Shown here: positions 1-64,000 of the stretch, one piece after another
Position numbering within the stretch: the first letter of the stretch is position 1
How the letters are laid out: each line of letters begins with the position of its first letter
Source: Bacillales bacterium
GTDB lineage: Bacteria > Bacillota_I > Bacilli_A > RFN20 > CAG-449
Direction of reading: 5' to 3'
DNA: 64,000 nt
Assembly: GCA_029006735.1 (NCBI GenBank)
Contig: JAQXGN010000037.1
Coordinates: 9,894-73,893, forward strand
The notes under the pieces: model-generated
What the model saw: only the letters and a program-made list of their open reading frames with translations
What the model was told of the DNA's origin: nothing
Databases searched by the model: none
Made by a program: the position numbers and the translations under genes

Positions 1-826
1 TCATGAAGAAATGAAATTCTTATTTATTACAATTCCTAAATTAACGCAAAATCGATTCCAAGCAGTAACTAATATTTTCTCTGGCAATTTCTTAAAAAAT
101 GGGATGGAAAATATGGGTGAAGGATTTAGATTATTATTGACTCAAGATGATTATTTACCATGGAATAATATAAAAGGAATAGGGACAATTTATTTAATTT
201 CCTTACCATTTACAATTTATGGATTATTTAATAAAGATAATAAAACATTTAACTGGATATTAAGAATATGGTTGATTGTATCTATATTAATGATGTTTAT
301 TGTATCACCAAATATTAATCGAATTAATATTATCTATTTCCCATTAATTATTTTAACTTTCTTAGGAATAAAAGATATATGTAGTCTATCAAAGAGAATA
401 ACCCATATTAGTGTAGGGACTTATTCTGCTTATTTTTTAATTTTTATTTTCTTATATACTTCTAGTTGGAATAATCAAATAAAATCATCATTCTATGATT
501 CTTTTGGTGATGCACTTAGATACGCAAGTTCTCTTGAAGCAGAACATTATTATGTTACGTCTAATGTAAATATGCCGTATATTTATGTTTTATTTTATGA
601 AAAATATGATAATAATGAATATATTAATTCTGTTAAATATTTAAATGAAGGAGATAGTTTTCAATATGTTCTTAGTTTTGGAAAATACACCTTTACCTTA
701 CCGTATGATTTTATCAAGAATAACGTCTATATTATTGATAAAGGGAATCAGTTATTAGAGGGTAAAGATTTATCTTTATATGATATAAAAGAATTTGACC
801 AATATTATGTAATAAATGTTTTATAA
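1..826 (+). CDS. C-terminal part of a polytopic membrane protein, possibly a GT-C/PMT_2 (ArnT-like) glycosyltransferase; the 5' end lies outside the window
   Basis: The frame is open from position 2, with no stop before the ATG at 11. Several hydrophobic helices are followed by a soluble Tyr/Asn-rich C-terminal domain. The family call is by resemblance only. Confidence 0.4.
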   Translation, partial: HEEMKFLFITIPKLTQNRFQAVTNIFSGNFLKNGMENMGEGFRLLLTQDDYLPWNNIKGIGTIYLISLPFTIYGLFNKDNKTFNWILRIWLIVSILMMFIVSPNINRINIIYFPLIILTFLGIKDICSLSKRITHISVGTYSAYFLIFIFLYTSSWNNQIKSSFYDSFGDALRYASSLEAEHYYVTSNVNMPYIYVLFYEKYDNNEYINSVKYLNEGDSFQYVLSFGKYTFTLPYDFIKNNVYIIDKGNQLLEGKDLSLYDIKEFDQYYVINVL

Positions 827-831
827 AGTAT

Positions 832-870
832 AAAAAAAGAATGTCATAATTACTAATGGCATTTTTTTTT
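832..870. terminator. Bidirectional intrinsic terminator between convergent genes
   Basis: 8-bp stem aatgtcat (840-847) / atggcatt (856-863), including one G-U pair. It is flanked by an A7 run upstream and a T9 run downstream, so it reads as hairpin plus U-tract on both strands. Confidence 0.7.
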
Positions 871-876
871 ATCTAA

Positions 877-1914
877 TTAGCGACTTTTTAATTCTTTTAA
901 ATGATTTTCTTGTGCCTCTTTATCACAACAGAAATCATCATTTTCTTTAGAAATAATGTCTTTTTCACTTGGAGTGACATCTCCAATACCTGTTACTTCA
1001 TTGAATGCAACACTCTTTCTAATCATTTCTGACATATCAGTTGGAATGATAATCTTACTTGCTCTTCCATTTGCAAGTTCAACCATTGCTTCAAATCTTT
1101 TTAATTCAATAACAGCAGGGGAAGGATTTGATTCAGAAAGAATCTTTAATGTTTCAGCTTCGGATTGTTTTCTTAATAATAAAGCTTTAGCCTCACCTTC
1201 TGCACGAGCGATTTCTGCATCTCTTTGACCTTCTGCTTCTAGAATTCTTGCTTTTTTGTCACCTTCTGCACGTTTAATAACAGATTCTTGGTGAGCTTCT
1301 GCGAGTAATACTGCTTCTCTTTTTTCTCGTTCAGCTTTCATTTGTTTTTCCATAGCAGATTGAATCTCTTTTGGAAGAATGATGTTTTTGACTTCACAAC
1401 GAGTAACTTTAATACCCCATTTGTCAGTCGCTTCATCAAGAATTGCAGTCATTTTTCCATTGATAATATCACGTGAAGTTAATGTATCATCTAAAGTCAT
1501 TGTACCGATGATATTACGTAATGTTGTTGCAGATAAATTATCTAAAGCATTTAATGGATTTACTGCACCATAAGTGAATGATTTTGAATCAAATACATAG
1601 AAATAAACGACAGAATCAATGTTGATTGTAACATTATCTTTAGTAATAACAGGTTGTGGTTTTGAGTCTAAAACTTGTTCCTTTAATACTACTTTATTTG
1701 ATACTCTTTCAAAAAAAGGAATTAAGAAGTGAATACCTGCACCCCAAGTGTGACGATATTTTCCTAAAAATTCAACAATGTATTCCTCTGCTTGGGATAC
1801 GATTCTAATGCTTGTAATACAAACGACTAGAACAAGTACTAGAACAATACCAACAATGATACCAACAATTCCGCCTGTTCCTATTGAATCTGCTAATAAA
1901 TTAAGTGTGATCAT
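877..1914 (-). CDS. SPFH/band-7 (stomatin/prohibitin-like) membrane protein
   Basis: N-terminal TM helix (GGIVGIIVGIVLVLVLVVCI), then an SPFH-type core (IRIVSQAEEYIVEFLGKYRHTW...VDSVVYFYV) and an Ala/Glu/Lys-rich coiled coil (EAEGQRDAEIARAEGEAKALL). Confidence 0.8.
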   Translation of the reverse strand: MITLNLLADSIGTGGIVGIIVGIVLVLVLVVCITSIRIVSQAEEYIVEFLGKYRHTWGAGIHFLIPFFERVSNKVVLKEQVLDSKPQPVITKDNVTINIDSVVYFYVFDSKSFTYGAVNPLNALDNLSATTLRNIIGTMTLDDTLTSRDIINGKMTAILDEATDKWGIKVTRCEVKNIILPKEIQSAMEKQMKAEREKREAVLLAEAHQESVIKRAEGDKKARILEAEGQRDAEIARAEGEAKALLLRKQSEAETLKILSESNPSPAVIELKRFEAMVELANGRASKIIIPTDMSEMIRKSVAFNEVTGIGDVTPSEKDIISKENDDFCCDKEAQENHLKELKSR

Positions 1915-1957
1915 ATTTTTTCCTCCTACACTTTATATTATATCAAAATAATAAATA

Positions 1958-2734
1958 TTATTTAGATTTTTTAAATTTTTTGCCTTTTTCAATTGCATCA
2001 GTTTCCCATTTTGGGGTGATGCCTTGATCAACTTCTTCAATCAATTTTTTATCTTGTTTTGATAATGGATAATTATCAAATAAATCTTTTCGATATTCTC
2101 TTGTTAAAACTAATGATTGTTTTTTTCGATATTTAGCAATCGCTTCATGATTTCCTGAAAATAATATATCAGGAATAGTATCTCCTTCATAATCGTATGG
2201 AAAAGTATATTGAGGGTATTCTAATAATCCATTATTAAATGATTCATCAACTATTGATTCTTCAGAAATGACACCCTTTATTAATCGAATAATAGCGTCT
2301 GACATTGCCATTACTGGTACTTCTCCACCAGTTAAAATATAATCTCCAATTGATATCATTTCATCGATGTATTTATTTACACGTTCATCGATTCCTTCAT
2401 AATGTCCACATACGAAAATTAAATGTTCTTCTTTTGATAATTCTAATGCTTTTTGTTGATTGAATGATTTTCCACGAGGAGAAGTAATTATCGATTTACT
2501 AGTTGGTGTTTTTACGCTTTTTAAAGCATCAATTACAGGTTGACATTGCATTATCAAACCAGCCCCACCACCAGTAGGGTAATCATCAACTCGATAATTT
2601 TTATTTTTTGTAAAATCACGAATGTTTACTAATTCAAATTCGACTAAGTTTCTAGCGATTGCTCTTTTAATTATGGAGTTATTGAGAAATGATTCAAACA
2701 TTTCAGGAAATAAAGTTAATATGGTTATTTTCAT
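1958..2734 (-). CDS. trmD: tRNA (guanine37-N1)-methyltransferase TrmD
   Basis: N-terminus MKITILTLFPEMF and the YPTGGGAGLIM motif. It is positioned directly after rimM, with a 1-nt overlap. Confidence 0.93.
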   Translation of the reverse strand: MKITILTLFPEMFESFLNNSIIKRAIARNLVEFELVNIRDFTKNKNYRVDDYPTGGGAGLIMQCQPVIDALKSVKTPTSKSIITSPRGKSFNQQKALELSKEEHLIFVCGHYEGIDERVNKYIDEMISIGDYILTGGEVPVMAMSDAIIRLIKGVISEESIVDESFNNGLLEYPQYTFPYDYEGDTIPDILFSGNHEAIAKYRKKQSLVLTREYRKDLFDNYPLSKQDKKLIEEVDQGITPKWETDAIEKGKKFKKSK

Positions 2735-3240
2735 TACATACCCTCAATTAATTTAACATCAATGCGTTTTGCTTTGATATCGACATCTTTAATAAATGCA
2801 TTTACAAAAGGTAAAAGAAGATCGGATTTGTTTTTTCTTGCGATACGTAATAACTTTCTTCCATTATAATCTTCTACTAATTTTACTTTTCCAACTAACA
2901 CATCGTTTTCATATACGTCGCATTCTTCTAAATCACAAAAATAGTATTCATTTTCACCTAATTCTGGTAAGGAATTTTTATCAATACAAATACTCCAATT
3001 AATAAATGGGGTGATTGCTTCAATAGTAGGGTATTCTTCAAAAGAAACATAATCATTTCCTTGGTGAAAATAATAAGAAGAGACAGTTACTTCTTTGATT
3101 TCATTTGTTTTTTCATTAAATAAAAAAACTTTATTGCCTTGTTGATAACGAGTTTTGGCAAAATCTGTTGATGAAGCAATTTTAACTGTTCCATCTAATC
3201 CTTTTGTTTTTAGTATTTTTCCAAGTGTTAATAATTTCAT
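2734..3240 (-). CDS. rimM: 16S rRNA processing protein RimM
   Basis: MKLLTLGKILKTKGLDGTVKI matches the RimM N-terminal signature. The ATG at 3240 is preceded by GGAGAA. The 43 codons upstream in the supplied ORF run through an intrinsic terminator and are not conserved-looking. Confidence 0.85.
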   Translation of the reverse strand: MKLLTLGKILKTKGLDGTVKIASSTDFAKTRYQQGNKVFLFNEKTNEIKEVTVSSYYFHQGNDYVSFEEYPTIEAITPFINWSICIDKNSLPELGENEYYFCDLEECDVYENDVLVGKVKLVEDYNGRKLLRIARKNKSDLLLPFVNAFIKDVDIKAKRIDVKLIEGM

Positions 3241-3293
3241 AAATTCTCCAAGTATTATATTAAAGATATATAATACATTTCCTTTTATATTAT

Positions 3294-3323
3294 AAAAAAA
3301 AGATGTAGCATTTACTACATCTT
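3294..3323 (-). terminator. Intrinsic terminator between khpA-like gene and rimM
   Basis: On the minus strand: aagatgtag-taaatg-ctacatctt followed by T7. Confidence 0.7.
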
Positions 3324-3340
3324 TAATAATTAATCCTATC

Positions 3341-3601
3341 TTATTCTGCGATTTCTTCTGTTGAAGCAAATTTGATATGAACTCTTTCTTCGTTAGTTTT
3401 ACCAGCGATAGAGAGAACTTCTCTTAATGCATCTGCAGTAGAACCATGTTTACCAATAAGTCTACCAGCATCGTCTTTTTCACATGTAATTAAAAAAGTA
3501 CGATCTTTTGAATTGTCATTTGGTAATTCAATAATTACAACTTTTTCAGGGAAATTGACAATTGGATTAATAAATTTTTGAATAGCATCAATATAATCCA
3601 T
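3341..3601 (-). CDS. khpA: KH-domain RNA-binding protein (YlqC/KhpA family)
   Basis: 86 aa with the KH GxxG motif (GRLIGKHGSTADALREVL). It sits in the conserved position between rpsP and rimM. Confidence 0.8.
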   Translation of the reverse strand: MDYIDAIQKFINPIVNFPEKVVIIELPNDNSKDRTFLITCEKDDAGRLIGKHGSTADALREVLSIAGKTNEERVHIKFASTEEIAE

Positions 3602-3613
3602 TATGCTATTCTC

Positions 3614-3889
3614 CTATTTTGATTTCTTTTCAGCAAATTCTTTGATGATGCCTTCTTTTGAAAGGATTGATTTTACTGTGTCTGATGGTTGAGCACCTTT
3701 TCCTAACCAAGCTAAGACTGCATCTCTATTTAAAGTTAAAGTAGGTGTTTTTCCTTGAGCTTTTGGATTGTAATATCCAACTTGTTCAATATAACGACCA
3801 TCACGAGCAAAACGTGAATCTGCAACGACGATTCTATAGCAAGCATCGTCATGACGACCTGTTCTTGTTAATCTAATTTTTACTGCCAT
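3614..3889 (-). CDS. rpsP: 30S ribosomal protein S16
   Basis: [42 protein letters not shown] is a canonical S16 N-terminus. Confidence 0.95.
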
Positions 3890-3998
3890 AAACTTTCCTC
3901 CTTGTGCGTACGTTAGATATTTTATACGATACTTTTCATGGTGTCAAGTATTTTTACTTAACGCCTTGTAAAAAAGTAGTGATAAAAACAAAATTATA

Positions 3999-4027
3999 TT
4001 GAAATATAAAATAGCAAGTGATAGAAT
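3999..4027 (+). promoter_or_regulatory. Sigma-A-type promoter for rplS
   Basis: TTGAAA (3999-4004), a 17-nt spacer, then TAGAAT (4022-4027). This leaves a leader of about 90 nt before the rplS ATG. Confidence 0.55.
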
Positions 4028-4122
4028 AATCACGCATGACAAAATAGTTATGCTGTTGAGTTCAAGTGATATCTACAATCATGAACTTGACGAATATGTC
4101 TTGAAAGGAGCGTGTATTCAAT

Positions 4123-4470
4123 ATGAATAACCAATTAGTTGAAAAAATCACTAAGTCACAAATCAGAACTGATTTACCTTCATTCTCTGCTGGTGACACA
4201 TTAAAGGTTAGCGTTAGAATTATTGAAGGTGGCAAATCAAGAATCCAAGTATTCCAAGGTGTTGTCATTTCACGTCGCGGCTCAGGAGTTGGCGAAACAT
4301 TTATTATTAGAAAAATGTCATCTGGTGTCGGTGTAGAAAGAACCTTCCCAGTAAACTCCCCATCTATTGCTTCTATCGAAGTATTAAAACACGGTAGAGT
4401 TAGAAGAAATAAAATCTATTTCTTACGCAAGAGATCAGGTAAATCCGCACGTCTTAAAGAAGTTCTTTAA
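4123..4470 (+). CDS. rplS: 50S ribosomal protein L19
   Basis: [41 protein letters not shown] is a typical L19 sequence. Confidence 0.95.
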
Positions 4471-4498
4471 TTCGAGAAAACAGTCTAATCAAGTGATT

Positions 4499-4530
4499 AA
4501 AGCTATTCTTAATAGGATAGCTTTTTTTCT
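4499..4530 (+). terminator. Intrinsic terminator after rplS
   Basis: Stem aaagctat (4499-4506) / atagcttt (4517-4524), followed by a T-run. Confidence 0.7.
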
Positions 4531-4591
4531 TATTTCTAATCGTTTCTTGATATTTTTGCGCTATATTTAATATAATTTATATGGTGATTTT

Positions 4592-5170
4592 ATGAAGGGT
4601 AAAAGATTAAATATCTTATTAAATGTATTAATAGTAATTTTTGTTATTCTTACTGCTTTTACTATTGCATTAAGAACCTTTTATAATGTTGGAACTATCG
4701 TTATTGGTAATTCTATGAATAATACTTTAAATGAAGGTGATTTAGCACTGATTAAAAAAGGGAAATACGTTAAAAAAATCACTTATGAAGATGTTATTGT
4801 ATTTGAACATGGTGAAAAAGAAGTTATTAAAAGAGTAATTGGATTACCAGGAGATCATATTATTATTAATAATATTGGGATGGTTTTTGTCAATGATAAT
4901 CAACTTGATGAAACAGAATTTATTGGTGAAGAATATACATTAGATACTTGGTCAAACGGGATTAAAACATTTTATGATGTAGTATTAGGAAATGATGAGT
5001 ATTATGTAATGGGTGACAATCGTAAAGTTAGTTATGATTCTCGTTCATATGGACCAATAAAAAAAGATTGTATTGTTGGTAAATTAAAAATAGTATATGC
5101 TCATGGTGATTTTAATCAAGACGATGGAAGCATTAAAAATATAAAACCAATTAAATGGATTTTATTTTAA
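4592..5170 (+). CDS. lepB: Signal peptidase I (S26 family)
   Basis: N-terminal TM helix, catalytic Ser box GNSMNNTL, KRVIGLPGD, and GDNRKVSYDSR. Confidence 0.9.
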   Translation: MKGKRLNILLNVLIVIFVILTAFTIALRTFYNVGTIVIGNSMNNTLNEGDLALIKKGKYVKKITYEDVIVFEHGEKEVIKRVIGLPGDHIIINNIGMVFVNDNQLDETEFIGEEYTLDTWSNGIKTFYDVVLGNDEYYVMGDNRKVSYDSRSYGPIKKDCIVGKLKIVYAHGDFNQDDGSIKNIKPIKWILF

Positions 5171-5181
5171 AGGAGAAATCT

Positions 5182-6039
5182 ATGCAGCAAAAAAGTGTAC
5201 ATTGGTTTCCTGGGCATATGCAAAAAGCAATGCGGGAGATTGAAGAAAAATTAAAATTAATTGATATAGTGATTGAAATTGTTGATGCAAGAGCCCCAAA
5301 AAGTAGTAAAAATAAGTTTTTGGAAAGATTAACAAAATCAAAAAAAAGAATTATTGTAATGTCTAAAAAGGATTTAGCAGATCCAAACTTATTAAGATTA
5401 TGGGAAGAAAAATATAAAAATGACGGATATTATCCTGTAGCGTGTGATTTAAATAATAATCAAGATATCAAGAATATTTTAAATGCAATTCAATTTATTG
5501 GAAAAGATAAGATGGATAGAGATATTCGTCGAGGATTAAAACCTCAACCAATAAGAATTATGATTATTGGTATTCCAAATGTGGGAAAGTCTACATTGAT
5601 TAATAGATTATCAAAAAGAGGTGCAGCAAGTATTGCGAATACTCCTGGACATACTCGTTCTCAACAATGGATTAGAGTTAATAAAACATTAGAATTACTT
5701 GATACTCCAGGAATTTTACCTCCTCATTATGATGATAAAATGGAAGCAATTCATTTGGCGTTAATTGGATCAATGAAGATAGAAAATATTTCAGAGACTG
5801 AATTGCTTGAAGAATTATTAAAAATATTAATAAACAAACACGCGGATAAATTAATGGAAAGATATGACTTATCTAAGGAAGATTTATCATCAAATAATAA
5901 TATCTTTTTAGGAATCGCAAAAAGAAGAGGATTGTTATTATCGCAAGGACAATATGATTTAGAAAAAGCAGAATTGCTTTTATTAAAAGAGTTTAAAGAG
6001 GGATTAATTGTTAAAACAATTATTGATGAATTATGTTAG
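5182..6039 (+). CDS. rbgA: Ribosome biogenesis GTPase A (YlqF/RbgA)
   Basis: HWFPGHMQKA start region and circularly permuted GTPase motifs (MSKKDL, GIPNVGKST, DTPG). AGGAGA lies 5 nt before the ATG at 5182. It sits in the rplS-ylqF-rnhB synteny block. Confidence 0.9.
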   Translation: MQQKSVHWFPGHMQKAMREIEEKLKLIDIVIEIVDARAPKSSKNKFLERLTKSKKRIIVMSKKDLADPNLLRLWEEKYKNDGYYPVACDLNNNQDIKNILNAIQFIGKDKMDRDIRRGLKPQPIRIMIIGIPNVGKSTLINRLSKRGAASIANTPGHTRSQQWIRVNKTLELLDTPGILPPHYDDKMEAIHLALIGSMKIENISETELLEELLKILINKHADKLMERYDLSKEDLSSNNNIFLGIAKRRGLLLSQGQYDLEKAELLLLKEFKEGLIVKTIIDELC

Positions 6040-6662
6040 ATTATGAAAAACCAATATTTGAACAAGGTTATACAAAGATAGTTGGGTGTGATGAAGCAGG
6101 TAGAGGACCTTTATGTGGACCAGTTGTATGTGCTAGTTGCATTCTTCCAATAGGGTATCAAAATGAATTGATTAATGATTCAAAAAAATTGACCGATAAA
6201 AAAAGAAGAATTCTTTTTGATGAAATTAAAAAAGTAGCTATTGCATATGCAATTGTTGCAATTTCTCCAGAAGAAATAGATAAAATCAATATTTATGAAG
6301 CATCAAGAAAAGGGATGACTCTAGCAATTAAACAAATGGAAGTAAAACCTGATTATATTATTACTGATTGTATGCCATTATTTGGATTTGATGGAATTCC
6401 TCAAGAAAACTTGGTGAAAGGTGATGCTAAAGCAATGTGTGTTGCTGCTGCTTCGATTTTAGCTAAAGTAACTAGAGATAAAATTATGGAGGAAATTGAC
6501 AAACAATATCCACAATATAATATAAAGAAACATAAAGGTTATCCAACTAAGGAACATATTGAATTATTAAATAAATATGGCCCAATAAAAGGATTGTATC
6601 GATATTCTTATAATCCAGTTAAACAAGCAACACAAATAAAAATTTCTTTACTAGAAGATTAG
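6033..6662 (+). CDS. rnhB: Ribonuclease HII
   Basis: GCDEAGRGPLCGPVV catalytic motif. It overlaps the rbgA stop by 7 nt. Confidence 0.92.
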   Translation: MLDYEKPIFEQGYTKIVGCDEAGRGPLCGPVVCASCILPIGYQNELINDSKKLTDKKRRILFDEIKKVAIAYAIVAISPEEIDKINIYEASRKGMTLAIKQMEVKPDYIITDCMPLFGFDGIPQENLVKGDAKAMCVAAASILAKVTRDKIMEEIDKQYPQYNIKKHKGYPTKEHIELLNKYGPIKGLYRYSYNPVKQATQIKISLLED

Positions 6663-6712
6663 AATTTTTGATGAATAACTCCGTATTTAAAATATAAGGA
6701 GTTTTTTATTTT

Positions 6713-7480
6713 ATGGAAAGTAGAGATGTTTTAATTTATTTTGCACTTTTATATAAAGGTGATTGGAATGATATTATTAAAGCTTTAGAAAAGCATGAAA
6801 TAGTTGATGAAGAATTATATCTTAAAATGATGCAAAAGGTGAAATGCAAAATATGTACGATAATAGATAATGATTATCCAGAGGCAATGAAAAAAATATA
6901 TAAGCCACCGTTTGTTATTTTTTATTATGGTGATCTCTCCTTATTATATAAGGATAATATAATAGGAGTTGTAGGTTCTAGAGAGCCTTTACCTTATTCG
7001 ATAGATGCTTGTGTGGAAGTATTAAAAAATATTGGAGAAAAAGATCCTGTTATCATTTCTGGATTAGCATTAGGAATTGATACTATTGCTCATAAATGCG
7101 CACTTAATAATGGCTATCAGACCATTGCAGTTTTAGGATCGGGAATTGATTATTGCTATCCTTTAGAAAACTATCGATTATATGATCAAATTAAATATAC
7201 TGGTCTAATTATCTCGGAACATCCATATAAAGAAATAGTATCTAAAGAAGCTTTTGTATTCCGTAATCGCCTAATCGCAGGATTAAGTAAAGTTCTTCTT
7301 ATTCCGGAAGTTAAAACAAAAAGTGGAACTTTAGCTACTATTAAATATGGAGTAGATTTTTCAAAGGAGATATTAGTAATCCCTCATCCTATTTTTGACA
7401 AAACATTTAATAATAGTTTAATTCAAGAAGGTGCAAAAATAACGATCTCAAATAAAGATATTTTAGATGAATTGAAATAA
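6713..7480 (+). CDS. dprA: DNA processing protein DprA (short form)
   Basis: GVVGSREP...ISGLALGIDTIAHKCAL...FRNRLIAGLS Rossmann-like DprA core, immediately upstream of topA as in Bacillus. Confidence 0.85.
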   Translation: MESRDVLIYFALLYKGDWNDIIKALEKHEIVDEELYLKMMQKVKCKICTIIDNDYPEAMKKIYKPPFVIFYYGDLSLLYKDNIIGVVGSREPLPYSIDACVEVLKNIGEKDPVIISGLALGIDTIAHKCALNNGYQTIAVLGSGIDYCYPLENYRLYDQIKYTGLIISEHPYKEIVSKEAFVFRNRLIAGLSKVLLIPEVKTKSGTLATIKYGVDFSKEILVIPHPIFDKTFNNSLIQEGAKITISNKDILDELK

Positions 7481-7598
7481 AAAAACTTATTATTATCTTA
7501 TTAATAATAAAGAGAATTCACAAAAAAATAACTGAAAAAACGTTTGACTTTTGTCTTTAATGTTAATCATAATAATAAAGCACGAAGGAGGAAGAAAA

Positions 7599-9692
7599 AT
7601 GAAATTAGTTATTGTCGAGTCTCCAACTAAATGTAAAACGATAAAAAAATATTTAGGTAGTGAATATAACGTTATGGCATCTTTAGGACATATTAGAGAT
7701 CTATCTACTTCTGGTAAGGGTGGATTAGGTGTAAATGTTTTAGATGATTTTAAACCTACATACATTAATTCAAAAGATAAATATAAAGTCATTCGTGATT
7801 TAGTTGACGCAACAAAAAAATCTGATGAAGTTTTTCTTGCAACCGACCCTGATCGTGAAGGGGAAGCAATTTCTTGGCATCTTGCAGAAGTTTTACATTT
7901 GCCAATTAAAACAACTAAGAGATTAGAATTTCATGAAATTACAAAACCGGCAATTAAAAAAGCTTTAGAAAACCCACGTACTATTGATATGTCTTTAGTA
8001 GAATCACAAGAAACACGAAGAATTATTGATCGTATTATGGGGTTTGAACTTTCTACATTATTAAAAAGAAAAATTGGATCTTCTTCTGGTGGTCGAGTCC
8101 AATCAGTTACATTAAAATTAATAACTGAAAGAGAAAAAGAAATTAAAGCCTTTGTCCCTGAAGAATATTGGTTAATTCAAGGTAATCTAGAAAAAAATAT
8201 TAATGTTAAATTGGAAAGTTATAAAGATCAACCTATTGGAACAATAAATAACGAAGAAGAAGCAGATAAGATTTTAAATTCTTTACCAAATACTTTTGTT
8301 GTTTCTGATATTGCAATACGTACTAGAAGAACTGAATCAAAACCACCATTTACTACTTCTACTCTTCAACAAGAAGCGTTTAATCGTCATAAATATTCAA
8401 CAAAGAAAACATCTTCAATCGCTCAAAAATTATATGAAGGTATTGATATTGGACAAGATACTATTGGTTTAATCACATATATGAGAACTGATTCAATTAG
8501 ATTATCCCCTGAATTTGTTAAGTCTGCGAATGACTATATTTTAAATAATTATGGAGAGCAATATCTTGGTAAGATTAATACACGTCAAGGGAAAGGATTA
8601 GTTCAAGATGCTCATGAAGCAATTAGACCTACTTCATTAGAATTGACACCAAAATCAATTAAGCAATACCTAACAAATGAACAATATAATTTATATAAAT
8701 TGATTTATTATCGTGCATTAGCATCCTTAATGTCACCAAAACTTGATGAAGTTACTAATGTAAGATTTGATGCTAATGATTATTCCTTTATCGCAAGTGG
8801 AGTTAGTAATATTTTTGATGGATATTCAAAATTATATGAATCTGCTTTTGATGATAATAAAAAAGATATGTTATTACCATCTTTAAATAAAGGTGATGAA
8901 TTGAAAGTTGTTGAAATTGATAAAGAACAAAAATTTACTACTGGACCTCAAAGATATACAGAAGCGAGAATTGTTAAGACTATGGAAGAATTAGGAATTG
9001 GTCGACCTTCAACATATGCTTCTACTATTTCTACTCTCTATGATCGTAAATACATCATTCAAGAAAAAGGGCAAATATACGCTACTGAGCAAGGAATTGA
9101 AACAGTTGATAAATTATGCGAGTTCTTTACTCCTTTTATGGATACCACTTATACTGCTAAGATGGAACAAAATTTAGATAGTATCGTTGAAGGGAATGAT
9201 TCTCGTTTAGGTCTATTGAAGAGTTTCTATAATGAGTTTGAACCTCTTTATGAGAAAGCTTTAGTAGATATGGAAAAAGTTGAACCAAAGCAAACTGGAG
9301 AATTATGTCCAAGATGTGGCAACCCATTAGTAGTAAAAAAATCTAAATATGGTGAATTTATTGGGTGCTTAAATTATCCAAAGTGTAATTATATTAAACC
9401 AAAAGAAAGTAAACCATTAGAAATATTAGAAAATCAATTGTGTCCAAAGTGTGGTAGCACATTAGTAAAGAGAAAATCTAAAAAAGGAGAGTTCTATGCT
9501 TGTAGTGCTTATCCAACATGTAAATATATATTGGGAAATGACGAACAAGAAGATAATAAGGAAGTTGTTTCTGATAGAACTTGTCCGAAGTGTGGAAAAA
9601 CATTATTGATTAAAAAAGGACGTAATAATAAAGGTGATTTTTACGCTTGTAGTGGTTATCCAAAGTGTAAATTTACAGAAACAATTAAATAA
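7599..9692 (+). CDS. topA: DNA topoisomerase I
   Basis: Toprim start MKLVIVESPTK, DPDREGEAI, and the active-site Tyr region GLITYMRTDS. There are three C-terminal C4 zinc ribbons (CPRCG..CNY, CPKCG..CKY, CPKCG..CKF). GGAGG precedes the ATG at 7599. Confidence 0.95.
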   Translation: MKLVIVESPTKCKTIKKYLGSEYNVMASLGHIRDLSTSGKGGLGVNVLDDFKPTYINSKDKYKVIRDLVDATKKSDEVFLATDPDREGEAISWHLAEVLHLPIKTTKRLEFHEITKPAIKKALENPRTIDMSLVESQETRRIIDRIMGFELSTLLKRKIGSSSGGRVQSVTLKLITEREKEIKAFVPEEYWLIQGNLEKNINVKLESYKDQPIGTINNEEEADKILNSLPNTFVVSDIAIRTRRTESKPPFTTSTLQQEAFNRHKYSTKKTSSIAQKLYEGIDIGQDTIGLITYMRTDSIRLSPEFVKSANDYILNNYGEQYLGKINTRQGKGLVQDAHEAIRPTSLELTPKSIKQYLTNEQYNLYKLIYYRALASLMSPKLDEVTNVRFDANDYSFIASGVSNIFDGYSKLYESAFDDNKKDMLLPSLNKGDELKVVEIDKEQKFTTGPQRYTEARIVKTMEELGIGRPSTYASTISTLYDRKYIIQEKGQIYATEQGIETVDKLCEFFTPFMDTTYTAKMEQNLDSIVEGNDSRLGLLKSFYNEFEPLYEKALVDMEKVEPKQTGELCPRCGNPLVVKKSKYGEFIGCLNYPKCNYIKPKESKPLEILENQLCPKCGSTLVKRKSKKGEFYACSAYPTCKYILGNDEQEDNKEVVSDRTCPKCGKTLLIKKGRNNKGDFYACSGYPKCKFTETIK

Positions 9693-9704
9693 AATAACAA
9701 ATAG

Positions 9705-9737
9705 TGGCCTCTGAAAGCGTTTTCAAGCCATTTTTTT
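9705..9737 (+). terminator. Probable intrinsic terminator after topA
   Basis: Imperfect hairpin tggcc..tgaaa / tttca..gcca, followed by T7. Confidence 0.5.
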
Positions 9738-9758
9738 GTATTTTTTGTTAATAATTTG

Positions 9759-9786
9759 TTGAATTGAATATTTTTTTTCATATAAT
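9759..9786 (+). promoter_or_regulatory. Candidate sigma-A promoter for the opp operon
   Basis: TTGAAT (9759-9764), a 16-nt spacer, then TATAAT (9781-9786). It would give a leader of about 220 nt. Confidence 0.45.
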
Positions 9787-10012
9787 AAAACTAATATTTA
9801 AAAAAGAAAAAATTCTCAATTAAATATTTGTTATAAAGTTGATGAGGGTAGAATATTATTCTTATAGAAAATATTCAGTCAACTTAGTGGATGAAAGATC
9901 AAAAAATTAAAGAATATCATAATTATAATAAAGTCTTTTTAGTATTTTTATTAATACTATATAAATTTTTGATTAATCCATCTTTTTACCCTTAATGTTA
10001 GGAGGAAAAAAT

Positions 10013-12421
10013 ATGAAAAAAACATTAAAGTACGTTTTAGCTTCCGCTATTTTAGTGGGAACACTTGGTTCTTTAGCTTCCTGCGGTTACAAGAGAGACT
10101 TCAGTGGTAATTACACTTATAACACATTTACAGCAGTTTCTCCATCTAACTGGAATGAGTTAACTTATCAAGATGCAAATGACACTCAAATTATGAGTTA
10201 TATTGGTAGTCCATTCTTCCAATATGATTATGAATTTGACAAGGATGGAGTTCCTGTTCCAGGAAAATTCGTAGTTAAATACGGTGCTGCTACAGCTTTA
10301 GAAGACGTAACAGTAGATTACGCAAAAGATGATAAATACGATGTACCAGATGATGCAACAAATGGTTATGCATATAAGATCACATTACGTAAAGACTTAA
10401 AATGGGATGACGGAACAGCAATTACTGCAGAAGACTTCGTCTACACAATGAAAGAACAATTAAACCCAGATTTCAAACACTATCGTGCAGATAGTTACTA
10501 TAATGGTTCTACAGTTATTCATAATGCAAGAGCATATGTTTACCAAGGATCAAGTGTTATGAATAATGCTGAATTAAAGCATGCTACTTGGGAAGAAGGT
10601 AAGAAAGATGCTGCATTAAAATTTGATTTAACAAATTCTACAATCGGTAGTTGGATTTGGGGAGACTATGCTGCTCCTGCAGAAGCAAAAGGACCAGCTT
10701 ATGTTTTAGTTGCATTGGGTTGTGAAGCAGAACAAGCAGCTATTGAAGCATTAGTTGGTAAATCACCAGCAGAAATTGAAGCAGATCCAGCATTAAAAGC
10801 AGCATTTGATGCAGTTGTTTCTTTCTGGAAATCTGAACCAGAAGAAGAATTATCATTATTTGCTTATCAACATGTTTATCCAGCTCTTGATTTCGATGCA
10901 GTTGGTATCTTCGCTGGTAAAAAAAGTAATGAATTATACCTTGTTTTAGATAATCCTCTTGAATTATTAAAAGAAGATGGTTCATTATCATATAAAGCAG
11001 CATACAACATGTCAAGTTTACCACTTGTTAAGAAAGATGTTTATGAAGCAAATAAAGTTGCACCAGTTCAAGGTTCAACATTATGGACATCAACATATAA
11101 CTCTTCAGTTAATTCAACAGCTTCTTGGGGTCCATATAAATTAACTTCATTCCAAGCAGGTAAAGAGTACATTCTTGAAAGAAATACTAATTGGTATGGT
11201 TATGGCTTAAAAGAAAATGATAAGAAATATCAAACATCTAGAATTGTATGTGAAACAATTAAGGAATGGAACTCAGCATGGTTAAAATTCCAAAATGGTG
11301 AACTCGATTCAATTGGTATCGATGTTTCTATTGCACAAGATTATAAGAACTCATCACAAGCTATCTTTACACCAGATGATTACGTTGGTTCAATGCAAAT
11401 TCAATCATCTGTTAGCGCATTAAAATCACGTGAAAAAGATGGCGTCAACAAAACAATCTTAGCTGATGTAAGATTTAGAAAAGCTATTTCATTATCAGTT
11501 AATAGAGATGAATACAACCAAACATGTACAACATCATCAAAAGCAGGCTACGGTTTATTCAACTCAATGCATTACTATGATGTTGAAAATGGTGGTGTTT
11601 ATAGAAACGAAGACGTTGCAAAGAAAGTATTATGTGATGTTTATGGCGTTGATGTTTCAAAATATGATTCATTAGATGCAGCTGCAGCAGCAGTTACTGG
11701 TTATGATCCAGCTCAAGCTAAAGAATTAGTTACAGCTGCATATAACGATGCTCTTGAAGCAGGTACAATTAAAGATACAGATAAAGTTGTTATTACATTT
11801 GGTTCAGGTGCAGATAACGAAGCAGTAAGACGTGTATTCGATTATTTAACAAATGCATTAAAAGCAATGGTAGTTGGTACACCTCTTGCAGGAAAATTAG
11901 AAACAGAATTTGAAGATCACGGTGCAAAATGGGCAGATGACTTCCGTAGTGGCGCATATGACATTTGTACAGGTGGTTGGCAAGGTGCTGCATGGGATCC
12001 AGGTTACTTCTTACTTGCATACTTATCACCAGATTATATGTATTCAGTAGCTTGGGAAACAGATAAAGTACAAATGACATATACAGTTTTAGGCCAAGAA
12101 TATACAATGTCTTTAATTGAATGGTATAATTGCTTAAACGGTGTAGCAGGCGCAGCTCATAACTGGGCAGAAGGACAAGTTGCAAACGATGTCAGATTAG
12201 GTATTATCGCTGCTCTTGAAAAAGAAATCTTAAGTGTTTACTACACAGTTCCTCTACAAAACTATTTCTCAGCTTCATTAAAATCATATAAATCAGATTA
12301 TATTTCACGTGACTATAACACATTTATGGCTTACGGCGGAATCGAATACTTAACATATGCATATGATGATGCAGCATGGGAAGAATATTGTAAAAATAAT
12401 GTTCTTGATTATAAGGCATAA
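10013..12421 (+). CDS. oppA: Oligopeptide ABC transporter substrate-binding lipoprotein, unusually long (802 aa)
   Basis: Signal peptide with lipobox LASC|G. Family-5 SBP-like body (DLKWDDGTAITAEDFVYT, NTNWYG). It is the first gene of an oppBCDF cluster. GGAGG precedes the ATG at 10013. Confidence 0.8.
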   Translation: MKKTLKYVLASAILVGTLGSLASCGYKRDFSGNYTYNTFTAVSPSNWNELTYQDANDTQIMSYIGSPFFQYDYEFDKDGVPVPGKFVVKYGAATALEDVTVDYAKDDKYDVPDDATNGYAYKITLRKDLKWDDGTAITAEDFVYTMKEQLNPDFKHYRADSYYNGSTVIHNARAYVYQGSSVMNNAELKHATWEEGKKDAALKFDLTNSTIGSWIWGDYAAPAEAKGPAYVLVALGCEAEQAAIEALVGKSPAEIEADPALKAAFDAVVSFWKSEPEEELSLFAYQHVYPALDFDAVGIFAGKKSNELYLVLDNPLELLKEDGSLSYKAAYNMSSLPLVKKDVYEANKVAPVQGSTLWTSTYNSSVNSTASWGPYKLTSFQAGKEYILERNTNWYGYGLKENDKKYQTSRIVCETIKEWNSAWLKFQNGELDSIGIDVSIAQDYKNSSQAIFTPDDYVGSMQIQSSVSALKSREKDGVNKTILADVRFRKAISLSVNRDEYNQTCTTSSKAGYGLFNSMHYYDVENGGVYRNEDVAKKVLCDVYGVDVSKYDSLDAAAAAVTGYDPAQAKELVTAAYNDALEAGTIKDTDKVVITFGSGADNEAVRRVFDYLTNALKAMVVGTPLAGKLETEFEDHGAKWADDFRSGAYDICTGGWQGAAWDPGYFLLAYLSPDYMYSVAWETDKVQMTYTVLGQEYTMSLIEWYNCLNGVAGAAHNWAEGQVANDVRLGIIAALEKEILSVYYTVPLQNYFSASLKSYKSDYISRDYNTFMAYGGIEYLTYAYDDAAWEEYCKNNVLDYKA

Positions 12422-12450
12422 TTAAAATAGTTATTAATACATAAAATGAT

Positions 12451-12490
12451 AAATGCGAGATAATGTTTTATACTTGTCTCGCATTTTATC
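12451..12490 (+). terminator. Hairpin (attenuator/partial terminator) between oppA and oppB
   Basis: 10-bp stem aaatgcgaga (12451-12460) / tctcgcattt (12477-12486). The U-tract is short. Confidence 0.5.
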
Positions 12491-12526
12491 GCAATTATAA
12501 TATAAGTAGTAAGGAGGGTGATTAAT

Positions 12527-13486
12527 ATGTACATGTTCAAATATATATTAAAAAGATTAGGTCTTATGATCATGACATTTTTAATAATATTTTTAATTTC
12601 GTTCGTGTTAATTAAAAGATTACCAATTGTTATTAATGTAACTATTGGTCAAGATAAGGAAATTATTGAAGCTACATTAATAGCAAGGGGGTATTATGAC
12701 CCTATCCCTGTTCAATTAATTAATTATATTAAAAGAATATTTCAAGGTGATTTTGGCGTTGGTGTCAATTTACCTGAATATAGAAACAAACCAGTATGGG
12801 ATGTTTTCGTTGAAAAACTCCCACCAACAGTATTAATTAATGTTTATTCTACTATTTTCTCAGTTCCACTAGGTATTGCACTTGGTATTTTTGCTGCGTT
12901 AAAAAAGAATAAATGGCAAGATCATGTAATTAGTACAGGCGTCATGGTTTTTATTTCAGTTCCAAGTATTGTTACAGCGTTTTTGGTTCAATACATTTTC
13001 TGTTTTAAGTTAAAATGGTTCCCATTAACGATGAAAGCAGGATTTGATTATTTCTCGCCATCAATGTTTAGATCAATGATGCCAGCAGTTATTGCTATGT
13101 CATTTGGATCTATTGCTGGATATGCTAGATTTACTCGTGCTGAACTTACTGAAGTTTTAACGAGTGATTTTATGCTGCTTGCAAGAACTAAAGGTTTAAC
13201 AAGAGGTCAAGCAACTTTACATCACGCATTAAAGAATGCGATGGTTCCAATTTTCCCATCAATTGTAGGTGAATTTATTTCAGTTTTGTCAGGTTCTCTT
13301 ATTATTGAAAAGATTTACTCTATTCCAGGTGTTGGAGGATTATATCTTGATTCAATTAGTTACCAAGATTATGACTTCTTTATGATGTTATCTTGTTTCT
13401 ATATTTTGATTGGACTTGTTGCTGCTATTGTTATTGATTTAAGTTATGGATTTATTGATCCACGTATTAGAATGGGGGCTAAGTAA
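12527..13486 (+). CDS. oppB: Oligopeptide ABC transporter permease OppB
   Basis: YILKRLG N-terminus and the BPD_transp_1 EAA-like loop (DFMLLARTKGLTRGQ). AAGGAGGG lies 8 nt before the ATG at 12527. Confidence 0.88.
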   Translation: MYMFKYILKRLGLMIMTFLIIFLISFVLIKRLPIVINVTIGQDKEIIEATLIARGYYDPIPVQLINYIKRIFQGDFGVGVNLPEYRNKPVWDVFVEKLPPTVLINVYSTIFSVPLGIALGIFAALKKNKWQDHVISTGVMVFISVPSIVTAFLVQYIFCFKLKWFPLTMKAGFDYFSPSMFRSMMPAVIAMSFGSIAGYARFTRAELTEVLTSDFMLLARTKGLTRGQATLHHALKNAMVPIFPSIVGEFISVLSGSLIIEKIYSIPGVGGLYLDSISYQDYDFFMMLSCFYILIGLVAAIVIDLSYGFIDPRIRMGAK

Positions 13487-13488
13487 TT

Positions 13489-15042
13489 ATGAAACCAAGT
13501 GAATTAAATATGCCAAAAGAAAAATTTGAATTTGCTAGTTCTAATGAAAACCTTCATGATAAAGAATTAGTTACAAAACCAGTATCTTATTTTAAAGATG
13601 CATGGAATAGATTCAAAAAGAATAAAGCTTCTATTGCTGCAACTATTGTTATTGGTATTTTAGCATTGTATGCAATTATTGCTCCTATTATTTCTCCATA
13701 TTCAGTAGCTTATAAAGATGCTTATTATACGTTTACTGAGCCAATGATTTTTGGCGGAAATCGACAAAAAAAGGGAAATGAAGCTACTTTCCTTTCCGAT
13801 TATGCAATTTCTTTAGAAACAAATAGAGATGTAATTGTTAAAGGAAAATATGATTCATATATAACAGAAGATGCATACAAAAAGAAAATTAGAATGTATG
13901 AATATAAAATCGATACATATTATAGCGTCGGTGTTGTCTATATGACTTTACCAGCAGAAAAATATCAAGCTATTCAAGAATATCAAGATGCAAATAATGT
14001 TCAAATTATTTATCCTTGGACAGATATGAGTAAAAATAAAATCCAATTTGGAGAAATTCCACCTCAAATTGAAACGGATGGTAATATTTGGTATCAATTA
14101 AAGATGTCAAATGGTAAACCTGTTGCAGATGTAACTTATGATACAAATGGAAAACCGGTTTATACTGATGTTTATGCTCTTTATGGAAGTATTGAAGATG
14201 GATACACTAGTAAGATGAGATATGAGGGCGAAGGTAATTATCAATATGCTTATGCTACACCAGTTCAAAATGGTAATGCATATAAAGTGCGTATTGATTA
14301 TTACAATTATTATCGATATATTCATGCAGATGAACGAATTGATAAACCATTCTTCTTATTTGGAACTACTAATAGTGGACAAGATATCTTTACTTGCTTA
14401 GCAAGTGGTGCTAGATTTAGTTTCTTCTTAGCAATTTCGGTTGCTACTGTTAATATGATTGTTGGCGCTATTTATGGTGCTATCGAAGGTTATTATGGTG
14501 GTAAGATTGATATTATTATGGAAAGAATTGTTGAAATCTTAAATGCAGTTCCTTTCATGATTGTTATTACCTTATTGAAATATAATATGGAAGGTACATC
14601 GCAAGTATTGATTTTATTTATCGCGTTCTTCTTAACCGGTTGGATTGGTATGGCGGGAAGAACCAGAATGCAGTTCTATCGATTTAAGAATCAAGAATAT
14701 GTTCTTGCGGCAAGAACTTTAGGTGCTTCAGACTTTAGAATTATGTTTAAGCATATTTTCCCTAACTCATTAGGTACTTTAATTACAAGTTCAGTCTTAG
14801 TTATTCCAGGAATGATTTTCTCAGAAACAAGCTTGAGTTACTTAGGTATTATCAATTTGAATTCTGGTAATTTAACTAGTGTTGGTACATTGCTTGCTAA
14901 TGGTCAACCATATTTAGTTACATATCCACATATCATTTTATTCCCATCAATCTATATTTGTTTGTTGATGTTGAGTTTCAACTTGTTTGGTAATGGATTA
15001 CGTGATGCATTTAACCCATCACTTAGAGGTGCGGAGGATTAG
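13489..15042 (+). CDS. oppC: Oligopeptide ABC transporter permease OppC with an enlarged extracellular loop
   Basis: OppC_N-like start (FKDAWNRFKKNKASI), LFGTTNSGQDIF motif, and EAA loop (YVLAARTLGAS). It is 517 aa, whereas I recall about 300 aa as typical. Confidence 0.85.
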   Translation: MKPSELNMPKEKFEFASSNENLHDKELVTKPVSYFKDAWNRFKKNKASIAATIVIGILALYAIIAPIISPYSVAYKDAYYTFTEPMIFGGNRQKKGNEATFLSDYAISLETNRDVIVKGKYDSYITEDAYKKKIRMYEYKIDTYYSVGVVYMTLPAEKYQAIQEYQDANNVQIIYPWTDMSKNKIQFGEIPPQIETDGNIWYQLKMSNGKPVADVTYDTNGKPVYTDVYALYGSIEDGYTSKMRYEGEGNYQYAYATPVQNGNAYKVRIDYYNYYRYIHADERIDKPFFLFGTTNSGQDIFTCLASGARFSFFLAISVATVNMIVGAIYGAIEGYYGGKIDIIMERIVEILNAVPFMIVITLLKYNMEGTSQVLILFIAFFLTGWIGMAGRTRMQFYRFKNQEYVLAARTLGASDFRIMFKHIFPNSLGTLITSSVLVIPGMIFSETSLSYLGIINLNSGNLTSVGTLLANGQPYLVTYPHIILFPSIYICLLMLSFNLFGNGLRDAFNPSLRGAED

Positions 15043-15045
15043 TTT

Positions 15046-17196
15046 ATGGAAAAGAAATTAGAAGTAAAGAATTTACAAGTATCCTTTAGAACTCAAGGTG
15101 GTACAGTTAAAGCAGTAAGAAATATTTCTTTCGATTTATATAAAGGTGAAACACTTGCAATCGTTGGTGAATCTGGTTCTGGTAAATCAGTAACTAGTAA
15201 AGCTATTATTGGTATTCTTGCAGGTAACTCAATTGTTGAAGGTGGAGAAATTTTATATGATGGACAAGATTTATTAAAAATTTCAGAAGATGATTTCCAC
15301 AAAATTCGTGGTGATAAAATCTCAATGATTTTCCAAGATCCTCTTTCTAGTTTGAATCCAATTGTTAGAATTGGTAAACAACTTACTGAAGCGATGATCT
15401 TGAATGGTAGAATTCGTCAAAAAAGCGCAAGAAAAGAGTTTAATGGTAAATTAAAATTATTAAATGAAAGCTTAGACGCAATTGATGCAAATAAAAATAA
15501 TAACAAAACTCAATGTAAAACTTTTGATAGTTTCTGTATTGAAAGTACTAAAATAGAACAAGTCTATAATGATGCACATGACAATGCTGTTGCAGCAAAA
15601 GAATTATGTGAAGAAATTGCTTTCTTATTATCAAAGAAACAAAAAATTGATGTTAAGAAGAGTTTAAATAGTATTTTAAAATTATTTAAAAATTCAGTTA
15701 ATACTTATGTTGTTTCTTTAGATGATGTTTATTTAGGTTATGTTGATAGATTTAATGGTTTTATTAATGAAGGTAAAAAGGCTAATCAAAATGATGTTAT
15801 CGCTTTATTAAATGAAGTTGAAACTTATTTAGGTGAATGCATTAAAAAGGAAAAACCAAATTACTTTAGATTAGGTTATTATTTATTAAATAATCCTGAT
15901 TTTGATTATACTACAATGCCAGTTGATGAATTAGATAAGATGACAAAAAAATATCTTGATGATAATTTTATGCTTAATTTCATCGAAATTGGTAGTAAAG
16001 GTGTTCAATATTCACATGATAAATCTATTGAAAATAAGAAGAAGTTATTAGATCAACTTCAAAGTTTGTTAGATATTTTAAATGCTCCAGGAGATTTAGA
16101 TGTCAAGAGTTTGAAAAAACAATTAAAAGTTGTTAGACAAGATTTATTAGTTTCTATTGATTATTTAAATATTCATAAAAGAAGTGTTGAATATTCTTTC
16201 TATAACTCATTCAACCATGAAGTTGAAAGATTTATCGGTGGTAAAAAGACTAATCCAGGTGCAGAAAGAAGATATAATAGAAGCTTAGCAAAATATAATA
16301 AACTATGTGAGAGCGGTAAAAATCCAACATGGAAAGTTGTTCCACCAACATTAGTTGATTTAGATTTAGCTAGAAGTAACATGGTTAAAATTGCAAATAG
16401 CTTAGTTAACAGTATTAATAATGATATTAGTATTGATAGTGAATTTGATTGTAAGAAAGAGATGATTGATTTAGTTGATTTCTTAAAAGAACAAGCTTCA
16501 AGAGTAGTTTATAAAGTATCTATGAAGATTGCAAAAGCAAGAGCACTTGAATTAATGAAGGAAGTAGGTATTCCTGAACCTGCAATCAGATATAAACAAT
16601 ATCCATTTGAATTCTCAGGTGGTATGAGACAAAGAATTGTTATTGCTATTGCATTAAGTGCTAACCCTGATATTTTGATTTGTGATGAACCTACAACTGC
16701 ACTTGACGTTACAATTCAATCACAAATTCTTGAATTAATTAATAAAATTAAAAAAGAAAGAAATTTATCAGTTATCTTTATTACTCACGACTTAGGTGTT
16801 GTTGCTAATATGGCAGACAGAATTGCTGTTATGTATGCAGGTAAGATTGTTGAATATGGTTCAGCAAATGATATTTTCTATGATCCTCGCCATCCATATA
16901 CTTGGGCTTTATTATCAAGTATGCCTGATTTGGATACTAAAGAAAAACTCGAAGCAATTCCTGGTACTCCACCAAATATGATTTATCCTCCAAAAGGAGA
17001 TGCATTTGCAGAAAGAAATAAATACGCTTTAAAAATAGATTTTGAAGAGGAACCACCTCTATTTGAAGTTAGTGATACTCACTATGCTGCAACTTGGTTA
17101 TTACATCCTAATGCACCAAAAGTTGAAGTTCCAAAGGTTATTCAAGAGCGTGTTAATAGAATGAAAAAGAAGGTGAGTGATGAAGATGGAAAATAG
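15046..17196 (+). CDS. oppD: Oligopeptide ABC transporter ATPase OppD carrying a large internal insertion
   Basis: Walker A GESGSGKS (aa 41-48), Q-loop MIFQDP (aa 94-99), signature FSGGMRQR (aa 523-530), Walker B ILICDEP, and an oligopeptide C-terminal domain (RHPYTWALL). Confidence 0.88.
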   Translation: MEKKLEVKNLQVSFRTQGGTVKAVRNISFDLYKGETLAIVGESGSGKSVTSKAIIGILAGNSIVEGGEILYDGQDLLKISEDDFHKIRGDKISMIFQDPLSSLNPIVRIGKQLTEAMILNGRIRQKSARKEFNGKLKLLNESLDAIDANKNNNKTQCKTFDSFCIESTKIEQVYNDAHDNAVAAKELCEEIAFLLSKKQKIDVKKSLNSILKLFKNSVNTYVVSLDDVYLGYVDRFNGFINEGKKANQNDVIALLNEVETYLGECIKKEKPNYFRLGYYLLNNPDFDYTTMPVDELDKMTKKYLDDNFMLNFIEIGSKGVQYSHDKSIENKKKLLDQLQSLLDILNAPGDLDVKSLKKQLKVVRQDLLVSIDYLNIHKRSVEYSFYNSFNHEVERFIGGKKTNPGAERRYNRSLAKYNKLCESGKNPTWKVVPPTLVDLDLARSNMVKIANSLVNSINNDISIDSEFDCKKEMIDLVDFLKEQASRVVYKVSMKIAKARALELMKEVGIPEPAIRYKQYPFEFSGGMRQRIVIAIALSANPDILICDEPTTALDVTIQSQILELINKIKKERNLSVIFITHDLGVVANMADRIAVMYAGKIVEYGSANDIFYDPRHPYTWALLSSMPDLDTKEKLEAIPGTPPNMIYPPKGDAFAERNKYALKIDFEEEPPLFEVSDTHYAATWLLHPNAPKVEVPKVIQERVNRMKKKVSDEDGK

Positions 17197-18469
17197 AGAA
17201 GTATTATTAAGAGTTGATCATCTTGAACAATATTTTAAGATGGGTAAACGAGCATTAAAAGCAGTTGATGATGTCTCATTTGATATCTATAAAGGCGAAG
17301 TTCTAGGTTTAGTTGGTGAATCTGGATGTGGTAAAACCACAACTGGCCGTTCAATCATTCGATTATATGATATTACTGGTGGTAGTGTATATTTTGATGG
17401 TAAACGTATTGCTGCAGGTATCGGTAAATATAAAAGAGATATAAAAGCAGCTAAAGCAGATTTTAAGGCAAAGGTAAAAGCATTAACAGATGATTTTAAT
17501 GCAAAAGTAAATCAAGATCCTTTATCAAAAGAACAACTTACAGAAGAATATAAAGCTAATGTCAATAAACTTGAAGAAGAACTCCATAGCGTTATTTCAT
17601 ATAATGTAGAAGAAATCAAAAAAGCAAAATATGATCATAAAAATTGTGATAAAGAATTTGCTAAATATGAAGTCGAAAAAGTTAAAGATAAATATGCAAA
17701 GTTATTAGAAGAAGAAACTGATGAAAGAAAAAAAGAAGAATTACTTTTAAAGCAAAAAGAAGAAGTTCGTTTAGCAAAAAAAGCACGTATTACTGCTAAT
17801 ATCCAAATGATTTTCCAAGATCCAATTGCGTCTCTTGACCCACGTATGACAGTTCATGATATCATCGCTGAAGGTTTAATTATTCGTGGTGAAAGAGATA
17901 AAGAAAAAATTGATAACGAAGTATATCGTGTACTTGAATTAGTTGGTTTAGTTAAAGAACACGCTTCTAGATATCCACATGAATTCTCTGGTGGACAACG
18001 TCAAAGAATTGGTATCGCACGTGCTGTCATTTTAAATCCACAACTTATTATTGCTGATGAACCTGTATCGGCATTAGATGTTTCTATTCAAGCTCAAGTT
18101 ATTAATTTACTTAATGAATTACGTGATAAGATGGGATTAACAACTTTATTTATCGCTCATGATTTATCTGTTGTTAAGTATTTATCTGATCGTATTGCGG
18201 TTATGTATTTTGGTAAGATTGTTGAACTTGCTTCAAGTGATGAATTATTTGCTCATCCACTTCATCCATATACAAAGAGTTTATTATCTGCTATCCCTTT
18301 ACCAGATCCTCACTTTGAAAAATTAAGAAAGAGAGTTACATATAATCCTCTTGCTGCTCATGATTATTCTAAAGAAGGACCTACAATGAGAGAAGTATGT
18401 AAAGGACACTTTGTCTATTGTAATAGCGAAGAAGAAGCTAATTATCTTAAAGAGATTAATGGTAAATAG
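17186..18469 (+). CDS. oppF: Oligopeptide ABC transporter ATPase OppF with a Lys/Glu-rich insertion
   Basis: Walker [23 protein letters not shown], and LIIADEP. The start is ambiguous (GTG 17177, ATG 17180 or ATG 17186). I chose 17186 for its spacing to AAGGTGA. Confidence 0.85.
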
Positions 18470-18472
18470 AAT

Positions 18473-18886
18473 ATGAATAAAAGCTTAAAGTATGTGATAA
18501 CTGCTTTTATTGGATTATCAATTAGTTTTGCTTTTTGTTTAATCGATAGAATATTTACCAAAACATCATTGGTAGATATATTTCATATCTTAACTAACGC
18601 TTTCTTTGTTCCCGGTGTTTTATTGGCTTGCTTTGGATTATTAGTTATTTCGACTAATGGAGGAACATTTGATATGCTTGCATATGGAGCAATTATGTTC
18701 TTCAGTTTATTCACTCGAGGAGTAAAAAGGAAATATAAAACATTCTATGATTATCGATTATCTAAAGCTGACCGTAAAATAGAATTCGCTTATTTATTAG
18801 TGGTTGGTGTAATAATGATTGGAATATCATTAATTATGCTTGCATTATGGTTTAAGTTTAAAAATGGGGATACTACAACTTCGTAG
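18473..18886 (+). CDS. Small integral membrane protein (3-4 TM), possibly DUF3899-like; likely co-transcribed with opp
   Basis: It starts 3 nt after the oppF stop. It has hydrophobic helices plus a basic loop (RGVKRKYKTFYDYRLSKADRK). Confidence 0.5.
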   Translation: MNKSLKYVITAFIGLSISFAFCLIDRIFTKTSLVDIFHILTNAFFVPGVLLACFGLLVISTNGGTFDMLAYGAIMFFSLFTRGVKRKYKTFYDYRLSKADRKIEFAYLLVVGVIMIGISLIMLALWFKFKNGDTTTS

Positions 18887-18898
18887 TTATCCCTTTTT
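18866..18898 (+). terminator. Intrinsic terminator ending the opp transcription unit
   Basis: Stem gggatactac / gtagttatccc (one bulge) followed by T6. It overlaps the stop codon of the preceding CDS. Confidence 0.6.
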
Positions 18899-18962
18899 TG
18901 TATTTTAATGCGAATTAAACATAAATATGGTATGATATTTATATTGATTTATTTAGAGGTGA

Positions 18963-20249
18963 ATGATGATGAATAATGAAGTTATTAATGTAATTGGTGG
19001 AGGTTTAGCAGGAGCAGAAGCAGCTTTATTTTTAACAAAAAAAGGATATAAAGTGCATCTTTATGAGCAAAAACCATTAAAAATGAGCCCAGCTCATCAT
19101 TCTTCTAATTTTGCAGAATTAGTTTGTTCAAATTCATTGAAAAGTAAAAAGATTGATAATGCTTGTGGTTTATTAAAAGAAGAAATGCGTTTATTCGATT
19201 CTATTATGATTGAAGCAGCGTTACATTCTGAAGTTCCTTCAGGAAATGCTTTATCAGTTGATAGAGAATTGTTTTCTCAATATATTACTTCTAAAATCGA
19301 ATCTAATGAAAATATTGTTATTCATCATGAAGAAGTTTGTAATTTTAAAGAAGGAATCAATATTATTGCAACTGGACCATTAACTAGTGATGGTTTATCA
19401 AAAACTTTAGTGGGTATTTTAGGGCAAGATCATCTTTTCTTTTTTGACGCTGCTGCACCTATTATTGAAAAAGATAGTATTGATATGAATATTGCTTATA
19501 GAAAATCACGTTATGATCAAGGTGATGATTCTTATATTAATTGTCCTTTCTCAAAAGAAGAATATGAGATTTTTTATCAAGAATTGATTAATGGAGAAAT
19601 TGCTTCTTTACATGATTTTGATCGTGTTTTTGAAGGATGTATGCCAATTGAAGTAATGGCAAAAAGAGGAGAAAAGACTTTAAGATTTGGGCCTTTAAAG
19701 CCTCAAGGACTAGAACATAATGGAGTAAAACCTTATGCTGTAGTACAACTTAGACAAGATAATGCTAGTGGAACTTTATATAATATTGTAGGATTCCAAA
19801 CTAATCTAACTTTTAAAGAACAAAAACGTATTTTTTCCTTAATTCCTGGCTTAAAGAACGCTTCTTTTGTTCGTTATGGGTTAATGCATAGAAATACCTT
19901 CATTTGCGCTCCTAAGCATTTAAATAGGGATTTCTCGCTAAAAGAGAATAGTAATATTTATATTGCAGGTCAATTATCTGGAGTTGAAGGATATGTGGAA
20001 TCAGCTATGTCTGGGTTATTGTGTGCAGTCTATTTAGATAGAAAACTAAAGGGAAAAGATTTTGTTCCAGTTCCTAATGAAACAATTATGGGTTCTATTA
20101 TTAATTATATTTGTACGGCTAGTGCAAAGAGTTTTGCACCAATGAATGCAAACTTCGGCATTATGATGAATTTGTTGAAAGATAAGACTTTGGTCGCAGA
20201 AAGATCATTAGCTTCTTTAAAAAAATGGATTGGAGAATATTGTGACTGA
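18963..20249 (+). CDS. trmFO: Methylenetetrahydrofolate--tRNA-(uracil54-C5)-methyltransferase TrmFO (Gid)
   Basis: VIGGGLAGAEAA FAD-binding fold and a length of about 430 aa. trmFO-xerC synteny. Three consecutive ATGs (18963, 18966, 18969) make the exact start uncertain. Confidence 0.88.
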   Translation: MMMNNEVINVIGGGLAGAEAALFLTKKGYKVHLYEQKPLKMSPAHHSSNFAELVCSNSLKSKKIDNACGLLKEEMRLFDSIMIEAALHSEVPSGNALSVDRELFSQYITSKIESNENIVIHHEEVCNFKEGINIIATGPLTSDGLSKTLVGILGQDHLFFFDAAAPIIEKDSIDMNIAYRKSRYDQGDDSYINCPFSKEEYEIFYQELINGEIASLHDFDRVFEGCMPIEVMAKRGEKTLRFGPLKPQGLEHNGVKPYAVVQLRQDNASGTLYNIVGFQTNLTFKEQKRIFSLIPGLKNASFVRYGLMHRNTFICAPKHLNRDFSLKENSNIYIAGQLSGVEGYVESAMSGLLCAVYLDRKLKGKDFVPVPNETIMGSIINYICTASAKSFAPMNANFGIMMNLLKDKTLVAERSLASLKKWIGEYCD

Positions 20250-21153
20250 TGAATTAGAAAAGTATATAGAATATCTAAGATATATTAAAAACTATTCAAA
20301 TAATACAATAGATGCTTATTTTAAAGATATAAGCAAGTTTTTACTTTTCGCGAATAATCAAGGGTATACGCTTAAAGAAATAGATTCTATTGTTATCAGA
20401 AACTTCCTAAGAAATGAGTTAACAAATAATATATCTAAGCGTTCTAATCAAAGAAGATTAGTAGCATTAAGACGATATTTTAATTGGTTAGTTGAAAATA
20501 AATATGTAAAATCTAATCCTTTTTTATTCATTTCATCTCCTAAACTAGATAAGAGATTACCTGATGTTTTATATGATAAAGAAGTTGAAGCTTTATTTAA
20601 TGAAAATAAAAAAAGAGGCGATTTTCTTGCAAAAAGAGATGAGGCAATAATTGAATTATTATATACATCTGGAATTCGTGTAAGTGAATTAGTTAACTTA
20701 ACTTTACAAAATATAAATATGCGTCAAAGAGTAATGAGAATTATCGGTAAAGGGAATAAGGAACGTGTTGTACCTTTTTCTAATTCTTGTTTAAATACTT
20801 TAAACGATTATTTAGAAGACACTAGAGTAGAAATATTAAGAAGAAATCCTCAAGCAAAGAAAACTAGTTATGTATTTTTGAATAATAAAGGGGAAAAATT
20901 AACTGCTAGAGGTGTTGAATATATTTTAACGTCAATCGAAAGAAAAACGGGTGTATTTTTAAATCTTCATCCCCATAAAATGAGACATAGTTTTGCTACT
21001 CATCTTCTTGACAAAGGCGCGGATTTAAGAACTATTCAAGAATTAATGGGACATGAATCTTTAGATACTACAACAATTTATACTCATGTTTCTTCAAAGC
21101 AAGTGATTGACACATATAAGAATGTTTTTCCACGAGCGAAGAAAGAAAAATGA
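20242..21153 (+). CDS. xerC: Tyrosine recombinase XerC/CodV
   Basis: Catalytic residues are in context: LLYTSGIRVSE (R), HKMRHSFATHLL (HxxR), and GHESLDTTTIYTHV (H..Y). The start is either TTG 20230 or GTG 20242; the latter lies 6 nt after GGAG. Confidence 0.85.
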   Translation: MTDELEKYIEYLRYIKNYSNNTIDAYFKDISKFLLFANNQGYTLKEIDSIVIRNFLRNELTNNISKRSNQRRLVALRRYFNWLVENKYVKSNPFLFISSPKLDKRLPDVLYDKEVEALFNENKKRGDFLAKRDEAIIELLYTSGIRVSELVNLTLQNINMRQRVMRIIGKGNKERVVPFSNSCLNTLNDYLEDTRVEILRRNPQAKKTSYVFLNNKGEKLTARGVEYILTSIERKTGVFLNLHPHKMRHSFATHLLDKGADLRTIQELMGHESLDTTTIYTHVSSKQVIDTYKNVFPRAKKEK

Positions 21154-21202
21154 TGGTTTTTTCTTTTTTTAGTAATTAATGTTATTAATTATTAAAATTT
21201 TC

Positions 21203-21231
21203 TTGCGAAGACTTTGTTATCGTGTTATTAT
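21203..21231 (+). promoter_or_regulatory. Sigma-A promoter with extended -10 upstream of rpsB
   Basis: TTGCGA (21203-21208), a 17-nt spacer, then TGtTATTAT (-10 at 21226-21231). It leaves a leader of about 125 nt. Confidence 0.5.
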
Positions 21232-21359
21232 TAATTGGCTCTAAAATAGAGACAACGCACTTTGTGGATTCATCGCCGAGTCTAATTTAGCCAAGGGGCA
21301 AGAAAAATTAGGGATGATGTTAGAAGCAAAGGAGGGAAAAAACAAATAGGAGGTTCACT

Positions 21360-22418
21360 ATGAGTGAAGAATTAAACGAAGCAGTTGTAACAACTGATGA
21401 AGTTATGGCAAATGTTATCCATGACGAAAATGAAGCAGTTGTATCAACAAAAAAATTATTAGAAGCAGGTTGCCATTTTGGCCACCAAACAAGAAGATGG
21501 AATCCTAAAATGGGTAAATTCATCTACGGATCAAGAAATGGTATTTACATTATTGATTTAGTAAAAACAGCACAAAAAGTACAAGAAGCATATCATGCTT
21601 TAAAGAAAATTGTTTCTGACGGCGGTAAAGTATTATTTGTCGGTACAAAACCACAAGCAAAAGATATTATCAAAGCAGAAGCAGAACGTTCAGGCTCATT
21701 CTATGTTTCAAATAGATGGTTAGGTGGTACATTAACTAACTTCAAAACTATCCAAAAAAGAATTAAATACTTAAAATCTTTAGAAGCAATGGAAGAAGAT
21801 GGAACATTCGATACTCTTACTAAGAAAGAAGTTGCAGGATTAAGAAAAGAAAAAGAAAAATTACTTGCAAACTTAGATGGTATCAAAGAAATGAGAAGAG
21901 TTCCAAATGCAGTCTTCGTTGTTGATCCAAAATTAGAACATAACGCAGTAAGTGAAGCAAAGAAATTAAATATTCCAGTATTTGGTATTATTGATACAAA
22001 TGCTGACCCAGATGAAGTTGACTATGCAATTCCTGCAAATGACGATGCAGTAAAAGCAATCTCATTAATTACAGGTATCTTAGCAGATGCAGTTGTTGAA
22101 GCAAAAGGCGGACAAACAAGTGTTGCATATGGTGTCCAACCAGAAGAAGAAGTTTCAATGGTTGATGCATTAAATTCATTTGATAAAGCAGAAGAATTAA
22201 AATTAATCAAAGCAAAGAAAATTGAAGATGCAATTGCTTCAAAAAACTCATCAAATAAAAAACCAGTAAAAAAAGTTGCTCCAAAAGCACCTAAAGCAAC
22301 TCCAGCACCAGCAGCAGAAGCTCCAGCAGCAGAAGCTCCAGTAGCTGAAGAAAAACCAGCTGCAAAGAAAGCTCCAAGAGCAAAAAAACCAGCAGCAACA
22401 GAAGAAAAAGCTGCATAA
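21360..22418 (+). CDS. rpsB: 30S ribosomal protein S2, extended at both termini (352 aa)
   Basis: [19 protein letters not shown] core, with strong AGGAGG 6 nt before the ATG at 21360. The C-terminal tail is rich in Ala, Pro and Lys. Confidence 0.93.
21375..21448 (+). repeat. Diverged direct repeat inside the rpsB 5' end (18/20 nt identical, 54-nt period)
   Basis: aacgaagcagttgtaacaac (21375-21394) versus aatgaagcagttgtatcaac (21429-21448). They encode NEAVVTT and NEAVVST. Confidence 0.8.
22311..22340 (+). repeat. Perfect 15-nt x2 tandem repeat in the rpsB tail
   Basis: gcagcagaagctcca occurs twice in tandem, encoding [11 protein letters not shown] diverged third unit follows. Confidence 0.85.
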
Positions 22419-22436
22419 TTTAAGGAGAAAAATACA

Positions 22437-23300
22437 ATGGCTTCAAATTTAATCGAATTAATCAAAATCTTAAGAGATCGTACAGGCGCAGGTATGATGG
22501 ATTGCAAAGCAGCATTACTTGCTTGTGATTCAGATGTTGAAAAAGCATGTGAATGGTTAAGAGAAAAAGGTATTGCTAAAGCAGCAAAGAAATCATCTCG
22601 TATCGCAGCAGAAGGCTTAACTTGTGTTGTTGCAAAAGGTGATACAGCTGTTATCTTAGAAGTTAACTCAGAAACAGACTTTGTTGCAAAGAGTGATGAC
22701 TTCAAAGCATTAGTTAATAATGTTGCTGACATTCTTTTAGAAAAGAAACCAGGCTGCGTTAATTGTGCAAAAGAAGCTACACAAGAATTATTCACAAATG
22801 CTACAGTTAAGATTGGTGAAAAATTAGACTTAAGAAGATTTGAAATCGTTACAAAAAATGATTCACAAACATTCGGAACATATATCCATATGGGTGGAAA
22901 AATTTCTGTATTAGCATTATTAGACAATGCTACTAATGAATTAGCAAAAGGCATTGCTATGTCAATTGCTGCAAATAACCCTACATATATTGCAAAAGAA
23001 GATATTCCAGCTGAAATCGTTGCAAAAGAAACAGCAGTTCAAATGGAAGCAGCAAAGAATGATCCAAAATTACAAGGTAAACCAGAACAAGCTCTTGTTA
23101 AAATCGTTGAAGGAAAAGTTAATAAATATTTAAGTGATTCAGTTTTATTAGCTCAAGAATATTTATTAGATCCATCACAAAAAGTTGCTAATGTTTTAGG
23201 AAATGCAAAAGTTGTTAAATTTGTCCGTTACCAAGTTGGTGAAGGCCTTCAAAAACGTGAAGAAAACTTTGCAGAAGAAGTTGCAAAACAAATGAACTAA
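22437..23300 (+). CDS. tsf: Elongation factor Ts
   Basis: LRDRTGAGMMDCKAAL N-terminal UBA-like motif, within the rpsB-tsf-pyrH-frr synteny block. Confidence 0.95.
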   Translation: MASNLIELIKILRDRTGAGMMDCKAALLACDSDVEKACEWLREKGIAKAAKKSSRIAAEGLTCVVAKGDTAVILEVNSETDFVAKSDDFKALVNNVADILLEKKPGCVNCAKEATQELFTNATVKIGEKLDLRRFEIVTKNDSQTFGTYIHMGGKISVLALLDNATNELAKGIAMSIAANNPTYIAKEDIPAEIVAKETAVQMEAAKNDPKLQGKPEQALVKIVEGKVNKYLSDSVLLAQEYLLDPSQKVANVLGNAKVVKFVRYQVGEGLQKREENFAEEVAKQMN

Positions 23301-23305
23301 TTAAG

Positions 23306-23331
23306 AAGCACTCTTTTTCGAGTGCTTTTTT
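23306..23331 (+). terminator. Intrinsic terminator after tsf
   Basis: Stem aagcactc / gagtgctt followed by a T-run. Confidence 0.75.
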
Positions 23332-23350
23332 CTAAAAAAGGAGAATAGAA

Positions 23351-24076
23351 ATGAATAATAAATACAAAAGAGTTCTTCTTAAATTATCTGGAGAAGCATT
23401 AGCAGATAAAGAAAATGGTGACATTTTTGATGCAGCTAATTTAAGATATGTCGCTAATGCTGTCAAATCAATGCATGATCGTGGAGTTGAGATTGCTATT
23501 GTTGTTGGCGGAGGTAATATTTGGAGAGGTAAGCTAGCTCAAACAATCGGAGTTGAAAGATCTACAGCAGATTATATGGGAATGCTAGGTACTTTAATTA
23601 ATGCATTAGCAGTTCAATCGGCTTTAGAACAAGTAGGGTTAGATTCAAGAGTTATGTCTGCTTTAGAATCAAAGCAAGTAGCAGAACCTTATATTCGTAG
23701 AAAAGCAATTCGTCATTTAGAAAAAGGAAGAGTTGTTATCTTTGGAGGAGGAACTGGTAACCCATATTTCACTACAGATACTACTGCTTCATTAAGAGCA
23801 AATGATGTCGGATGTGATGCGATTTTAATGGCAAAAAATGGTGTTGATGGAGTATATTCAGCTGATCCTAAAGTTGATCCAAAGGCAGAATTTATTAGTC
23901 ATCTTACATATAATGAAATGTTAGAACGTGATTTAAAAGTCATGGATAGAACAGCAGTATCCTTATGCATGGATACACCAATTGAAATTAGAGTTTTTAA
24001 TATGAATGATACATCTAATTTTATTAAGATATTAGATGGTGAAGATATTGGAACAACAATTAAAGGAGAAAAATAG
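23351..24076 (+). CDS. pyrH: UMP kinase
   Basis: [12 protein letters not shown] and GGGNIWRG motifs. Confidence 0.95.
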
Positions 24077-24077
24077 T

Positions 24078-24620
24078 ATGGAAGAAGAATTAGAACTTTG
24101 TAAAGAAGATATGGAGAGAAATCTTGCTAACTTAAGAAACAATTTCTCAACATTAAGAACAGGTAGAGCAAGTGCAAGAATGTTAGATAGTGTTGAAGTA
24201 GAATACTATGGTGATAGAATTAGTTTGATTTCTATCGCATCAGTTTCTGTTCCAGAAGCAAGACAATTATTAGTTAAGCCATATGATAGAAATGATATTA
24301 AAGCAATTATTGCTGGTATTAATGCTGCAAATCTTGGTTTAACTCCAATTAATGATGGAAATGTAATTCGTTTAAATATTCCTGCATTAACTGAAGAAAG
24401 ACGTAGAGAAATTGCTAAAACTGCTAAGAAATATGCAGAAGAAGGCAAAATTGCAATGCGTAATGCAAGAAGAGATTGCTTAGATATGATTAAAGAAGCA
24501 GAATATCCAGAAGATATGCAAAAGAAACTTGAAGCAGATGTTCAAAAATTAACTGATGAATATTGCAAAAAGGTTGATGAAGAATATTCAGTAAAAGAAA
24601 AAGATATCATGACTATTTAA
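24078..24620 (+). CDS. frr: Ribosome recycling factor
   Basis: LRTGRASARMLDSVEVEYYG. AGGAGA lies 9 nt before the ATG at 24078. The longer supplied ORF overlaps pyrH and is unlikely. Confidence 0.92.
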   Translation: MEEELELCKEDMERNLANLRNNFSTLRTGRASARMLDSVEVEYYGDRISLISIASVSVPEARQLLVKPYDRNDIKAIIAGINAANLGLTPINDGNVIRLNIPALTEERRREIAKTAKKYAEEGKIAMRNARRDCLDMIKEAEYPEDMQKKLEADVQKLTDEYCKKVDEEYSVKEKDIMTI

Positions 24621-24673
24621 TTTTATAAATAAGGGATATTTTCTAGAAAAACTAGATAGATATAGTTTTTAAT

Positions 24674-24745
24674 AGACAAAAGTGGGGTAGTTTATAATAA
24701 AATAATTATTAAACATATACTGCTTTTGTCTTTTTTTATTTTTTA
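24674..24745 (+). terminator. Long-loop hairpin plus T-tract after frr
   Basis: Stem agacaaaag (24674-24682) / cttttgtct (24723-24731) followed by T7. The loop is 40 nt and AT-rich. Confidence 0.4.
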
Positions 24746-24785
24746 TTATCAAGTATAATAAAAAAATAAGTGAAAGGATTATGAT

Positions 24786-25832
24786 ATGACAAATAATGGT
24801 ATTCAAGTAAACAAAATAAATGAAAAAACAAAGAAATCATTTGTAGTTAGACTAATAACTGCTTTAGCAATTATAGTTGTTGGCGTTCCTTGCTTAGTAC
24901 TTGGCGATTGGTTCTTCTTTTCTCTTATAGCGATTGTATCTGTTTTTGCAACATATGAGTTTATTCATGTATTGCATAAAAAGAAACATCCTAAATGGAT
25001 TGATGTTCTCACTTTTGTCATGACTATTTCTTTTATTTATTGGCTTCCATTTAAAGGGATTTTAGTTAATTTGTTTTCTTCTTCAACTAGTCCTGGTGTA
25101 ATTGTTGATGGTTTAGGAATATCTACAGCCGGATTCAATATTACTAATGGTATTTTTTCCATGACTGATATTGGTGTTTCTACTTTAGGATTCGCGGTAT
25201 TAGCGTTTGGCTTATTTTTAGGTAGTATGCTTACTTCTTCTTTTGATGTTAGTGATGTTTGTTATTATTTCACAATGTCATTATTTTTATCATTATCAGT
25301 TCAATCATTTTATTTCTTAAGATATTCTCCAAATGCTTTAGCGGATGCATATAATGGTAATAAATATTTATCAGTTTTCCTTTTCTTATATGTAGTAGTT
25401 GGATCTTTTGGCTCTGATATTGGTGCATATATTATCGGTATTTTATTTGGAAAACATAAAGTTAATCCTCGTATTTCTCCAAATAAAACATGGGAAGGTT
25501 TCTTTGGAGGAGTCATCATTAGTTTTGTCTTGTCTTTTGTTTTAGGCATGTGTTTATGTGGAAATGGAATTCCTCTTCTTGATGGTATTTTAGATTTAAA
25601 TCATTGGTATTTAATATTATTGTTTTCATTAATAATGCCTATTGTATCCGTTTTAGGAGATTTTATTTTTTCTACAATTAAACGTTATTATAACATTAAA
25701 GATTTTTCTAAGGCTTTACCTGGACATGGTGGGATATTAGATAGAATTGATTCTTTATTAGTAACAAGCTTAACCGTTACAATTTTTATTCTATCAATTA
25801 ATCTTGCTCTTCAAATTATTAGTAATATCTAG
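24786..25832 (+). CDS. cdsA: Phosphatidate cytidylyltransferase (CDP-diglyceride synthase), long form
   Basis: C-terminal signature STIKRYYNIKDFSKALPGHGGILDRIDS, and a polytopic membrane profile. Confidence 0.88.
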   Translation: MTNNGIQVNKINEKTKKSFVVRLITALAIIVVGVPCLVLGDWFFFSLIAIVSVFATYEFIHVLHKKKHPKWIDVLTFVMTISFIYWLPFKGILVNLFSSSTSPGVIVDGLGISTAGFNITNGIFSMTDIGVSTLGFAVLAFGLFLGSMLTSSFDVSDVCYYFTMSLFLSLSVQSFYFLRYSPNALADAYNGNKYLSVFLFLYVVVGSFGSDIGAYIIGILFGKHKVNPRISPNKTWEGFFGGVIISFVLSFVLGMCLCGNGIPLLDGILDLNHWYLILLFSLIMPIVSVLGDFIFSTIKRYYNIKDFSKALPGHGGILDRIDSLLVTSLTVTIFILSINLALQIISNI

Positions 25833-25841
25833 GAGAAAACC

Positions 25842-26990
25842 ATGAAAAGGATATGTTTATTAGGAGCGACTGGCTCAATCGGTAGGCAAACAATCGATAT
25901 TATTAAGAATAATCCGGGTGATTTTGTTTTAGTCGGTGTAACTTGTGGGAAAAATATTGAAGAATTAAATAAAATTCTAACTGAATTTCCTTCTATTGAA
26001 TGTTATTCAATTCAAGATGAAGAAAACTTTGTTAAGGTTAATTCTTCTAAAAAAGGTTATTGTAATAATCAAGGTATCTTAAAAGTAATTGAAAATTCAA
26101 AACCAGATTTAGTTGTTAATGCTTTAGTTGGTTTTGTTGGATTTGTTCCAAGTGTATTTACTTTAGAAAATAAGATTGATTTAGCCCTTGCAAATAAAGA
26201 AACATTAGTTGTTGGAGGAGAAATAATTAAATCTTGTTTAAAAAAGAACAAAGCACATCTTTATCCAATTGATAGTGAGCATGTTGCATTAGCAAAATGT
26301 CTTCAAGGAAAAAAGAAAAAAGATATTAAACGATTAATCTTAACTGCCTCAGGAGGAAGTTTTAGAAATTTAACTCGCGATGAATTAAAAGGAGTTACTG
26401 TTGAAGAGGCATTAAAACATCCATCTTGGTCAATGGGCAATAAAATTACGATTGATTCTGCGACAATGATGAATAAAGGATTTGAACTTATTGAAGCAAA
26501 ATATTTATTTGATTTTGAAATCGATAATATTTCAATTTTATTACATGATGAATCAATTATTCACTCATTAGTAGAATTTAATGATCATTCCTTTTTAGCA
26601 GATATTGGTCCTGCGGATATGCGAATTCCAATTTCTTATGCTTTATATGGTAAAAATAGACATGAAGGGGAATATAAATCTTTAGATTTAGAGAATATTT
26701 CATCTCTTCATTTCCGTAAATTTGATGTTAAGCGATATCCATGCGTTAGCTATGCATATAAAGCAATTAATATTGGAGGAAGTTTACCTTGCGTATTAAA
26801 TGCGAGTAATGAAGAAGCAGTATATGCTTTCTTAAATCATCAAATTTCATTTTTAGAAATTGAAGAGATTATTGAAATGATGTTATCTACACATAGAGTA
26901 ATAGACTGCCCAAGTGTAGAAGATTTAGTTTATGTTGATTCTCTTACTAGAAAACTAGTAAAAGAGGAGATTGAAAGGAGAAAACAATGA
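25842..26990 (+). CDS. dxr: 1-deoxy-D-xylulose 5-phosphate reductoisomerase
   Basis: LLGATGSIGRQT NADPH-binding motif, PIDSEH, HPSWSMG, and MNKGFELIEA. Confidence 0.93.
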   Translation: MKRICLLGATGSIGRQTIDIIKNNPGDFVLVGVTCGKNIEELNKILTEFPSIECYSIQDEENFVKVNSSKKGYCNNQGILKVIENSKPDLVVNALVGFVGFVPSVFTLENKIDLALANKETLVVGGEIIKSCLKKNKAHLYPIDSEHVALAKCLQGKKKKDIKRLILTASGGSFRNLTRDELKGVTVEEALKHPSWSMGNKITIDSATMMNKGFELIEAKYLFDFEIDNISILLHDESIIHSLVEFNDHSFLADIGPADMRIPISYALYGKNRHEGEYKSLDLENISSLHFRKFDVKRYPCVSYAYKAINIGGSLPCVLNASNEEAVYAFLNHQISFLEIEEIIEMMLSTHRVIDCPSVEDLVYVDSLTRKLVKEEIERRKQ

Positions 26991-28438
26991 GTATTATTTT
27001 AAATATAATTTATTTTTTATTAGGACTAACTGTGTTAGTAAGTATTCATGAAGCAGGTCATTTATCAATGGCTAAATTATTCGATGTTTATTGTGATGAG
27101 TATTCGATAGGTTTTGGTCCTGCTATTTTTACTATTAAACCAAAGGGAATGAACGTAAAAAAGAATAGACCAAAAGAAACAAAATTTTCTTTACGTTGTA
27201 TTCCTTTAGGTGGATTTGTTTCTATGGCAGGAGAAGGTTTAGAAGATGTTGAACAATTATCGAATATTCCTGCGAATAGATTTTTATCTGGTGTAAAGAA
27301 ATGGCAAAGAGCGATTATTATGCTTGCAGGTGTTGTTTTAAATGCAATTCTTGGCTTAGTATTATTGATTTGCGCTTATTCAATAAATACAACTGCAGAT
27401 TATCGTAAAGATTCATTTAAAGTTCAAGAAAATTTATCTTATGTTGATTCTAATAATGAAAAGCATGAATACACTTCTAAATTATTAGAAGGCGAAGTAA
27501 TCATTGATAGTGATACAAGCATTAAGAATATCGTTGTTTCTTATACGGGAGCAATTAAATCGGAATTAGAAAATACACAAGTCGCGATTACTCTTGTTGA
27601 TGAAAAAGAAGTATACTTTGTACCAATCAAAAATGATGATGGTACATATAAAACTATTGAAAAGAAAAATAAAAAGACAGGTGAAATCTATGTCTATTAT
27701 GTTGGTAATGATTTATTAGGAAATCAAGTCACATATTTAAATGATGATGTAGTTAAAGAAGGTAGTAGTTTAAAGATTGTTTCTTTACCATCTTCTTATT
27801 CTTATGATATTGTTCCAGGAACATTAGATACATATGGAGGAACTCCAGAGTTTATGAATCAACAAGGAAATAGTTTTTCTCCTATGGCTATTGGTGATAC
27901 CAAGACTTATAAATTTACATTATTAGATGGAAGAGTAAAAGAAATCACAGTCAATGCTTATTCAAAAACAAAAGTTGAAAATAATGGTGAAGTAAAAGAA
28001 ACATTTGCATGGGAACTTGTTGGAATTAGTTTACATGGACGTCATTTTACTTTCGGTGAAGTAATGAGCAATTCCGTTAAAACATTTGGCCAATATTCAA
28101 TTGCGATTTATTCTGCACTATCAAAAATCTTTACCAAAGAAGGATTTTCTTCTTTAGGAGGACCAATTGCAATTGTTCAACAACAAATGACTTTTGTTGA
28201 TTTAGGATTCGGTTATTATTTATTATTCTGGGGCTTAATTTCTATTAACTTAGCTGTTATTAATTTATTACCTTTCCCAGGCTTAGATGGTTGGCATTTC
28301 TTAGTATTATGTGTTGAAGGTATTACTAAAAAAGAAATTAATCCAAAAGTAAAATCTATTATGTCAACAATTGGAATGATTTTATTATTTGGATTAATGT
28401 TTGTGATTACGATAAAGGATATTGTGGGGCTATTTTAA
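26987..28438 (+). CDS. rseP: Site-2 (M50) intramembrane zinc metalloprotease RseP/RasP
   Basis: HEAGH near the N-terminus and NLLPFPGLDG near the C-terminus, in the cdsA-dxr-rseP-polC synteny block. Confidence 0.88.
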   Translation: MSIILNIIYFLLGLTVLVSIHEAGHLSMAKLFDVYCDEYSIGFGPAIFTIKPKGMNVKKNRPKETKFSLRCIPLGGFVSMAGEGLEDVEQLSNIPANRFLSGVKKWQRAIIMLAGVVLNAILGLVLLICAYSINTTADYRKDSFKVQENLSYVDSNNEKHEYTSKLLEGEVIIDSDTSIKNIVVSYTGAIKSELENTQVAITLVDEKEVYFVPIKNDDGTYKTIEKKNKKTGEIYVYYVGNDLLGNQVTYLNDDVVKEGSSLKIVSLPSSYSYDIVPGTLDTYGGTPEFMNQQGNSFSPMAIGDTKTYKFTLLDGRVKEITVNAYSKTKVENNGEVKETFAWELVGISLHGRHFTFGEVMSNSVKTFGQYSIAIYSALSKIFTKEGFSSLGGPIAIVQQQMTFVDLGFGYYLLFWGLISINLAVINLLPFPGLDGWHFLVLCVEGITKKEINPKVKSIMSTIGMILLFGLMFVITIKDIVGLF

Positions 28439-28461
28439 AAATAATTAGATTGGAGTAGATT

Positions 28462-31400
28462 ATGGAGGAAGTATTTGTTCGCTTTTTAAAAAAGATTGGA
28501 ATTGAAGATTTTACACCTTATCAAAAGTGTGACTTTGATAGACCTGTTTATGATAAAGTTAATAATATTTGTTATATGAAGATTACTTCTCCATATTGTT
28601 TACAATATGTTGATGCAAAAAGATTATTAGATGCAGTTGATAAAGCTCCTTTTAAATCGAGTTTATCTTTTGCATATAGTAATCCTATTGATGGAAAACA
28701 AGTCTATAATCTTCTTCGTGATGAATTTATCTATAATACAGGTTATTCAGAAGAAAAAATGCCTAAATATAAATGTGATAAAAGTTCGATTACTTTTATT
28801 TTTAATGGTAGTATTCATTTTGATAGTTTCCGTCCAGTTGTAGAAATGTGGGAAGAATTGTTAGATGAATTAGATATTAATTTTGATATTAATACAGATA
28901 TAGTTTATTCTGATGAATTAGATAATAGACAAACTTTATTAAATGAAGCATTAAAAGCAATTAAAGAAAATTATAATAAAAGAGTAGAAAATACAATTGG
29001 TTCTTATGATCAAAAACAAAGAGTTAAAGGTAATTATGTTCCAATGTGTATTTGTGATATTGATGAAAGTGCAAAAAATGTTCAAATTGATGCACAAGTA
29101 TTTAAAGCTGATGAAAGAGCAACAAAGAATGGCAAGTTTATTGTTACTCTTTATGTTTATGATCATACAGATAGTATTTGTGTTACTATTTTTAGCAATC
29201 GTAGAAATTTTGCACCAGAAAAATTATCTCAATATAAAGAAGTAGGGGCGTATTTACGAATTCGTGGTGGAATCACAAAGAATAAATATTCTAAAGATAT
29301 ACAATTAATCGCTGATTTTATAAATATTTTAGAAGGATCATTTAGTCCAGAAAGAATTGATGAATCGGAAGAAAAACGTGTTGAATTACACGCGCATAGT
29401 AAGATGTCTGCGATGGATGGAGTAGCTTCTATAGATCAATATTTTAATCAAGCAGCAAAGTGGGGAATGAAGGCGATGGCAATTACAGACCATTACAATG
29501 TTCAAGCCTTTCCAGATATTCAATCTTCCGCGAAAAAATATGGAATAAAAGCAATATATGGATGTGAAATGAATATGATTGATGATTCACTCAATTATAT
29601 TTTTAATCCACGTAATATCGTTTTAAATAAGGCTACATATGTTGTATTTGACTTTGAAACAACTGGCTTATCATCTCGTTATGATCGAATTATAGAATTT
29701 GGCGCGGTAAAGTTTAAAGATGGTTTTGTTCAGGATTCTATCGATTTACTTATTAACCCAGAAAAACCATTATCTAAAGTAGTAAAAGAATTAACTCATA
29801 TTAGTGATGAGATGTTATTAGGTCGACCAAAAATTAAAGAAGCTTTAAAAATTATTTTAGATTTTATTGGTGATAAAGATACAATTTTAGTTACTCATAA
29901 TGCTTCCTTTGATATTGGATTTTTAAATGAGGCATTATTGAATAATGGTTTTAATGAAATAAGCAATCCAGTTATTGATACTTTATCTCTTGCAAGATAT
30001 TTATTTCCAGAAAATAAATCACACACTTTAGGTTCTTTGTGTCGTCAATATGAAGTAGATTATGAAGAAGATGATGAATCTAATATGAAAAAATCACATT
30101 TTGCTCACCGTGCTGATTATGACGCTAAAGTATTAAATGAAGCATGGCAGGCAATGCTTGCTCAATTATCAAAAAATAATATGAATTTATTACATAGTGA
30201 TTTAGCAAATTTATCTAGTGAAAATTTATTTAAATCTTTAAGACCAAGCCATGTTACGGTTTATGCGAAAAACGCGATTGGATTAAAAGATTTATTTAAA
30301 CTTGTTTCTTTATCAAATACAGTATATTTTGCTTCTACTCCTAGAATCCCTAGAAAAGAATTAGAAAAATATCGTGAAAATCTATTAATTGGGTCAGCTT
30401 GTTGTAATGGGGAAATTTTTGATATTGCACAAACAAAAGGTGAAAAAATCTTGATTAAAAAAATGAAATTCTACGATTTTATTGAAGTTCAACCACCAGA
30501 AAATTATTCTCATTTAGTTAATTCTCGTTCTGTTGAATCAATGGATAATATTAAAAGAACGATTAAAGATATTGTTGTGGCTTGTGAAAAATTAGACAAA
30601 TTATGTGTTGCTACTGGAGATGCTCATTATTTATCTATGGAAGATAAAATTTTCCGTGATGTTTATATTTTTGGTAAATTAGTGGGAGGCGGTAGACATC
30701 CACTAAATCCTTATTCTCGTGAAAGATTAGCAAATCAAGGTATCTCTTATGAAAATCCAGATCAACATTTCCGTTCTACTAGTGAAATGCTTCGTCTATT
30801 TGATTTTTTAGGCATAGATAAAGCTAAGGAAATTGTTATTAAAAATTCTAATATTATCGCAGATATGTTTGAGAAAGTTAATCCAGTTAAAGATCGTTTA
30901 TATCCACCATTTATTAAGGATTGTGATAAAAAATTATTAGATATTGTTTGGAGTAATGCTAAAAAAATGTATGGTGATCCATTACCAAAACAAGTTAAGG
31001 ATAGACTAGATGCTGAATTAGAAGGTATTTTGAAATATGGATATACTGTTCAATATTATATCGCAACAATGATTGTTAAGAAAACTAACGAAGATGGATT
31101 CATGGTTGGTTCTAGAGGATCTGTCGGTTCATCTTTTGTTGCAACTATGGCAGAAATTACCGAAGTTAACCCTTTACCACCACATTATAGATGTCCAAAT
31201 TGTTTATATTCCGATTGGGATGTTGATGTAGTTGAATATCGTTCAGGATTTGATTTACCTCCAATGGCATGCCCTCATTGTGGTAAAGAAATGATTCGTG
31301 ACGGTCAAAACATTCCTTTTGCTACGTTCTTAGGATTCCATGCTGAAAAAGTTCCGGATATTGATTTAAATTTCTCGGGAGAATATCAATCAAAAGCACA

Positions 31401-32814
31401 TGAATTAACAAAAACATTATTGGGCGTTAATAATGTTTATCGAGCAGGTACTATTGAAACTGTCGCTGAAAAAACGGCTTATGGTTATGCTTTAGGATAT
31501 TATGAAGCATTAGGAATTGATCCACAAACAATTAAGGAAGCAGAAATAAGAAGAATATCTTTAGGTTGTATGGATGTAAAAAGAACAACTGGTCAACATC
31601 CAGGAGGTATTATTGTTATTCCAACAGATATGGATGTTTTTGATTTTACACCAATTCAATATCCAGCAGATGATTTATCTGCTTCTTGGAAAACTACCCA
31701 CTTTGATTTCCATAAGATTCATGATAATGTATTGAAATTAGATTTATTAGGTCACGTTGATCCTACAGCTTTAAAAATGTTAGGTGATTTAACTGGTATT
31801 GACCCTAAAACTGTACCAAATGCGGATAGTAATGTAATTTCCTTATTTAGTTCAAGGGATGCTTTAAAGTGTCATGCAAATCGTTTGCAAGAACAAAATG
31901 GTGCATTAGGATTACCTGAATTTGGTACTCCTTTTGTTCGTCAAATGTTGATTGATACAAAACCTAATTCTTTTGCAGATTTATTGATTATTTCAGGATT
32001 ATCGCATGGTACCGATGTTTGGAATGGAAATGCACAAAATTTAATTTCTAGTAATACATGCACTTTAAAAAGTGTTATTGGATGTCGTGATGATATTATG
32101 ATTGGTCTACAAAATTATGGTGTTGAAGCAGGTAAATCATTTGTAATTATGGAAAGAGTTAGAAAAGGGAAAAAACTTACTCCAGAAGATGAAGATTTAT
32201 TAAGAGAACATAAAGTTCCTGAATGGTATATTGAATCTTGTAATAAGATTAAATATTTATTCCCAAAAGCTCATGCTGTAGCATATGTTATGATGGCATG
32301 TAGAGTTGCTTGGTTTAAAGTGTATTATCCATTAGAATACTATGCAGTTTATTTTACTGCTAGATCAAAGCAATACGATATTAAAGTAATGTCTAGTGGA
32401 GAAAAGGCAATTGGTGATAAAATAGAATTATATCGTCAAATGAAATCAAGAGGAGAAAAGTTATCTCCAAAAGATGAAGAAATAGAAAAGTGTTTAAATA
32501 TAGCTTTAGAGATGGCGGAAAGAGGTTATAAGATTTCAACTATTGATATTAACCGTTCTTTGGCAAGTAAGTTTGTTGTTGATAAAGCAAATAATGCGAT
32601 TATTCCTCCTTTTGATACGATTGATGCTTTGGGTAGTTTAGCTGCTCAATCGGTAGTAGAAGCAAGAAATAATAAGCCATTTACATCAATTGAAGATTTA
32701 CAATTAAGAACTAAATTATCTGCTCAAAACATTGAGAGTTTACGTAAACTGGGTAGTTTAAAAGGACTACCAGAAAGGAATCAAATGTCATTATTTGATG
32801 ATTGGATTTTTTAG
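28462..32814 (+). CDS. polC: DNA polymerase III alpha subunit, PolC type
   Basis: 1450 aa. PHP motif VELHAHSKMSAMDG, embedded DEDD exonuclease (VVFDFETTGLS, HNASFD, HRADYDA), and a Zn module (CPNC...CPHCG). Confidence 0.97.
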   Translation: MEEVFVRFLKKIGIEDFTPYQKCDFDRPVYDKVNNICYMKITSPYCLQYVDAKRLLDAVDKAPFKSSLSFAYSNPIDGKQVYNLLRDEFIYNTGYSEEKMPKYKCDKSSITFIFNGSIHFDSFRPVVEMWEELLDELDINFDINTDIVYSDELDNRQTLLNEALKAIKENYNKRVENTIGSYDQKQRVKGNYVPMCICDIDESAKNVQIDAQVFKADERATKNGKFIVTLYVYDHTDSICVTIFSNRRNFAPEKLSQYKEVGAYLRIRGGITKNKYSKDIQLIADFINILEGSFSPERIDESEEKRVELHAHSKMSAMDGVASIDQYFNQAAKWGMKAMAITDHYNVQAFPDIQSSAKKYGIKAIYGCEMNMIDDSLNYIFNPRNIVLNKATYVVFDFETTGLSSRYDRIIEFGAVKFKDGFVQDSIDLLINPEKPLSKVVKELTHISDEMLLGRPKIKEALKIILDFIGDKDTILVTHNASFDIGFLNEALLNNGFNEISNPVIDTLSLARYLFPENKSHTLGSLCRQYEVDYEEDDESNMKKSHFAHRADYDAKVLNEAWQAMLAQLSKNNMNLLHSDLANLSSENLFKSLRPSHVTVYAKNAIGLKDLFKLVSLSNTVYFASTPRIPRKELEKYRENLLIGSACCNGEIFDIAQTKGEKILIKKMKFYDFIEVQPPENYSHLVNSRSVESMDNIKRTIKDIVVACEKLDKLCVATGDAHYLSMEDKIFRDVYIFGKLVGGGRHPLNPYSRERLANQGISYENPDQHFRSTSEMLRLFDFLGIDKAKEIVIKNSNIIADMFEKVNPVKDRLYPPFIKDCDKKLLDIVWSNAKKMYGDPLPKQVKDRLDAELEGILKYGYTVQYYIATMIVKKTNEDGFMVGSRGSVGSSFVATMAEITEVNPLPPHYRCPNCLYSDWDVDVVEYRSGFDLPPMACPHCGKEMIRDGQNIPFATFLGFHAEKVPDIDLNFSGEYQSKAHELTKTLLGVNNVYRAGTIETVAEKTAYGYALGYYEALGIDPQTIKEAEIRRISLGCMDVKRTTGQHPGGIIVIPTDMDVFDFTPIQYPADDLSASWKTTHFDFHKIHDNVLKLDLLGHVDPTALKMLGDLTGIDPKTVPNADSNVISLFSSRDALKCHANRLQEQNGALGLPEFGTPFVRQMLIDTKPNSFADLLIISGLSHGTDVWNGNAQNLISSNTCTLKSVIGCRDDIMIGLQNYGVEAGKSFVIMERVRKGKKLTPEDEDLLREHKVPEWYIESCNKIKYLFPKAHAVAYVMMACRVAWFKVYYPLEYYAVYFTARSKQYDIKVMSSGEKAIGDKIELYRQMKSRGEKLSPKDEEIEKCLNIALEMAERGYKISTIDINRSLASKFVVDKANNAIIPPFDTIDALGSLAAQSVVEARNNKPFTSIEDLQLRTKLSAQNIESLRKLGSLKGLPERNQMSLFDDWIF

Positions 32815-32831
32815 AAAAGGAGGCTAAAAAA

Positions 32832-33599
32832 ATGCTTGCTATTTTTACAATTGGAAATTTCTACGTTGATATTGTTTCTATTATCATTATTATTTTTATG
32901 CTAGTTTCAATTATTGGTGGATGTATTAAAGGATTTGCTTTTACATTATTGAAAGCTGGTAAAGTAGTTATTATTTTTGCAGCAGGTGTTTTACTTGCTA
33001 AACCAATAAGTGTCTTATTAACAAATAGTCCAATTGGATCAAAAATGATTGATACGTTATCATCTTCTTTTTTAGCAAAAGGGGCTCCTTTTGATATGGT
33101 TATTAATGATATTACTGATAAAGGATTAGTTATTCAAGAAGGGTTAAAAACTTTATCTATACCAGAAGCGTTTATTCCAGTATTATCAAAATTATTAAAT
33201 GGAATAATTCCTGATTCAGGTGAAGAGCAATTAGCAATTTACTTTGCAAATTCAATTACTTCATATGCAATGCTTTCTCTAGCATTCTTGATTATTGAAT
33301 TAGTTGTCAGTATTGTTGTTATTGTATTGGGTCGATTATTAAAAAATATTAATAAGATTCCATTAATTGGACCACTTAATAGAATTCTTGGTGGAGTATT
33401 TGGATTATTTATCGCTTATATTGTGGTTGATGCCTTGCTATTTGGATTAGCATTTTTATCTGCATATTCACCAACTTTAGCAGAATGGGTAAATACTACA
33501 CTTTATTTAGGTGAAACAAACGAAGGTATATTTACTATATCAAAATTTATGACAACAAATAGTATTACAAACTATTTGATTTCGTTATTTATTAAATAG
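32832..33599 (+). CDS. cvpA: CvpA-family membrane protein
   Basis: 4-5 TM helices with a CvpA-like N-terminus (VDIVSIIIIIFMLVSIIGGCIKGF). AAGGAGG precedes the ATG at 32832. The family call is by resemblance. Confidence 0.55.
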   Translation: MLAIFTIGNFYVDIVSIIIIIFMLVSIIGGCIKGFAFTLLKAGKVVIIFAAGVLLAKPISVLLTNSPIGSKMIDTLSSSFLAKGAPFDMVINDITDKGLVIQEGLKTLSIPEAFIPVLSKLLNGIIPDSGEEQLAIYFANSITSYAMLSLAFLIIELVVSIVVIVLGRLLKNINKIPLIGPLNRILGGVFGLFIAYIVVDALLFGLAFLSAYSPTLAEWVNTTLYLGETNEGIFTISKFMTTNSITNYLISLFIK

Positions 33600-33724
33600 T
33601 GAATTTGTATGTAAGAAGTAGTCTATTATGAAAAAAATATTCAAAACAAGGCTTATTGATATTAATTGAATATGTAGATTTGAAGAAAAAAAGCCCGTTA
33701 GGGATTTAATTTCAGCATGAAAAT

Positions 33725-33768
33725 AACGTAGTTGCATAAGTTAATCTTTGAATGTGACTACGTTTTTT
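33725..33768 (+). terminator. Intrinsic terminator downstream of cvpA
   Basis: Stem aacgtagt / actacgtt followed by T5. Confidence 0.6.
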
Positions 33769-33828
33769 AATAAACATTTTTTAAATTGTTTTATAAAAAA
33801 ATTGTTCAATCATCCCATAATAAGCAGA

Positions 33829-33856
33829 TTGACAAAATAAATATTTGTATTATAAT
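33829..33856 (+). promoter_or_regulatory. Consensus sigma-A promoter for mgtC
   Basis: TTGACA (33829-33834), a 16-nt spacer, then TATAAT (33851-33856). Confidence 0.65.
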
Positions 33857-33883
33857 TAATGAACACATGGGAAGGTGATATTT

Positions 33884-34663
33884 ATGATTTTTCTTGAAGA
33901 AATTATTACTATTGAGCCAAATATCGTTGATCCAATTATGGCTTTATTAAATAAATTAGGTGGAGTCTTCTCTTTAATTGCGGGAGAATTATCTTCTATT
34001 TCTATTTGGTCAATAATAGTTAGAATAATCTTAGCATTATCAATGTCGGGTTGTATCGGTATGGAAAGAGCAGCTAGAAAACATGCTGCTGGATTAAGAA
34101 CTTACATTTTAGTATGTTTAGGTGCTACTTTAATCATGTTAACTGATCAATTTTTAAGAGAAACATATAATACAGGTGATGGTTCTAGACTTGGAGCAGC
34201 GGTAATTACTGGTGTTGGATTTTTAGGTGCAGGAACTATTTTATTTACATCAAGAGGGCAAATTAAAGGTTTAACAACTGCTGCAGGACTTTGGGCGATT
34301 GCTTGTATTGGTTTATGCTTAGGATGTGGCTTTTATACAGCAAGTATTGTTGGGTTTCTATTTGTTGTTTTAGCTGTTTTATTCTTAAGTAAAATAGAAA
34401 AAGCATTTACAAACAGAAGAGGTTGTTTTGAAATCCATGTTGAATTTGAAACAAGATTAAATTTAAAAGAATTTGTCAAATATATTAGAACGAAGGAGAT
34501 TTCTATTGCGTCAGTTGAACATAATACGGCTTATTCTCAATCGGGATTATCTGTTTATACAATTGTATTGGTGACGAAAAACAAAAAGCAAAAAATGAAT
34601 CATCTTTCTTTGATAAATGAAATAAGTCAACTTCCATATGTAGAATACGTTGAAGAAATATAA
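33884..34663 (+). CDS. mgtC: MgtC/SapB-family membrane protein with C-terminal ACT-like domain
   Basis: GMERAARKHAAGLRTYILVCLGATLIM signature. The ATG at 33884 lies 9 nt after GGGAAGG. Confidence 0.8.
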   Translation: MIFLEEIITIEPNIVDPIMALLNKLGGVFSLIAGELSSISIWSIIVRIILALSMSGCIGMERAARKHAAGLRTYILVCLGATLIMLTDQFLRETYNTGDGSRLGAAVITGVGFLGAGTILFTSRGQIKGLTTAAGLWAIACIGLCLGCGFYTASIVGFLFVVLAVLFLSKIEKAFTNRRGCFEIHVEFETRLNLKEFVKYIRTKEISIASVEHNTAYSQSGLSVYTIVLVTKNKKQKMNHLSLINEISQLPYVEYVEEI

Positions 34664-34746
34664 TTAGTTTTATTTACTTAATTTTTTTATCAAAACATAG
34701 ATTTTTTCTTTATTCATAATTAGAATGAATTTATTGAGGTTTTTAT

Positions 34747-35346
34747 ATGAAAAAATTACATATTGTTATAGCAACAGGCAATCAAAATAAAGTTCGGGAA
34801 TATAAAGAATTATTTGAAGGATATCCATTTGAAATTACTTCTTTAAAAGACGAAGGAATTAGTGTTGATATTGATGAAAATGGTACTTCTTTTAAAGAGA
34901 ATGCTTATATTAAGGCTTCAACAATTGCCAAATATACTAGTAAAATTGTTATTGCGGATGATTCGGGACTTTCCATTCATGCTCTAGATAACTTCCCAGG
35001 TATTAGATCTGCAAGATTTATGGAAGGATCTTCATATGAAGAGAAGAACAAAGTTATTATTGAAAAACTTCAACCTTTTTTAGATAAAAGTGCACATTTT
35101 ACTTGCGCAATTGCAGTATGTAATTATCCAAATCAGCAAGATCAAATTTTTGAAGGAATATGTTTGGGTAATATTGTTGAACCAATTTCTTCTTTACATG
35201 GTTTTGGTTATGATCCTATTTTCCAACCGGTTGGTTATGATGAAACTTTTGGAATGATGGAGGATGCGAAAAAAAATATGATTTCACATCGAGGAAGAGC
35301 ATCAAAACAACTATTGGAGTTTATTGAAAAAACAATGAATGATTAA
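34747..35346 (+). CDS. rdgB: Non-canonical purine NTP pyrophosphatase (RdgB/Ham1)
   Basis: IATGNQNKVREY, DDSGL, FGYDPIF, and SHRGRA motifs. Confidence 0.9.
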   Translation: MKKLHIVIATGNQNKVREYKELFEGYPFEITSLKDEGISVDIDENGTSFKENAYIKASTIAKYTSKIVIADDSGLSIHALDNFPGIRSARFMEGSSYEEKNKVIIEKLQPFLDKSAHFTCAIAVCNYPNQQDQIFEGICLGNIVEPISSLHGFGYDPIFQPVGYDETFGMMEDAKKNMISHRGRASKQLLEFIEKTMND

Positions 35347-35451
35347 TAATAAAAAAATTGTTTTTAGTTAATAAAATATTATTGATATCTTTAAAATCAT
35401 GATTAACTATGTTAATCTATAAAATAGAGTAGAGAAGAAAGGAGAAGCAAC

Positions 35452-36213
35452 ATGAGATGGTGTTTTGATTTACCAATCGGTTTAGCAATTGCAGATGCAA
35501 TTATCGCACTTATTCTTGCATGTTTTATTATGGTTTTTATCATTCGCAAGATCAATCGTGTTGCAGCATACATTTTTTATCCTTCATGCGTATGTTTGAT
35601 GTTTGTTGGATATGTGTTTACTATGCCTTTACTTCTAATTACTTCATCAGTTGTTTTAGTGATTGGAATGAGTTTGATCTTGTTTATTAATGCATCCGAA
35701 TTCAGATATTTATTTTTGAAAAACGCTACTTTAAAAACAACTAGAAAAGATAAAAACACAAAGAATTCTACTGAATTAATGTATAAAGCAATTGATGACG
35801 CAGTAAAGAGTTTATCACGTACAAAAACAGGCGCGATTATTACATTTGAAAAAGCACAATCTTTAGATAATGTTATAAAAAATGGTACTGCAATTAATGC
35901 ACCAGTTAGTGCAGAATTATTAATGACTATTTTTTATCCTGGAACAAGATTACATGATGGTGCAGTTGTAATAAGAGGTAATATGATTATTTCTGCTTCA
36001 GTTTATTATACTCCTACAACAAGAGCGTTAACTGGAAAATATGGTTCAAGACATAGAGCAGCAGTTGGTATTTCGGAAATTTCTGATGCAGTTACTGTTG
36101 TTGTTAGTGAGGAAACAGGACGTATATCTTTAGCATATAAAGCAAAATTAGAACCTACTTCATTAGATACATTCTTAGATGATTTTGTTTATTTAATGAA
36201 TGAAAGAGATTAA
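35452..36213 (+). CDS. cdaA: Diadenylate cyclase CdaA (membrane-anchored DAC domain)
   Basis: Three N-terminal TM helices, then the DAC motifs TGAIITFE, HDGAVVI, and GSRHRAA. Confidence 0.9.
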   Translation: MRWCFDLPIGLAIADAIIALILACFIMVFIIRKINRVAAYIFYPSCVCLMFVGYVFTMPLLLITSSVVLVIGMSLILFINASEFRYLFLKNATLKTTRKDKNTKNSTELMYKAIDDAVKSLSRTKTGAIITFEKAQSLDNVIKNGTAINAPVSAELLMTIFYPGTRLHDGAVVIRGNMIISASVYYTPTTRALTGKYGSRHRAAVGISEISDAVTVVVSEETGRISLAYKAKLEPTSLDTFLDDFVYLMNERD

Positions 36214-36216
36214 AAT

Positions 36217-36933
36217 ATGAAATTTTTATTAGTTAATGATGATGGTTTTGGTGCAGAAGGCATCGTTTTAGTTGAAGAAGTTTTAAAAAAATTTGGAGAA
36301 GTTTTTGTCGTGGCTCCTAAATATGTCCAATCTGGAAAATCATGTTCATTAAGTTATGGAAAAGAAGAAAGTTTTATTAAGTATGATGATCATCATTATG
36401 CTTTAGATAGTGTTCCAACTGGATGTGTTTCATTTGGGTTATATGGAATTAATCAAAATATTGACATTGTTGTTTCTGGATGCAATAATGGTCCAAATCT
36501 TAGTATTGATACGATGTATTCTGGTACAGTAGGAGCATGTTATGAAGCATTATTTAATGGAGTACCTGCGATTGCTTTATCCACCTCAAAATATAATGAT
36601 TTTACTAATGTTAAATCACATATTAGTATTTTACTAAAATATATTTTAGATAATAAATTGTATTCTAAAGATTATTTATTAAACTGTAATTTTCATAAAG
36701 GGGATAATTTTAAAGGTATTAGGTTTACTTTTCTTCACCGAAATGTTTTAAGATATAATTTTCATGTTGGAGAAGATAGCCTTGTTCATGATAGATATAG
36801 TTTATTTGATAATGTGAAAAGAGGTAGTGATGTATATGCAGTTGAACATGGATATATTTCAATAACTCCTTTAACTTCATCTACATTTAATGTTGCTTCG
36901 TTAGATGATTTAAAAAAGAAAATAAAATCATAG
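36217..36933 (+). CDS. surE: 5'/3'-nucleotidase SurE
   Basis: MKFLLVNDDGFGAEGI N-terminus and GCNNGPNL. It starts 4 nt after the cdaA stop. Confidence 0.85.
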   Translation: MKFLLVNDDGFGAEGIVLVEEVLKKFGEVFVVAPKYVQSGKSCSLSYGKEESFIKYDDHHYALDSVPTGCVSFGLYGINQNIDIVVSGCNNGPNLSIDTMYSGTVGACYEALFNGVPAIALSTSKYNDFTNVKSHISILLKYILDNKLYSKDYLLNCNFHKGDNFKGIRFTFLHRNVLRYNFHVGEDSLVHDRYSLFDNVKRGSDVYAVEHGYISITPLTSSTFNVASLDDLKKKIKS

Positions 36934-36960
36934 TAAAATATGATTTTTTTAAATTGTAAT

Positions 36961-36983
36961 AAAAAAAGGAACCGAAGTTCCTT
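36961..36983 (-). terminator. Intrinsic terminator of the tRNA-Val gene
   Basis: Minus strand: aaggaac-ttcg-gttcctt followed by T7. Confidence 0.75.
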
Positions 36984-36995
36984 AATAATCATCAA

Positions 36996-37071
36996 TGGTG
37001 GGTACTGAGAGGATCGAACTCCCGACCTTCTGTACGTCAAACAGATGCTCTCCCAGCTGAGCTAAATACCC
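36996..37071 (-). tRNA. tRNA-Val (anticodon GAC), CCA encoded
   Basis: Hand-folded 76-nt cloverleaf. Acceptor GGGTATT/AGTACCC, D-arm GCTC/GAGC, anticodon stem TCTGT/ACAGA with loop TTGACGT, T-arm GGGAG-TTCGATC-CTCTC, discriminator A, and 3' CCA. Confidence 0.9.
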
Positions 37072-37093
37072 ATCTTTCTCGCTGCGTAAATAA

Positions 37094-37122
37094 AATATAA
37101 CCTTATTTGGTTATTAAGTCAA
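37094..37122 (-). promoter_or_regulatory. Sigma-A promoter of tRNA-Val
   Basis: Minus strand: TTGACT, a 17-nt spacer, then TATATT, about 20 nt upstream of the mature 5' end. Confidence 0.6.
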
Positions 37123-37255
37123 TAATTTTATTTAAAATAAATAAGGTTTTTTAGATTTTTCTTAAGGTTTATATAATATAATGTGTCATTTAAAATAATT
37201 CTAGTTTACAATAATGTTAATAAGTTTTTTGCGTGATTGAAAGGATTAATAATCA

Positions 37256-38887
37256 ATGAAATTGCCACCTATTTTTATTTCTTTAGCAGATCTTTTTGAG
37301 AAAAATGGATTTGATTTATATATGGTTGGAGGAACAACTAGAGATTTTCTTTTAGGAAAAGAATTAGTTGATTTTGATTTTGCTACAAATGCCACTATCG
37401 ATGAAATGAAATGCTTTATGGAAATAAGTGAAAACTTTAAATCAATTGGTAGTATGACTTGTAAATATCAAGGATCAAAGATTGATATTACAACCTTAAG
37501 AAAAGAAAAAGAATACATTGATTATCGTCATCCTAGTATTGTTGAATTTGTTAATGATCCAGAAATTGATAGTGAAAGAAGAGATTTAACGATTAATGCA
37601 TTATATTTAGATAATAAAGGAAATCTATATGATTTTCATGGTGGATTAAATGATTTACATAATCATATTATCAAAATGATAAATGATCCTTTAGTTAGGT
37701 TTAATGAAGATCCATTAAGGTTATTAAGGGTAATCCGCTTTTCACTTATTTTAGATTTTGTTATTGAAGATAGTCTTGAACAAATTATTAAAGAAAATGT
37801 CGGTTTATTGAAAAAAATTAATTATATCAAAAGCCGAGAAGAGATCGATAAAATGATGAAATATAATGAAAATAAGGCAAGGAATTTATTAAGAAAATAT
37901 CATGTTGATCAAGTATTGCCAATCGTATTAAATAGCAAAAATCCATTGAACATTATTGATTTACATTGTGATACATTGACTAGAAATTTAAAAGATGATG
38001 AAAATTTTCTTAACTCTAATCTCCATATTGATTTAAATAAATTATACAAAGGCGAATACTTGTTGCAATGCTTCGCGGTCTTTATTTATTTAAAAGAGGG
38101 AGAATCTAGTTTTAAAAAAGCTAATGAATATATTGATAAATTTGATTATTTAATGAGTGAATATTCTCATTTGATTTCTCCAATTAGATCGTATAAAGAA
38201 TTAATTGATAATAAGTCTAAGGGTAAACTTTCTGCTTTGTTATCATTAGAAGAAGGAGAAATATTAGAAGGAAATATTGATAATATTGATTATTTTTATT
38301 CGCGTGGAGTAAGAATGATGACTTTAACTTGGAATTTTGAGAATTCTTTAGCATATCCCAATGATGTAATGCATAATCAAATTCAAAATGGTGGATTAAA
38401 AGAGTTAGGAATAAAAGCAATAAAGAGAATGAATGAATTAGGTATTATTATTGATGTATCACATTTAAATGATGATGGATTCTACGATGTAATTAAATAT
38501 TCGACTAAACCAATTGTTGCTTCACATAGTAATGCTCGTGAAGTACAAAATCGGGTGAGAAATCTAACTGATGATATGATTTTATTACTTCACAAAAATA
38601 AAGGGGTTATGGGAATTAATTATTGCCCTGATTTTGTTTCTAATAATAAAGGGAATCAAATTAAAGATTTAGTAAAGCATATCAAACATATAAAAGATTT
38701 AGGTTGTATTGATAATATTGCTTTAGGCTCTGACTTTGATGGAATACCAACTCCAAATGGATTAAATGATGCATCTAAATTACCAGAATTAATTAATGAA
38801 TTGAAAAATGCCGGATTTAGTACAAATGAAATTGATAAAATAACACATAAGAATTTCTTAAGAGTATTAAAAAATGTTTGCAAATAG
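37256..38887 (+). CDS. Fusion protein: class-II CCA-adding/poly(A)-polymerase-family nucleotidyltransferase head+neck (aa 1 to about 225) joined to a peptidase-M19 (renal-type) dipeptidase domain (about aa 230 to 543)
   Basis: Nucleotidyltransferase motifs GGTTRDFLLGKELVDFDF, RRDLTINA, and EDPLRLLRVIRF. M19 metal-ligand contexts DLHCDT, DVSH, ASHSNAR, and GSDFDG. It is a single uninterrupted ORF. Confidence 0.8.
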   Translation: MKLPPIFISLADLFEKNGFDLYMVGGTTRDFLLGKELVDFDFATNATIDEMKCFMEISENFKSIGSMTCKYQGSKIDITTLRKEKEYIDYRHPSIVEFVNDPEIDSERRDLTINALYLDNKGNLYDFHGGLNDLHNHIIKMINDPLVRFNEDPLRLLRVIRFSLILDFVIEDSLEQIIKENVGLLKKINYIKSREEIDKMMKYNENKARNLLRKYHVDQVLPIVLNSKNPLNIIDLHCDTLTRNLKDDENFLNSNLHIDLNKLYKGEYLLQCFAVFIYLKEGESSFKKANEYIDKFDYLMSEYSHLISPIRSYKELIDNKSKGKLSALLSLEEGEILEGNIDNIDYFYSRGVRMMTLTWNFENSLAYPNDVMHNQIQNGGLKELGIKAIKRMNELGIIIDVSHLNDDGFYDVIKYSTKPIVASHSNAREVQNRVRNLTDDMILLLHKNKGVMGINYCPDFVSNNKGNQIKDLVKHIKHIKDLGCIDNIALGSDFDGIPTPNGLNDASKLPELINELKNAGFSTNEIDKITHKNFLRVLKNVCK

Positions 38888-38953
38888 AATATTCCTATTT
38901 AAGTTTTTTTAATAAACTTATATAATATTAATCACGAAGCGAAGGTGTAAATT

Positions 38954-39616
38954 ATGAAGAATTTTAAAATCAATCAAATAGATTATCGCTATGTTTTAGT
39001 GGATACATATAAATCATTAAATTTAAATGAGTATGATTTAGCAGTTTTATTAGTTATTGATAATATTTTAAGAGAAGAACCAGTATTAGTAACTGCAGAA
39101 TTACTTGCATTAAAAATGAATATTGATGTTAAAGAATTAGATAATATCCTTGTTAGTTTAGTTAATCGAGGATTTTTAGAATATGTAAGTATAAGTAATA
39201 ATTCTTTATCTTTAGTTACATCTTTAAGACCAACATATAATCGCCTTCAAGAAAATTTTGTTCGTGGTATTGTTACAAGCGTTCATTTAGAGGATTCAAG
39301 AGTAAAAAAAGAAGAAATTTCTAATATTTTTGCCTCTTTTGAAAGAGAAATGAAAAGAACGTTAACTCCAATTGAATTAGAAAAAATCCGTGAGTGGGTA
39401 TCTCAAGGAATAAAAGAAGAAATGATTATTGATTGTTTACGTGAAGTAATGAGTAAATCAAAAAGAGTATCTTTAAGAGCAGTTGATCGCGCGATTATCA
39501 AAAGAATGACATCAAATGATCGAGAAAAAGAAGGGTATTCTGCAATAAATGATAAATGGAAACAAGATATTGAAAACACTATCGATATTGCAAATACAAA
39601 ATGGACAGATGAATAA
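38954..39616 (+). CDS. dnaD: DnaD-domain replication initiation/remodelling protein
   Basis: Winged-helix-like N-terminus and C-terminal DnaD repeat region (LTPIELEKIREWV). dnaD-nth synteny. Confidence 0.7.
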   Translation: MKNFKINQIDYRYVLVDTYKSLNLNEYDLAVLLVIDNILREEPVLVTAELLALKMNIDVKELDNILVSLVNRGFLEYVSISNNSLSLVTSLRPTYNRLQENFVRGIVTSVHLEDSRVKKEEISNIFASFEREMKRTLTPIELEKIREWVSQGIKEEMIIDCLREVMSKSKRVSLRAVDRAIIKRMTSNDREKEGYSAINDKWKQDIENTIDIANTKWTDE

Positions 39617-40244
39617 ATTAGATAGAGTTAAATTAATTTCTTCTTATTTTGATGAGATATTACCCAATGCAAAATGCGAATTAGAGTATTCTAAACCATA
39701 CGAATTAGTTATCGCAGTAATGTTATCAAGTCAAACTACAGATAAGAGTGTAAATAAAGTTACTAGGGTATTATTTTCAAAATATCCAACTTTAAAGATG
39801 CTTGCAAATGCGAAAGTGGAAGATATTTTTGAGATTATTAAAACTTTAGGTTTAGCATCTACTAAAGCAAAGAATGTTAAAGGAATCGCTTTAGAATTAT
39901 TAGAAAAATATAATGGTGAAGTACCACATAATTTTTCATATTTAGTTTCTCTTCCTGGAGTAGGAAGAAAAACTAGTAATGTTATTTTAGCAGAGCTATT
40001 TAATGAGCCAGTAATCGCGGTTGATACGCATGTGGAAAGAGTATCAAAAAGATTATATTTAGCTTCTGAAAAAGATAATGTAATTCAAGTAGAAGATAAA
40101 TTAATGAGAATTTTCCCTCAAGATAAACATGTTCTTACCCATCATCAAATGATCCATTTTGGAAGATATTTTTGTAAGAGTCAAAATCCTAAATGTGCAG
40201 AATGTAGATTAACTTCTATTTGTCGATATTTTAAAAATAAGTAA
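39609..40244 (+). CDS. nth: Endonuclease III
   Basis: HhH-GPD motif LPGVGRKTSNVIL and 4Fe-4S cluster loop CKSQNPKCAECRLTSIC. The ATG at 39609 overlaps the dnaD stop. Confidence 0.9.
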   Translation: MNKLDRVKLISSYFDEILPNAKCELEYSKPYELVIAVMLSSQTTDKSVNKVTRVLFSKYPTLKMLANAKVEDIFEIIKTLGLASTKAKNVKGIALELLEKYNGEVPHNFSYLVSLPGVGRKTSNVILAELFNEPVIAVDTHVERVSKRLYLASEKDNVIQVEDKLMRIFPQDKHVLTHHQMIHFGRYFCKSQNPKCAECRLTSICRYFKNK

Positions 40245-42558
40245 ATATTAAATCGTATGAATCACCTTTTAATGAGTAGTTTTCTTTAAAGGTTTCTACG
40301 ATTTTTATTTCGTATATACCTGGGTGGGGCAAATTGCATTCGACTTCATTTGATTCAATAAATAATTCTTGAAAATAGTCTTCATTAGAAATTGTAATTA
40401 AATATCCCTTATTTCCATAAAAATTAGAGTATATATTATCTTCTTTTATAGTATCTAATATGGAAATATAAATTGAGTTTTCCATTTGATAAACATTAAC
40501 ATTATTGATTGGATTCAATATGGGATAAGGTAATACTTCATTAGGTATATCTTCTTTTTTATAATAGGCAAAACTTATGTATTTGCTTGGAGTGTATTCA
40601 TTAGGAAGATAAGCTTTTTCTTGATGTTTTACAACAAAAACTTTGGTAAGATTTTCGGAAATATTAAAGTGTTCATTTTTATTAGAAACATAAGAAATAA
40701 TTAAATTAAATAATCTTTTTGCGATTTTTTTTGTTTCGTCTTTATTAGCAAAATAAGTATGTTTATTTTTTATTGGTTTATCAAATCCAGTCCATATGGA
40801 TACAGTATTTGAAGAAGAGTATCCACTAAACCAGATATCTTTATCAGCGTTATTAGGGAAATTGTATTTTTTTATGGTATTTATATCATATCCACCAGTT
40901 CCTGTTTTTCCAGCGATTATTATATTATTTGGTTTGGCTATTCCAATATTGTAATAATTTCCATCAATCATTCTTTCTAATGAAGAAGTGATGATATCTG
41001 CGCTTTCATTGGAAATGACTCTTTTTTCTTCATCAGTATTTTCATAAAGTATTTTATTTGTTTCTATATCAATAATTCTTTTAATAGTTGTTGGAGTATA
41101 GTATTTACCATGGTTTCTTAACATAGAGTATGCTCCAGCAATGTTTATTGGATTAGTTCCATAAGTCATTCCTCCAATTGCATAGGAATAACTAAATGGA
41201 CCTTCATCCATAATATTTAAATCTTCTAAATAAGAGATTACTTTTTCTTTTCCAATTTTTTTTACTACTTGTTCTAATACTTTAATTGCACAAGTGTTTC
41301 TGGAATATCCAAGAGCTTCTATTAGGGATAATTTACCTAAGTATTGATGATCAACGTTATTAATATTTAGCGATGTTCCTGGATAGTAGTAAGGTTCATC
41401 AATTAATGTGGTCATTTCGTTATAATGTAAATATTCAACTCCTAAGGCGTAAGAATAAATTGGTTTAATGATTGAAGCAGGATTTGTTTTCATGTCATAG
41501 CTATGATTAAATAGTTTTTTACCATGATAATTTCTTCCACCAATTATCCCTGAAATATGGCCTTTTTCTTTAATAACTGCAGCCCCTATTTGCATATTAT
41601 CATTATTAAAGGTGATAATATCTCCTTCTTGAATTCTATCAAGATAAGACTGTAATGAAGTATCTAGATAAGTTTCAATTTTAACAGGATAAGAAAAAAT
41701 ATCATAGTTTAATATTTTACTAGCTTCTTTATAGACAACATCTAAATAAGCTTGATATTTTGTTGCTTCAAAATTATTGCTATTTTTATTAAGTAAAGAA
41801 TTTACTTCGATAGATGATGCTAAATTGTATTCGTTTTGTGATATTACTTGATGGGTTAACATAGCCTTTAGAACGATATTTTTTCTTTTTTCTAGATTAT
41901 CGATATGCTTATAAGGATCATATTGGCTAGGTGATTTTACTAATGATACTAAGGCGCATATTTCAACTAGATTTAGCTCTTGTACATTTTTATCAAAAAA
42001 TTTTTTAGCAGCATAACAGATTCCGGGAACACTTTTTTCAAAATATACACGATTGAAATAATGTTCTAGAATCTCTTCTTTCGTTAATTCTTTTTCTAAT
42101 TTTAAAGAAAGATACGCTTCTTTAATTTTTCTTTGATAACTTTTTTCATTCGTTAAAAAAAGATTTTTAATCAATTGTTGAGTAATAGTTGAACCTCCTT
42201 GAATGGAATTATGAGGGTTAATATTATTTATTAAAGAGATAATAACTCTTTTTGGATTAATTCCTTTATGGTAATAAAATTCTGCATCTTCAATTGATAA
42301 TAACGCATCAATAAGGAGTGGAGGAAGATCTTCATATTTTATGTAATAATCTTCATCGTTTCCTAAAGTTTCAATTACATTATTGGAGGAATCATATATT
42401 TTTGAATATTTTGGTGAAACAATAGATTCAATAACTGGATCATTTAAATTATTGATAGTGATAAGAAAAAACGTTCCTAGTCCAATAAAAACTAAAAACG
42501 TGAAAATACAAATAAGAGAAATAAACTTGGTTATAAATTTAAAAATATTATTTTTCAT
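40231..42558 (-). CDS. ponA: Bifunctional class A penicillin-binding protein (PBP1)
   Basis: GT51 motifs EDAEFYYHKGIN and GGSTITQQLIKN. Transpeptidase motifs SIIK, SRN, and KTGT. ponA-recU synteny. The C-terminal 120 aa or so is extra and uncharacterised. Confidence 0.9.
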   Translation of the reverse strand: MKNNIFKFITKFISLICIFTFLVFIGLGTFFLITINNLNDPVIESIVSPKYSKIYDSSNNVIETLGNDEDYYIKYEDLPPLLIDALLSIEDAEFYYHKGINPKRVIISLINNINPHNSIQGGSTITQQLIKNLFLTNEKSYQRKIKEAYLSLKLEKELTKEEILEHYFNRVYFEKSVPGICYAAKKFFDKNVQELNLVEICALVSLVKSPSQYDPYKHIDNLEKRKNIVLKAMLTHQVISQNEYNLASSIEVNSLLNKNSNNFEATKYQAYLDVVYKEASKILNYDIFSYPVKIETYLDTSLQSYLDRIQEGDIITFNNDNMQIGAAVIKEKGHISGIIGGRNYHGKKLFNHSYDMKTNPASIIKPIYSYALGVEYLHYNEMTTLIDEPYYYPGTSLNINNVDHQYLGKLSLIEALGYSRNTCAIKVLEQVVKKIGKEKVISYLEDLNIMDEGPFSYSYAIGGMTYGTNPINIAGAYSMLRNHGKYYTPTTIKRIIDIETNKILYENTDEEKRVISNESADIITSSLERMIDGNYYNIGIAKPNNIIIAGKTGTGGYDINTIKKYNFPNNADKDIWFSGYSSSNTVSIWTGFDKPIKNKHTYFANKDETKKIAKRLFNLIISYVSNKNEHFNISENLTKVFVVKHQEKAYLPNEYTPSKYISFAYYKKEDIPNEVLPYPILNPINNVNVYQMENSIYISILDTIKEDNIYSNFYGNKGYLITISNEDYFQELFIESNEVECNLPHPGIYEIKIVETFKENYSLKGDSYDLIFTYF

Positions 42559-43150
42559 GGAAATATACCTTGTCAATAACATCTAAAAAATTTAGACGGG
42601 GAATAAACCCTTGTTCAACAAAGTATCCATATTTTTTTACATCTTGATAAGTGATGGATTTTCTTTCTTTTAATTCATATCTATCTATTACTTGCTGAGC
42701 GTCTAGAATATAGACTTCATCTAATGCTTTAAAATAGATCATAAAGAAAGCTATACCACCATGGAGTAATACTTTTTTTAAATGCTTTATTTGGTGAAGA
42801 GGAATATTGTTGAAGGATAAAGATGTTTTTGATAATGTTTCTTTACATTCAAAATCTATGTATTTTCCTCTATATACACCATTGTAATCAGTGTTGGATT
42901 GCTTTTCGAAGTATGCTTCTAGTATCTTTCCTTTTTTATAATCGGTTTTAATGATTTTAATTGGAGTAGGGCGCTTGGTTATAATCGCTCTAAGATTATC
43001 ATCATAATAGGAACAAGATAAAGATACTGCATGCTCAAAATCCATTCCACGATTAGCAGCATTTATTGCTTCTTTTTTTGAAGTTTTTTGCTCGTTCATG
43101 GATACTTGTTTTGACGAATCGATTTTTTTCTTATTTGGATAATTAATCAT
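42548..43150 (-). CDS. recU: Holliday junction resolvase RecU
   Basis: The N-terminus MINYPN...NRGM resembles B. subtilis RecU. It sits immediately upstream of ponA, overlapping by 11 nt. Confidence 0.88.
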   Translation of the reverse strand: MINYPNKKKIDSSKQVSMNEQKTSKKEAINAANRGMDFEHAVSLSCSYYDDNLRAIITKRPTPIKIIKTDYKKGKILEAYFEKQSNTDYNGVYRGKYIDFECKETLSKTSLSFNNIPLHQIKHLKKVLLHGGIAFFMIYFKALDEVYILDAQQVIDRYELKERKSITYQDVKKYGYFVEQGFIPRLNFLDVIDKVYFHEK

Positions 43151-43194
43151 TTCGTTAACAAGGGTATAGTTACTATGCCCATCTCCTTTATTTT

Positions 43195-43917
43195 TTATGC
43201 TAAATATTTTTTACATTCTTCAATAAAAATATCATTTGTAATGGTATTTCCTTCAATTAAACTAGTGATAATGTTTTTAATTGGTTGAGGAAATAGTTTT
43301 TGTTTTTGCAATACTTTTAAATATTCATTGAGTAAGATATCTTTTTGTGTAGTAAAAGCAATATATAGATTCATTAAATCCCAAGCATCGTTTAATGGAT
43401 CATGAGGAGTACCATGTGGCTCTTGATTGAATACTTTTAAATAATTGATTAATGAATAATTATTTCCATTATCATCTTTAACGTATTGAGAAATAATCAT
43501 TAAAAAATCAACGCAGTTTTTAACAATAGAATAGCCAATTGGAGAATTATTAGGTTTTGAATAAGTAATTGAATCTAATATCATCTTTGCATCATTAGAA
43601 CCAAAAACTAAAAACACACAATCATCAAATTGGGCATCGATAAATTGTTTAAAACTATTTAAAGTATCTTCAAAAGAAAATCCTTTTTCTTTTAAGTCTA
43701 CTTCATGAATTTGTGTCATATTTTCAACAAATCTACCGATTGAACCTAATGGTTTAACATATTGTTTAAAAGAATCTATGAAAGTAATGGAACCATCTTT
43801 TTTTAATTGACATTTTGTCGCGCCTAGAGCGATGATTTCATGAGAAAATTGTGTTCCTTCTAAATCGAGAAATACAAGGTATTTTTTATTTTTAATGATT
43901 TTTTTTATTGCGTCCAT
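43195..43917 (-). CDS. DEDDh 3'-5' exonuclease (KapD/ERI-1-like)
   Basis: Exo motifs FLDLEGT (D, E), GSNDAKM (D), and HDPLNDA (H, D), followed by a C-terminal extension of about 55 aa. Confidence 0.7.
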   Translation of the reverse strand: MDAIKKIIKNKKYLVFLDLEGTQFSHEIIALGATKCQLKKDGSITFIDSFKQYVKPLGSIGRFVENMTQIHEVDLKEKGFSFEDTLNSFKQFIDAQFDDCVFLVFGSNDAKMILDSITYSKPNNSPIGYSIVKNCVDFLMIISQYVKDDNGNNYSLINYLKVFNQEPHGTPHDPLNDAWDLMNLYIAFTTQKDILLNEYLKVLQKQKLFPQPIKNIITSLIEGNTITNDIFIEECKKYLA

Positions 43918-44038
43918 TATTTTCTCCTAGTCGTTAATAGTATAAGTCATTATTAAAAAAAAATAAATGAAAACATTTATTGTTTATGCTGCATATAAAT
44001 AAATGAACAATATTTTTTGTTCGTGAGAAAGGTGAAAT

Positions 44039-44506
44039 ATGATTTATCAAAACGGATGTGGGTGTTGTAATAACACTCCTATGTGTATCCCTTCTAACCT
44101 TGATTGTGGTATTAATGTGACGTTAACTGCTTCTGATTACGTTGCAAGAGTGTGTAATACAATAACTTACACAGTTACAGTTACAAATAATTCAGCTGAA
44201 ACTATGACAGATGCAATATTAACATTACCTATTGCAAATGTTTTAGCTCTTTTACCAAATACAATTACTGTCAATGGCGCACCATATGAAGATACTACTT
44301 TAAATCACGTTGCTTTGGGAACAATTAATCCAAATGAAACTGTGACTGTCACATATCAAACAACTATTATGACATGTCAAAGATTTATTAAGCATCGTGC
44401 TAAAGTGGTGTTTGGATGCTGTCAATGCTTTACCAAGAAGATGATTTGTGTCTTATCCAATGAAAACACAGTTCAAGTATGTTGCTGTTGCGGGAATAAT
44501 AACTAA
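44039..44506 (+). CDS. Cysteine-rich (15 of 155 residues) protein with a DUF11-like beta-sandwich core; no signal peptide
   Basis: AAAGGTGA precedes the ATG. Cys at positions 7, 9, 10, 16, 23, 39 and 113, 127, 128, 130, 137, 148-151. The core NTITYTVTVTNNS...LGTINPNETVTVTYQT resembles the DUF11/TIGR01451 repeat. It has its own terminator. Confidence 0.75.
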   Translation: MIYQNGCGCCNNTPMCIPSNLDCGINVTLTASDYVARVCNTITYTVTVTNNSAETMTDAILTLPIANVLALLPNTITVNGAPYEDTTLNHVALGTINPNETVTVTYQTTIMTCQRFIKHRAKVVFGCCQCFTKKMICVLSNENTVQVCCCCGNNN

Positions 44507-44518
44507 ATGAAGCAAAAT

Positions 44519-44541
44519 GGAGAGTAATACTCTCCTTTTTC
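44519..44541 (+). terminator. Intrinsic terminator after the Cys-rich gene
   Basis: Stem ggagag / ctctcc with loop taata, followed by T5. Confidence 0.7.
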
Positions 44542-44600
44542 TTTATTGACATAAATTGTGGTAAAGTGTTATTTTAAAAATATAAAAAAGGGAGTATTTT

Positions 44601-45722
44601 ATGAAAAAAGCATTTGCAATAATAGGCAATATTATTTGGATTGTCTTTGGGGGATTAATCTGGAGTATCGTTTTAGATATTTTTGGTGTTGTTTTAATGA
44701 TTAGTTTAATTGGAATTCCTTGTGGGTTACAATTGTTTAAAATGTCAGGTTTTGTTCTTTGGCCATTTGGGAAAGTAGTCAAAACAACAAAGACTAATGG
44801 ATTTAAAATTTTCTTAAATGTTTTGTGGGCGATATTCTTTGGTTGGGAATTTGCATTAAGTTTTGCTATTACGGGTTGTGTATTTTTTATCACAATTATT
44901 GGTATTCCATTTAGTAAAATTTATTTCCGTTTAGCTTCATTTATTATTTTCCCATTAGGTAGATCTTTTGCAAAAAAAGATGCTTCTAATAAAGTAGCAG
45001 AATCTAAAGAAAAAACAAACAGTCAAGGTGATGCTGCATTAATTGAATCAAAAGATAATAGTAGTGATTATGCAAACTGTTCTATTGAAGAATTCTGCAA
45101 AAAACTTGATGAAAAATATGATAGCTTATTAATTGAAAAATTGCGTTCAAGTAAGGAAAAATTGGATTTAGGATTGATTAAAGAAGAGGAGTATAACTTA
45201 GAAAGAGAAAAGGTAAAAAACGAATTTTATGAGAAAAAAGATGAAGAATATAAATCGTTTATTAATAATGTTTATCTCGATACAGTTAATCAATTAAAGG
45301 ATATTTTTGATAATCCTAAGAAGTATGATGAAAATAGAGTCTCTTTCCTTTTAAATAAATTAAAAGAATTAACATCCTATTGTGAAACAATTAATGATGA
45401 TTTAGTTTTATTTAAAGATATGAAAGATAATTACTCTGAATTACAAAGATATAAAGAAATACAAAAAAATATAGAAAAAGCTTTATCGAAGGGATATTCC
45501 GTTATGGAAAAAAGTCAATTTGATAATTTAATTAATGAATTGGCAAAAGGAAATGAAAAATTTGATTTTTCTAATTGTATAGAAGAATACAAAGCAAGAT
45601 ATGCTTTGATGGAAGAAAAAGTTAAAAAGAATAAAAAGCAAATAATTATTATTGCTAGTGTAGTTGGTGGAGTTTTAATCACTGCGGGTGTAGTAATAGT
45701 TTTATTAGCATTATTTTTGTAA
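44601..45722 (+). CDS. YccF (DUF307) membrane domain fused to a long coiled-coil region and a C-terminal TM anchor
   Basis: Two YccF-type repeats (GNIIWIVFGG...IGIPCGLQLFKMSGFVLWPFGK and LNVLWAIFFGW...IGIPFSKIYFRLASFIIFPLGR). About 215 aa of Lys/Glu-rich sequence follows, then the terminal helix IIIIASVVGGVLITAGVVIVLLALFL. Confidence 0.7.
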   Translation: MKKAFAIIGNIIWIVFGGLIWSIVLDIFGVVLMISLIGIPCGLQLFKMSGFVLWPFGKVVKTTKTNGFKIFLNVLWAIFFGWEFALSFAITGCVFFITIIGIPFSKIYFRLASFIIFPLGRSFAKKDASNKVAESKEKTNSQGDAALIESKDNSSDYANCSIEEFCKKLDEKYDSLLIEKLRSSKEKLDLGLIKEEEYNLEREKVKNEFYEKKDEEYKSFINNVYLDTVNQLKDIFDNPKKYDENRVSFLLNKLKELTSYCETINDDLVLFKDMKDNYSELQRYKEIQKNIEKALSKGYSVMEKSQFDNLINELAKGNEKFDFSNCIEEYKARYALMEEKVKKNKKQIIIIASVVGGVLITAGVVIVLLALFL

Positions 45723-45753
45723 TTATAATATTTTTTTATGGAGGATTTATCAT

Positions 45754-46917
45754 ATGGAGTTTTTTCTTTCAATGGTTATGGTAGTAATTATTTTTATTAT
45801 TTATTCAGCAATTATTGTTGTACCATCTATTTTCATAATTAAAAAAGCGAGTTATTTAGAAAATAATCATTCATTTAGTTTGAATCAAATAATCAATAAA
45901 ACTTTCGGTGGATATGCAGGTATTTCTTTTGTTGCGATATATGGAGTAATTTTTTTATCAACAATTTTTAGTGATCTTGCTTCTTATCTTTCTAAAGCTA
46001 TAAATATAAATATATATATTTATGCTTTATTAATTAAATCTATTATTTGGTTGACATTAATTGTTGGTTTAATTTTTTTATTAATAGGATGTATTTTGAA
46101 TAAAAGGAAATTAAAAATAGCTTCATTAATTTTAATATTTGTCTATATTGGTTTAAATTTGTCTGATGTGACCTTTAATATATGTAATTATTTGTTACTT
46201 GTTTCAAACTCAAATCCAATATATGGAAGCTATTATGTTTCATGGGTAAATATTATCTTCTTGGGGAAAGATTTTATTTTATATTTAACTGAATTAGTTC
46301 TCTATATTTTTATATTTATTGAAGCAATCAAGGTTATTAATAATAAACAATTTAATGTTAAACGCTTAAAAGTTTTACCACCATTGATATTATTATTGGA
46401 GGTGATATTTGGATTATTCGAATTATTAATGCCATTTCTTGGCTCTACTGCCGCCTCTTCATCATTATATTTTGCAGAAAAAGAAATAGGAATGATTATT
46501 CTAGTGATTTTAATTTTCAATTGCTTAAATAAATCTATTTTAGCGAGAGAATATCCAAAGGAAGAAATAGGAACTACTTTTACTGGACTTAGTTTTGCTT
46601 ATGAATGTAAAGGATTGGATTTTAATCTAATCAAGAAAAGAAACGAAGTAATAGTTGAAGATATTGTTAATACTGATAATGTTGTTGAAGAAGTTAAAGA
46701 AATTCCTGTTGTGGAAAAAGATAATAAAATTATCGAACCAATTCTAGAAAATAAAGAAGAAAAAGTAGTTAATGATATTCACCCAACAAATCCAGTTATA
46801 AATGAAAAGTTCGATTTAAAGAAAGAACTAATAAAAATAAAAGAATTACATGATTTAGAGTTAATTGATGACGAAGAATATAAATTATTAAAAGAAAGAT
46901 TATTAAATAAAAAATAA
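45754..46917 (+). CDS. Polytopic membrane protein with acidic linker and C-terminal SHOCT-like motif
   Basis: About 8 predicted TM helices, then LIKIKELHDLELIDDEEYKLLKERLLNKK, which resembles a SHOCT short C-terminal domain. GGAGGA lies 7 nt before the ATG. Confidence 0.6.
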   Translation: MEFFLSMVMVVIIFIIYSAIIVVPSIFIIKKASYLENNHSFSLNQIINKTFGGYAGISFVAIYGVIFLSTIFSDLASYLSKAININIYIYALLIKSIIWLTLIVGLIFLLIGCILNKRKLKIASLILIFVYIGLNLSDVTFNICNYLLLVSNSNPIYGSYYVSWVNIIFLGKDFILYLTELVLYIFIFIEAIKVINNKQFNVKRLKVLPPLILLLEVIFGLFELLMPFLGSTAASSSLYFAEKEIGMIILVILIFNCLNKSILAREYPKEEIGTTFTGLSFAYECKGLDFNLIKKRNEVIVEDIVNTDNVVEEVKEIPVVEKDNKIIEPILENKEEKVVNDIHPTNPVINEKFDLKKELIKIKELHDLELIDDEEYKLLKERLLNKK

Positions 46918-46922
46918 TTATT

Positions 46923-46972
46923 AAAAGCATATGTTAGATTTTACTAAGTGAAAAGATACATATGCTTTTTGA
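46923..46972 (+). terminator. Intrinsic terminator
   Basis: 11-bp stem aaagcatatgt / acatatgcttt followed by T residues. Confidence 0.65.
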
Positions 46973-47049
46973 TTTATTAAATCATAGTTCTTTTATTTAA
47001 TTTATAAATACAATATAATATTTATATGCATTGAAAAGGAGACTAAAAA

Positions 47050-47418
47050 ATGAGTAAAAACCATGAAACAAAATTATCTCCTCAAAAGATTGTGGATAAA
47101 GTCTTTCAAGCTGCAAAACATGGATATAATGCATTAGAAGTTGATAAATATTTAGATGATGTTATAGAAGATTATACATTAATGCAAGATTATATTTGCT
47201 CTTTAGAAAAAGAATTGGAAGAATTGAAAAAATCCGTTAAGCTTTATAAGGGGAGGCTAGAACAATCGGAAATTCAAAATGCTATTATGTCAGAAAAATT
47301 GAAAAATATTTCTGATAATGATTCTGCTAGTTTATCAAATATTGATTTATTGAAAAGAATATCAGTATTGGAACAAACTTTATATAAAGCAGGTATAGAC
47401 CCAACAAATATTAAATAA
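47050..47418 (+). CDS. gpsB: GpsB/DivIVA-domain cell-division protein
   Basis: DivIVA N-terminal domain (FQAAKHGYNALEVDKYLDDVIEDY) plus a coiled coil. It is adjacent to rnpB, as I recall for gpsB in B. subtilis. Confidence 0.75.
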   Translation: MSKNHETKLSPQKIVDKVFQAAKHGYNALEVDKYLDDVIEDYTLMQDYICSLEKELEELKKSVKLYKGRLEQSEIQNAIMSEKLKNISDNDSASLSNIDLLKRISVLEQTLYKAGIDPTNIK

Positions 47419-47419
47419 C

Positions 47420-47763
47420 CTTTGATCTGGATAATTGCTGGCGAAATTTATTTCGTTAGAGGAAAGTCCATGCTCGCACCATCTGTGATGATGGTAGTGT
47501 TTGTGCCAAGAGAAAAAATAATCTTGGGTAGGTGGGAGCACCTAACGGCAGAAAGAAACCTAAGTCGTAAGATATGGTCTATTTCTTGAAAGTGCCACAG
47601 TGACGTAGTTTATATGAAAGTATAAAGTGGAACGCGGTAAACCCCTCAAGCGAGAAACCTAAATTTGGTAAGGGAAGTCTAAGTGAAGAAACGAATTTAA
47701 CTTGACATACTTCGGTATAGATAAATAATTATCCTCGACAAAACATGGCTTACAGGATCAAAG
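47420..47763 (+). ncRNA. rnpB: RNase P RNA (type B, Firmicutes-like)
   Basis: P4 strands GAGGAAAGTCCATGCTCGCAC and ACAAAACATGGCTTACAG. P1 pairing ctttgatc-tg (47420-47429) with caggatcaaag (47753-47763). P2 pairing ggataatt with aattatcc. Length is about 344 nt. Confidence 0.9.
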
Positions 47764-47788
47764 ACTCAATATATGAAAGGATAAAAAA

Positions 47789-48400
47789 ATGAATTTGCCT
47801 AATAAAATCACAACATTTCGTATGGTATTAGTTGTAATAATTGATTTTTTACTTCTTTTCCCATGGGCTGATGTAGGAGCCACAGTAATGGTAGAACCAT
47901 TATTTGAACATGGCTTTTCAATTGTATTACTCATTTCTTTTGTTTTATTTTTGACTGCTTCTATTTCTGATTTCTTTGATGGATATTTAGCACGAAAATA
48001 CAATTTAGTTACAACTTATGGTAAATTTATGGACCCAATCGCGGATAAATTACTCGTTGATTCAGTTTTTATTATTTGTGCGATTAAATATCCTAGTTTA
48101 GTTCCTGCGTTAGTAGCAGTGATTATCATTTGTAGAGATTTACTTGTTGATGCATTAAGACAAATTGCTTCTTCTAAGGGGAAAATATTAGCAGCAAATA
48201 TGTGGGGCAAAGCAAAAACTGTTACACAAATGGTTGCGCTTAGTTTTGTTTTATTAAATAATTTTCCATTTAGTTTATTTCAAGAAGGAAGTTCATTTTC
48301 TTACCCAGTAACTGCAATAATTTGTTATGTAGCATCATTAATATCAGCAATATCGGGTATTCTATATTTTACTAAAAATTTGGATGTATTTAGGGATTAA
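47789..48400 (+). CDS. pgsA: CDP-diacylglycerol--glycerol-3-phosphate 3-phosphatidyltransferase
   Basis: CDP-alcohol phosphatidyltransferase motif DFFDGYLARKYNLVTTYGKFMDPIADKL, in the pgsA-cinA-recA synteny block. Confidence 0.9.
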   Translation: MNLPNKITTFRMVLVVIIDFLLLFPWADVGATVMVEPLFEHGFSIVLLISFVLFLTASISDFFDGYLARKYNLVTTYGKFMDPIADKLLVDSVFIICAIKYPSLVPALVAVIIICRDLLVDALRQIASSKGKILAANMWGKAKTVTQMVALSFVLLNNFPFSLFQEGSSFSYPVTAIICYVASLISAISGILYFTKNLDVFRD

Positions 48401-48402
48401 TT

Positions 48403-48864
48403 ATGGAAGCAAAAGTATTAGTGGATAATTTGATTGAAAAAGGATTAACTATCGGTTCTTGTGAATCGTTGACTGGTGGTCTTTTCGCTTCAACTCTTAC
48501 TAGTGTTTCAGGCGTTAGTAAAACATTTAAAGGGAGTATTGTTTCTTACTCTACATTAGTAAAAGAGAATTTATTAGGAATATCGCATAAGTTAGTAGAG
48601 ACAGATGGTGTAGTTTCTTCTAGATGTGCTTATGAAATGGCAAAATCATCATTAAAATTATTGGATGTTGATGTAGCAATTTCTTTTACTGGGAATGCTG
48701 GACCAGATACGATGGAAGGAAAAGAAAAAGGATTAGTCTATATTGGAGTTGCTTATAAAAAGACAATTATTGTAAAGGAATATCACTTTGATGGAAATCG
48801 TGATGAAATAAGAAAAAAATGTGTTGATGCAGGTATGGATTTAATTATTTCCATATTAGATTAG
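48403..48864 (+). CDS. pncC: CinA C-terminal domain only (PncC-type NMN amidohydrolase)
   Basis: LTIGSCESLTGGLFAS motif. At 153 aa, the N-terminal MoCF-biosynthesis domain of full-length CinA is absent. Confidence 0.8.
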   Translation: MEAKVLVDNLIEKGLTIGSCESLTGGLFASTLTSVSGVSKTFKGSIVSYSTLVKENLLGISHKLVETDGVVSSRCAYEMAKSSLKLLDVDVAISFTGNAGPDTMEGKEKGLVYIGVAYKKTIIVKEYHFDGNRDEIRKKCVDAGMDLIISILD

Positions 48865-48909
48865 ACTTATTGTAATAATTAACGATATATATTAGTAGGA
48901 GGAAGTATT

Positions 48910-49914
48910 ATGGCAGAAAAAAATACGACAAAAACAAAGGATGAAAAGATCTTAGAAACATTAAAAGATATTGAAAAAATGTTTGGTAAAGGGTCAGTTA
49001 TGAAATTAGGTGAAAGACCTACTGCAGATTATGAGGTTATTCATTCTGGTTCATTGTTAGTTGATAATATTTTAGGAATTGGTGGATATCCAAAAGGAAG
49101 AATTATAGAGATATTTGGACCAGAATCATCAGGTAAAACTACATTAGCTTTATCTGCGATTGCTGAATGTCAAAAAGATGGTGGAAGAGCAGCATTTGTC
49201 GATGCAGAACATGCAATTGATCCAACATATGCCCAAAGACTTGGTGTTAATACTGATGAACTTATTTTATCTCAACCAGATAATGGTGAACAAGCATTAG
49301 AAATTGTTGAAATGCTTGCCAAATCTGAAGCAATTGATATTATTGTTGTTGACTCAGTTGCAGCTTTAGTGCCTCAAGTAGAATTGGATGGAGAAATGAC
49401 TGATTCGAATGTTGGTGCACATGCAAGATTAATGTCAAAAGCTATGAGAAAACTTGCAGGTGTATTAAATAAAACAATGTGTACTGTAATTTTCATTAAC
49501 CAATTAAGAGAAAAAGTTGGTGTTATCTATGGTAACCCAGAAGTAACTACTGGTGGACGAGCATTAAAATTCTACGCAACTATTAGAATTGATATTCGTA
49601 AAGCAGAGGCAATTAAAGCAGGTGATTCAATTATCGGTAATCAAGTAAATGTTAAAGTTGTTAAAAATAAAGTTGCTCCACCATTTAAATCTTGTAAGTG
49701 TGATTTAATCTTTGGAGAAGGATTTTCTAAAGATGGAGAAATCTTAGATTTAGGTGTTCAATATAATATCATTAAAAAAGCTGGTTCATATTTTGATATT
49801 TTAGGCGTTAGAATGCAAGGGAAAGATGCTGCTAAAAAATATATTAAAGAAAATCCAGATGTTTATAATGAAGTATTAGAAGCAGTTAATGAAGTAGTAA
49901 AAGAACAAAAATAA
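48910..49914 (+). CDS. recA: Recombinase A
   Basis: Walker [17 protein letters not shown], and the [11 protein letters not shown] loop. Confidence 0.97.
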
Positions 49915-49922
49915 AATAGGAT

Positions 49923-49977
49923 AAAATGACTGAATATGTATGAAATAGATTATGAATATTTAGTCATTTTTTTCTTT
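49923..49977 (+). terminator. Intrinsic terminator after recA
   Basis: 15-bp stem aaaatgactgaatat / atatttagtcatttt (one G-U pair) followed by a T-rich tail. Confidence 0.7.
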
Positions 49978-50208
49978 TTATAATTATTGTAATTGTATTC
50001 ATATTAATCGATAATTTTTAAAAAATAAAAAAATGGTTTTTTATTGACTATTATATTTGATATAATAGCAATGTACGTAAGTACTAAAGTTTATTTAGTT
50101 TGTTAATTAAAAAAAGAAATTAAAAACTTTATCAGAATCTTTATTCTCGGCGGATTGGTCAACGAGATTATTAAATAAAGACCATTAATATAAAAGGAGA
50201 TAATATAT

Positions 50209-51870
50209 ATGGAAACATGGCAAATTATTTTGCTTTGTGTTGGCTGTGTAGTTTTAGCTGCAGTATTGACATTTTTAGTTATGAAAGTTATTGCATCTAA
50301 TCAAGAAAAAAACGCAGGTAGCAAAGCTAAATCGATTGTAGAACAAGCATCTGATAATGCAAGAAAGACTCTTGAAGAAGCTAATGAGAAAGCAAGAAAG
50401 ACTCTTGATGATGCAAAAGAAAAATATAGAGTTATTGTTGATGATGCATCTTCAAAGGCTGAAAGTATTACTCGTAAAGCAGAACAAGAAGGAAAACATT
50501 CGATTAATGATTATAAAAGAGAAGTTGAGCAAGATTTAAAAGAAAGAAAAATTCAATTAGCTGCTCAAGAAAATAAAGTAAATCAACGCGAACAAAATAT
50601 TGATCGTCGTGATTTAGCTTTAATTGAAAGAGAAAAACAAATTGAGAAAAAAATCGAAGTTATCGAAGAAAAAATTAAAGAAGTAGAGAAGAAAGATCTT
50701 TTAGCACAAGAAAAATTAGATTCTATTGAGCATGAAATTGAAAAAGTTGCTTCAATGACTGCTGAACAAGCAAAAGAAGAATTGTTCCGTCGTGTTGAAG
50801 ATAAAACAAAACAAGAAATGACAGCCTATATTAAACAACAAGAAGAAGAGGCAAAAGAAACTGTTGAACAAAGAGTAAAAGATTTACTAGGTTTTGCAGT
50901 TGATAAATACGCTCAAGAAGTTGTTTCAGAAAGAACAATTTCAACAGTATCTTTACCTAGTGATGAAATGAAAGGTCGTATTATTGGTAGAGAAGGTAGA
51001 AATATCCGTACTATTGAACAATTAACTGGTGTTGATATTATTATTGATGATACTCCAGAAGTAATTACTGTATCTTGCTTTGATCCAATTAGAAGAGAAA
51101 CAGCTAGACTTGCCCTTGAATATTTGATTAAAGATGGTCGTATTCAACCAGGAAGAATTGAAGAAGTAGTAGAAAAGGCAAGAATGGATGTTCAAAAATC
51201 AACTCACGAAGCTGGATTAAATGCAGCATTTAAGTTAGGATTACCACGTATCAATAAAGACTTATTAGACTTTGTTGGAAGATTGAGATATAGAACATCA
51301 TATGGACAAAATGTTTTAGACCATTCTATTCAAGTAGCATATTTAGCAGGTATTATGGCTAGTGAATTAGGATTAGATGCAAATCTTGCTAGAAGAGCAG
51401 GTTTATTACATGATGTAGGTAAAGCAGCAGATTTTGAACAAGATGGATCTCATGTTGAAATCGGTGTAAAACTTGCAAAAAAATATGGTGAACCAGATGT
51501 AGTTATTAACGCCATTGAATCTCATCATGGTGATTGTGAAGCAAACTGCATTATTTCTCATTTAGTTGCTGCTGCTGATACTTTATCTGCAGCTAGACCA
51601 GGTGCTAGAAGTGAAACATTAGAGAACTATATTCAAAGAATTGAAAAACTTGAAGAAGTTTGTAAATCATTTGAAGGAGTTCAATCTTCATTTGCAATGC
51701 AATCAGGTAGAGAAGTACGTGTTATGGTAGTTCCAGAAAAGATTTCTGATTTACAAGCATATCAATTGGCACGTGACATTAGAGACAAGATTGAAACTGA
51801 AATGACTTATCCAGGCCAAATAAAGGTTTCTGTAGTAAGAGAAGTACGTGCAACAGAAGTTGCTAAATAA
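50209..51870 (+). CDS. rny: Ribonuclease Y
   Basis: N-terminal TM helix, coiled coil, KH motif (GRIIGREGRNIR), and HD domain (HDVGKA). Confidence 0.95.
   Translation: METWQIILLCVGCVVLAAVLTFLVMKVIASNQEKNAGSKAKSIVEQASDNARKTLEEANEKARKTLDDAKEKYRVIVDDASSKAESITRKAEQEGKHSINDYKREVEQDLKERKIQLAAQENKVNQREQNIDRRDLALIEREKQIEKKIEVIEEKIKEVEKKDLLAQEKLDSIEHEIEKVASMTAEQAKEELFRRVEDKTKQEMTAYIKQQEEEAKETVEQRVKDLLGFAVDKYAQEVVSERTISTVSLPSDEMKGRIIGREGRNIRTIEQLTGVDIIIDDTPEVITVSCFDPIRRETARLALEYLIKDGRIQPGRIEEVVEKARMDVQKSTHEAGLNAAFKLGLPRINKDLLDFVGRLRYRTSYGQNVLDHSIQVAYLAGIMASELGLDANLARRAGLLHDVGKAADFEQDGSHVEIGVKLAKKYGEPDVVINAIESHHGDCEANCIISHLVAAADTLSAARPGARSETLENYIQRIEKLEEVCKSFEGVQSSFAMQSGREVRVMVVPEKISDLQAYQLARDIRDKIETEMTYPGQIKVSVVREVRATEVAK
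50359..50408 (+). repeat. In-frame tandem duplication (33-nt period) in the rny coiled-coil region
   Basis: The 17-nt perfect repeat gcaagaaagactcttga occurs at 50359-50375 and 50392-50408. The encoded peptides are ARKTLEEANEK and ARKTLDDAKEK. Confidence 0.85.
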
Positions 51871-51875
51871 AAAAT

Positions 51876-51897
51876 AAGAGACCTAAAGGTCTCTTTT
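51876..51897 (+). terminator. Hairpin (weak terminator/attenuator) between rny and ymdB
   Basis: Stem aagagacc / ggtctctt with loop taaa. The tail is short (TT then A). Confidence 0.45.
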
Positions 51898-51918
51898 ATG
51901 ACTTTTAAAGGAGGGCAT

Positions 51919-52710
51919 ATGAATATATTATTCATTGGAGATATTGTTGGATCAATTGGTAGAAATGTTGTAGCGACAATGATAGAAAAAATCACCAGCG
52001 AAGAACCGATAGATTTTATTATTGCTAATGGGGAAAACGTTACTCATGGGAAAGGATTAAGTGAAGATCATTTCAACGAGTTACTAGATATGGGTATAGA
52101 TGTAGTTACATTAGGCAATCATTATGCTGCAAAAAAAGATATCTTTAATTTTATAGATCGATATGAATGCTTATTAAGACCAGCAAATCTTCATGATTCG
52201 ATTCCAGGAATTGGAAGTAATGTATTTGATTGTAATGGTGTAAAGATTAGGGTAACAAATCTTTTAGGTACAGCATTTATGAATATGAATGTTAATAATC
52301 CATTTGATACTTTACAAAATATAATAAATGAAGATGATAGTGATATTCATATTGTTGATTTTCATGCAGAAGCAACTGGAGAAAAATATGCATTAGGTTA
52401 TGCTTTTGATGGAGAAGTAAGTGCAGTTATTGGTACTCATACACATATTCAAACTAATGACGTCCATCTTCTTCCAAAAGGAACGATAATAATGGCAGAT
52501 GTAGGTATGTGTGGAGCTTTTGATAGTATTTTAGGTGTTGTATCTAAAGATGTAGTTACAAAATCTTGGACAGGATTACCAACAATATTTAATGTAAAAG
52601 AAGATGGAGAAGGTATTTTCCAAGCTTTGATTTTATCTTTTGATGATAAAACATTTAAATGCGTTGATATTCGACCTATTCATGAGGTTTTATTAGAAGA
52701 TACATTCTAA
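51919..52710 (+). CDS. ymdB: YmdB-family metallophosphoesterase (2',3'-cyclic-nucleotide phosphodiesterase)
   Basis: MNILFIGDIVG and GENVTHGKG motifs. AAGGAGGG precedes the ATG at 51919. rny-ymdB-spoVS synteny. Confidence 0.88.
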   Translation: MNILFIGDIVGSIGRNVVATMIEKITSEEPIDFIIANGENVTHGKGLSEDHFNELLDMGIDVVTLGNHYAAKKDIFNFIDRYECLLRPANLHDSIPGIGSNVFDCNGVKIRVTNLLGTAFMNMNVNNPFDTLQNIINEDDSDIHIVDFHAEATGEKYALGYAFDGEVSAVIGTHTHIQTNDVHLLPKGTIIMADVGMCGAFDSILGVVSKDVVTKSWTGLPTIFNVKEDGEGIFQALILSFDDKTFKCVDIRPIHEVLLEDTF

Positions 52711-52752
52711 GAAATTTCTCTCTTACATAAAATTATGTAAAAGGAGAAAAAT

Positions 52753-53016
52753 ATGATTCAACAAATTAAAGTCGCATCACATTCAAATGTTTCTAATGTT
52801 GCAGGAGCAATATCGAATATAATGCGAGAACAGAATTATTTAGAAATTTCAATAGTAGGAGCAGGTTCATTAAATCAAGCAATAAAAGCAATTGCAATTG
52901 CAAGAGGATTTCTTACTCCTTCAGGAATAGAAATCTGTATTATTCCTAGTTTTAAAGAAATTCTAATTGATGGGAAACAGAAAACAGCAATCAAACTTCG
53001 TGTTGAGAAAAAATAA
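52753..53016 (+). CDS. spoVS: Stage V sporulation protein S
   Basis: 87 aa. It is collinear with my recollection of B. subtilis SpoVS (VAGA...GAGSLNQAIKAIAIARGF..PSG...IP.F....IDG...TAIKL.VE). Confidence 0.88.
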   Translation: MIQQIKVASHSNVSNVAGAISNIMREQNYLEISIVGAGSLNQAIKAIAIARGFLTPSGIEICIIPSFKEILIDGKQKTAIKLRVEKK

Positions 53017-53033
53017 GAAATTGAGGTAGTATT

Positions 53034-54479
53034 ATGAGAAAGAAAACAGTTATAAATGCAAAACCAGATTTAAAAAATGCTGCACTTAGAAAAAGAGAAC
53101 CAATTGAATTTATTCGAGAAAAACTTGTTATTTCAACTCGTTTAAGAAATGAAGCTAATGGAAAAAATTTCTTTATTCGAACATATGGTTGTCAAGCAAA
53201 CGTATTAGATGGACAAACAATTGAAGGTATTTTAATGGAGATTGGTTATACTCAAGTTGATGATCCAATGAATGCAGATGTAGTTATTATTAATACGTGT
53301 GCGATTAGAGAGAATGCAGAAGATAAAGTATATGGTGAAATAGGATCATTAAAAGCATTAAAATCAAAAAAACCTCATTCAATAATTGCACTTTGTGGAT
53401 GTATGACTCAACAACCACATATTGTTTCTAAAATAAGAGAAACTTATCCACAGGTAGATATTATTTTTGGCACTCATAATATTAATCATATTCCTCAATT
53501 ATTAGATGAAGCAATCTTTAATCAAACAAGAATTATTGAAGTTTATTCGAAACAAGGCGAAGTAATTGAAGATTTACCATGTCATAGACAAGATAAAGCA
53601 AAAGCATTTGTTAATATTCAATATGGATGTGATAAATTCTGTACTTATTGTATTGTTCCATATACTAGAGGTAAACAACGTTCTAGAAAGAAAGAAGATA
53701 TATTATTAGAATGCAAAAAATTAGTTGATGAAGGATACCAAGAGATTACTTTACTTGGGCAAAATGTTAATGCTTATGGTAAAGATTTAGATAGCAAATT
53801 ATCATTTGCAGAATTATTAGAAGACGTGGCTAAATTAGGCATTCCAAGATTAAGATTTACTACTTCTCATCCTTGGGATTTCACAGATGAAATGTTTAAG
53901 GCAATGGCAACATATAAAAATATTATGCCAGCGATTCATTTACCATTACAATCAGGTAGTGATGATGTTTTAAGAAGAATGGGTCGTAGATATACAGCAA
54001 AAGAGTATTGTGATTTAGTTGATAGATTAAGAGAAATAGTTCCAGGAGTTGCAATTACTACTGATATTATTGTTGGTTTTCCAAATGAAACTGATGAAGA
54101 TTTTGAAAAGACGCTTGATGTTGTTAGATATGTTCATTATGATAGTGCATTTACTTTTATTTATTCACCTCGAGTTGGTACTCCTGCTGCTAAGATTAAA
54201 GATGAAATCTCAATGGAAACAAAACATAAACGTTTTGATAAATTAGTAAAGACTTTAGCAGTTGATGTTAAATCTCATGCTGATGCTTATGTTGGTAAAG
54301 TGGTTCCTGTATTAGTAGATGGATTAAGTAAGAAAGATGGAACAATATTATCTGGTTATACAGATACATTGAAATTAGTTAATTTTACGGGAAATCCTGA
54401 TAATATTGGTAAAATTGTTAACGTTAAAATTACTGAAGCAACTACATATTATTTAAAAGGTGAAGAAGTTAATGGATAA
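53034..54479 (+). CDS. miaB: tRNA-i6A37 methylthiotransferase MiaB
   Basis: UPF0004 domain (TYGCQANVLD), radical-SAM CDKFCTYC, and a TRAM C-terminus. Confidence 0.9.
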   Translation: MRKKTVINAKPDLKNAALRKREPIEFIREKLVISTRLRNEANGKNFFIRTYGCQANVLDGQTIEGILMEIGYTQVDDPMNADVVIINTCAIRENAEDKVYGEIGSLKALKSKKPHSIIALCGCMTQQPHIVSKIRETYPQVDIIFGTHNINHIPQLLDEAIFNQTRIIEVYSKQGEVIEDLPCHRQDKAKAFVNIQYGCDKFCTYCIVPYTRGKQRSRKKEDILLECKKLVDEGYQEITLLGQNVNAYGKDLDSKLSFAELLEDVAKLGIPRLRFTTSHPWDFTDEMFKAMATYKNIMPAIHLPLQSGSDDVLRRMGRRYTAKEYCDLVDRLREIVPGVAITTDIIVGFPNETDEDFEKTLDVVRYVHYDSAFTFIYSPRVGTPAAKIKDEISMETKHKRFDKLVKTLAVDVKSHADAYVGKVVPVLVDGLSKKDGTILSGYTDTLKLVNFTGNPDNIGKIVNVKITEATTYYLKGEEVNG

Positions 54480-54783
54480 GGAAGTTAGAGATAGATTAGA
54501 TCAATTTATTAACGATTTCCTTAATGTTAAAGAAGTAAAACAATTCTTGTTAATTAAGGAAGAGATTTCTCATTCGGAAGAATTAACTTTGTTAAAGGAG
54601 AAATTAAAGCTGAGTCAAAAAGATATGGCGATTTCTATTGGGAAAAAAGATTATAACGAAAAAAAGGATAATTATTTTCAAACAAAAAAAGAATATGAAA
54701 ATCATCCATTAATTGTCAATTATAATGTCTTATTAGATGAAGTAAATTACTTACTTACTGAATTAAAAAATAAACTTTCTTAA
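54472..54783 (+). CDS. ymcA: YmcA/YlbF-family protein
   Basis: Small helical protein in the miaB-ymcA-cotE-mutS position seen in Bacillus. The start is ATG 54472 or GTG 54460. Confidence 0.6.
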   Translation: MDKEVRDRLDQFINDFLNVKEVKQFLLIKEEISHSEELTLLKEKLKLSQKDMAISIGKKDYNEKKDNYFQTKKEYENHPLIVNYNVLLDEVNYLLTELKNKLS

Positions 54784-54824
54784 ATTGAACTCCTATTTCA
54801 TATATTGAGATAGGAGGTTTTTTT

Positions 54825-55346
54825 ATGTATAGAGATATTATTGCCAAAACCTTAGTAGGCAAAGGGAAATTAAATCAATTGATAGAAAAAAAGATTAAAT
54901 TAGAAGAATTTGTATCCAAATTATTAGGATGTTGGGTTATTAATTTATCTTATGAAACAAAAAAAGAAAAAGATGATGTAATAATTGAAGGATCATTTGA
55001 TATTCAATTATGGTATGCATTTGAAAACGATAGAAAAAGCCAGGTTTATGTGGAAAAAGTAGATTTTAAAGAGACTATAAAAATGTTTTATCGTGATTAC
55101 CGAATATATGATGAAGAATCATTTATTAAGGTATATGTAAACACATATCCAAAGTGTTCAAAGATGGAAATAGTTGATGGAGAAGTTAATCTAGTAATTG
55201 AAGGAGTATATTATATTGATTGTTTTCAAGATGCACTTTTACAAGTTAACTGTCTAGATGAATATGTTGAAGATGTTTCTTTAGATGAAGAAATTGTGAT
55301 GAATGTTAATCCAAATTATATTGAGACGAACAAGCAAAAAGAATAA
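54825..55346 (+). CDS. cotE: Spore coat morphogenetic protein CotE homologue
   Basis: 173 aa. It is collinear with my recollection of B. subtilis CotE (YR-II-K--VGKG, GCWVIN, EG-FDIQLWYA, acidic C-terminus) and occupies the ymcA-cotE-mutS position. Confidence 0.75.
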   Translation: MYRDIIAKTLVGKGKLNQLIEKKIKLEEFVSKLLGCWVINLSYETKKEKDDVIIEGSFDIQLWYAFENDRKSQVYVEKVDFKETIKMFYRDYRIYDEESFIKVYVNTYPKCSKMEIVDGEVNLVIEGVYYIDCFQDALLQVNCLDEYVEDVSLDEEIVMNVNPNYIETNKQKE

Positions 55347-55431
55347 CAAAGTGATTTGATTTTCTTTTTAGTTTGCTCTACACAATAGATAATATTTTTT
55401 GTATAATATTATCTAATAGGTAGGTGTAAGT

Positions 55432-57960
55432 ATGATAAAAGCAAAAAAGTATTCACCAATGATTCAACAATATTTATTAGTTAAGGAGAAACATCAAGAT
55501 ACATTAATTCTTTTTCGTGTCGGTGATTTTTATGAATTGTTTTTTGAAGATGCAAAAATTGCTTCTAAAGAACTTCAATTAGTATTAACAGGAAAATCTG
55601 CAGGGGTAGAAGAAAGAGTACCTATGTGTGGAGTTCCTCATCATGCTATATCTACATATATTGATAAGTTAATAAAAAAAGGTTATAAAGTTGGTATTGT
55701 AGAACAAACTGAAGATCCTAGTTTAGCAAAAGGATTAGTCAGTCGTGATGTCGTTCAAATAATTACTCCAGGCGCAGTTATTGATATGAAAAATAAAGAT
55801 AATAATTATATCGGAGCATTAGATAGTACAGATAATTATTATGTTTTTTCTTATGGAGATGTTTCTACTGGTGAATTGTATGTAGAAAATTTAGAAAAGG
55901 ATTTAGATATTGTATTATCGGAAATAGATAATTTATCTATTAAAGAAATAGTAGTATCTACTGCATTTGACGCACAAAAATTAATGTTAATTAAATCTAG
56001 AAGAAATATCGTTATTTCTTATGAAAATGATAACCATGTTTCAATTGAACATGAGTATATTTTATCTAACGTTTATGATTTGGAACAAAGAAAGAATGTT
56101 GTTAGATTATATAATTATTTAAAGAATACACAAAAGAATTCTTTAGATTATATGCAAATTTGTAAAGTGATTCGTTCATCTCAAGCAATGTCTATTGATG
56201 CTTTTTCACGTAATAATTTAGAACTAACTAGAACTATTAGAAGTGAAGAATCATATGGTACTTTATTTTGGTTATTAGATCAAACTAAGACAAATATGGG
56301 TTCACGTTTATTAAAAAAATGGGTTGTTAAACCACTTACTGATATAAAGGAAATAAACGCTAGATTAGATATTGTTAGTTGTTTAAATGATAATTATTTT
56401 GTTCGTGGAGATTTAATTAGAGATTTAAAAGATATCTATGATTTAGAAAGACTTGTTTCTAAAATTAATTTTGGTTCTGCGACAGGTAGAGATTTATTAC
56501 AATTAAAAAGATCATTACAAATTGTTCCATCTTTCTTATATAATCTTCATCAATTAAAAAATAAACATATTGAAAAATTGCAAGGAATAGATTTTGATTT
56601 TGTGGAGTTAACTGATTTACTTGAAAGGGCTATTGATGAAGACGCACCAATCACTGTTAAAGAAGGCAATATTTTTAAAAGAGGTTATAGTCAGCAATTA
56701 GATGAACTATTAAGCATGAGCCAAGGTGGTAAAGCTTGGGTTGCTTCTCTAGAAGCAAAAGAAAAAGAAAAAACTGGCATTACAACTTTGAAAGTCGGAT
56801 TTAATAAAATATTTGGCTATTATATTGAAGTTAGTAAGGGTCAATTAGATAAAATTCAACCTGAATGGGGATATGAAAGAAAACAAACTACAATCAATTC
56901 AGAACGTTTTATTACTCAAGAATTAAAAGAACAAGAAGCGATGATTCTTACTGCAGATGAAAGAAGATGCGCATTAGAATATGAAATGTTCCAAAATTTA
57001 AGAAAACATGTTGTAACTTATACTACTAAACTTCAAACACTTGCAAGCTTAATTTCGTATATTGATGTTTTGATTTCTTTTTCAGAAGTATCGCTTGCAA
57101 ACCATTATGTAAGACCAACATTTAATGAAGAAAGAACAATTGATATTATTAATGGACGTCATCCAGTTATTGAAAAAGTTATGGAAAATGCAGAATACGT
57201 TCCTAATGATATCCATATGGATAAAAACACCGATATTTTAGTGATTACTGGACCAAATATGGGTGGTAAATCAACTTATATGCGTCAATTAGTTTTAATT
57301 GTTATTATGGCGCAGATTGGTTGTTTTGTTCCTGCAGATAAAGCAAATTTAATGATTTTTAATCAAATATTTACAAGGATTGGTGCTTCTGATGATTTAG
57401 TATCAGGTCAATCAACATTCATGGTAGAAATGAATGAAACTAATTATGCATTAAGACATGCGACTTGTGATTCATTATTAATTTTTGATGAAATTGGTCG
57501 AGGAACTGCAACATTTGATGGTATGGCTCTTGCTCAATCAATATTAGAATATATTGCGACTAAAATTAAAGCAAAGACATTATTTTCTACGCATTATTAT
57601 GAAATTACTTCTATTGAAGAAAAAATGCCAATGTTAAAAAATGTTCATGTTTCTGTAGCAGAAAAAGATAATGAAATCACACTATTATATCGCATTGAAA
57701 ATGGTGCGATGGGTAAATCATATGGTATTAATGTTGCAAAATTAGCTCATCTTCCTCAAGAATTGATTATTAGAGCAACTTCTATATTAGAAGAATTAAC
57801 AAAAGAACAAATTATTACATCAAAAGATGTATTAAAAGAAGTGATAAATGTTGAACCAGAATGGGTTAAAGAAGTTAAAGAAGTAGATCCTCTTTCTATG
57901 TCTCCTTTACAAGCATTAAATTTCTTATATGATTTAAAAAGAAAGATGGGTGATAAATAA
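55432..57960 (+). CDS. mutS: DNA mismatch repair protein MutS
   Basis: YSPMIQQYLLVKEKHQDTLILFRVGDFYELF mismatch-binding N-terminus and Walker A GPNMGGKST. Confidence 0.97.
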   Translation: MIKAKKYSPMIQQYLLVKEKHQDTLILFRVGDFYELFFEDAKIASKELQLVLTGKSAGVEERVPMCGVPHHAISTYIDKLIKKGYKVGIVEQTEDPSLAKGLVSRDVVQIITPGAVIDMKNKDNNYIGALDSTDNYYVFSYGDVSTGELYVENLEKDLDIVLSEIDNLSIKEIVVSTAFDAQKLMLIKSRRNIVISYENDNHVSIEHEYILSNVYDLEQRKNVVRLYNYLKNTQKNSLDYMQICKVIRSSQAMSIDAFSRNNLELTRTIRSEESYGTLFWLLDQTKTNMGSRLLKKWVVKPLTDIKEINARLDIVSCLNDNYFVRGDLIRDLKDIYDLERLVSKINFGSATGRDLLQLKRSLQIVPSFLYNLHQLKNKHIEKLQGIDFDFVELTDLLERAIDEDAPITVKEGNIFKRGYSQQLDELLSMSQGGKAWVASLEAKEKEKTGITTLKVGFNKIFGYYIEVSKGQLDKIQPEWGYERKQTTINSERFITQELKEQEAMILTADERRCALEYEMFQNLRKHVVTYTTKLQTLASLISYIDVLISFSEVSLANHYVRPTFNEERTIDIINGRHPVIEKVMENAEYVPNDIHMDKNTDILVITGPNMGGKSTYMRQLVLIVIMAQIGCFVPADKANLMIFNQIFTRIGASDDLVSGQSTFMVEMNETNYALRHATCDSLLIFDEIGRGTATFDGMALAQSILEYIATKIKAKTLFSTHYYEITSIEEKMPMLKNVHVSVAEKDNEITLLYRIENGAMGKSYGINVAKLAHLPQELIIRATSILEELTKEQIITSKDVLKEVINVEPEWVKEVKEVDPLSMSPLQALNFLYDLKRKMGDK

Positions 57961-59783
57961 TGGCAATAATTAAAGTAATGGACTCTCATCTTGCTAATAT
58001 GATTGCAGCAGGTGAAGTTATTGAAAGACCATCTTCTGTTATTAAAGAATTAGTTGAAAACTCTCTCGATGCTGGAGCAAAACATATTGAAGTAAGAATA
58101 TATGATGCAGGAAGAAGCAAAATCATTGTCAAAGATGATGGAAGTGGTATGGATCAAGAAGATGCAAAGAATGCATTTAAGCGCCATGCTTCAAGTAAAT
58201 TAACTGATGAATATCAATTATTTAAGATTAAGACAATGGGATTTAGAGGTGAGGCACTTCCTTCAATCGCTAGTGTATCAAAAGTAACGATGACTACTTC
58301 ACTAGGTGATGGTGTTGGAAGTAAGATTACTATTGTAAACGATGAAATGAAAGTGGAAAATTATTCTTCTCGAAAAGGGACAATTTTTACTATAGAAGAA
58401 TTATTTTATAATACTCCAGTTCGTTTGAAATTTTTAAAAACGGATGCGACAGAAAATGCAAATTCCTTAGAAGTTATGCAACGACTAGCAATGTCTAGAT
58501 GTGATGTTAGTTTTGATTTTTATATTGATGATCGCCATGTGTTTACAACATCTGGGAGAGGAGATTTATTAGAAGTAATCGCGAGAATTTATAATAATGA
58601 AACAGCAAAAAAAATGATACCAGTATCTTTCAAAGCTTTTGATTATGATATTGAAGGGTATATTGGTAAGCCAGAACTTGCAAAATCTAATCGTTATTAC
58701 ATGATAACAATTTTAAATCAGCGTAATGTTTATTTACCTAAAATGCAAAAAGCAATTATAGAAGCCTATAGTGATTTCATCTTTAATAGTAAATATCCTT
58801 TTGTTGTTTTAAAAATAAGAGTAGATCATGCTTTAGTTGATGTTAATGTTCATCCATCTAAAAAGGAAGTTAGGTTATCAAATGATGAAAGAATATGTGA
58901 TTCTGTATTTAATTTGATAAAGGATACTTTAAAAGAACTTAAGCCTTTAACAAGCGGACCAACATATGAAAAAAAAGAGAATAATACTGATTTAGTTATA
59001 AATAATCAAAAAGAAGCAATTTCTTTATTGCTTGATGAAGAAGAAAATGTCTGCACATTAAAAGAATCAAATATAATTCGTCCAAGCATTAATAAAAAAA
59101 GTATAGAATTAGATGTTGATTTATCTCAATTTGATGAAGATGTAGTATTAGAAAATAACAAAATAAAAGAACAACAAAATATAGAAATAAAGAAACCAAA
59201 AAGACCTTATATGATCCCTCTATGCCAAATTCATAATACTTATATTATTTGTCAAGGAGAGGATGGAATGTTTTTAATTGATCAACATGCAGCAAACGAA
59301 CGAATTAATTATGAAAAATTTAACAAATTATTAAATAATCATGTTGATATTGTTGAGCCATTATTCCCATATATGATTAATCTCAATCCAAGTGAAGTGC
59401 TCAGATTAGATGAGAAAAAATTAGATATTTTAAAACAGATTGGTTTGGAAGTAGAACTATTTGGAAATAATACTTTAAAGATTTCTAAAATGCCTTCTTT
59501 TATTAAAGAGTATGATGAAGGTAGTTATATTGAAGAATTAATTGAACAAGTCTTATCCAAGGATAAAATTGATGTAGAATTTGTTAGAAAACATGTAATA
59601 TCAACTTTAGCTTGTAAGGCAAGTATTAAAGCAAATGATAAATTATCATTAATTGAAATGAAAGATTTAATTGATGATTTATTTGATTGTGAAAATCCAA
59701 CTTGTTGTCCTCATGGAAGACCGACGATTATTCATTTCTCTAAATATGATATCGAAAAGATGTTTAAAAGGTCAGGTATTTAG
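57960..59783 (+). CDS. mutL: DNA mismatch repair protein MutL
   Basis: GHKL ATPase N-terminus ANMIAAGEVIERPSSVIKELVENSLDAG. 1-nt overlap with the mutS stop. Confidence 0.96.
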   Translation: MAIIKVMDSHLANMIAAGEVIERPSSVIKELVENSLDAGAKHIEVRIYDAGRSKIIVKDDGSGMDQEDAKNAFKRHASSKLTDEYQLFKIKTMGFRGEALPSIASVSKVTMTTSLGDGVGSKITIVNDEMKVENYSSRKGTIFTIEELFYNTPVRLKFLKTDATENANSLEVMQRLAMSRCDVSFDFYIDDRHVFTTSGRGDLLEVIARIYNNETAKKMIPVSFKAFDYDIEGYIGKPELAKSNRYYMITILNQRNVYLPKMQKAIIEAYSDFIFNSKYPFVVLKIRVDHALVDVNVHPSKKEVRLSNDERICDSVFNLIKDTLKELKPLTSGPTYEKKENNTDLVINNQKEAISLLLDEEENVCTLKESNIIRPSINKKSIELDVDLSQFDEDVVLENNKIKEQQNIEIKKPKRPYMIPLCQIHNTYIICQGEDGMFLIDQHAANERINYEKFNKLLNNHVDIVEPLFPYMINLNPSEVLRLDEKKLDILKQIGLEVELFGNNTLKISKMPSFIKEYDEGSYIEELIEQVLSKDKIDVEFVRKHVISTLACKASIKANDKLSLIEMKDLIDDLFDCENPTCCPHGRPTIIHFSKYDIEKMFKRSGI

Positions 59784-59785
59784 TT

Positions 59786-60667
59786 ATGATTATTTGTATA
59801 GTTGGACCTACCGGAGTAGGAAAATCTTCTTTGGCGCTTCGAATTGCAAAAGAAGTTAATGGAGAAATTATTAATGGTGATGCATTCCAAATTTATAAAG
59901 AAATGGATATTGGAACAGCAAAACCTACTAATGAAGAAAGAAAAATAGTACCTCATCATCTATTTGATTATGTTGATCCAACATATCAATTTTCTGTATA
60001 TGACTATCAAAAAAACTTAAGAGAAAAGATCGATGAATTATTAAAGAAAAATGTTCCTCTTATTGTATGTGGTGGAACAGGTATGTATCTTAAAGCAAGT
60101 TTCTATGATTTTGATTTAAGAAAACAAGAAAAAGAAGTTGATATGTCATTATATGAAAATATGACAAATGAAGAACTTCATGATAAATTAAAAGAGATTG
60201 ATTATAATGAATCATTGAAGATTCATCCGAATAATCGTAAACGTGTTTTAAGAGCAATTCAAATTTATTTACAAGAAGGAAAAACTAAATCGAGTATTAT
60301 TGAAAGCCAAGAACATAAATTACTTTACAATGTAACATTTATAGGGTTAACTAAAGATAGAGAGTTACTAAATGAGATAATTGATGCAAGAGTAGATAAA
60401 ATGGTCGAATTAGGATTAGTTGAAGAGGTTCAATCTTTAATGAAAAAATACCCTCATTCCTTAAGATCATTCCAAGCGATTGGATATAAAGAATTAATAA
60501 ATGGGTTTGATAATAATCTACCTTTGAATGAAAGTATTGAATTAATAAAGAAAAACTCAAGAAATTATGCGAAAAGACAAATGACGTATTTTAATAATCA
60601 ATTAGATATTAATTGGTTTAATGATATAGAAGACGCTTATCGTTTTGCAATTACAAAATTAAAATAG
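59786..60667 (+). CDS. miaA: tRNA dimethylallyltransferase MiaA
   Basis: P-loop IVGPTGVGKS and QIYKEMDIGTAKP. Confidence 0.93.
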   Translation: MIICIVGPTGVGKSSLALRIAKEVNGEIINGDAFQIYKEMDIGTAKPTNEERKIVPHHLFDYVDPTYQFSVYDYQKNLREKIDELLKKNVPLIVCGGTGMYLKASFYDFDLRKQEKEVDMSLYENMTNEELHDKLKEIDYNESLKIHPNNRKRVLRAIQIYLQEGKTKSSIIESQEHKLLYNVTFIGLTKDRELLNEIIDARVDKMVELGLVEEVQSLMKKYPHSLRSFQAIGYKELINGFDNNLPLNESIELIKKNSRNYAKRQMTYFNNQLDINWFNDIEDAYRFAITKLK

Positions 60668-60678
60668 GAGGAAAGGAC

Positions 60679-62295
60679 ATGGAATTAGAAAATATATACG
60701 AAATCGCAAAAAAAGCAGGAATTAATGAAAAATATGTTGAACCTTATGGAAAATATAAAGCTAAAATTGATTTATCAATTATGGATGAATTAAAAGATAA
60801 ACCTAATGGTAAATTAGTTTTAGTAACTGCAATTACACCAACTAAAGCAGGTGAAGGAAAAACAACAATGTCTTGTGCTTTAACTGAAGGATTAAATAAA
60901 ATAGGTAAATCAGTAATGCTTTGCTTAAGAGAGCCTTCTTTAGGACCAGTTTTTGGCATAAAAGGAGGAGCGACTGGTGGAGGGAAAGTTGTAGTTGAGC
61001 CAAGTGAGGATATCAATCTTCATTTTACTGGCGATATGCATGCACTGACTTCATCAATTAACCTAATTTCTGCGGTAATTGATAATTCTATTTTCCAAGG
61101 TAATCCTTTAAATATTGATCCAGAACGAGTTGTATGGAAAAGAGCACTAGATATGAATGATCGTGCTTTAAGAGAAATTACTATAGCTCAAGGCAATAAA
61201 AATGGTGTTATTAGAAAAGATGGTTTTTTAATTACTGTTGCAAGTGAATTAATGGCGATTTTATGCTTAGCAACTTCACCTAGTGATTTTAAAGATCGTT
61301 TGAATAGAATTATTGTGGCTTATACATATGATGATTTGCCTGTATTTGTTAAAGATTTAAAGATTTCTAATGCGATTATGAAATTAATGCATGATGCATT
61401 TAAACCTAATTTAGTTCAAACAGGAGAACATAATCCTGCATTAATCCATGGTGGTCCTTTTGCTAATATTGCACATGGCTGTAATTCAATTATTGCGACA
61501 AAACTCGGATTAAAATTAAAAGATATCGTAGTTACTGAAGCAGGGTTTGGCGCAGATTTAGGCGCAGAAAAATTCTTAGACATTAAATGTCAAGAAGGCA
61601 ATTTAAAACCAGATTTAGTTGTGATGGTTGCAACTATTAGAGCGTTAAAAATGCATGGTGGACAATCTCTTGAAGATATTTCTTCATTAAATGTTGATGC
61701 ATTAAAAGAAGGGGTAAAAAACTTAAAACAACATCTTGAAAATATTCAAAAATTCGGATTAGATGTTTGTGTTGCGATTAACCATTTTGCTTCTGATCAC
61801 CAAGAAGAAGTAGATTGTTTAAAGAAATGGTGTGAAGATAATAATTATCGAGTGAGCTTTGTTGATGGATTCATTAAAGGTAGTGAAGGATGTATTGACT
61901 TAGCTAATATGGTTGTTGAAGCATTGAAAGATAATAACTCACATTATCATTCTTTATATAATAGAAAAGAAATGAATATTAAAGATAAGATTCGTTTATT
62001 ATGTAAAGAAGTTTATCGTGCAGATGATGTTATATTTATGGATAAAGCAATCAAGGATATTGAAAGATATGAGCAAATGGGATATAAGGATGCTTATATT
62101 TGTATGGCAAAAACACCTCAATCATTCTCAGATGATGCAAAAGTTTTAAATACACCTAGAGGGTTCTTTATTACTGTTAGAGAGGTAAATCTTTCAAGTG
62201 GGGCTAATTTCATTATTCCTTTAACTGGAAGTATATTAACAATGCCTGGCCTTCCAAAAGTTCCAGCAGCAGTTAAAATGGAAGAGGAGAATTAA
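60679..62295 (+). CDS. fhs: Formate--tetrahydrofolate ligase
   Basis: ITPTKAGEGKTT and GPVFGIKGGATGGG motifs. Confidence 0.95.
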   Translation: MELENIYEIAKKAGINEKYVEPYGKYKAKIDLSIMDELKDKPNGKLVLVTAITPTKAGEGKTTMSCALTEGLNKIGKSVMLCLREPSLGPVFGIKGGATGGGKVVVEPSEDINLHFTGDMHALTSSINLISAVIDNSIFQGNPLNIDPERVVWKRALDMNDRALREITIAQGNKNGVIRKDGFLITVASELMAILCLATSPSDFKDRLNRIIVAYTYDDLPVFVKDLKISNAIMKLMHDAFKPNLVQTGEHNPALIHGGPFANIAHGCNSIIATKLGLKLKDIVVTEAGFGADLGAEKFLDIKCQEGNLKPDLVVMVATIRALKMHGGQSLEDISSLNVDALKEGVKNLKQHLENIQKFGLDVCVAINHFASDHQEEVDCLKKWCEDNNYRVSFVDGFIKGSEGCIDLANMVVEALKDNNSHYHSLYNRKEMNIKDKIRLLCKEVYRADDVIFMDKAIKDIERYEQMGYKDAYICMAKTPQSFSDDAKVLNTPRGFFITVREVNLSSGANFIIPLTGSILTMPGLPKVPAAVKMEEEN

Positions 62296-62302
62296 TTGTA
62301 AA

Positions 62303-63130
62303 ATGGAATATTTACTTGGAAAACAAATTGCGATAGAAAAAAAGGCGAAGGTATTAGAAGAAGTAAAAGAATTTACGGTAAAACCTAAATATGTTGTATT
62401 AGTTAATAAGGATGATCCATCAAGTTTAGGCTATGTGAGAATGCAAGAAAAAAATGCATTATCAGTAGGTATTGAATTCGAACAAATTTTAATGGAGCCA
62501 ACAAATGAATGTTATTTTGACACTATTAATCGTTTGAATAATGATGATTCAGTAACAGCAATTATGGTTACTAGACCATTATTTAAAGGAGCACAAGAAG
62601 ACAAAATATTAAGTTTGATTTCACCGGTAAAAGATGTTGATGCGATGAATCCAGTTTCTTTAAGTGAAGTGTTTGTTGGTAAAAAAGATGCAGTTGCACC
62701 TGCGACAGCTCAAGCAATTAGTGATATGTTAGATTATTACCATATTGATGTAAAAGGCAAGGATGTTTTAGTTATTGGAAGATCATTAACAGTTGGTAAA
62801 CCAGTTGGTGTTATGTTATTAAATAAAAATGCAACAATAACTTTCGCACATACTAAAACAGTCGATCTAGATAAGAAGATGGCTCTTGCAGATATAATTG
62901 TTGCAGCAGTTGGTAAACCATTAATTATCGATGGAAGTAAAGCAAAAGATGGCGCGATAATTATTGATGCTGGAATTCATTATTTAGATGATGGAAGAAT
63001 TGTAGGAGATGTAAAAGAATCAAATAAATTATTATATTTATCTAAAGTTCCTGGTGGAGTCGGAAGCGTTACTTCTAGTTGCTTAATGGAAAACATTTTA
63101 AAACTTTATAAAAAACAAAGAGGCCTATAA
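62303..63130 (+). CDS. folD: Bifunctional methylene-THF dehydrogenase/methenyl-THF cyclohydrolase
   Basis: GRSLTVGKPVG and PGGVGSVT motifs, adjacent to fhs. Confidence 0.9.
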   Translation: MEYLLGKQIAIEKKAKVLEEVKEFTVKPKYVVLVNKDDPSSLGYVRMQEKNALSVGIEFEQILMEPTNECYFDTINRLNNDDSVTAIMVTRPLFKGAQEDKILSLISPVKDVDAMNPVSLSEVFVGKKDAVAPATAQAISDMLDYYHIDVKGKDVLVIGRSLTVGKPVGVMLLNKNATITFAHTKTVDLDKKMALADIIVAAVGKPLIIDGSKAKDGAIIIDAGIHYLDDGRIVGDVKESNKLLYLSKVPGGVGSVTSSCLMENILKLYKKQRGL

Positions 63131-63133
63131 TTT

Positions 63134-63328
63134 ATGGAATCAAATGAATATGGATTAAATGATATTGTGGAGATGAAAAAACCACATCCATGTGTTAATA
63201 AATCGAAAGTATTTCAAATAATTCGTTTAGGTGCAGATATTAAAATTAAATGTTTAGGATGTGGAAATATTATTATGCTTCCTAGAAATGATTTTAATAA
63301 AAAAGTGAAAAAACTAATAAAAGAATAA
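63134..63328 (+). CDS. DUF951-family small protein
   Basis: 64 aa with the KKPHPC...RLGADIKIKCLGCG pattern typical of DUF951. Confidence 0.65.
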   Translation: MESNEYGLNDIVEMKKPHPCVNKSKVFQIIRLGADIKIKCLGCGNIIMLPRNDFNKKVKKLIKE

Positions 63329-63348
63329 TTGTTTTAGACAAAATTAAT

Positions 63349-63384
63349 AAATCACCGATATTAGATAATAGAGGTGATTTTTTT
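63349..63384 (+). terminator. Hairpin plus T-tract whose 3' arm contains the Shine-Dalgarno of the next gene
   Basis: Stem aaatcacc (63349-63356) / ggtgattt (63373-63380) followed by T residues. GAGGTGA is also the only SD for the GTG at 63385. Confidence 0.5.
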
Positions 63385-64000
63385 GTGGAGTTTTTCAAAG
63401 TTAAAAATCTTAAAAAGAAGTATGGTGATGAATTAATATTTGAAAATGTCAATTTCACTTTGCCTTCAAAAGGAATTATTGGTTTAGTTGGTGAATCTGG
63501 ATCAGGTAAATCTACTTTACTTAAATGTTTAATGGGCATTGAAAGCCCTGATGAAGGAGAAGTATTCTTTGAAGGTAAAAAAATAAAAGATTTCGCAAAC
63601 TTTAGAAATAATGATGCATCAATTGTTTATCAAAATTATAATCTAATTTCTTTTTTAAATGGCTATCAAAATATTACTTTAGGAACATTTAAAAAAGTTC
63701 ATAAGAAAAGAATTTTTGAAGTTGCATCTTTTTTTAATATTGAAAATAAACTTTTTCAAAAAATAGATACTCTTTCTGGAGGAGAAAAACAAAGAATTGC
63801 TCTTGCAAGAGCGTATATTGCTCATCCGAAAATTATTTTTTGTGATGAACCAACTGGATCATTGGATGAAGAAAACGCTGATGCAATTATGGAAAAATTA
63901 AAAAAGATTAGTAAGGATTGCTTAGTTTTTCTTATAACACATAATAATGAATATTTAAGTCGATATTGTAATGGATATTTAAAAATAGAAAATAAAACAG
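63385..64000 (+). CDS. ABC transporter ATP-binding protein (3' end outside the window)
   Basis: My translation from GTG 63385 gives VEFFKVKNLKKKYGDE.., Walker A GESGSGKST, signature LSGGEKQR, and Walker B IIFCDEP. It is absent from the ORF track because there is no stop inside the window. Confidence 0.8.
   Translation, partial: MEFFKVKNLKKKYGDELIFENVNFTLPSKGIIGLVGESGSGKSTLLKCLMGIESPDEGEVFFEGKKIKDFANFRNNDASIVYQNYNLISFLNGYQNITLGTFKKVHKKRIFEVASFFNIENKLFQKIDTLSGGEKQRIALARAYIAHPKIIFCDEPTGSLDEENADAIMEKLKKISKDCLVFLITHNNEYLSRYCNGYLKIENKT

Follow-up and report, generated by a model that had tools for sequence, protein, structure and literature searches.

The window, meaning the whole stretch of 64 kb that was analysed, was found to contain one uninterrupted open reading frame (ORF) of 543 aa at 37256..38887 of the plus strand (ATG start, stop codon included in the coordinates). 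In this ORF the head and neck of a nucleotidyltransferase (NTase) are joined in frame to a complete peptidase M19 domain. Both the single ORF and the fusion had been proposed in a sequence-only reading of this DNA, and both were borne out, the fusion by Pfam, by alignments and by Foldseek.

The fusion was followed 67 nt downstream by dnaD (38954..39616, plus strand; Pfam DnaD_N and DnaB_2), its conserved downstream partner, and a terminator scan found no terminator-like site between the two genes. Next came nth, a gene of the endonuclease III family (39549..40244, plus strand; PF00730 and synteny). The block of synteny ended in convergent genes for a class A PBP (40231-42582) and recU (42548-43150), together 40231..43150 on the minus strand. 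Upstream, a tRNA-Val(GAC) gene was found on the minus strand (36996..37071), divergent from the fusion and conserved as its neighbour in L005, L007 and L009. This tRNA-Val encodes its own CCA, as had been noted earlier, and the CCA was encoded in all four neighbouring tRNA-Val genes (4/4). For the fusion, the top upstream match to a sigma-70-like promoter, TTTAGA-16-TATAAT (37150..37177, plus strand), is a consensus match only, and such sites were not enriched over shuffles.

Domain composition and reality of the fusion

In the Pfam scan, the head domain PF01743 (PolyA_pol) was found at residues 21-139 (E 1.5e-28), followed by a partial, below-threshold match to the neck domain PF12627 at residues 167-217 and by PF01244 (Peptidase_M19) at residues 231-539. 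The last match covered profile positions 6-318 of 319 with an E value of 5.5e-94 and 315 bits, against a gathering cut-off of 26 bits. The top NCBIfam match was the Firmicute CCA equivalog PRK13299, which covered only positions 17-242 of its 396. The score of 184 was below the equivalog cut-off of 290, and the other CCA and PcnB models were likewise under their cut-offs, as would be expected with the C-terminal half missing. The AlphaFold2 model of the whole fusion had a pLDDT of 92.9 and a pTM of 0.88.

The sequence-only reading had called for a check on a frameshift or stop at about 37930-37950. The DNA of the ORF recurred with 100% identity in SRR21376879 and SRR21376905 (L098 and L099), which are independent assemblies. 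The spread of the combined PF01743 and PF01244 architecture, also raised there, was found to extend to about 85 protein clusters, formed at the 90% identity level and 537-566 aa long, down to 41% identity; in these the frame is likewise unbroken and the linker conserved. Because of the identical DNA in two other assemblies and the shared architecture of these clusters, the in-frame fusion is real and conserved and not an artefact. An assembly or gene-calling error that joined two neighbours has a negligible chance of being the explanation, and no stand-alone M19 gene was found beside a short NTase gene at the dnaD locus. Six proteins that had been considered as shorter fusion variants (P0060, P0065, P0083, P0084, P0109 and P0111) were rejected as N-terminally cut fusion fragments. 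One further protein, P0140, had an odd tail and looks frameshifted.

The nucleotidyltransferase core

The N-terminal half (residues 1-228; 37256..37939, plus strand, as are all features of the fusion below) was identified as the head and neck core of a class II CCA-type nucleotidyltransferase, with no body or tail, by PF01743, the weak PF12627 match, PRK13299, alignment to 1MIV and Foldseek. It was aligned essentially gap-free with residues 11-204 of the B. stearothermophilus CCA enzyme 1MIV and with the Planococcus CCA enzyme 6IBP, and motifs A to E and the flexible-loop region were in register with both. In Foldseek, an rmsd of 1.8-2.2 A to 1MIV and 6QY6 was obtained over only about 220 aligned columns.

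Motif A, YMVGGTTRDFLLGKELVDFD (37319..37378), was found to contain the catalytic carboxylates D39 and D41. In 80 fusions G25, G26, R29 and D41 were invariant and D39 was at least 90% conserved, and the motif A residues were also invariant in the forms with a degenerate M19 domain described below. Motif A was followed by the basic/acidic (B/A) motif and flexible-loop region, TTLRKEKEYIDYRHPSIVEF (37490..37549), which was present at full length; compared with 1MIV or 6IBP nothing was deleted between the two motifs A and B, and R82, E84 and R91 were invariant in the 80 fusions. Loss of the flexible loop is the defining mark of CC-adding enzymes (PMC7014341). Motif B, ERRDLTINAL (37574..37603), contained invariant R108, R109, D110 and N114 in the 80 fusions and in the degenerate-M19 forms. 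In motif C, DFHGGLNDLHNHIIKMI (37631..37681), D126 and D133 were invariant and G130 was at least 90% conserved in the 80 fusions. Motif D, the nucleotide template NEDPLRLLRVIRF with its EDxxR signature (37703..37741), contained invariant E151, D152, R155, R158 and R161, again in the degenerate-M19 forms as well. The motif E region, YIKSREEIDKMMKY (37823..37864), was aligned with the equivalent helix in 1MIV and 6IBP and contained invariant E196 and at least 90% conserved K199 in the 80 fusions. The three NTase motifs recognised in the earlier reading (GGTTRD...DFD, RRDLTINA and EDPLRLLR) were thus all present, at G25, G26, R29, D39 and D41, at R108-N114, and at E151, D152, R155 and R158.

The end of the neck and the linker to the barrel, YHVDQVLPIVLNSKNPL (37901..37951), were placed by the alignments, and stand-alone relatives of the core end at about the same position. 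The AlphaFold2 model gave the linker a pLDDT of about 75-95, with no disordered segment. The body and tail domains were absent, with no PF13735 match in the ORF in Pfam and with PRK13299 positions 243-396 unmatched. No separate body/tail-like ORF and no second NTase were found within the window and its flanks. The N-terminal half is thus a class II CCA-type core with all motifs intact, and its predicted activity is CCA addition to tRNA.

The M19 dipeptidase domain

The C-terminal half (residues 231-539; 37946..38872) was found to be a complete peptidase M19 TIM-barrel of the renal-dipeptidase type and the Lmo2462 subfamily, as identified by PF01244, 3NEH/3LU2 and Foldseek. The sequence match to 3NEH/3LU2 had an E value of 1e-36. 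In Foldseek, the half was superposed on Lmo2462 (3LU2/3NEH) with a TM score of 0.91 and an rmsd of 2.2-2.3 A, and on 1ITQ with an rmsd of 2.0 A.

The HxD metal-ligand motif DLHCD (37958..37972), with H237 and D239, contained invariant D235, H237 and D239 in the 80 fusions, and these were gone in the degenerate forms. It was followed by the putative bridging metal ligand E332 (38249..38251) and by H403 of DVSH, H424 of ASHS and the R435-N436 pair (38462..38560), all of which were invariant in the 80 fusions. R435 lies at H424+11 within RVRNL. The catalytic Asp region, D493-F-D495 of GSDFDG (38732..38740), contained invariant G491, D493, D495 and G496. The metal-ligand and catalytic roles of H237, D239, E332, H403, H424 and D493 are presumed here, partly from alignment to 3NEH and 1ITQ, and R435 is taken to be the equivalent of the substrate carboxylate binder Arg230 of human DPEP1. 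The ligands of the M19 contexts listed in the earlier reading (DLHCDT, DVSH, ASHSNAR and GSDFDG) were therefore located at H237, D239, H403, H424, D493 and D495. That reading had also allowed for degeneracy of either half on proper alignment; the catalytic residues of both halves were found to be intact and, apart from the at least 90% conserved D39, invariant in the 80 homologues.

The M19 half would on these grounds be an active dipeptidase acting on free dipeptides. The retention of the free-carboxylate-binding R435 argues for an ordinary dipeptide as the likely substrate and not for an aminoacyl- or peptidyl-nucleotide.

No RNA-binding motif was detected in the barrel. The mean net charge of the M19 domain was -2 in fused, -14 in stand-alone and +4 in degenerate forms, a comparison that is confounded by base composition (GC 29% against 41-43%). 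The stand-alone M19 protein P0114, from a genome of 24% GC, had a net charge of -5, and MutS, the single shared control protein in the comparison, showed little shift.

Relatives at the same locus

The gene of the core was always found immediately upstream of dnaD-nth-(ponA)-recU in the synteny examined, which comprised the window, the fusions L005-L009, the degenerate form L096, the stand-alone forms L010-L015 and L020, and the enzymes of 354-360 aa L018, L021 and L023. At this locus the relatives contained a stand-alone core, a core with a dead and shrinking M19 domain, a core with M19 remnants, or an enzyme of 354-360 aa. The last (L018, L021 and L023) contained a reduced body/tail matched by PF13735. 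That the dnaD-nth locus is shared with these body/tail-bearing enzymes favours a conventional cca as the positional orthologue.

The stand-alone head and neck proteins at the dnaD locus, here called minis, were 202-238 aa long and contained no C-terminal domain. The mini family comprised 2,482 proteins at E<=1e-20, the best 120 of which were all of 213-252 aa with PF01743 only. More than 100 mini clusters were found, with all NTase motifs kept and a stable length. Short forms similar to the minis were also observed in one Doudnabacteria MAG and one Saccharibacteria MAG.

The degenerate forms, of 443-505 aa, contained all NTase motifs followed by an M19 domain in which no metal ligand was left, the HxD motif, TLTWN, both His ligands and GSDFDG having been lost. 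At least six clusters at the 50% identity level retain such a dead M19 domain. In the degenerate forms the pairwise identity was 52% for the N-terminal and 26% for the C-terminal halves; active fusions gave 45% and 51%. Shorter proteins than these contained recognisable M19 remnants. Two or more NTase heads per protein were found in P0146, P0147 and P0166. The M19 fusion was not seen among the at least 600 matches listed for the N-terminal half against species-representative genomes.

The NTase core is therefore the conserved element and the M19 domain the optional one, since degenerate-M19 forms and minis at the same locus show that the core persists without M19 catalysis or without M19 altogether. 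For this reason it is unlikely that M19 is needed in place of the tRNA-binding domains, or that its chemistry is coupled with that of the core. The sequence-only reading had the barrel replacing the body and tail: their absence was confirmed, and the suggestion that the barrel serves as a needed tRNA-binding module did not hold, given the orthologous minis without a C-terminal domain and the dead-M19 forms.

A recruitment of the barrel as a structural module, which would stand in for the tRNA anchor, serve for dimerisation or give stability and would thereby make the fusion functionally integrated in the branch of the window, is considered unlikely, although several observations agree with it. 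Without body and tail the tRNA needs another holder (PMC3925840), most stand-alone M19 relatives are more acidic than the fused halves, and AlphaFold2 predicts a confident single rigid body with an ordered linker. The high pTM implies a fixed domain interface, which could mean functional coupling and was counted against independence of the halves. That proteins of 443-505 aa at the same locus, from at least six clusters, still keep a catalytically dead M19 domain could likewise reflect a retained structural role and was counted in the same way. However, the dead domain drifts (26% identity) and shrinks to remnants, as is expected of erosion and not of a selected scaffold, and the mini clusters keep motifs and length with no C-terminal domain at all. 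The charge shift is confounded by AT-rich composition, as P0114 illustrates, and the barrel is without a detected RNA-binding motif.

It had also been suggested that both activities act on one substrate, an aminoacyl- or peptidyl-nucleotide or a nucleotide-peptide conjugate, with the two active sites used in sequence. The covalent linkage and the predicted rigid arrangement of the domains are all that favours this, and it was not upheld. Orthologues with an intact NTase have the M19 domain dead or absent, the EDxxR template of the NTase is the standard CTP/ATP selector, and the M19 active site, with its free-carboxylate Arg kept, is as in stand-alone dipeptidases of ordinary peptide and cell-wall contexts. 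A shared substrate is thus highly improbable.

Origin of the fusion

In neighbour-joining (NJ) trees of the core, the deep nodes had less than 50% bootstrap, and the fusions were never monophyletic, with the minis interleaved among them. Support was confined to local groupings, such as that of the degenerate P0162 as sister to the active P0080 with 98% bootstrap. In the M19 tree, read as unrooted, the main stand-alone clade was split from the fusions at 98%. The nearest stand-alone M19 relatives were from Erysipelotrichaceae (50-57% identity), at a locus different from that of the fusion, namely the conserved recR ... M19 ... NUDIX-MBL-CYTH-NADK-mutS locus. P0114, which of the stand-alone M19 proteins is closest to the fusion clade, adjoins a PF00144 gene and not a mini NTase. 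An origin of the fusion from an adjacent pair of cca and M19 genes was considered and rejected, as the nearest stand-alone M19 lies at a different locus and no split variant was found.

Comparison with known systems

With the Firmicute class II CCA enzyme (B. subtilis and G. stearothermophilus Cca, 1MIV; Planococcus 6IBP; PRK13299) the fusion was found to share the head and neck fold, motifs A to E, the B/A motif, the full-length loop and the dnaD-nth-ponA-recU neighbourhood. The cores were about 36-41% identical over about 190 residues in a near-gapless alignment. Unlike that enzyme, the NTase of the fusion stops after the neck and is followed by an M19 barrel of 315 residues instead of a body and tail. 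The minis of uncultured gut and rumen Bacilli (for example L010) contained a core 42-51% identical to that of the fusion, with the same NTase end point and the same locus upstream of dnaD; they stop at 202-238 aa, whereas the window protein runs on into M19. No characterisation of the minis was found in the literature.

With the M19 family (Lmo2462, 3NEH/3LU2; Streptomyces Sco3058, 3ID7; human DPEP1, 1ITQ) the fusion shares a complete barrel, the H-x-D, Glu, His and His ligands, the catalytic Asp, the Arg that binds the carboxylate and, as in Lmo2462, the Trp of TLTWN. Lmo2462 has been crystallised with a dipeptide mimic. It differs from this family by the N-terminal NTase extension of 228 residues.

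A precedent for a class II head and neck followed by a metal-dependent hydrolase on one polypeptide is the E. coli-type CCA addition/repair protein PRK10885, with its C-terminal HD domain. That HD domain belongs to the helical body and its targets are tRNA 3' ends, whereas the M19 half of the fusion is an unrelated TIM barrel with a predicted peptide substrate. In the nematode Romanomermis culicivorax, which has armless tRNAs, the lost interaction between the tRNA elbow and the C-terminus of the CCA enzyme is compensated within the catalytic core (PMC7730189). There it was the substrate that lost its elbow, with the C-terminal domains of the enzyme kept, whereas in the fusion the enzyme itself lost them.

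Proposed function and significance

The reading that is somewhat favoured here is that the ORF encodes the core-only cca orthologue of this lineage together with an intact Lmo2462-type dipeptidase, the two halves being independent. A class II CCA-adding enzyme reduced to its head and neck would have been fused in frame to a binuclear-metal M19 dipeptidase. The core would add or repair C74-C75-A76 on tRNAs without a body/tail anchor, and the barrel would hydrolyse free dipeptides; as with the relatives that have been characterised, these are probably of the L-Xaa-D-Xaa type. The joining of the halves would give co-expression and probably a rigid two-domain fold; the NTase function would not need M19, and the halves would most likely be independent enzymes on one polypeptide. 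The core may be the housekeeping CCA enzyme, and the two functions are probably independent. The CCA encoded in the tRNA-Val genes is consistent with a repair role of the core.

An anchor-less core is plausible because class II CCA enzymes bind tRNA weakly and act distributively (PMC9728577) and because the nematode CCA enzyme makes up for lost elbow contacts inside its catalytic core (PMC7730189).

A different role of the core, with a canonical cca elsewhere in the genome, is improbable. The core would then perform unrestricted RNA 3'-tailing of a poly(A)- or poly(C)-like kind, would be a partial A-adding enzyme, or would be a relic. The score was under all CCA equivalog cut-offs, pcnB models were matched too, and paralogous NTases exist, as in the multi-headed P0146, P0147 and P0166. 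In domain swaps between E. coli poly(A) polymerase and the CCA enzyme of that species, the anchor that limits addition to three nucleotides was reportedly traced to the C-terminal region, which also agrees with such a role. Against it stand the positional orthology with body/tail-bearing enzymes at the dnaD locus, the top family and structure matches, which were to Firmicute CCA enzymes and not to PcnB, and the flexible loop and B/A motif for the C-to-A switch, which are intact and invariant. No second NTase lay within the 64-kb window and its flanks and, as a weak point, none of seven mini-bearing genomes (0/7) appeared twice among the best 80 NTase loci listed in the genome scan.

On the favoured reading, it may tentatively be proposed, with doubt prevailing, that a head and neck enzyme is the sole CCA-adding enzyme in a clade of uncultured gut and rumen Bacilli and possibly in some CPR bacteria. 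If so, the textbook body/tail tRNA anchor would be dispensable in vivo, the window protein would be such an anchor-less enzyme joined to a dipeptidase, and its relatives would document how this passenger domain was eroded step by step.

Models of class II enzymes assign the holding and measuring of tRNA to the body and tail, and a large natural family without both would offer a ready-made test of the core alone. Judged from their sequences, anchor-less CCA-type enzymes appear to be widespread, at the housekeeping cca locus and with every catalytic element conserved. With the partner constant and M19 active, dead, reduced to a remnant or absent, the series clearly exemplifies how a domain is gained and eroded naturally in streamlined genomes. 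The earlier reading knew of no described function for this architecture, and our literature search found no description of an NTase-M19 fusion or of head and neck-only CCA enzymes; so far as that search found, both are undescribed, and both domain families were already known. With the name 'membrane dipeptidase' and a sub-threshold CCA score, such genomes may be scored as being without cca. Annotation pipelines call the fusion only by that name, and one mini (L010) carries the NCBI name 'CCA tRNA nucleotidyltransferase'.

Domain organisation and reality of the fusion

The window was found to contain a single unbroken ORF of 543 aa (37256..38887, +), in which Pfam placed a PolyA_pol head (PF01743, residues 21-139, E 1.5e-28) followed by a sub-threshold match to the neck (PF12627, residues 167-217) and a full-length Peptidase_M19 domain (PF01244, residues 231-539, profile 6-318/319, 315 bits). 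The top NCBIfam match was the Firmicute CCA equivalog PRK13299, which covered model positions 17-242/396 only and scored 184, below the cut-off of 290. The N-half was aligned almost without gaps to residues 11-204 of the B. stearothermophilus CCA enzyme (1MIV) and to the Planococcus CCA enzyme (6IBP), and the C-half was aligned over its full length to Listeria Lmo2462 (3NEH/3LU2). The AlphaFold2 model (80 homologues) reached pLDDT 92.9 and pTM 0.88, with a linker free of disorder. Foldseek matched the N-half to CCA enzymes (rmsd 1.8-2.2 A across ~220 columns) and the C-half to M19 enzymes (TM 0.91 to 3LU2), and none of the solved structures searched joined the two halves.

All residue strings quoted in the sequence-only reading were found in the ORF, and its proposal of an in-frame fusion of a nucleotidyltransferase (NTase) head and neck to a complete M19 domain was borne out by Pfam, by the structure alignments and by ~85 protein clusters (90% level) of 537-566 aa with the same two domains, at identities down to 41%. 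The source annotation of these clusters was 'membrane dipeptidase' only. The ORF DNA was identical in two independent assemblies, where dnaD and nth again follow, so that the check for an assembly error was passed and an artefact is, for practical purposes, excluded.

In alignments of 22 and of 80 fusions, the NTase half was found to contain invariant G25, G26, R29, D41, R82, E84, R91, R108, R109, D110, N114, D126, D133, E151, D152, R155, R158 and E196, and D39 was conserved in at least 90%. The M19 half contained invariant H237, D239, E332, H403, H424, R428, R435, N436, D493 and D495. The gene call of P0068/P0061 (560 aa; L005, a locus from another assembly, 10001-10087) carried a 29-residue N-terminal extension overlapping a divergent tRNA-Val (9931-10006); translation probably begins instead at the Met that lines up with residue 1 in the other fusions, which gives about 531 aa.

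Gene neighbourhood

The gene order in the window was MgtC, Ham1/RdgB, a DAC-domain cyclase (CdaA type), SurE, tRNA-Val(GAC) (-) and the fusion, followed by DnaD, Nth, a class A PBP (-) and RecU (-). The terminator scan found no terminator-like site between the fusion and dnaD. The order fusion-dnaD-nth-(ponA)-recU was repeated in three other assemblies (L005, L007, L009), where the fusions were only 43-48% identical, and the divergent tRNA-Val recurred beside them with CCA encoded every time, as had been noticed earlier for the adjacent tRNA-Val of the window. In B. subtilis, dnaD-nth and ponA-recU share a chromosomal region with cca, and the fusion locus is therefore compatible with a housekeeping cca.

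The GC content of the window was ~28%, and many related MAGs were sampled from rumen or gut. The diadenylate cyclase gene (35452-36933; DAC domain, N-terminal membrane segments) was directly followed by surE, and in L007, too, the gene next upstream of the fusion was a DAC gene. The longest nth ORF overlapped the dnaD end by 68 nt (39549-39616), with the same apparent overlap in relatives, and the real start may be a later in-frame Met (…MNKLDRV…). A bacterial class B RNase P RNA was found at 47423-47757 (+; 292 bits), which fits a low-GC Firmicute. The RNA, the base composition and the names of related MAGs together indicate an organism from the uncultured low-GC Bacilli or from an Erysipelotrichaceae-like group.

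The nucleotidyltransferase core

The core (residues 1-228) was found to contain the catalytic carboxylates, motif C, the EDxxR template, the B/A motif and a full-length flexible loop. The RRD of the core is the ribose-discriminating motif. Absence of the flexible loop is a hallmark of CC-adding enzymes (PMC7014341), and because the loop is present at full length the core would be of the CCA- or A-adding type. Every catalytic-core feature of the CCA family was present; the body/tail, the C-terminal tRNA-anchoring domains of class II enzymes, was absent and the equivalog threshold was not reached. The fusion is a variant, not a standard member, of the class II CCA family.

Binding of tRNA by class II enzymes is weak enough that its constants can often not be measured, and the enzymes act distributively (PMC9728577). 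In a nematode CCA enzyme, absent elbow contacts are compensated inside the core (PMC7730189). Because of these precedents, an enzyme lacking the anchor could plausibly be sufficient for 3'-end repair, particularly if the tRNA genes encode CCA, as did 4/4 of those inspected. In a less probable reading, the role of housekeeping CCA enzyme falls to a canonical cca encoded elsewhere, and the core tails RNAs or is only partly active. The 64-kb window and all flanks contained no second NTase and no separate body/tail ORF.

Stand-alone head and neck enzymes

Species-representative genomes were scanned with the N-half alignment. Among the matches listed, the top ones (42-51% identity) were MAGs with an NTase ORF of only 202-238 aa (L010, 5983-6639; L011-L015 and L020, match at about 6001), ending just past the neck, where the fusion linker begins. 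Pfam matched only their head, in some cases together with the beginning of the neck. In all these contexts dnaD was directly downstream, as part of dnaD-nth-recU; the gap, measured in L010 and L013, was 8-14 bp. With the L010 protein as query, 2,482 proteins were found at E<=1e-20, and the best 120 clusters were all of 213-252 aa with PF01743 only. These short enzymes (clusters P0287-P0405) are a large, length-stable family in uncultured Bacilli; one carries the NCBI name 'CCA tRNA nucleotidyltransferase'. In the literature they are apparently uncharacterised, and no publication was found on them, on the fusion or on the decay series of the M19 domain. The main interest lies in the widespread anchor-less CCA enzymes thus implied rather than in the fusion itself.

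The same locus was occupied in other Bacilli MAGs (L018, L021, L023) by enzymes of 354-360 aa with a reduced body/tail (PF13735). Short head and neck NTases were also found in MAGs of Doudnabacteria (L019, 5884-6624, 246 aa), Saccharibacteria (L050, 236 aa) and Clostridia (L044, 5947-6675, 242 aa); their presence in CPR bacteria and a Clostridia MAG suggests that body/tail loss may be recurrent in small genomes.

The M19 half and its apparent decay in relatives

The M19 half was found to contain the complete catalytic set and every M19 membership feature tested, including the Arg predicted to bind a free C-terminal carboxylate. With Trp in TLTWN, this half falls into the Lmo2462 subgroup, and its closest stand-alone relatives were ordinary single-domain genes at unrelated loci. 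A PF00144 gene (beta-lactamase / DD-peptidase family) lay immediately upstream of one stand-alone M19 near the fusion clade (P0114; L093, 5060-6960), a hint that this M19 may act in the turnover of D-amino acids or cell-wall peptides.

From the full catalytic set, the subgroup and the single-domain relatives, the window protein is read with moderate confidence as a single chain carrying two enzymes that work independently: the core-only orthologue of cca in this lineage and an active dipeptidase. The N-terminal core is predicted to carry out CCA-type 3'-end repair without a body/tail anchor, and the C-terminal M19 domain to act as a dipeptidase independently of it. The core would work like that of a class II CCA-adding enzyme, except for the missing body/tail, and the barrel like an M19 dipeptidase. 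A loose parallel for an NTase that shares its chain with a metal hydrolase is the E. coli-type CCA enzyme, which carries an HD hydrolase.

When the N-half was used as query in an exhaustive phmmer search, an additional class of 443-505 aa proteins was recovered, with only a weak and partial M19 match in Pfam. Every NTase motif was kept in their alignment, whereas HxD, the TLTWN segment, both His ligands and GSDFDG were all lost. In P0143, P0145, P0150, P0152, P0154 and P0162 the M19 part without metal ligands was 40-100 residues shorter, and P0145 (L096, 6001-7497) was located at the same dnaD-nth-ponA-recU locus. Pairwise identity among the degenerate forms was 52% for N-halves and only 26% for C-halves, against 45% and 51%, respectively, among active fusions. 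In the core tree, degenerate P0162 was sister to active P0080 (98% bootstrap) and the remaining degenerate forms interleaved with active P0085. Shorter proteins retained M19 remnants, P0161 (332 aa; E 1e-5 to window-protein residues 251-329) and P0142 (359 aa; E 0.005 to residues 300-371). From the degenerate, shorter and stand-alone forms, a series of active, dead, remnant and absent M19 on a constant NTase core and locus is therefore drawn, and the conserved, selected element of the fusion is most likely the head and neck core.

Possible but improbable is that the M19 domain serves as a scaffold or surrogate anchor, in line with the barrel proposed earlier as a tRNA-binding module: the confident, rigid predicted model and the retention of dead M19 domains would suit it, but the many short enzymes that lack a C-terminal domain of this kind weaken it, as does the way in which the dead M19 domains drift and shrink. 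A charge test of M19 as an RNA-binding barrel was confounded by genome composition. Coupled chemistry of both halves on a shared substrate, the other option raised from the sequence, is very improbable, being hard to square with intact cores beside dead or absent M19.

Other nucleotidyltransferase architectures

P0169 (478 aa) contained the same NTase core with another C-terminal partner, resembling by eye a family 2 glycosyltransferase (…IVDDCSKD…DSDD…). Two to four matched NTase segments were found in P0146 (612 aa), P0147 (1453 aa), P0153 (1455 aa) and P0166 (893 aa), to be explained either by the merging of gene calls or by an unusual architecture. Pfam placed 2-3 PolyA_pol heads in each of P0146, P0147 and P0166; in P0146 a short-type head precedes a complete CCA enzyme that includes an HD domain, P0147 contained SLH domains as well, and P0153 had four matched stretches (phmmer). 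Paired class II NTase genes a few kb apart were found in a Holosporales MAG (L024, 4590-5198 and 7121-7699) and a Spirochaete MAG (L030, 3204-3770 (-) and 6001-6648), and may be CC-adding and A-adding pairs.

Follow-up and report, generated by a model that had tools for sequence, protein, structure and literature searches.

The window (the whole stretch of DNA that was analysed, 64,000 nucleotides) contains, on its forward strand, a short gene for a cysteine-rich protein of 155 residues. The gene and the elements that surround it, in 5′ to 3′ order, are as follows.

43972..43975, + strand: –35-like AACA (mACm of the sigma-K consensus), 16 nt before CATA; read directly
43992..44002, + strand: –10-like CATATAAATAA, mother-cell sigma (E/K) type; no second exact copy exists in the window
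44003..44024, + strand: inverted repeat directly 3′ of the –10-like element; from folding of each sequence separately, arms compared manually
44030..44035, + strand: Shine-Dalgarno AGGTGA; read directly, GGTGA precedes the ATG in all orthologues
44039..44506, + strand: coding sequence of the Cys-rich single-domain DUF11/CLIPPER protein, 155 aa; ATG-to-stop frame
44039..44104, + strand: N-terminal tail, residues 1–22, with Cys 7, 9, 10 and 16; low-confidence or disordered by AlphaFold2 pLDDT
44105..44491, + strand: predicted beta-sandwich, residues 23–151, with C23, C39, C128, C148, C150, C151 and the QVCxCC end; from the model and the alignment
44519..44541, + strand: intrinsic terminator; 7-bp stem at 44519–44535 (4 G–C pairs), 3-nt loop, then TTTTTCTTT

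Cysteine content and the family of the protein

The product has 15 cysteines (residues 7, 9, 10, 16, 23, 39, 113, 127, 128, 130, 137, 148, 149, 150 and 151), including the runs CGCC, CCQC and CCCC, and none between residues 40 and 112. Our recount agrees in all these points with an earlier note on this DNA, made from the letters alone. Cysteine makes up 9.7 % of the protein, compared with 1.27 % across the 49 other open reading frames of the window, the runner-up having 2.9 %. The protein also contains 24 threonines and is rich in serine. Such a composition could be that of a precursor of a ribosomally synthesised, modified (RiPP, lanthipeptide-like) peptide, an idea that we find hardly credible: composition is all that speaks for it, nearly all of the 155-aa chain is confidently predicted to fold as a domain, and the orthologous loci hold no modification, transport or immunity genes.

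We collected 21 aligned family members and two further loci, with proteins of 150–181 aa and 8.6–16.2 % Cys. Metagenomes or MAGs are the source of every one, and their labels go no further than Bacilli or Bacillales. The 21 members are 37–61 % identical to the window protein, and C23, C39, C128, C148, C150 and C151 are invariant in their alignment, together with a C-terminal QVCxCC motif. Invariance of six cysteines at this level of identity indicates that the enrichment is not due to chance; the conservation that the earlier note had proposed to check for the terminal cysteines is thus seen for these six. The N-terminal cysteines behave differently: the invariant CG motif (C23–G24 in the window protein) is preceded by about 19 to about 45 residues, with at least one Cys in each member but with number and spacing poorly conserved.

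A profile scan of GTDB species representatives with an eight-sequence alignment found one true orthologue, and one orthologue was indexed in 204 blocks of a public assembly collection. Two Paenibacillus matches, L002 (3693 aa) and L004 (at least 1569 aa), are giant multi-repeat DUF11 proteins and hence non-orthologous. On the evidence of these sequences, the family is confined to an uncultured, CotE-bearing, low-G+C lineage of spore-forming gut Bacilli.

A CLIPPER-type fold without export signals or the isopeptide lysine

The resemblance to DUF11/TIGR01451 suspected earlier from the Thr/Asn/Val-rich core proved to be a true HMM match, with both curated cut-offs passed: PF01345 (DUF11/CLIPPER) scored 33.0 bits over residues 25–114 (gathering cut-off 24.6), and TIGR01451 scored 27.4 bits over residues 34–80 (curated cut-off 24). 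A precomputed PF01345 match exists for 13 of 14 homologues. The Pfam search of the window protein returned no domain besides DUF11/CLIPPER, and a single-sequence search of the PDB gave noise only (E above 3).

An AlphaFold2 model of the protein (mean pLDDT 78; pTM 0.72) contains eleven strands between residues 25 and 148. Residues 116–148 are modelled as contributing four strands to that domain (pLDDT 75–86), and disorder is limited to residues 1–13 and 152–155, with pLDDT of 33 at residues 1–10 and 63 at residues 11–20. The earlier picture of cysteines at both termini, flanking a Cys-free sandwich, is therefore half right, because the N-terminal tail is indeed there but the C-terminal cysteines sit in strands of the sandwich rather than in a tail. 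The entire window protein corresponds to one DUF11/CLIPPER repeat unit, C-terminal strands included; in the giant DUF11 proteins, several repeats align out to profile positions 141–146.

The best fold match of the model in the PDB is 9IFR, a CLIPPER domain (E 3e-6), and further matches include the pilins SpaD and EbpB, and BslA at TM 0.58–0.69. The 9IFR domain has an isopeptide bond between K715 of the first strand and N806 of the last strand, with D748 as the catalytic residue. K715 aligns to L29 of the window protein, in a column occupied by L, I, V or S in all 21 members and never by Lys. The family retains Ser-Asn in the last strand, S140 being invariant. As judged from this alignment, the isopeptide bond of the adhesin relatives is lost in the window family. 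With the isopeptide Lys gone, covalent stabilisation, if any, needs another source, for which the cysteines are the sole candidates in the sequence.

The window protein differs from the DUF11/CLIPPER proteins, which carry the domain as tandem repeats in chains of several thousand residues, in being a single domain, in the 9–16 % Cys of its family, in having no signal peptide or sorting signal and in the replacement of the isopeptide Lys. Fibrillar adhesins with CLIPPER stalks combine tandem repeats with a signal peptide and with domains for adhesion and sorting; none of these was found in the window protein. A hydropathy scan of the 21 members detected no N-terminal hydrophobic region and no charged n-region; the lone peak of the window protein (1.69 over 19 residues, 60–78) contains proline and is modelled as beta strands. 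This agrees with the earlier reading that a signal peptide and a transmembrane helix are absent. Neither a sortase motif nor an anchoring domain was found in the window protein.

These results bear on the possibility that the protein belongs to the surface or matrix of vegetative cells, released by lysis or a non-classical route, as a single-domain adhesin or as a coat of the hydrophobin-like kind that BslA makes. Fibrillar adhesins are the typical setting of CLIPPER domains, and the better fold matches include BslA. However, the likeness to BslA is that of a generic Ig-like fold, with 10–11 % sequence identity; BslA and the adhesins are Sec-exported, unlike the window protein with its lack of signal peptide, sortase motif and anchoring domain; and a sigma-A-type promoter is absent from the gene. 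We regard a vegetative surface role as very improbable. An extracellular-type fold without an export signal is what would be expected of proteins that the mother cell assembles on spores, and suggests such an origin here.

Upstream elements, terminator and chromosomal setting

No sigma-70-type (sigma-A-like) site is present within 43918–44038, in line with the earlier statement that no sigma-A pair is obvious. An AC at 43973–74 is followed, after 17 nt, by CATATAAATAA at 43992–44002. In the nine upstream regions of orthologues that were aligned, which represent eight distinct sequences, CATATA[A/T]AT is kept throughout. The longer CATATA[A/T]ATAA, including its C, is invariant in eight of them and the ninth (L024) retains CATATATAT; the flanks upstream of the –10-like element diverge among orthologues. 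The AC-to-CATA gap is 17 nt in six of the eight scored regions (two of them identical) and shorter in L018 (16 nt) and L021 (15 nt), and the AC is missing in L024.

Compared with the sigma-K consensus mACm-N16-CATA-N3-TA, as given in PMC5749712, the window has AACA-N16-CATA, with the distal TA off by one nucleotide (CATATAAATA). The –10-like element is equally near the sigma-E-type CATAxAxT. Since the fit to sigma-K needs a one-nucleotide register shift, sigma-E is possible too. Of the sigma-K-like promoter proposed earlier, the CATA element stands, being invariant and similar to that of cotE, but the upstream half is less secure, with the AC displaced or absent in three orthologues. It is also possible that the conserved block around the AC could serve the promoter of the divergent gene instead. 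In four members of the lineage, the region upstream of cotE contains CATATATT, CATATAGT or CATATAAATAA, placed about as far from the ATG; in L025, the 11-mer upstream of cotE is identical to the –10-like element of the window gene.

The inverted repeat that follows the –10-like element folds into a hairpin in each of the upstream regions folded (eight; seven distinct sequences), with –5.0 to –9.6 kcal/mol. Its arms covary (TGAACA/TGTTCA, TGAGCA/TGCTCA and, in L024, GAGCTCA/TGAGCTT). A consensus fold on a MAFFT alignment in which two sequences were misaligned was weak (–1.9 kcal/mol). The repeat is a candidate for either a hairpin at the 5′ end of the mRNA or an operator. Within the loci examined, the 17-nt promoter and hairpin motif occurs solely upstream of the orthologues of the window gene. 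A scan of metagenome contigs with it matched at least 120 loci; among the matches listed, two (L069 and L103) encode a family member and the others are chance, a set that defines no regulon.

In each of the nine orthologous loci checked, a G+C-rich hairpin lies no more than about 60 nt past the stop codon, and in most of them a T-rich run follows. The gene's own Shine-Dalgarno sequence and clean terminator, noted previously, are both confirmed, and from these signals the gene is read as monocistronic in each of the nine loci, where it ends in a terminator of its own.

In every orthologous locus examined, the gene occupies the same slot, between a gene for an RNase T-type exonuclease and gpsB. 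The neighbours (recU, ponA, gpsB, pgsA, cinA and recA) are housekeeping genes, and no gene for an anchor, tip or collagen-like partner lies nearby. The earlier note had likened this setting to that of B. subtilis cotD, placed between yprB and ypsA-gpsB-rnpB. The likeness holds on one side, as B. subtilis has cotD immediately upstream of ypsA, which in turn neighbours gpsB (PMC6459960), but on the other side the exonuclease matches RNase_T and is not demonstrably YprB. The window gene lies upstream of gpsB-rnpB, with ypsA absent. Occupation of the same chromosomal slot by CotD, a protein of the B. subtilis inner coat, is a positional likeness only and could be coincidence. CotD is a small sigma-K-dependent protein (75 aa), His-rich and with Cys near both ends. 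It has no detectable similarity to the window protein, which does not match the Pfam CotD family.

CotE is encoded at 54825–55346, which is 10 kb downstream of the window gene, and has a Pfam score of 99.7 bits; SpoVS is also encoded in the window. cotE and the window gene or its orthologue lie on one contig in three genomes: that of the window, L023 and L024. About 60 CotE clusters, at 42–59 % identity, indicate a lineage that maintains cotE. A distant CotE locus, L026, is non-syntenic, and the 150-aa open reading frame adjoining its cotE is unrelated. From cotE and spoVS alone we infer that the host lineage forms endospores.

It is conceivable that the protein stays in the cytoplasm as a metallothionein-like, thiol-rich protein that binds metal or buffers redox state, its CCCC, CCxC and CxCC motifs chelating Zn, Cu or Fe, with no structural role in the spore. 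Cys runs are typical of metal-binding proteins too, and cysteines in the cytoplasm are normally reduced and so free for metal; the clustered motifs are conserved and an export signal is absent. Yet many of the cysteines are predicted to lie inside beta strands and not in metal-wrapping loops, no His or Asp partners are conserved, and the conserved promoter is not sigma-A-like and resembles the element upstream of cotE. In addition, the family occurs solely in a CotE-bearing lineage, and the fold family is one described from surface proteins (PMC12617251). We consider a metal-binding role improbable.

A putative disulfide-crosslinked spore-envelope protein

The reading that we favour, at somewhat better than even chances, is that the gene encodes a late mother-cell, disulfide-crosslinked component of the spore's envelope, be it coat, crust or exosporium. 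The cysteine content, the surface-type fold without an export signal, the lost isopeptide bond, the promoter, the synteny and the co-occurrence with cotE together make this reading reasonably probable. The timing and compartment of expression, the location on the spore and the crosslinking are all inferred from sequence. The gene would be transcribed alone, late in the mother cell, from the CATA-type promoter (sigma-K-like, possibly sigma-E). The protein would be made in the mother-cell cytoplasm without a signal peptide, fold into one CLIPPER-type Ig-like sandwich without an isopeptide bond, and be deposited on the developing spore. Disulfides would then lock it to itself or to its neighbours, through C23, C39, C128, C130, C148, C150 and C151 of the fold, the variable surface cysteines and those of the flexible N-terminal tail. 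Oxidation of the thiols may take place upon lysis of the mother cell or exposure to air.

DUF11 domains form part of proteins that are made by the mother cell and installed on the surface of the spore: CRD1 and CRD2 of C. taeniosporum and their relatives, CrdA, CrdB and CrdC of the B. cereus group, and F-Anchor-3 of Clostridium aceticum (PMC5749712, PMC12357932). For the C. taeniosporum appendage genes, sigma-K promoters have been predicted (PMC5749712). The window protein is likened to these by the shared domain alone; they are larger, multi-repeat or multi-domain proteins, for which the accessible parts of these sources report no cysteine richness.

The principle proposed here is the same as that of CotY/ExsY of Bacillus, CdeC/CdeM of C. 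difficile and CsxA/CsxC of C. sporogenes, which are described as signal-less proteins of high Cys content that self-assemble into layers via cooperative disulfides. Their folds and families are unrelated to that of the window protein (no Pfam match), and they have been located experimentally in spores, whereas the window protein is known from its gene alone. Pfam searches (E up to 10) gave no match of the window protein to CotD, CotY/Z, Ena or other families of characterised coat and exosporium proteins, and an NCBIfam search gave none to any spore-coat family; of the profiles that the earlier note had named, only DUF11 matched, and neither DUF3992 nor CotY/Z did. The chlamydial outer-membrane-complex protein OmcB is Cys-rich and is disulfide-crosslinked into the rigid shell of a dormant, infectious elementary body. 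It is likened to the window protein by DUF11 and Cys richness, by description only, and differs in being a protein of about 60 kDa that is Sec-exported and located in the periplasm or at the surface of a Gram-negative envelope. The presence of DUF11 in a Chlamydia outer membrane complex protein is mentioned in PMC5749712.

As a whole, the earlier suggestion of a crosslinked spore-surface subunit gains from the sequence, the fold, the conserved cysteines, CotE and the CATA element. The description of it as a new type lacks support, since DUF11 is already known from appendage and anchor proteins of spores (PMC5749712, PMC12357932) and Cys-rich crosslinked shells have been described, and the two-termini picture does not survive intact.

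An architectural parallel is Ena1/Ena2 (DUF3992), in which a flexible N-terminal connector with a double-Cys motif crosslinks small beta-sandwich subunits (PMC12357932). A similar layout of connector and sandwich is predicted for the window protein, and it could accordingly be imagined as an Ena-like subunit of an appendage or fibre, with disulfides joining its N-terminal Cys tail to the next subunit, either at the sandwich or at the C-terminal CCCC; this would yield covalently linked filaments and not a coat layer. We rate this as unlikely. The disordered, Cys-bearing connector predicted ahead of a compact sandwich, the DUF11 domains described in C. taeniosporum ribbon appendage proteins and the pilins SpaD and EbpB among the fold matches are all compatible with it. 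Nevertheless, the fold family is different, with no Pfam match to DUF3992 or DUF4183 at E up to 10 and no Ena structure among the best 50 fold matches; the N-terminal cysteines vary within the family in number, spacing and register; and the locus has no ena-like cluster, an anchor, tip or collagen-like partner gene being absent nearby.

A more specific and rather doubtful form of the spore-envelope reading is that the CLIPPER fold, with its isopeptide bond gone and cysteines in abundance, now serves as a spore-surface subunit that polymerises by itself, the flexible N-terminal Cys tail and QVCxCC linking sandwiches head-to-tail or into a lattice. If true, this would be a solution to building an ultra-stable surface that is distinct from Ena (DUF3992/DUF4183), CotY/ExsY and SPOCS (CsxA/CdeC), and it would occupy the chromosomal slot of Bacillus cotD. 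At 155 aa, the protein is also a small candidate for self-assembling, redox-switchable protein materials.

Were the protein a cytoplasmic thiol protein instead, it would be of minor interest. Spore-envelope proteins are notoriously non-conserved between lineages, and for uncultured gut Firmicutes the molecules of the envelope are hardly known. As a component of the coat or exosporium, the protein would provide a sporulation marker for a widespread uncultured group of Bacilli, and would show an adhesin domain put to use on the spore surface, where disulfides stand in for the isopeptide bond.

The cysteine-rich gene and its family

In the window (G+C 29.1 %) the gene stands with translation and termination signals of its own:
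44030-35, + strand: Shine-Dalgarno sequence AGGTGA, 5′ of the Cys-rich gene
44039-44506, + strand: Cys-rich gene, ATG to stop, 155 aa
44519-44541, + strand: intrinsic terminator, 3′ of the gene

The protein contains 15 Cys (residues 7, 9, 10, 16, 23, 39, 113, 127, 128, 130, 137 and 148-151), or 9.7 % of its length, against 1.27 % across 49 other window ORFs, the richest of which reaches 2.9 %. Inspection of residues 40-112 found no Cys, and HMM comparison confirms the Thr/Asn/Val-rich core as DUF11 (Pfam PF01345, 33.0 bits, cut-off 24.6; TIGR01451, 27.4 bits, cut-off 24). No sigma-70-type site was found in the 121-nt intergenic region upstream. These ORF, Cys, HMM and signal checks thus bear out the earlier note's description of the sequence.

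A search of 5.8 billion proteins returned only 14 relatives. When 1.84 billion representatives were searched with a profile, 2852 DUF11 proteins matched, nearly all giant and multi-repeat, with a few extra small full-length relatives among them; cotE-linked contigs supplied two further members, and a scan for a DNA motif another two. All family sources are metagenomes or MAGs labelled just ‘Bacilli' or ‘Bacillales bacterium', and the family is unannotated (‘hypothetical protein'). The 21 aligned members are 150-181 aa long, share 37-61 % identity with the window protein and contain 8.6-16.2 % Cys. Invariant among them are C23, C39, C128, C148, C150 and C151, the positions G24, N50, N79, R115 and S140, and a C-terminal QVCxCC motif; C130 is kept in at least 90 %. 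The segment ahead of the invariant Cys-Gly ranges from ~19 to ~45 residues and always contains Cys, in no fixed register. A hydrophobic N-terminal region or charged n-region was found in none of the 21. A cytoplasmic protein using these Cys to bind metal or in redox chemistry might be imagined; we consider this unlikely, as it fits the evidence less well than a role in the spore envelope.

Two members (P0110 and L103 682-1215) have a Pro/Thr/Glu-rich C-terminal extension beyond CCCC (for example, PTTPVTPDPTPEPTPEPTTPEE); low-complexity linkers of this kind typify regions that are surface-exposed or glycosylated. The strongest reference-genome matches to the family profile are giant DUF11 proteins of spore-forming Paenibacillus species, which might themselves be spore-associated. 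One, from Paenibacillus tuaregi (L002 3147-14228), is a 3693-aa protein that consists of DUF11 repeats, each about 140-150 aa, over nearly its whole length and has Lys at the isopeptide position; it begins MAFIQRYVTNQTG... and has no obvious signal peptide.

Predicted fold and the isopeptide position

AlphaFold2, run on the family alignment (mean pLDDT 78, pTM 0.72), models the protein as an all-beta domain whose eleven strands span residues 25 to 148, and leaves only residues 1-13 and 152-155 disordered. Since the predicted strands reach residue 148, the model places the Cys 127-151 cluster within strands of the sandwich and outside any tail, which revises the earlier note's picture of Cys clusters at both termini around the sandwich. 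An Ena-like fibre joined through the N-terminal Cys tail would be an attractive special case of a spore-envelope role, although we regard this reading as improbable.

The top PDB fold match was 9IFR, a recently solved CLIPPER (DUF11) domain (E 3e-6), followed by generic Ig-like domains, BslA and Gram-positive pilins. The stalks of fibrillar adhesins contain CLIPPER domains, which are CnaA-like modules stabilized by a Lys-Asn isopeptide bond (PMC12617251). A profile alignment pairs K715, the Lys that forms this bond in 9IFR, with L29 of the window protein, a column occupied by Leu, Ile, Val or Ser in 21 of 21 members, so the family cannot form this bond; the Ser-Asn of the last strand survives as a relic. 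By fold, the family is thus a divergent, single-domain, isopeptide-less and Cys-loaded member of DUF11/CLIPPER. A RiPP precursor, the least probable reading of the gene, is hardly credible and fits the evidence more poorly than a spore-envelope protein.

Genomic neighbourhood and promoter

In every fetched locus the gene is sandwiched between a divergently transcribed exonuclease-like gene (~240 aa), which lies downstream of ponA-recU, and gpsB (DivIVA domain), after which come rnpB, pgsA, cinA and recA. Several orthologues of the exonuclease-like gene match RNase_T; the window copy has no Pfam match. Since the neighbourhood is maintained even at 37-40 % protein identity, the Cys-rich gene is vertically inherited, not mobile; no paralogue was found within the window. 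Surrounding features are:
36999-37071, − strand: lone tRNA gene, flanked by surE and the CCA-enzyme fusion gene
44003-44024: inverted repeat directly after the −10 element, present in all orthologues
44601-45722 and 45754-46917, + strand: two membrane-protein genes between the Cys-rich gene and gpsB
47423-47757, + strand: RNase P RNA class B (292 bits), immediately following gpsB, the same order as in B. subtilis
52753-53016: SpoVS ORF
54825-55346, + strand: cotE orthologue (Pfam CotE, 99.7 bits), with mutS-mutL immediately downstream, an order shared with B. subtilis

The membrane-protein genes, one with a YccF domain and a long coiled-coil-like region, the other without Pfam match, occur in the window alone; every orthologous locus passes straight on to gpsB, and they are therefore a lineage-specific insertion. 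The fusion gene (window 37256-38887, + strand; L011 1276-2934; L015 1218-2876) joins an N-terminal PolyA_pol domain (CCA-adding enzyme type) to a C-terminal Peptidase_M19 domain (renal dipeptidase type) in 543-552 aa, an unusual arrangement kept across the lineage.

B. subtilis has its coat gene cotD just upstream of ypsA, which in turn adjoins gpsB (PMC6459960). The parallel that the earlier note drew with cotD thus holds for position but goes no further: the window protein lacks sequence similarity to CotD, the locus lacks ypsA, and the adjoining exonuclease-like gene is at most a candidate yprB.

CATATA[A/T]AT is invariant across the orthologous upstream regions (CATATA[A/T]ATAA in all except L024), 44-52 nt from the ATG in those measured, and the DNA further upstream diverges. 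The invariant C favours a −10 of CATA type (sigma-E or sigma-K) over a sigma-A TATAAT box, and no TTGACA-like hexamer was found at the proper distance. An AC lies 17 nt upstream of the −10 in six of the eight scored regions (two of them identical in sequence), 16 nt in L018 and 15 nt in L021, and is absent from a ninth, L024. The sigma-K consensus is mACm-N16-CATA-N3-TA (PMC5749712); the six regions have its AC spacing, with the distal TA off register by one nucleotide. From these motifs we call the promoter mother-cell type, sigma-K-like, with sigma-E possible. A vegetative surface role, a poorer fit than the spore envelope, seems quite improbable.

The arms of the inverted repeat co-vary (TGAACA/TGTTCA, TGAGCA/TGCTCA, GAGCTCA/TGAGCTT; −5 to −9.6 kcal/mol); it may form a stabilizing hairpin at the mRNA 5′ end or be an operator overlapping the start site. 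All nine loci checked have a terminator-like, G+C-rich hairpin beyond the stop codon, and in most of these a T-rich run comes next, so the gene is monocistronic throughout. A second conserved block, TAGTATA[A/G] (window 43938-43946, seven orthologous intergenic regions), reads TATACT on the minus strand, ~22 nt ahead of the ATG of the exonuclease gene, and is probably the sigma-A −10 box of that gene. Its −35 could be the conserved AAATAAATGA block further on, which shares sequence with the putative −35 of the Cys-rich gene.

CotE has ~60 cluster-level relatives (42-59 % identity) in the same uncultured group, and contigs L023 and L024 carry both a CotE relative and, at the syntenic position, a Cys-rich family member. 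Upstream of the window cotE (54780-54824), CATATATT lies ~30 nt before the ATG. As an internal control, the element upstream of cotE reads CATATATT, CATATATT, CATATAGT or CATATAAATAA in four lineage members (window, L023, L024, L025), at a distance from the start comparable to that for the Cys-rich gene. In L024 (GCA_031556235.1), an insert of ~7 kb separates cotE from mutS (10521-17246). It encodes an ABC transporter, four small ORFs (61-120 aa), a Peptidase_M55 and two radical-SAM/Fer4_12 proteins, and has the look of a gene cluster for a radical-SAM-modified peptide (RiPP).

A possible spore-envelope protein

Together with the extreme and conserved Cys content, an extracellular-type Ig fold without export signal, an isopeptide bond that has been lost, a conserved promoter similar to that of cotE and not sigma-A-like, and confinement to a CotE-bearing lineage all point to the spore envelope. 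On these five features combined we lean, on balance, towards a structural envelope protein that would first be assembled and then crosslinked by disulfides. The same principle is already established for CotY/ExsY, CdeC/CdeM and CsxA/CsxC, and some appendage and anchor proteins of spores are already known to carry DUF11 domains. The evidence hangs together but is circumstantial. Such a role, if true, would overturn nothing; we propose that, by function, the protein is a new variant within the known class of Cys-rich spore-surface proteins.
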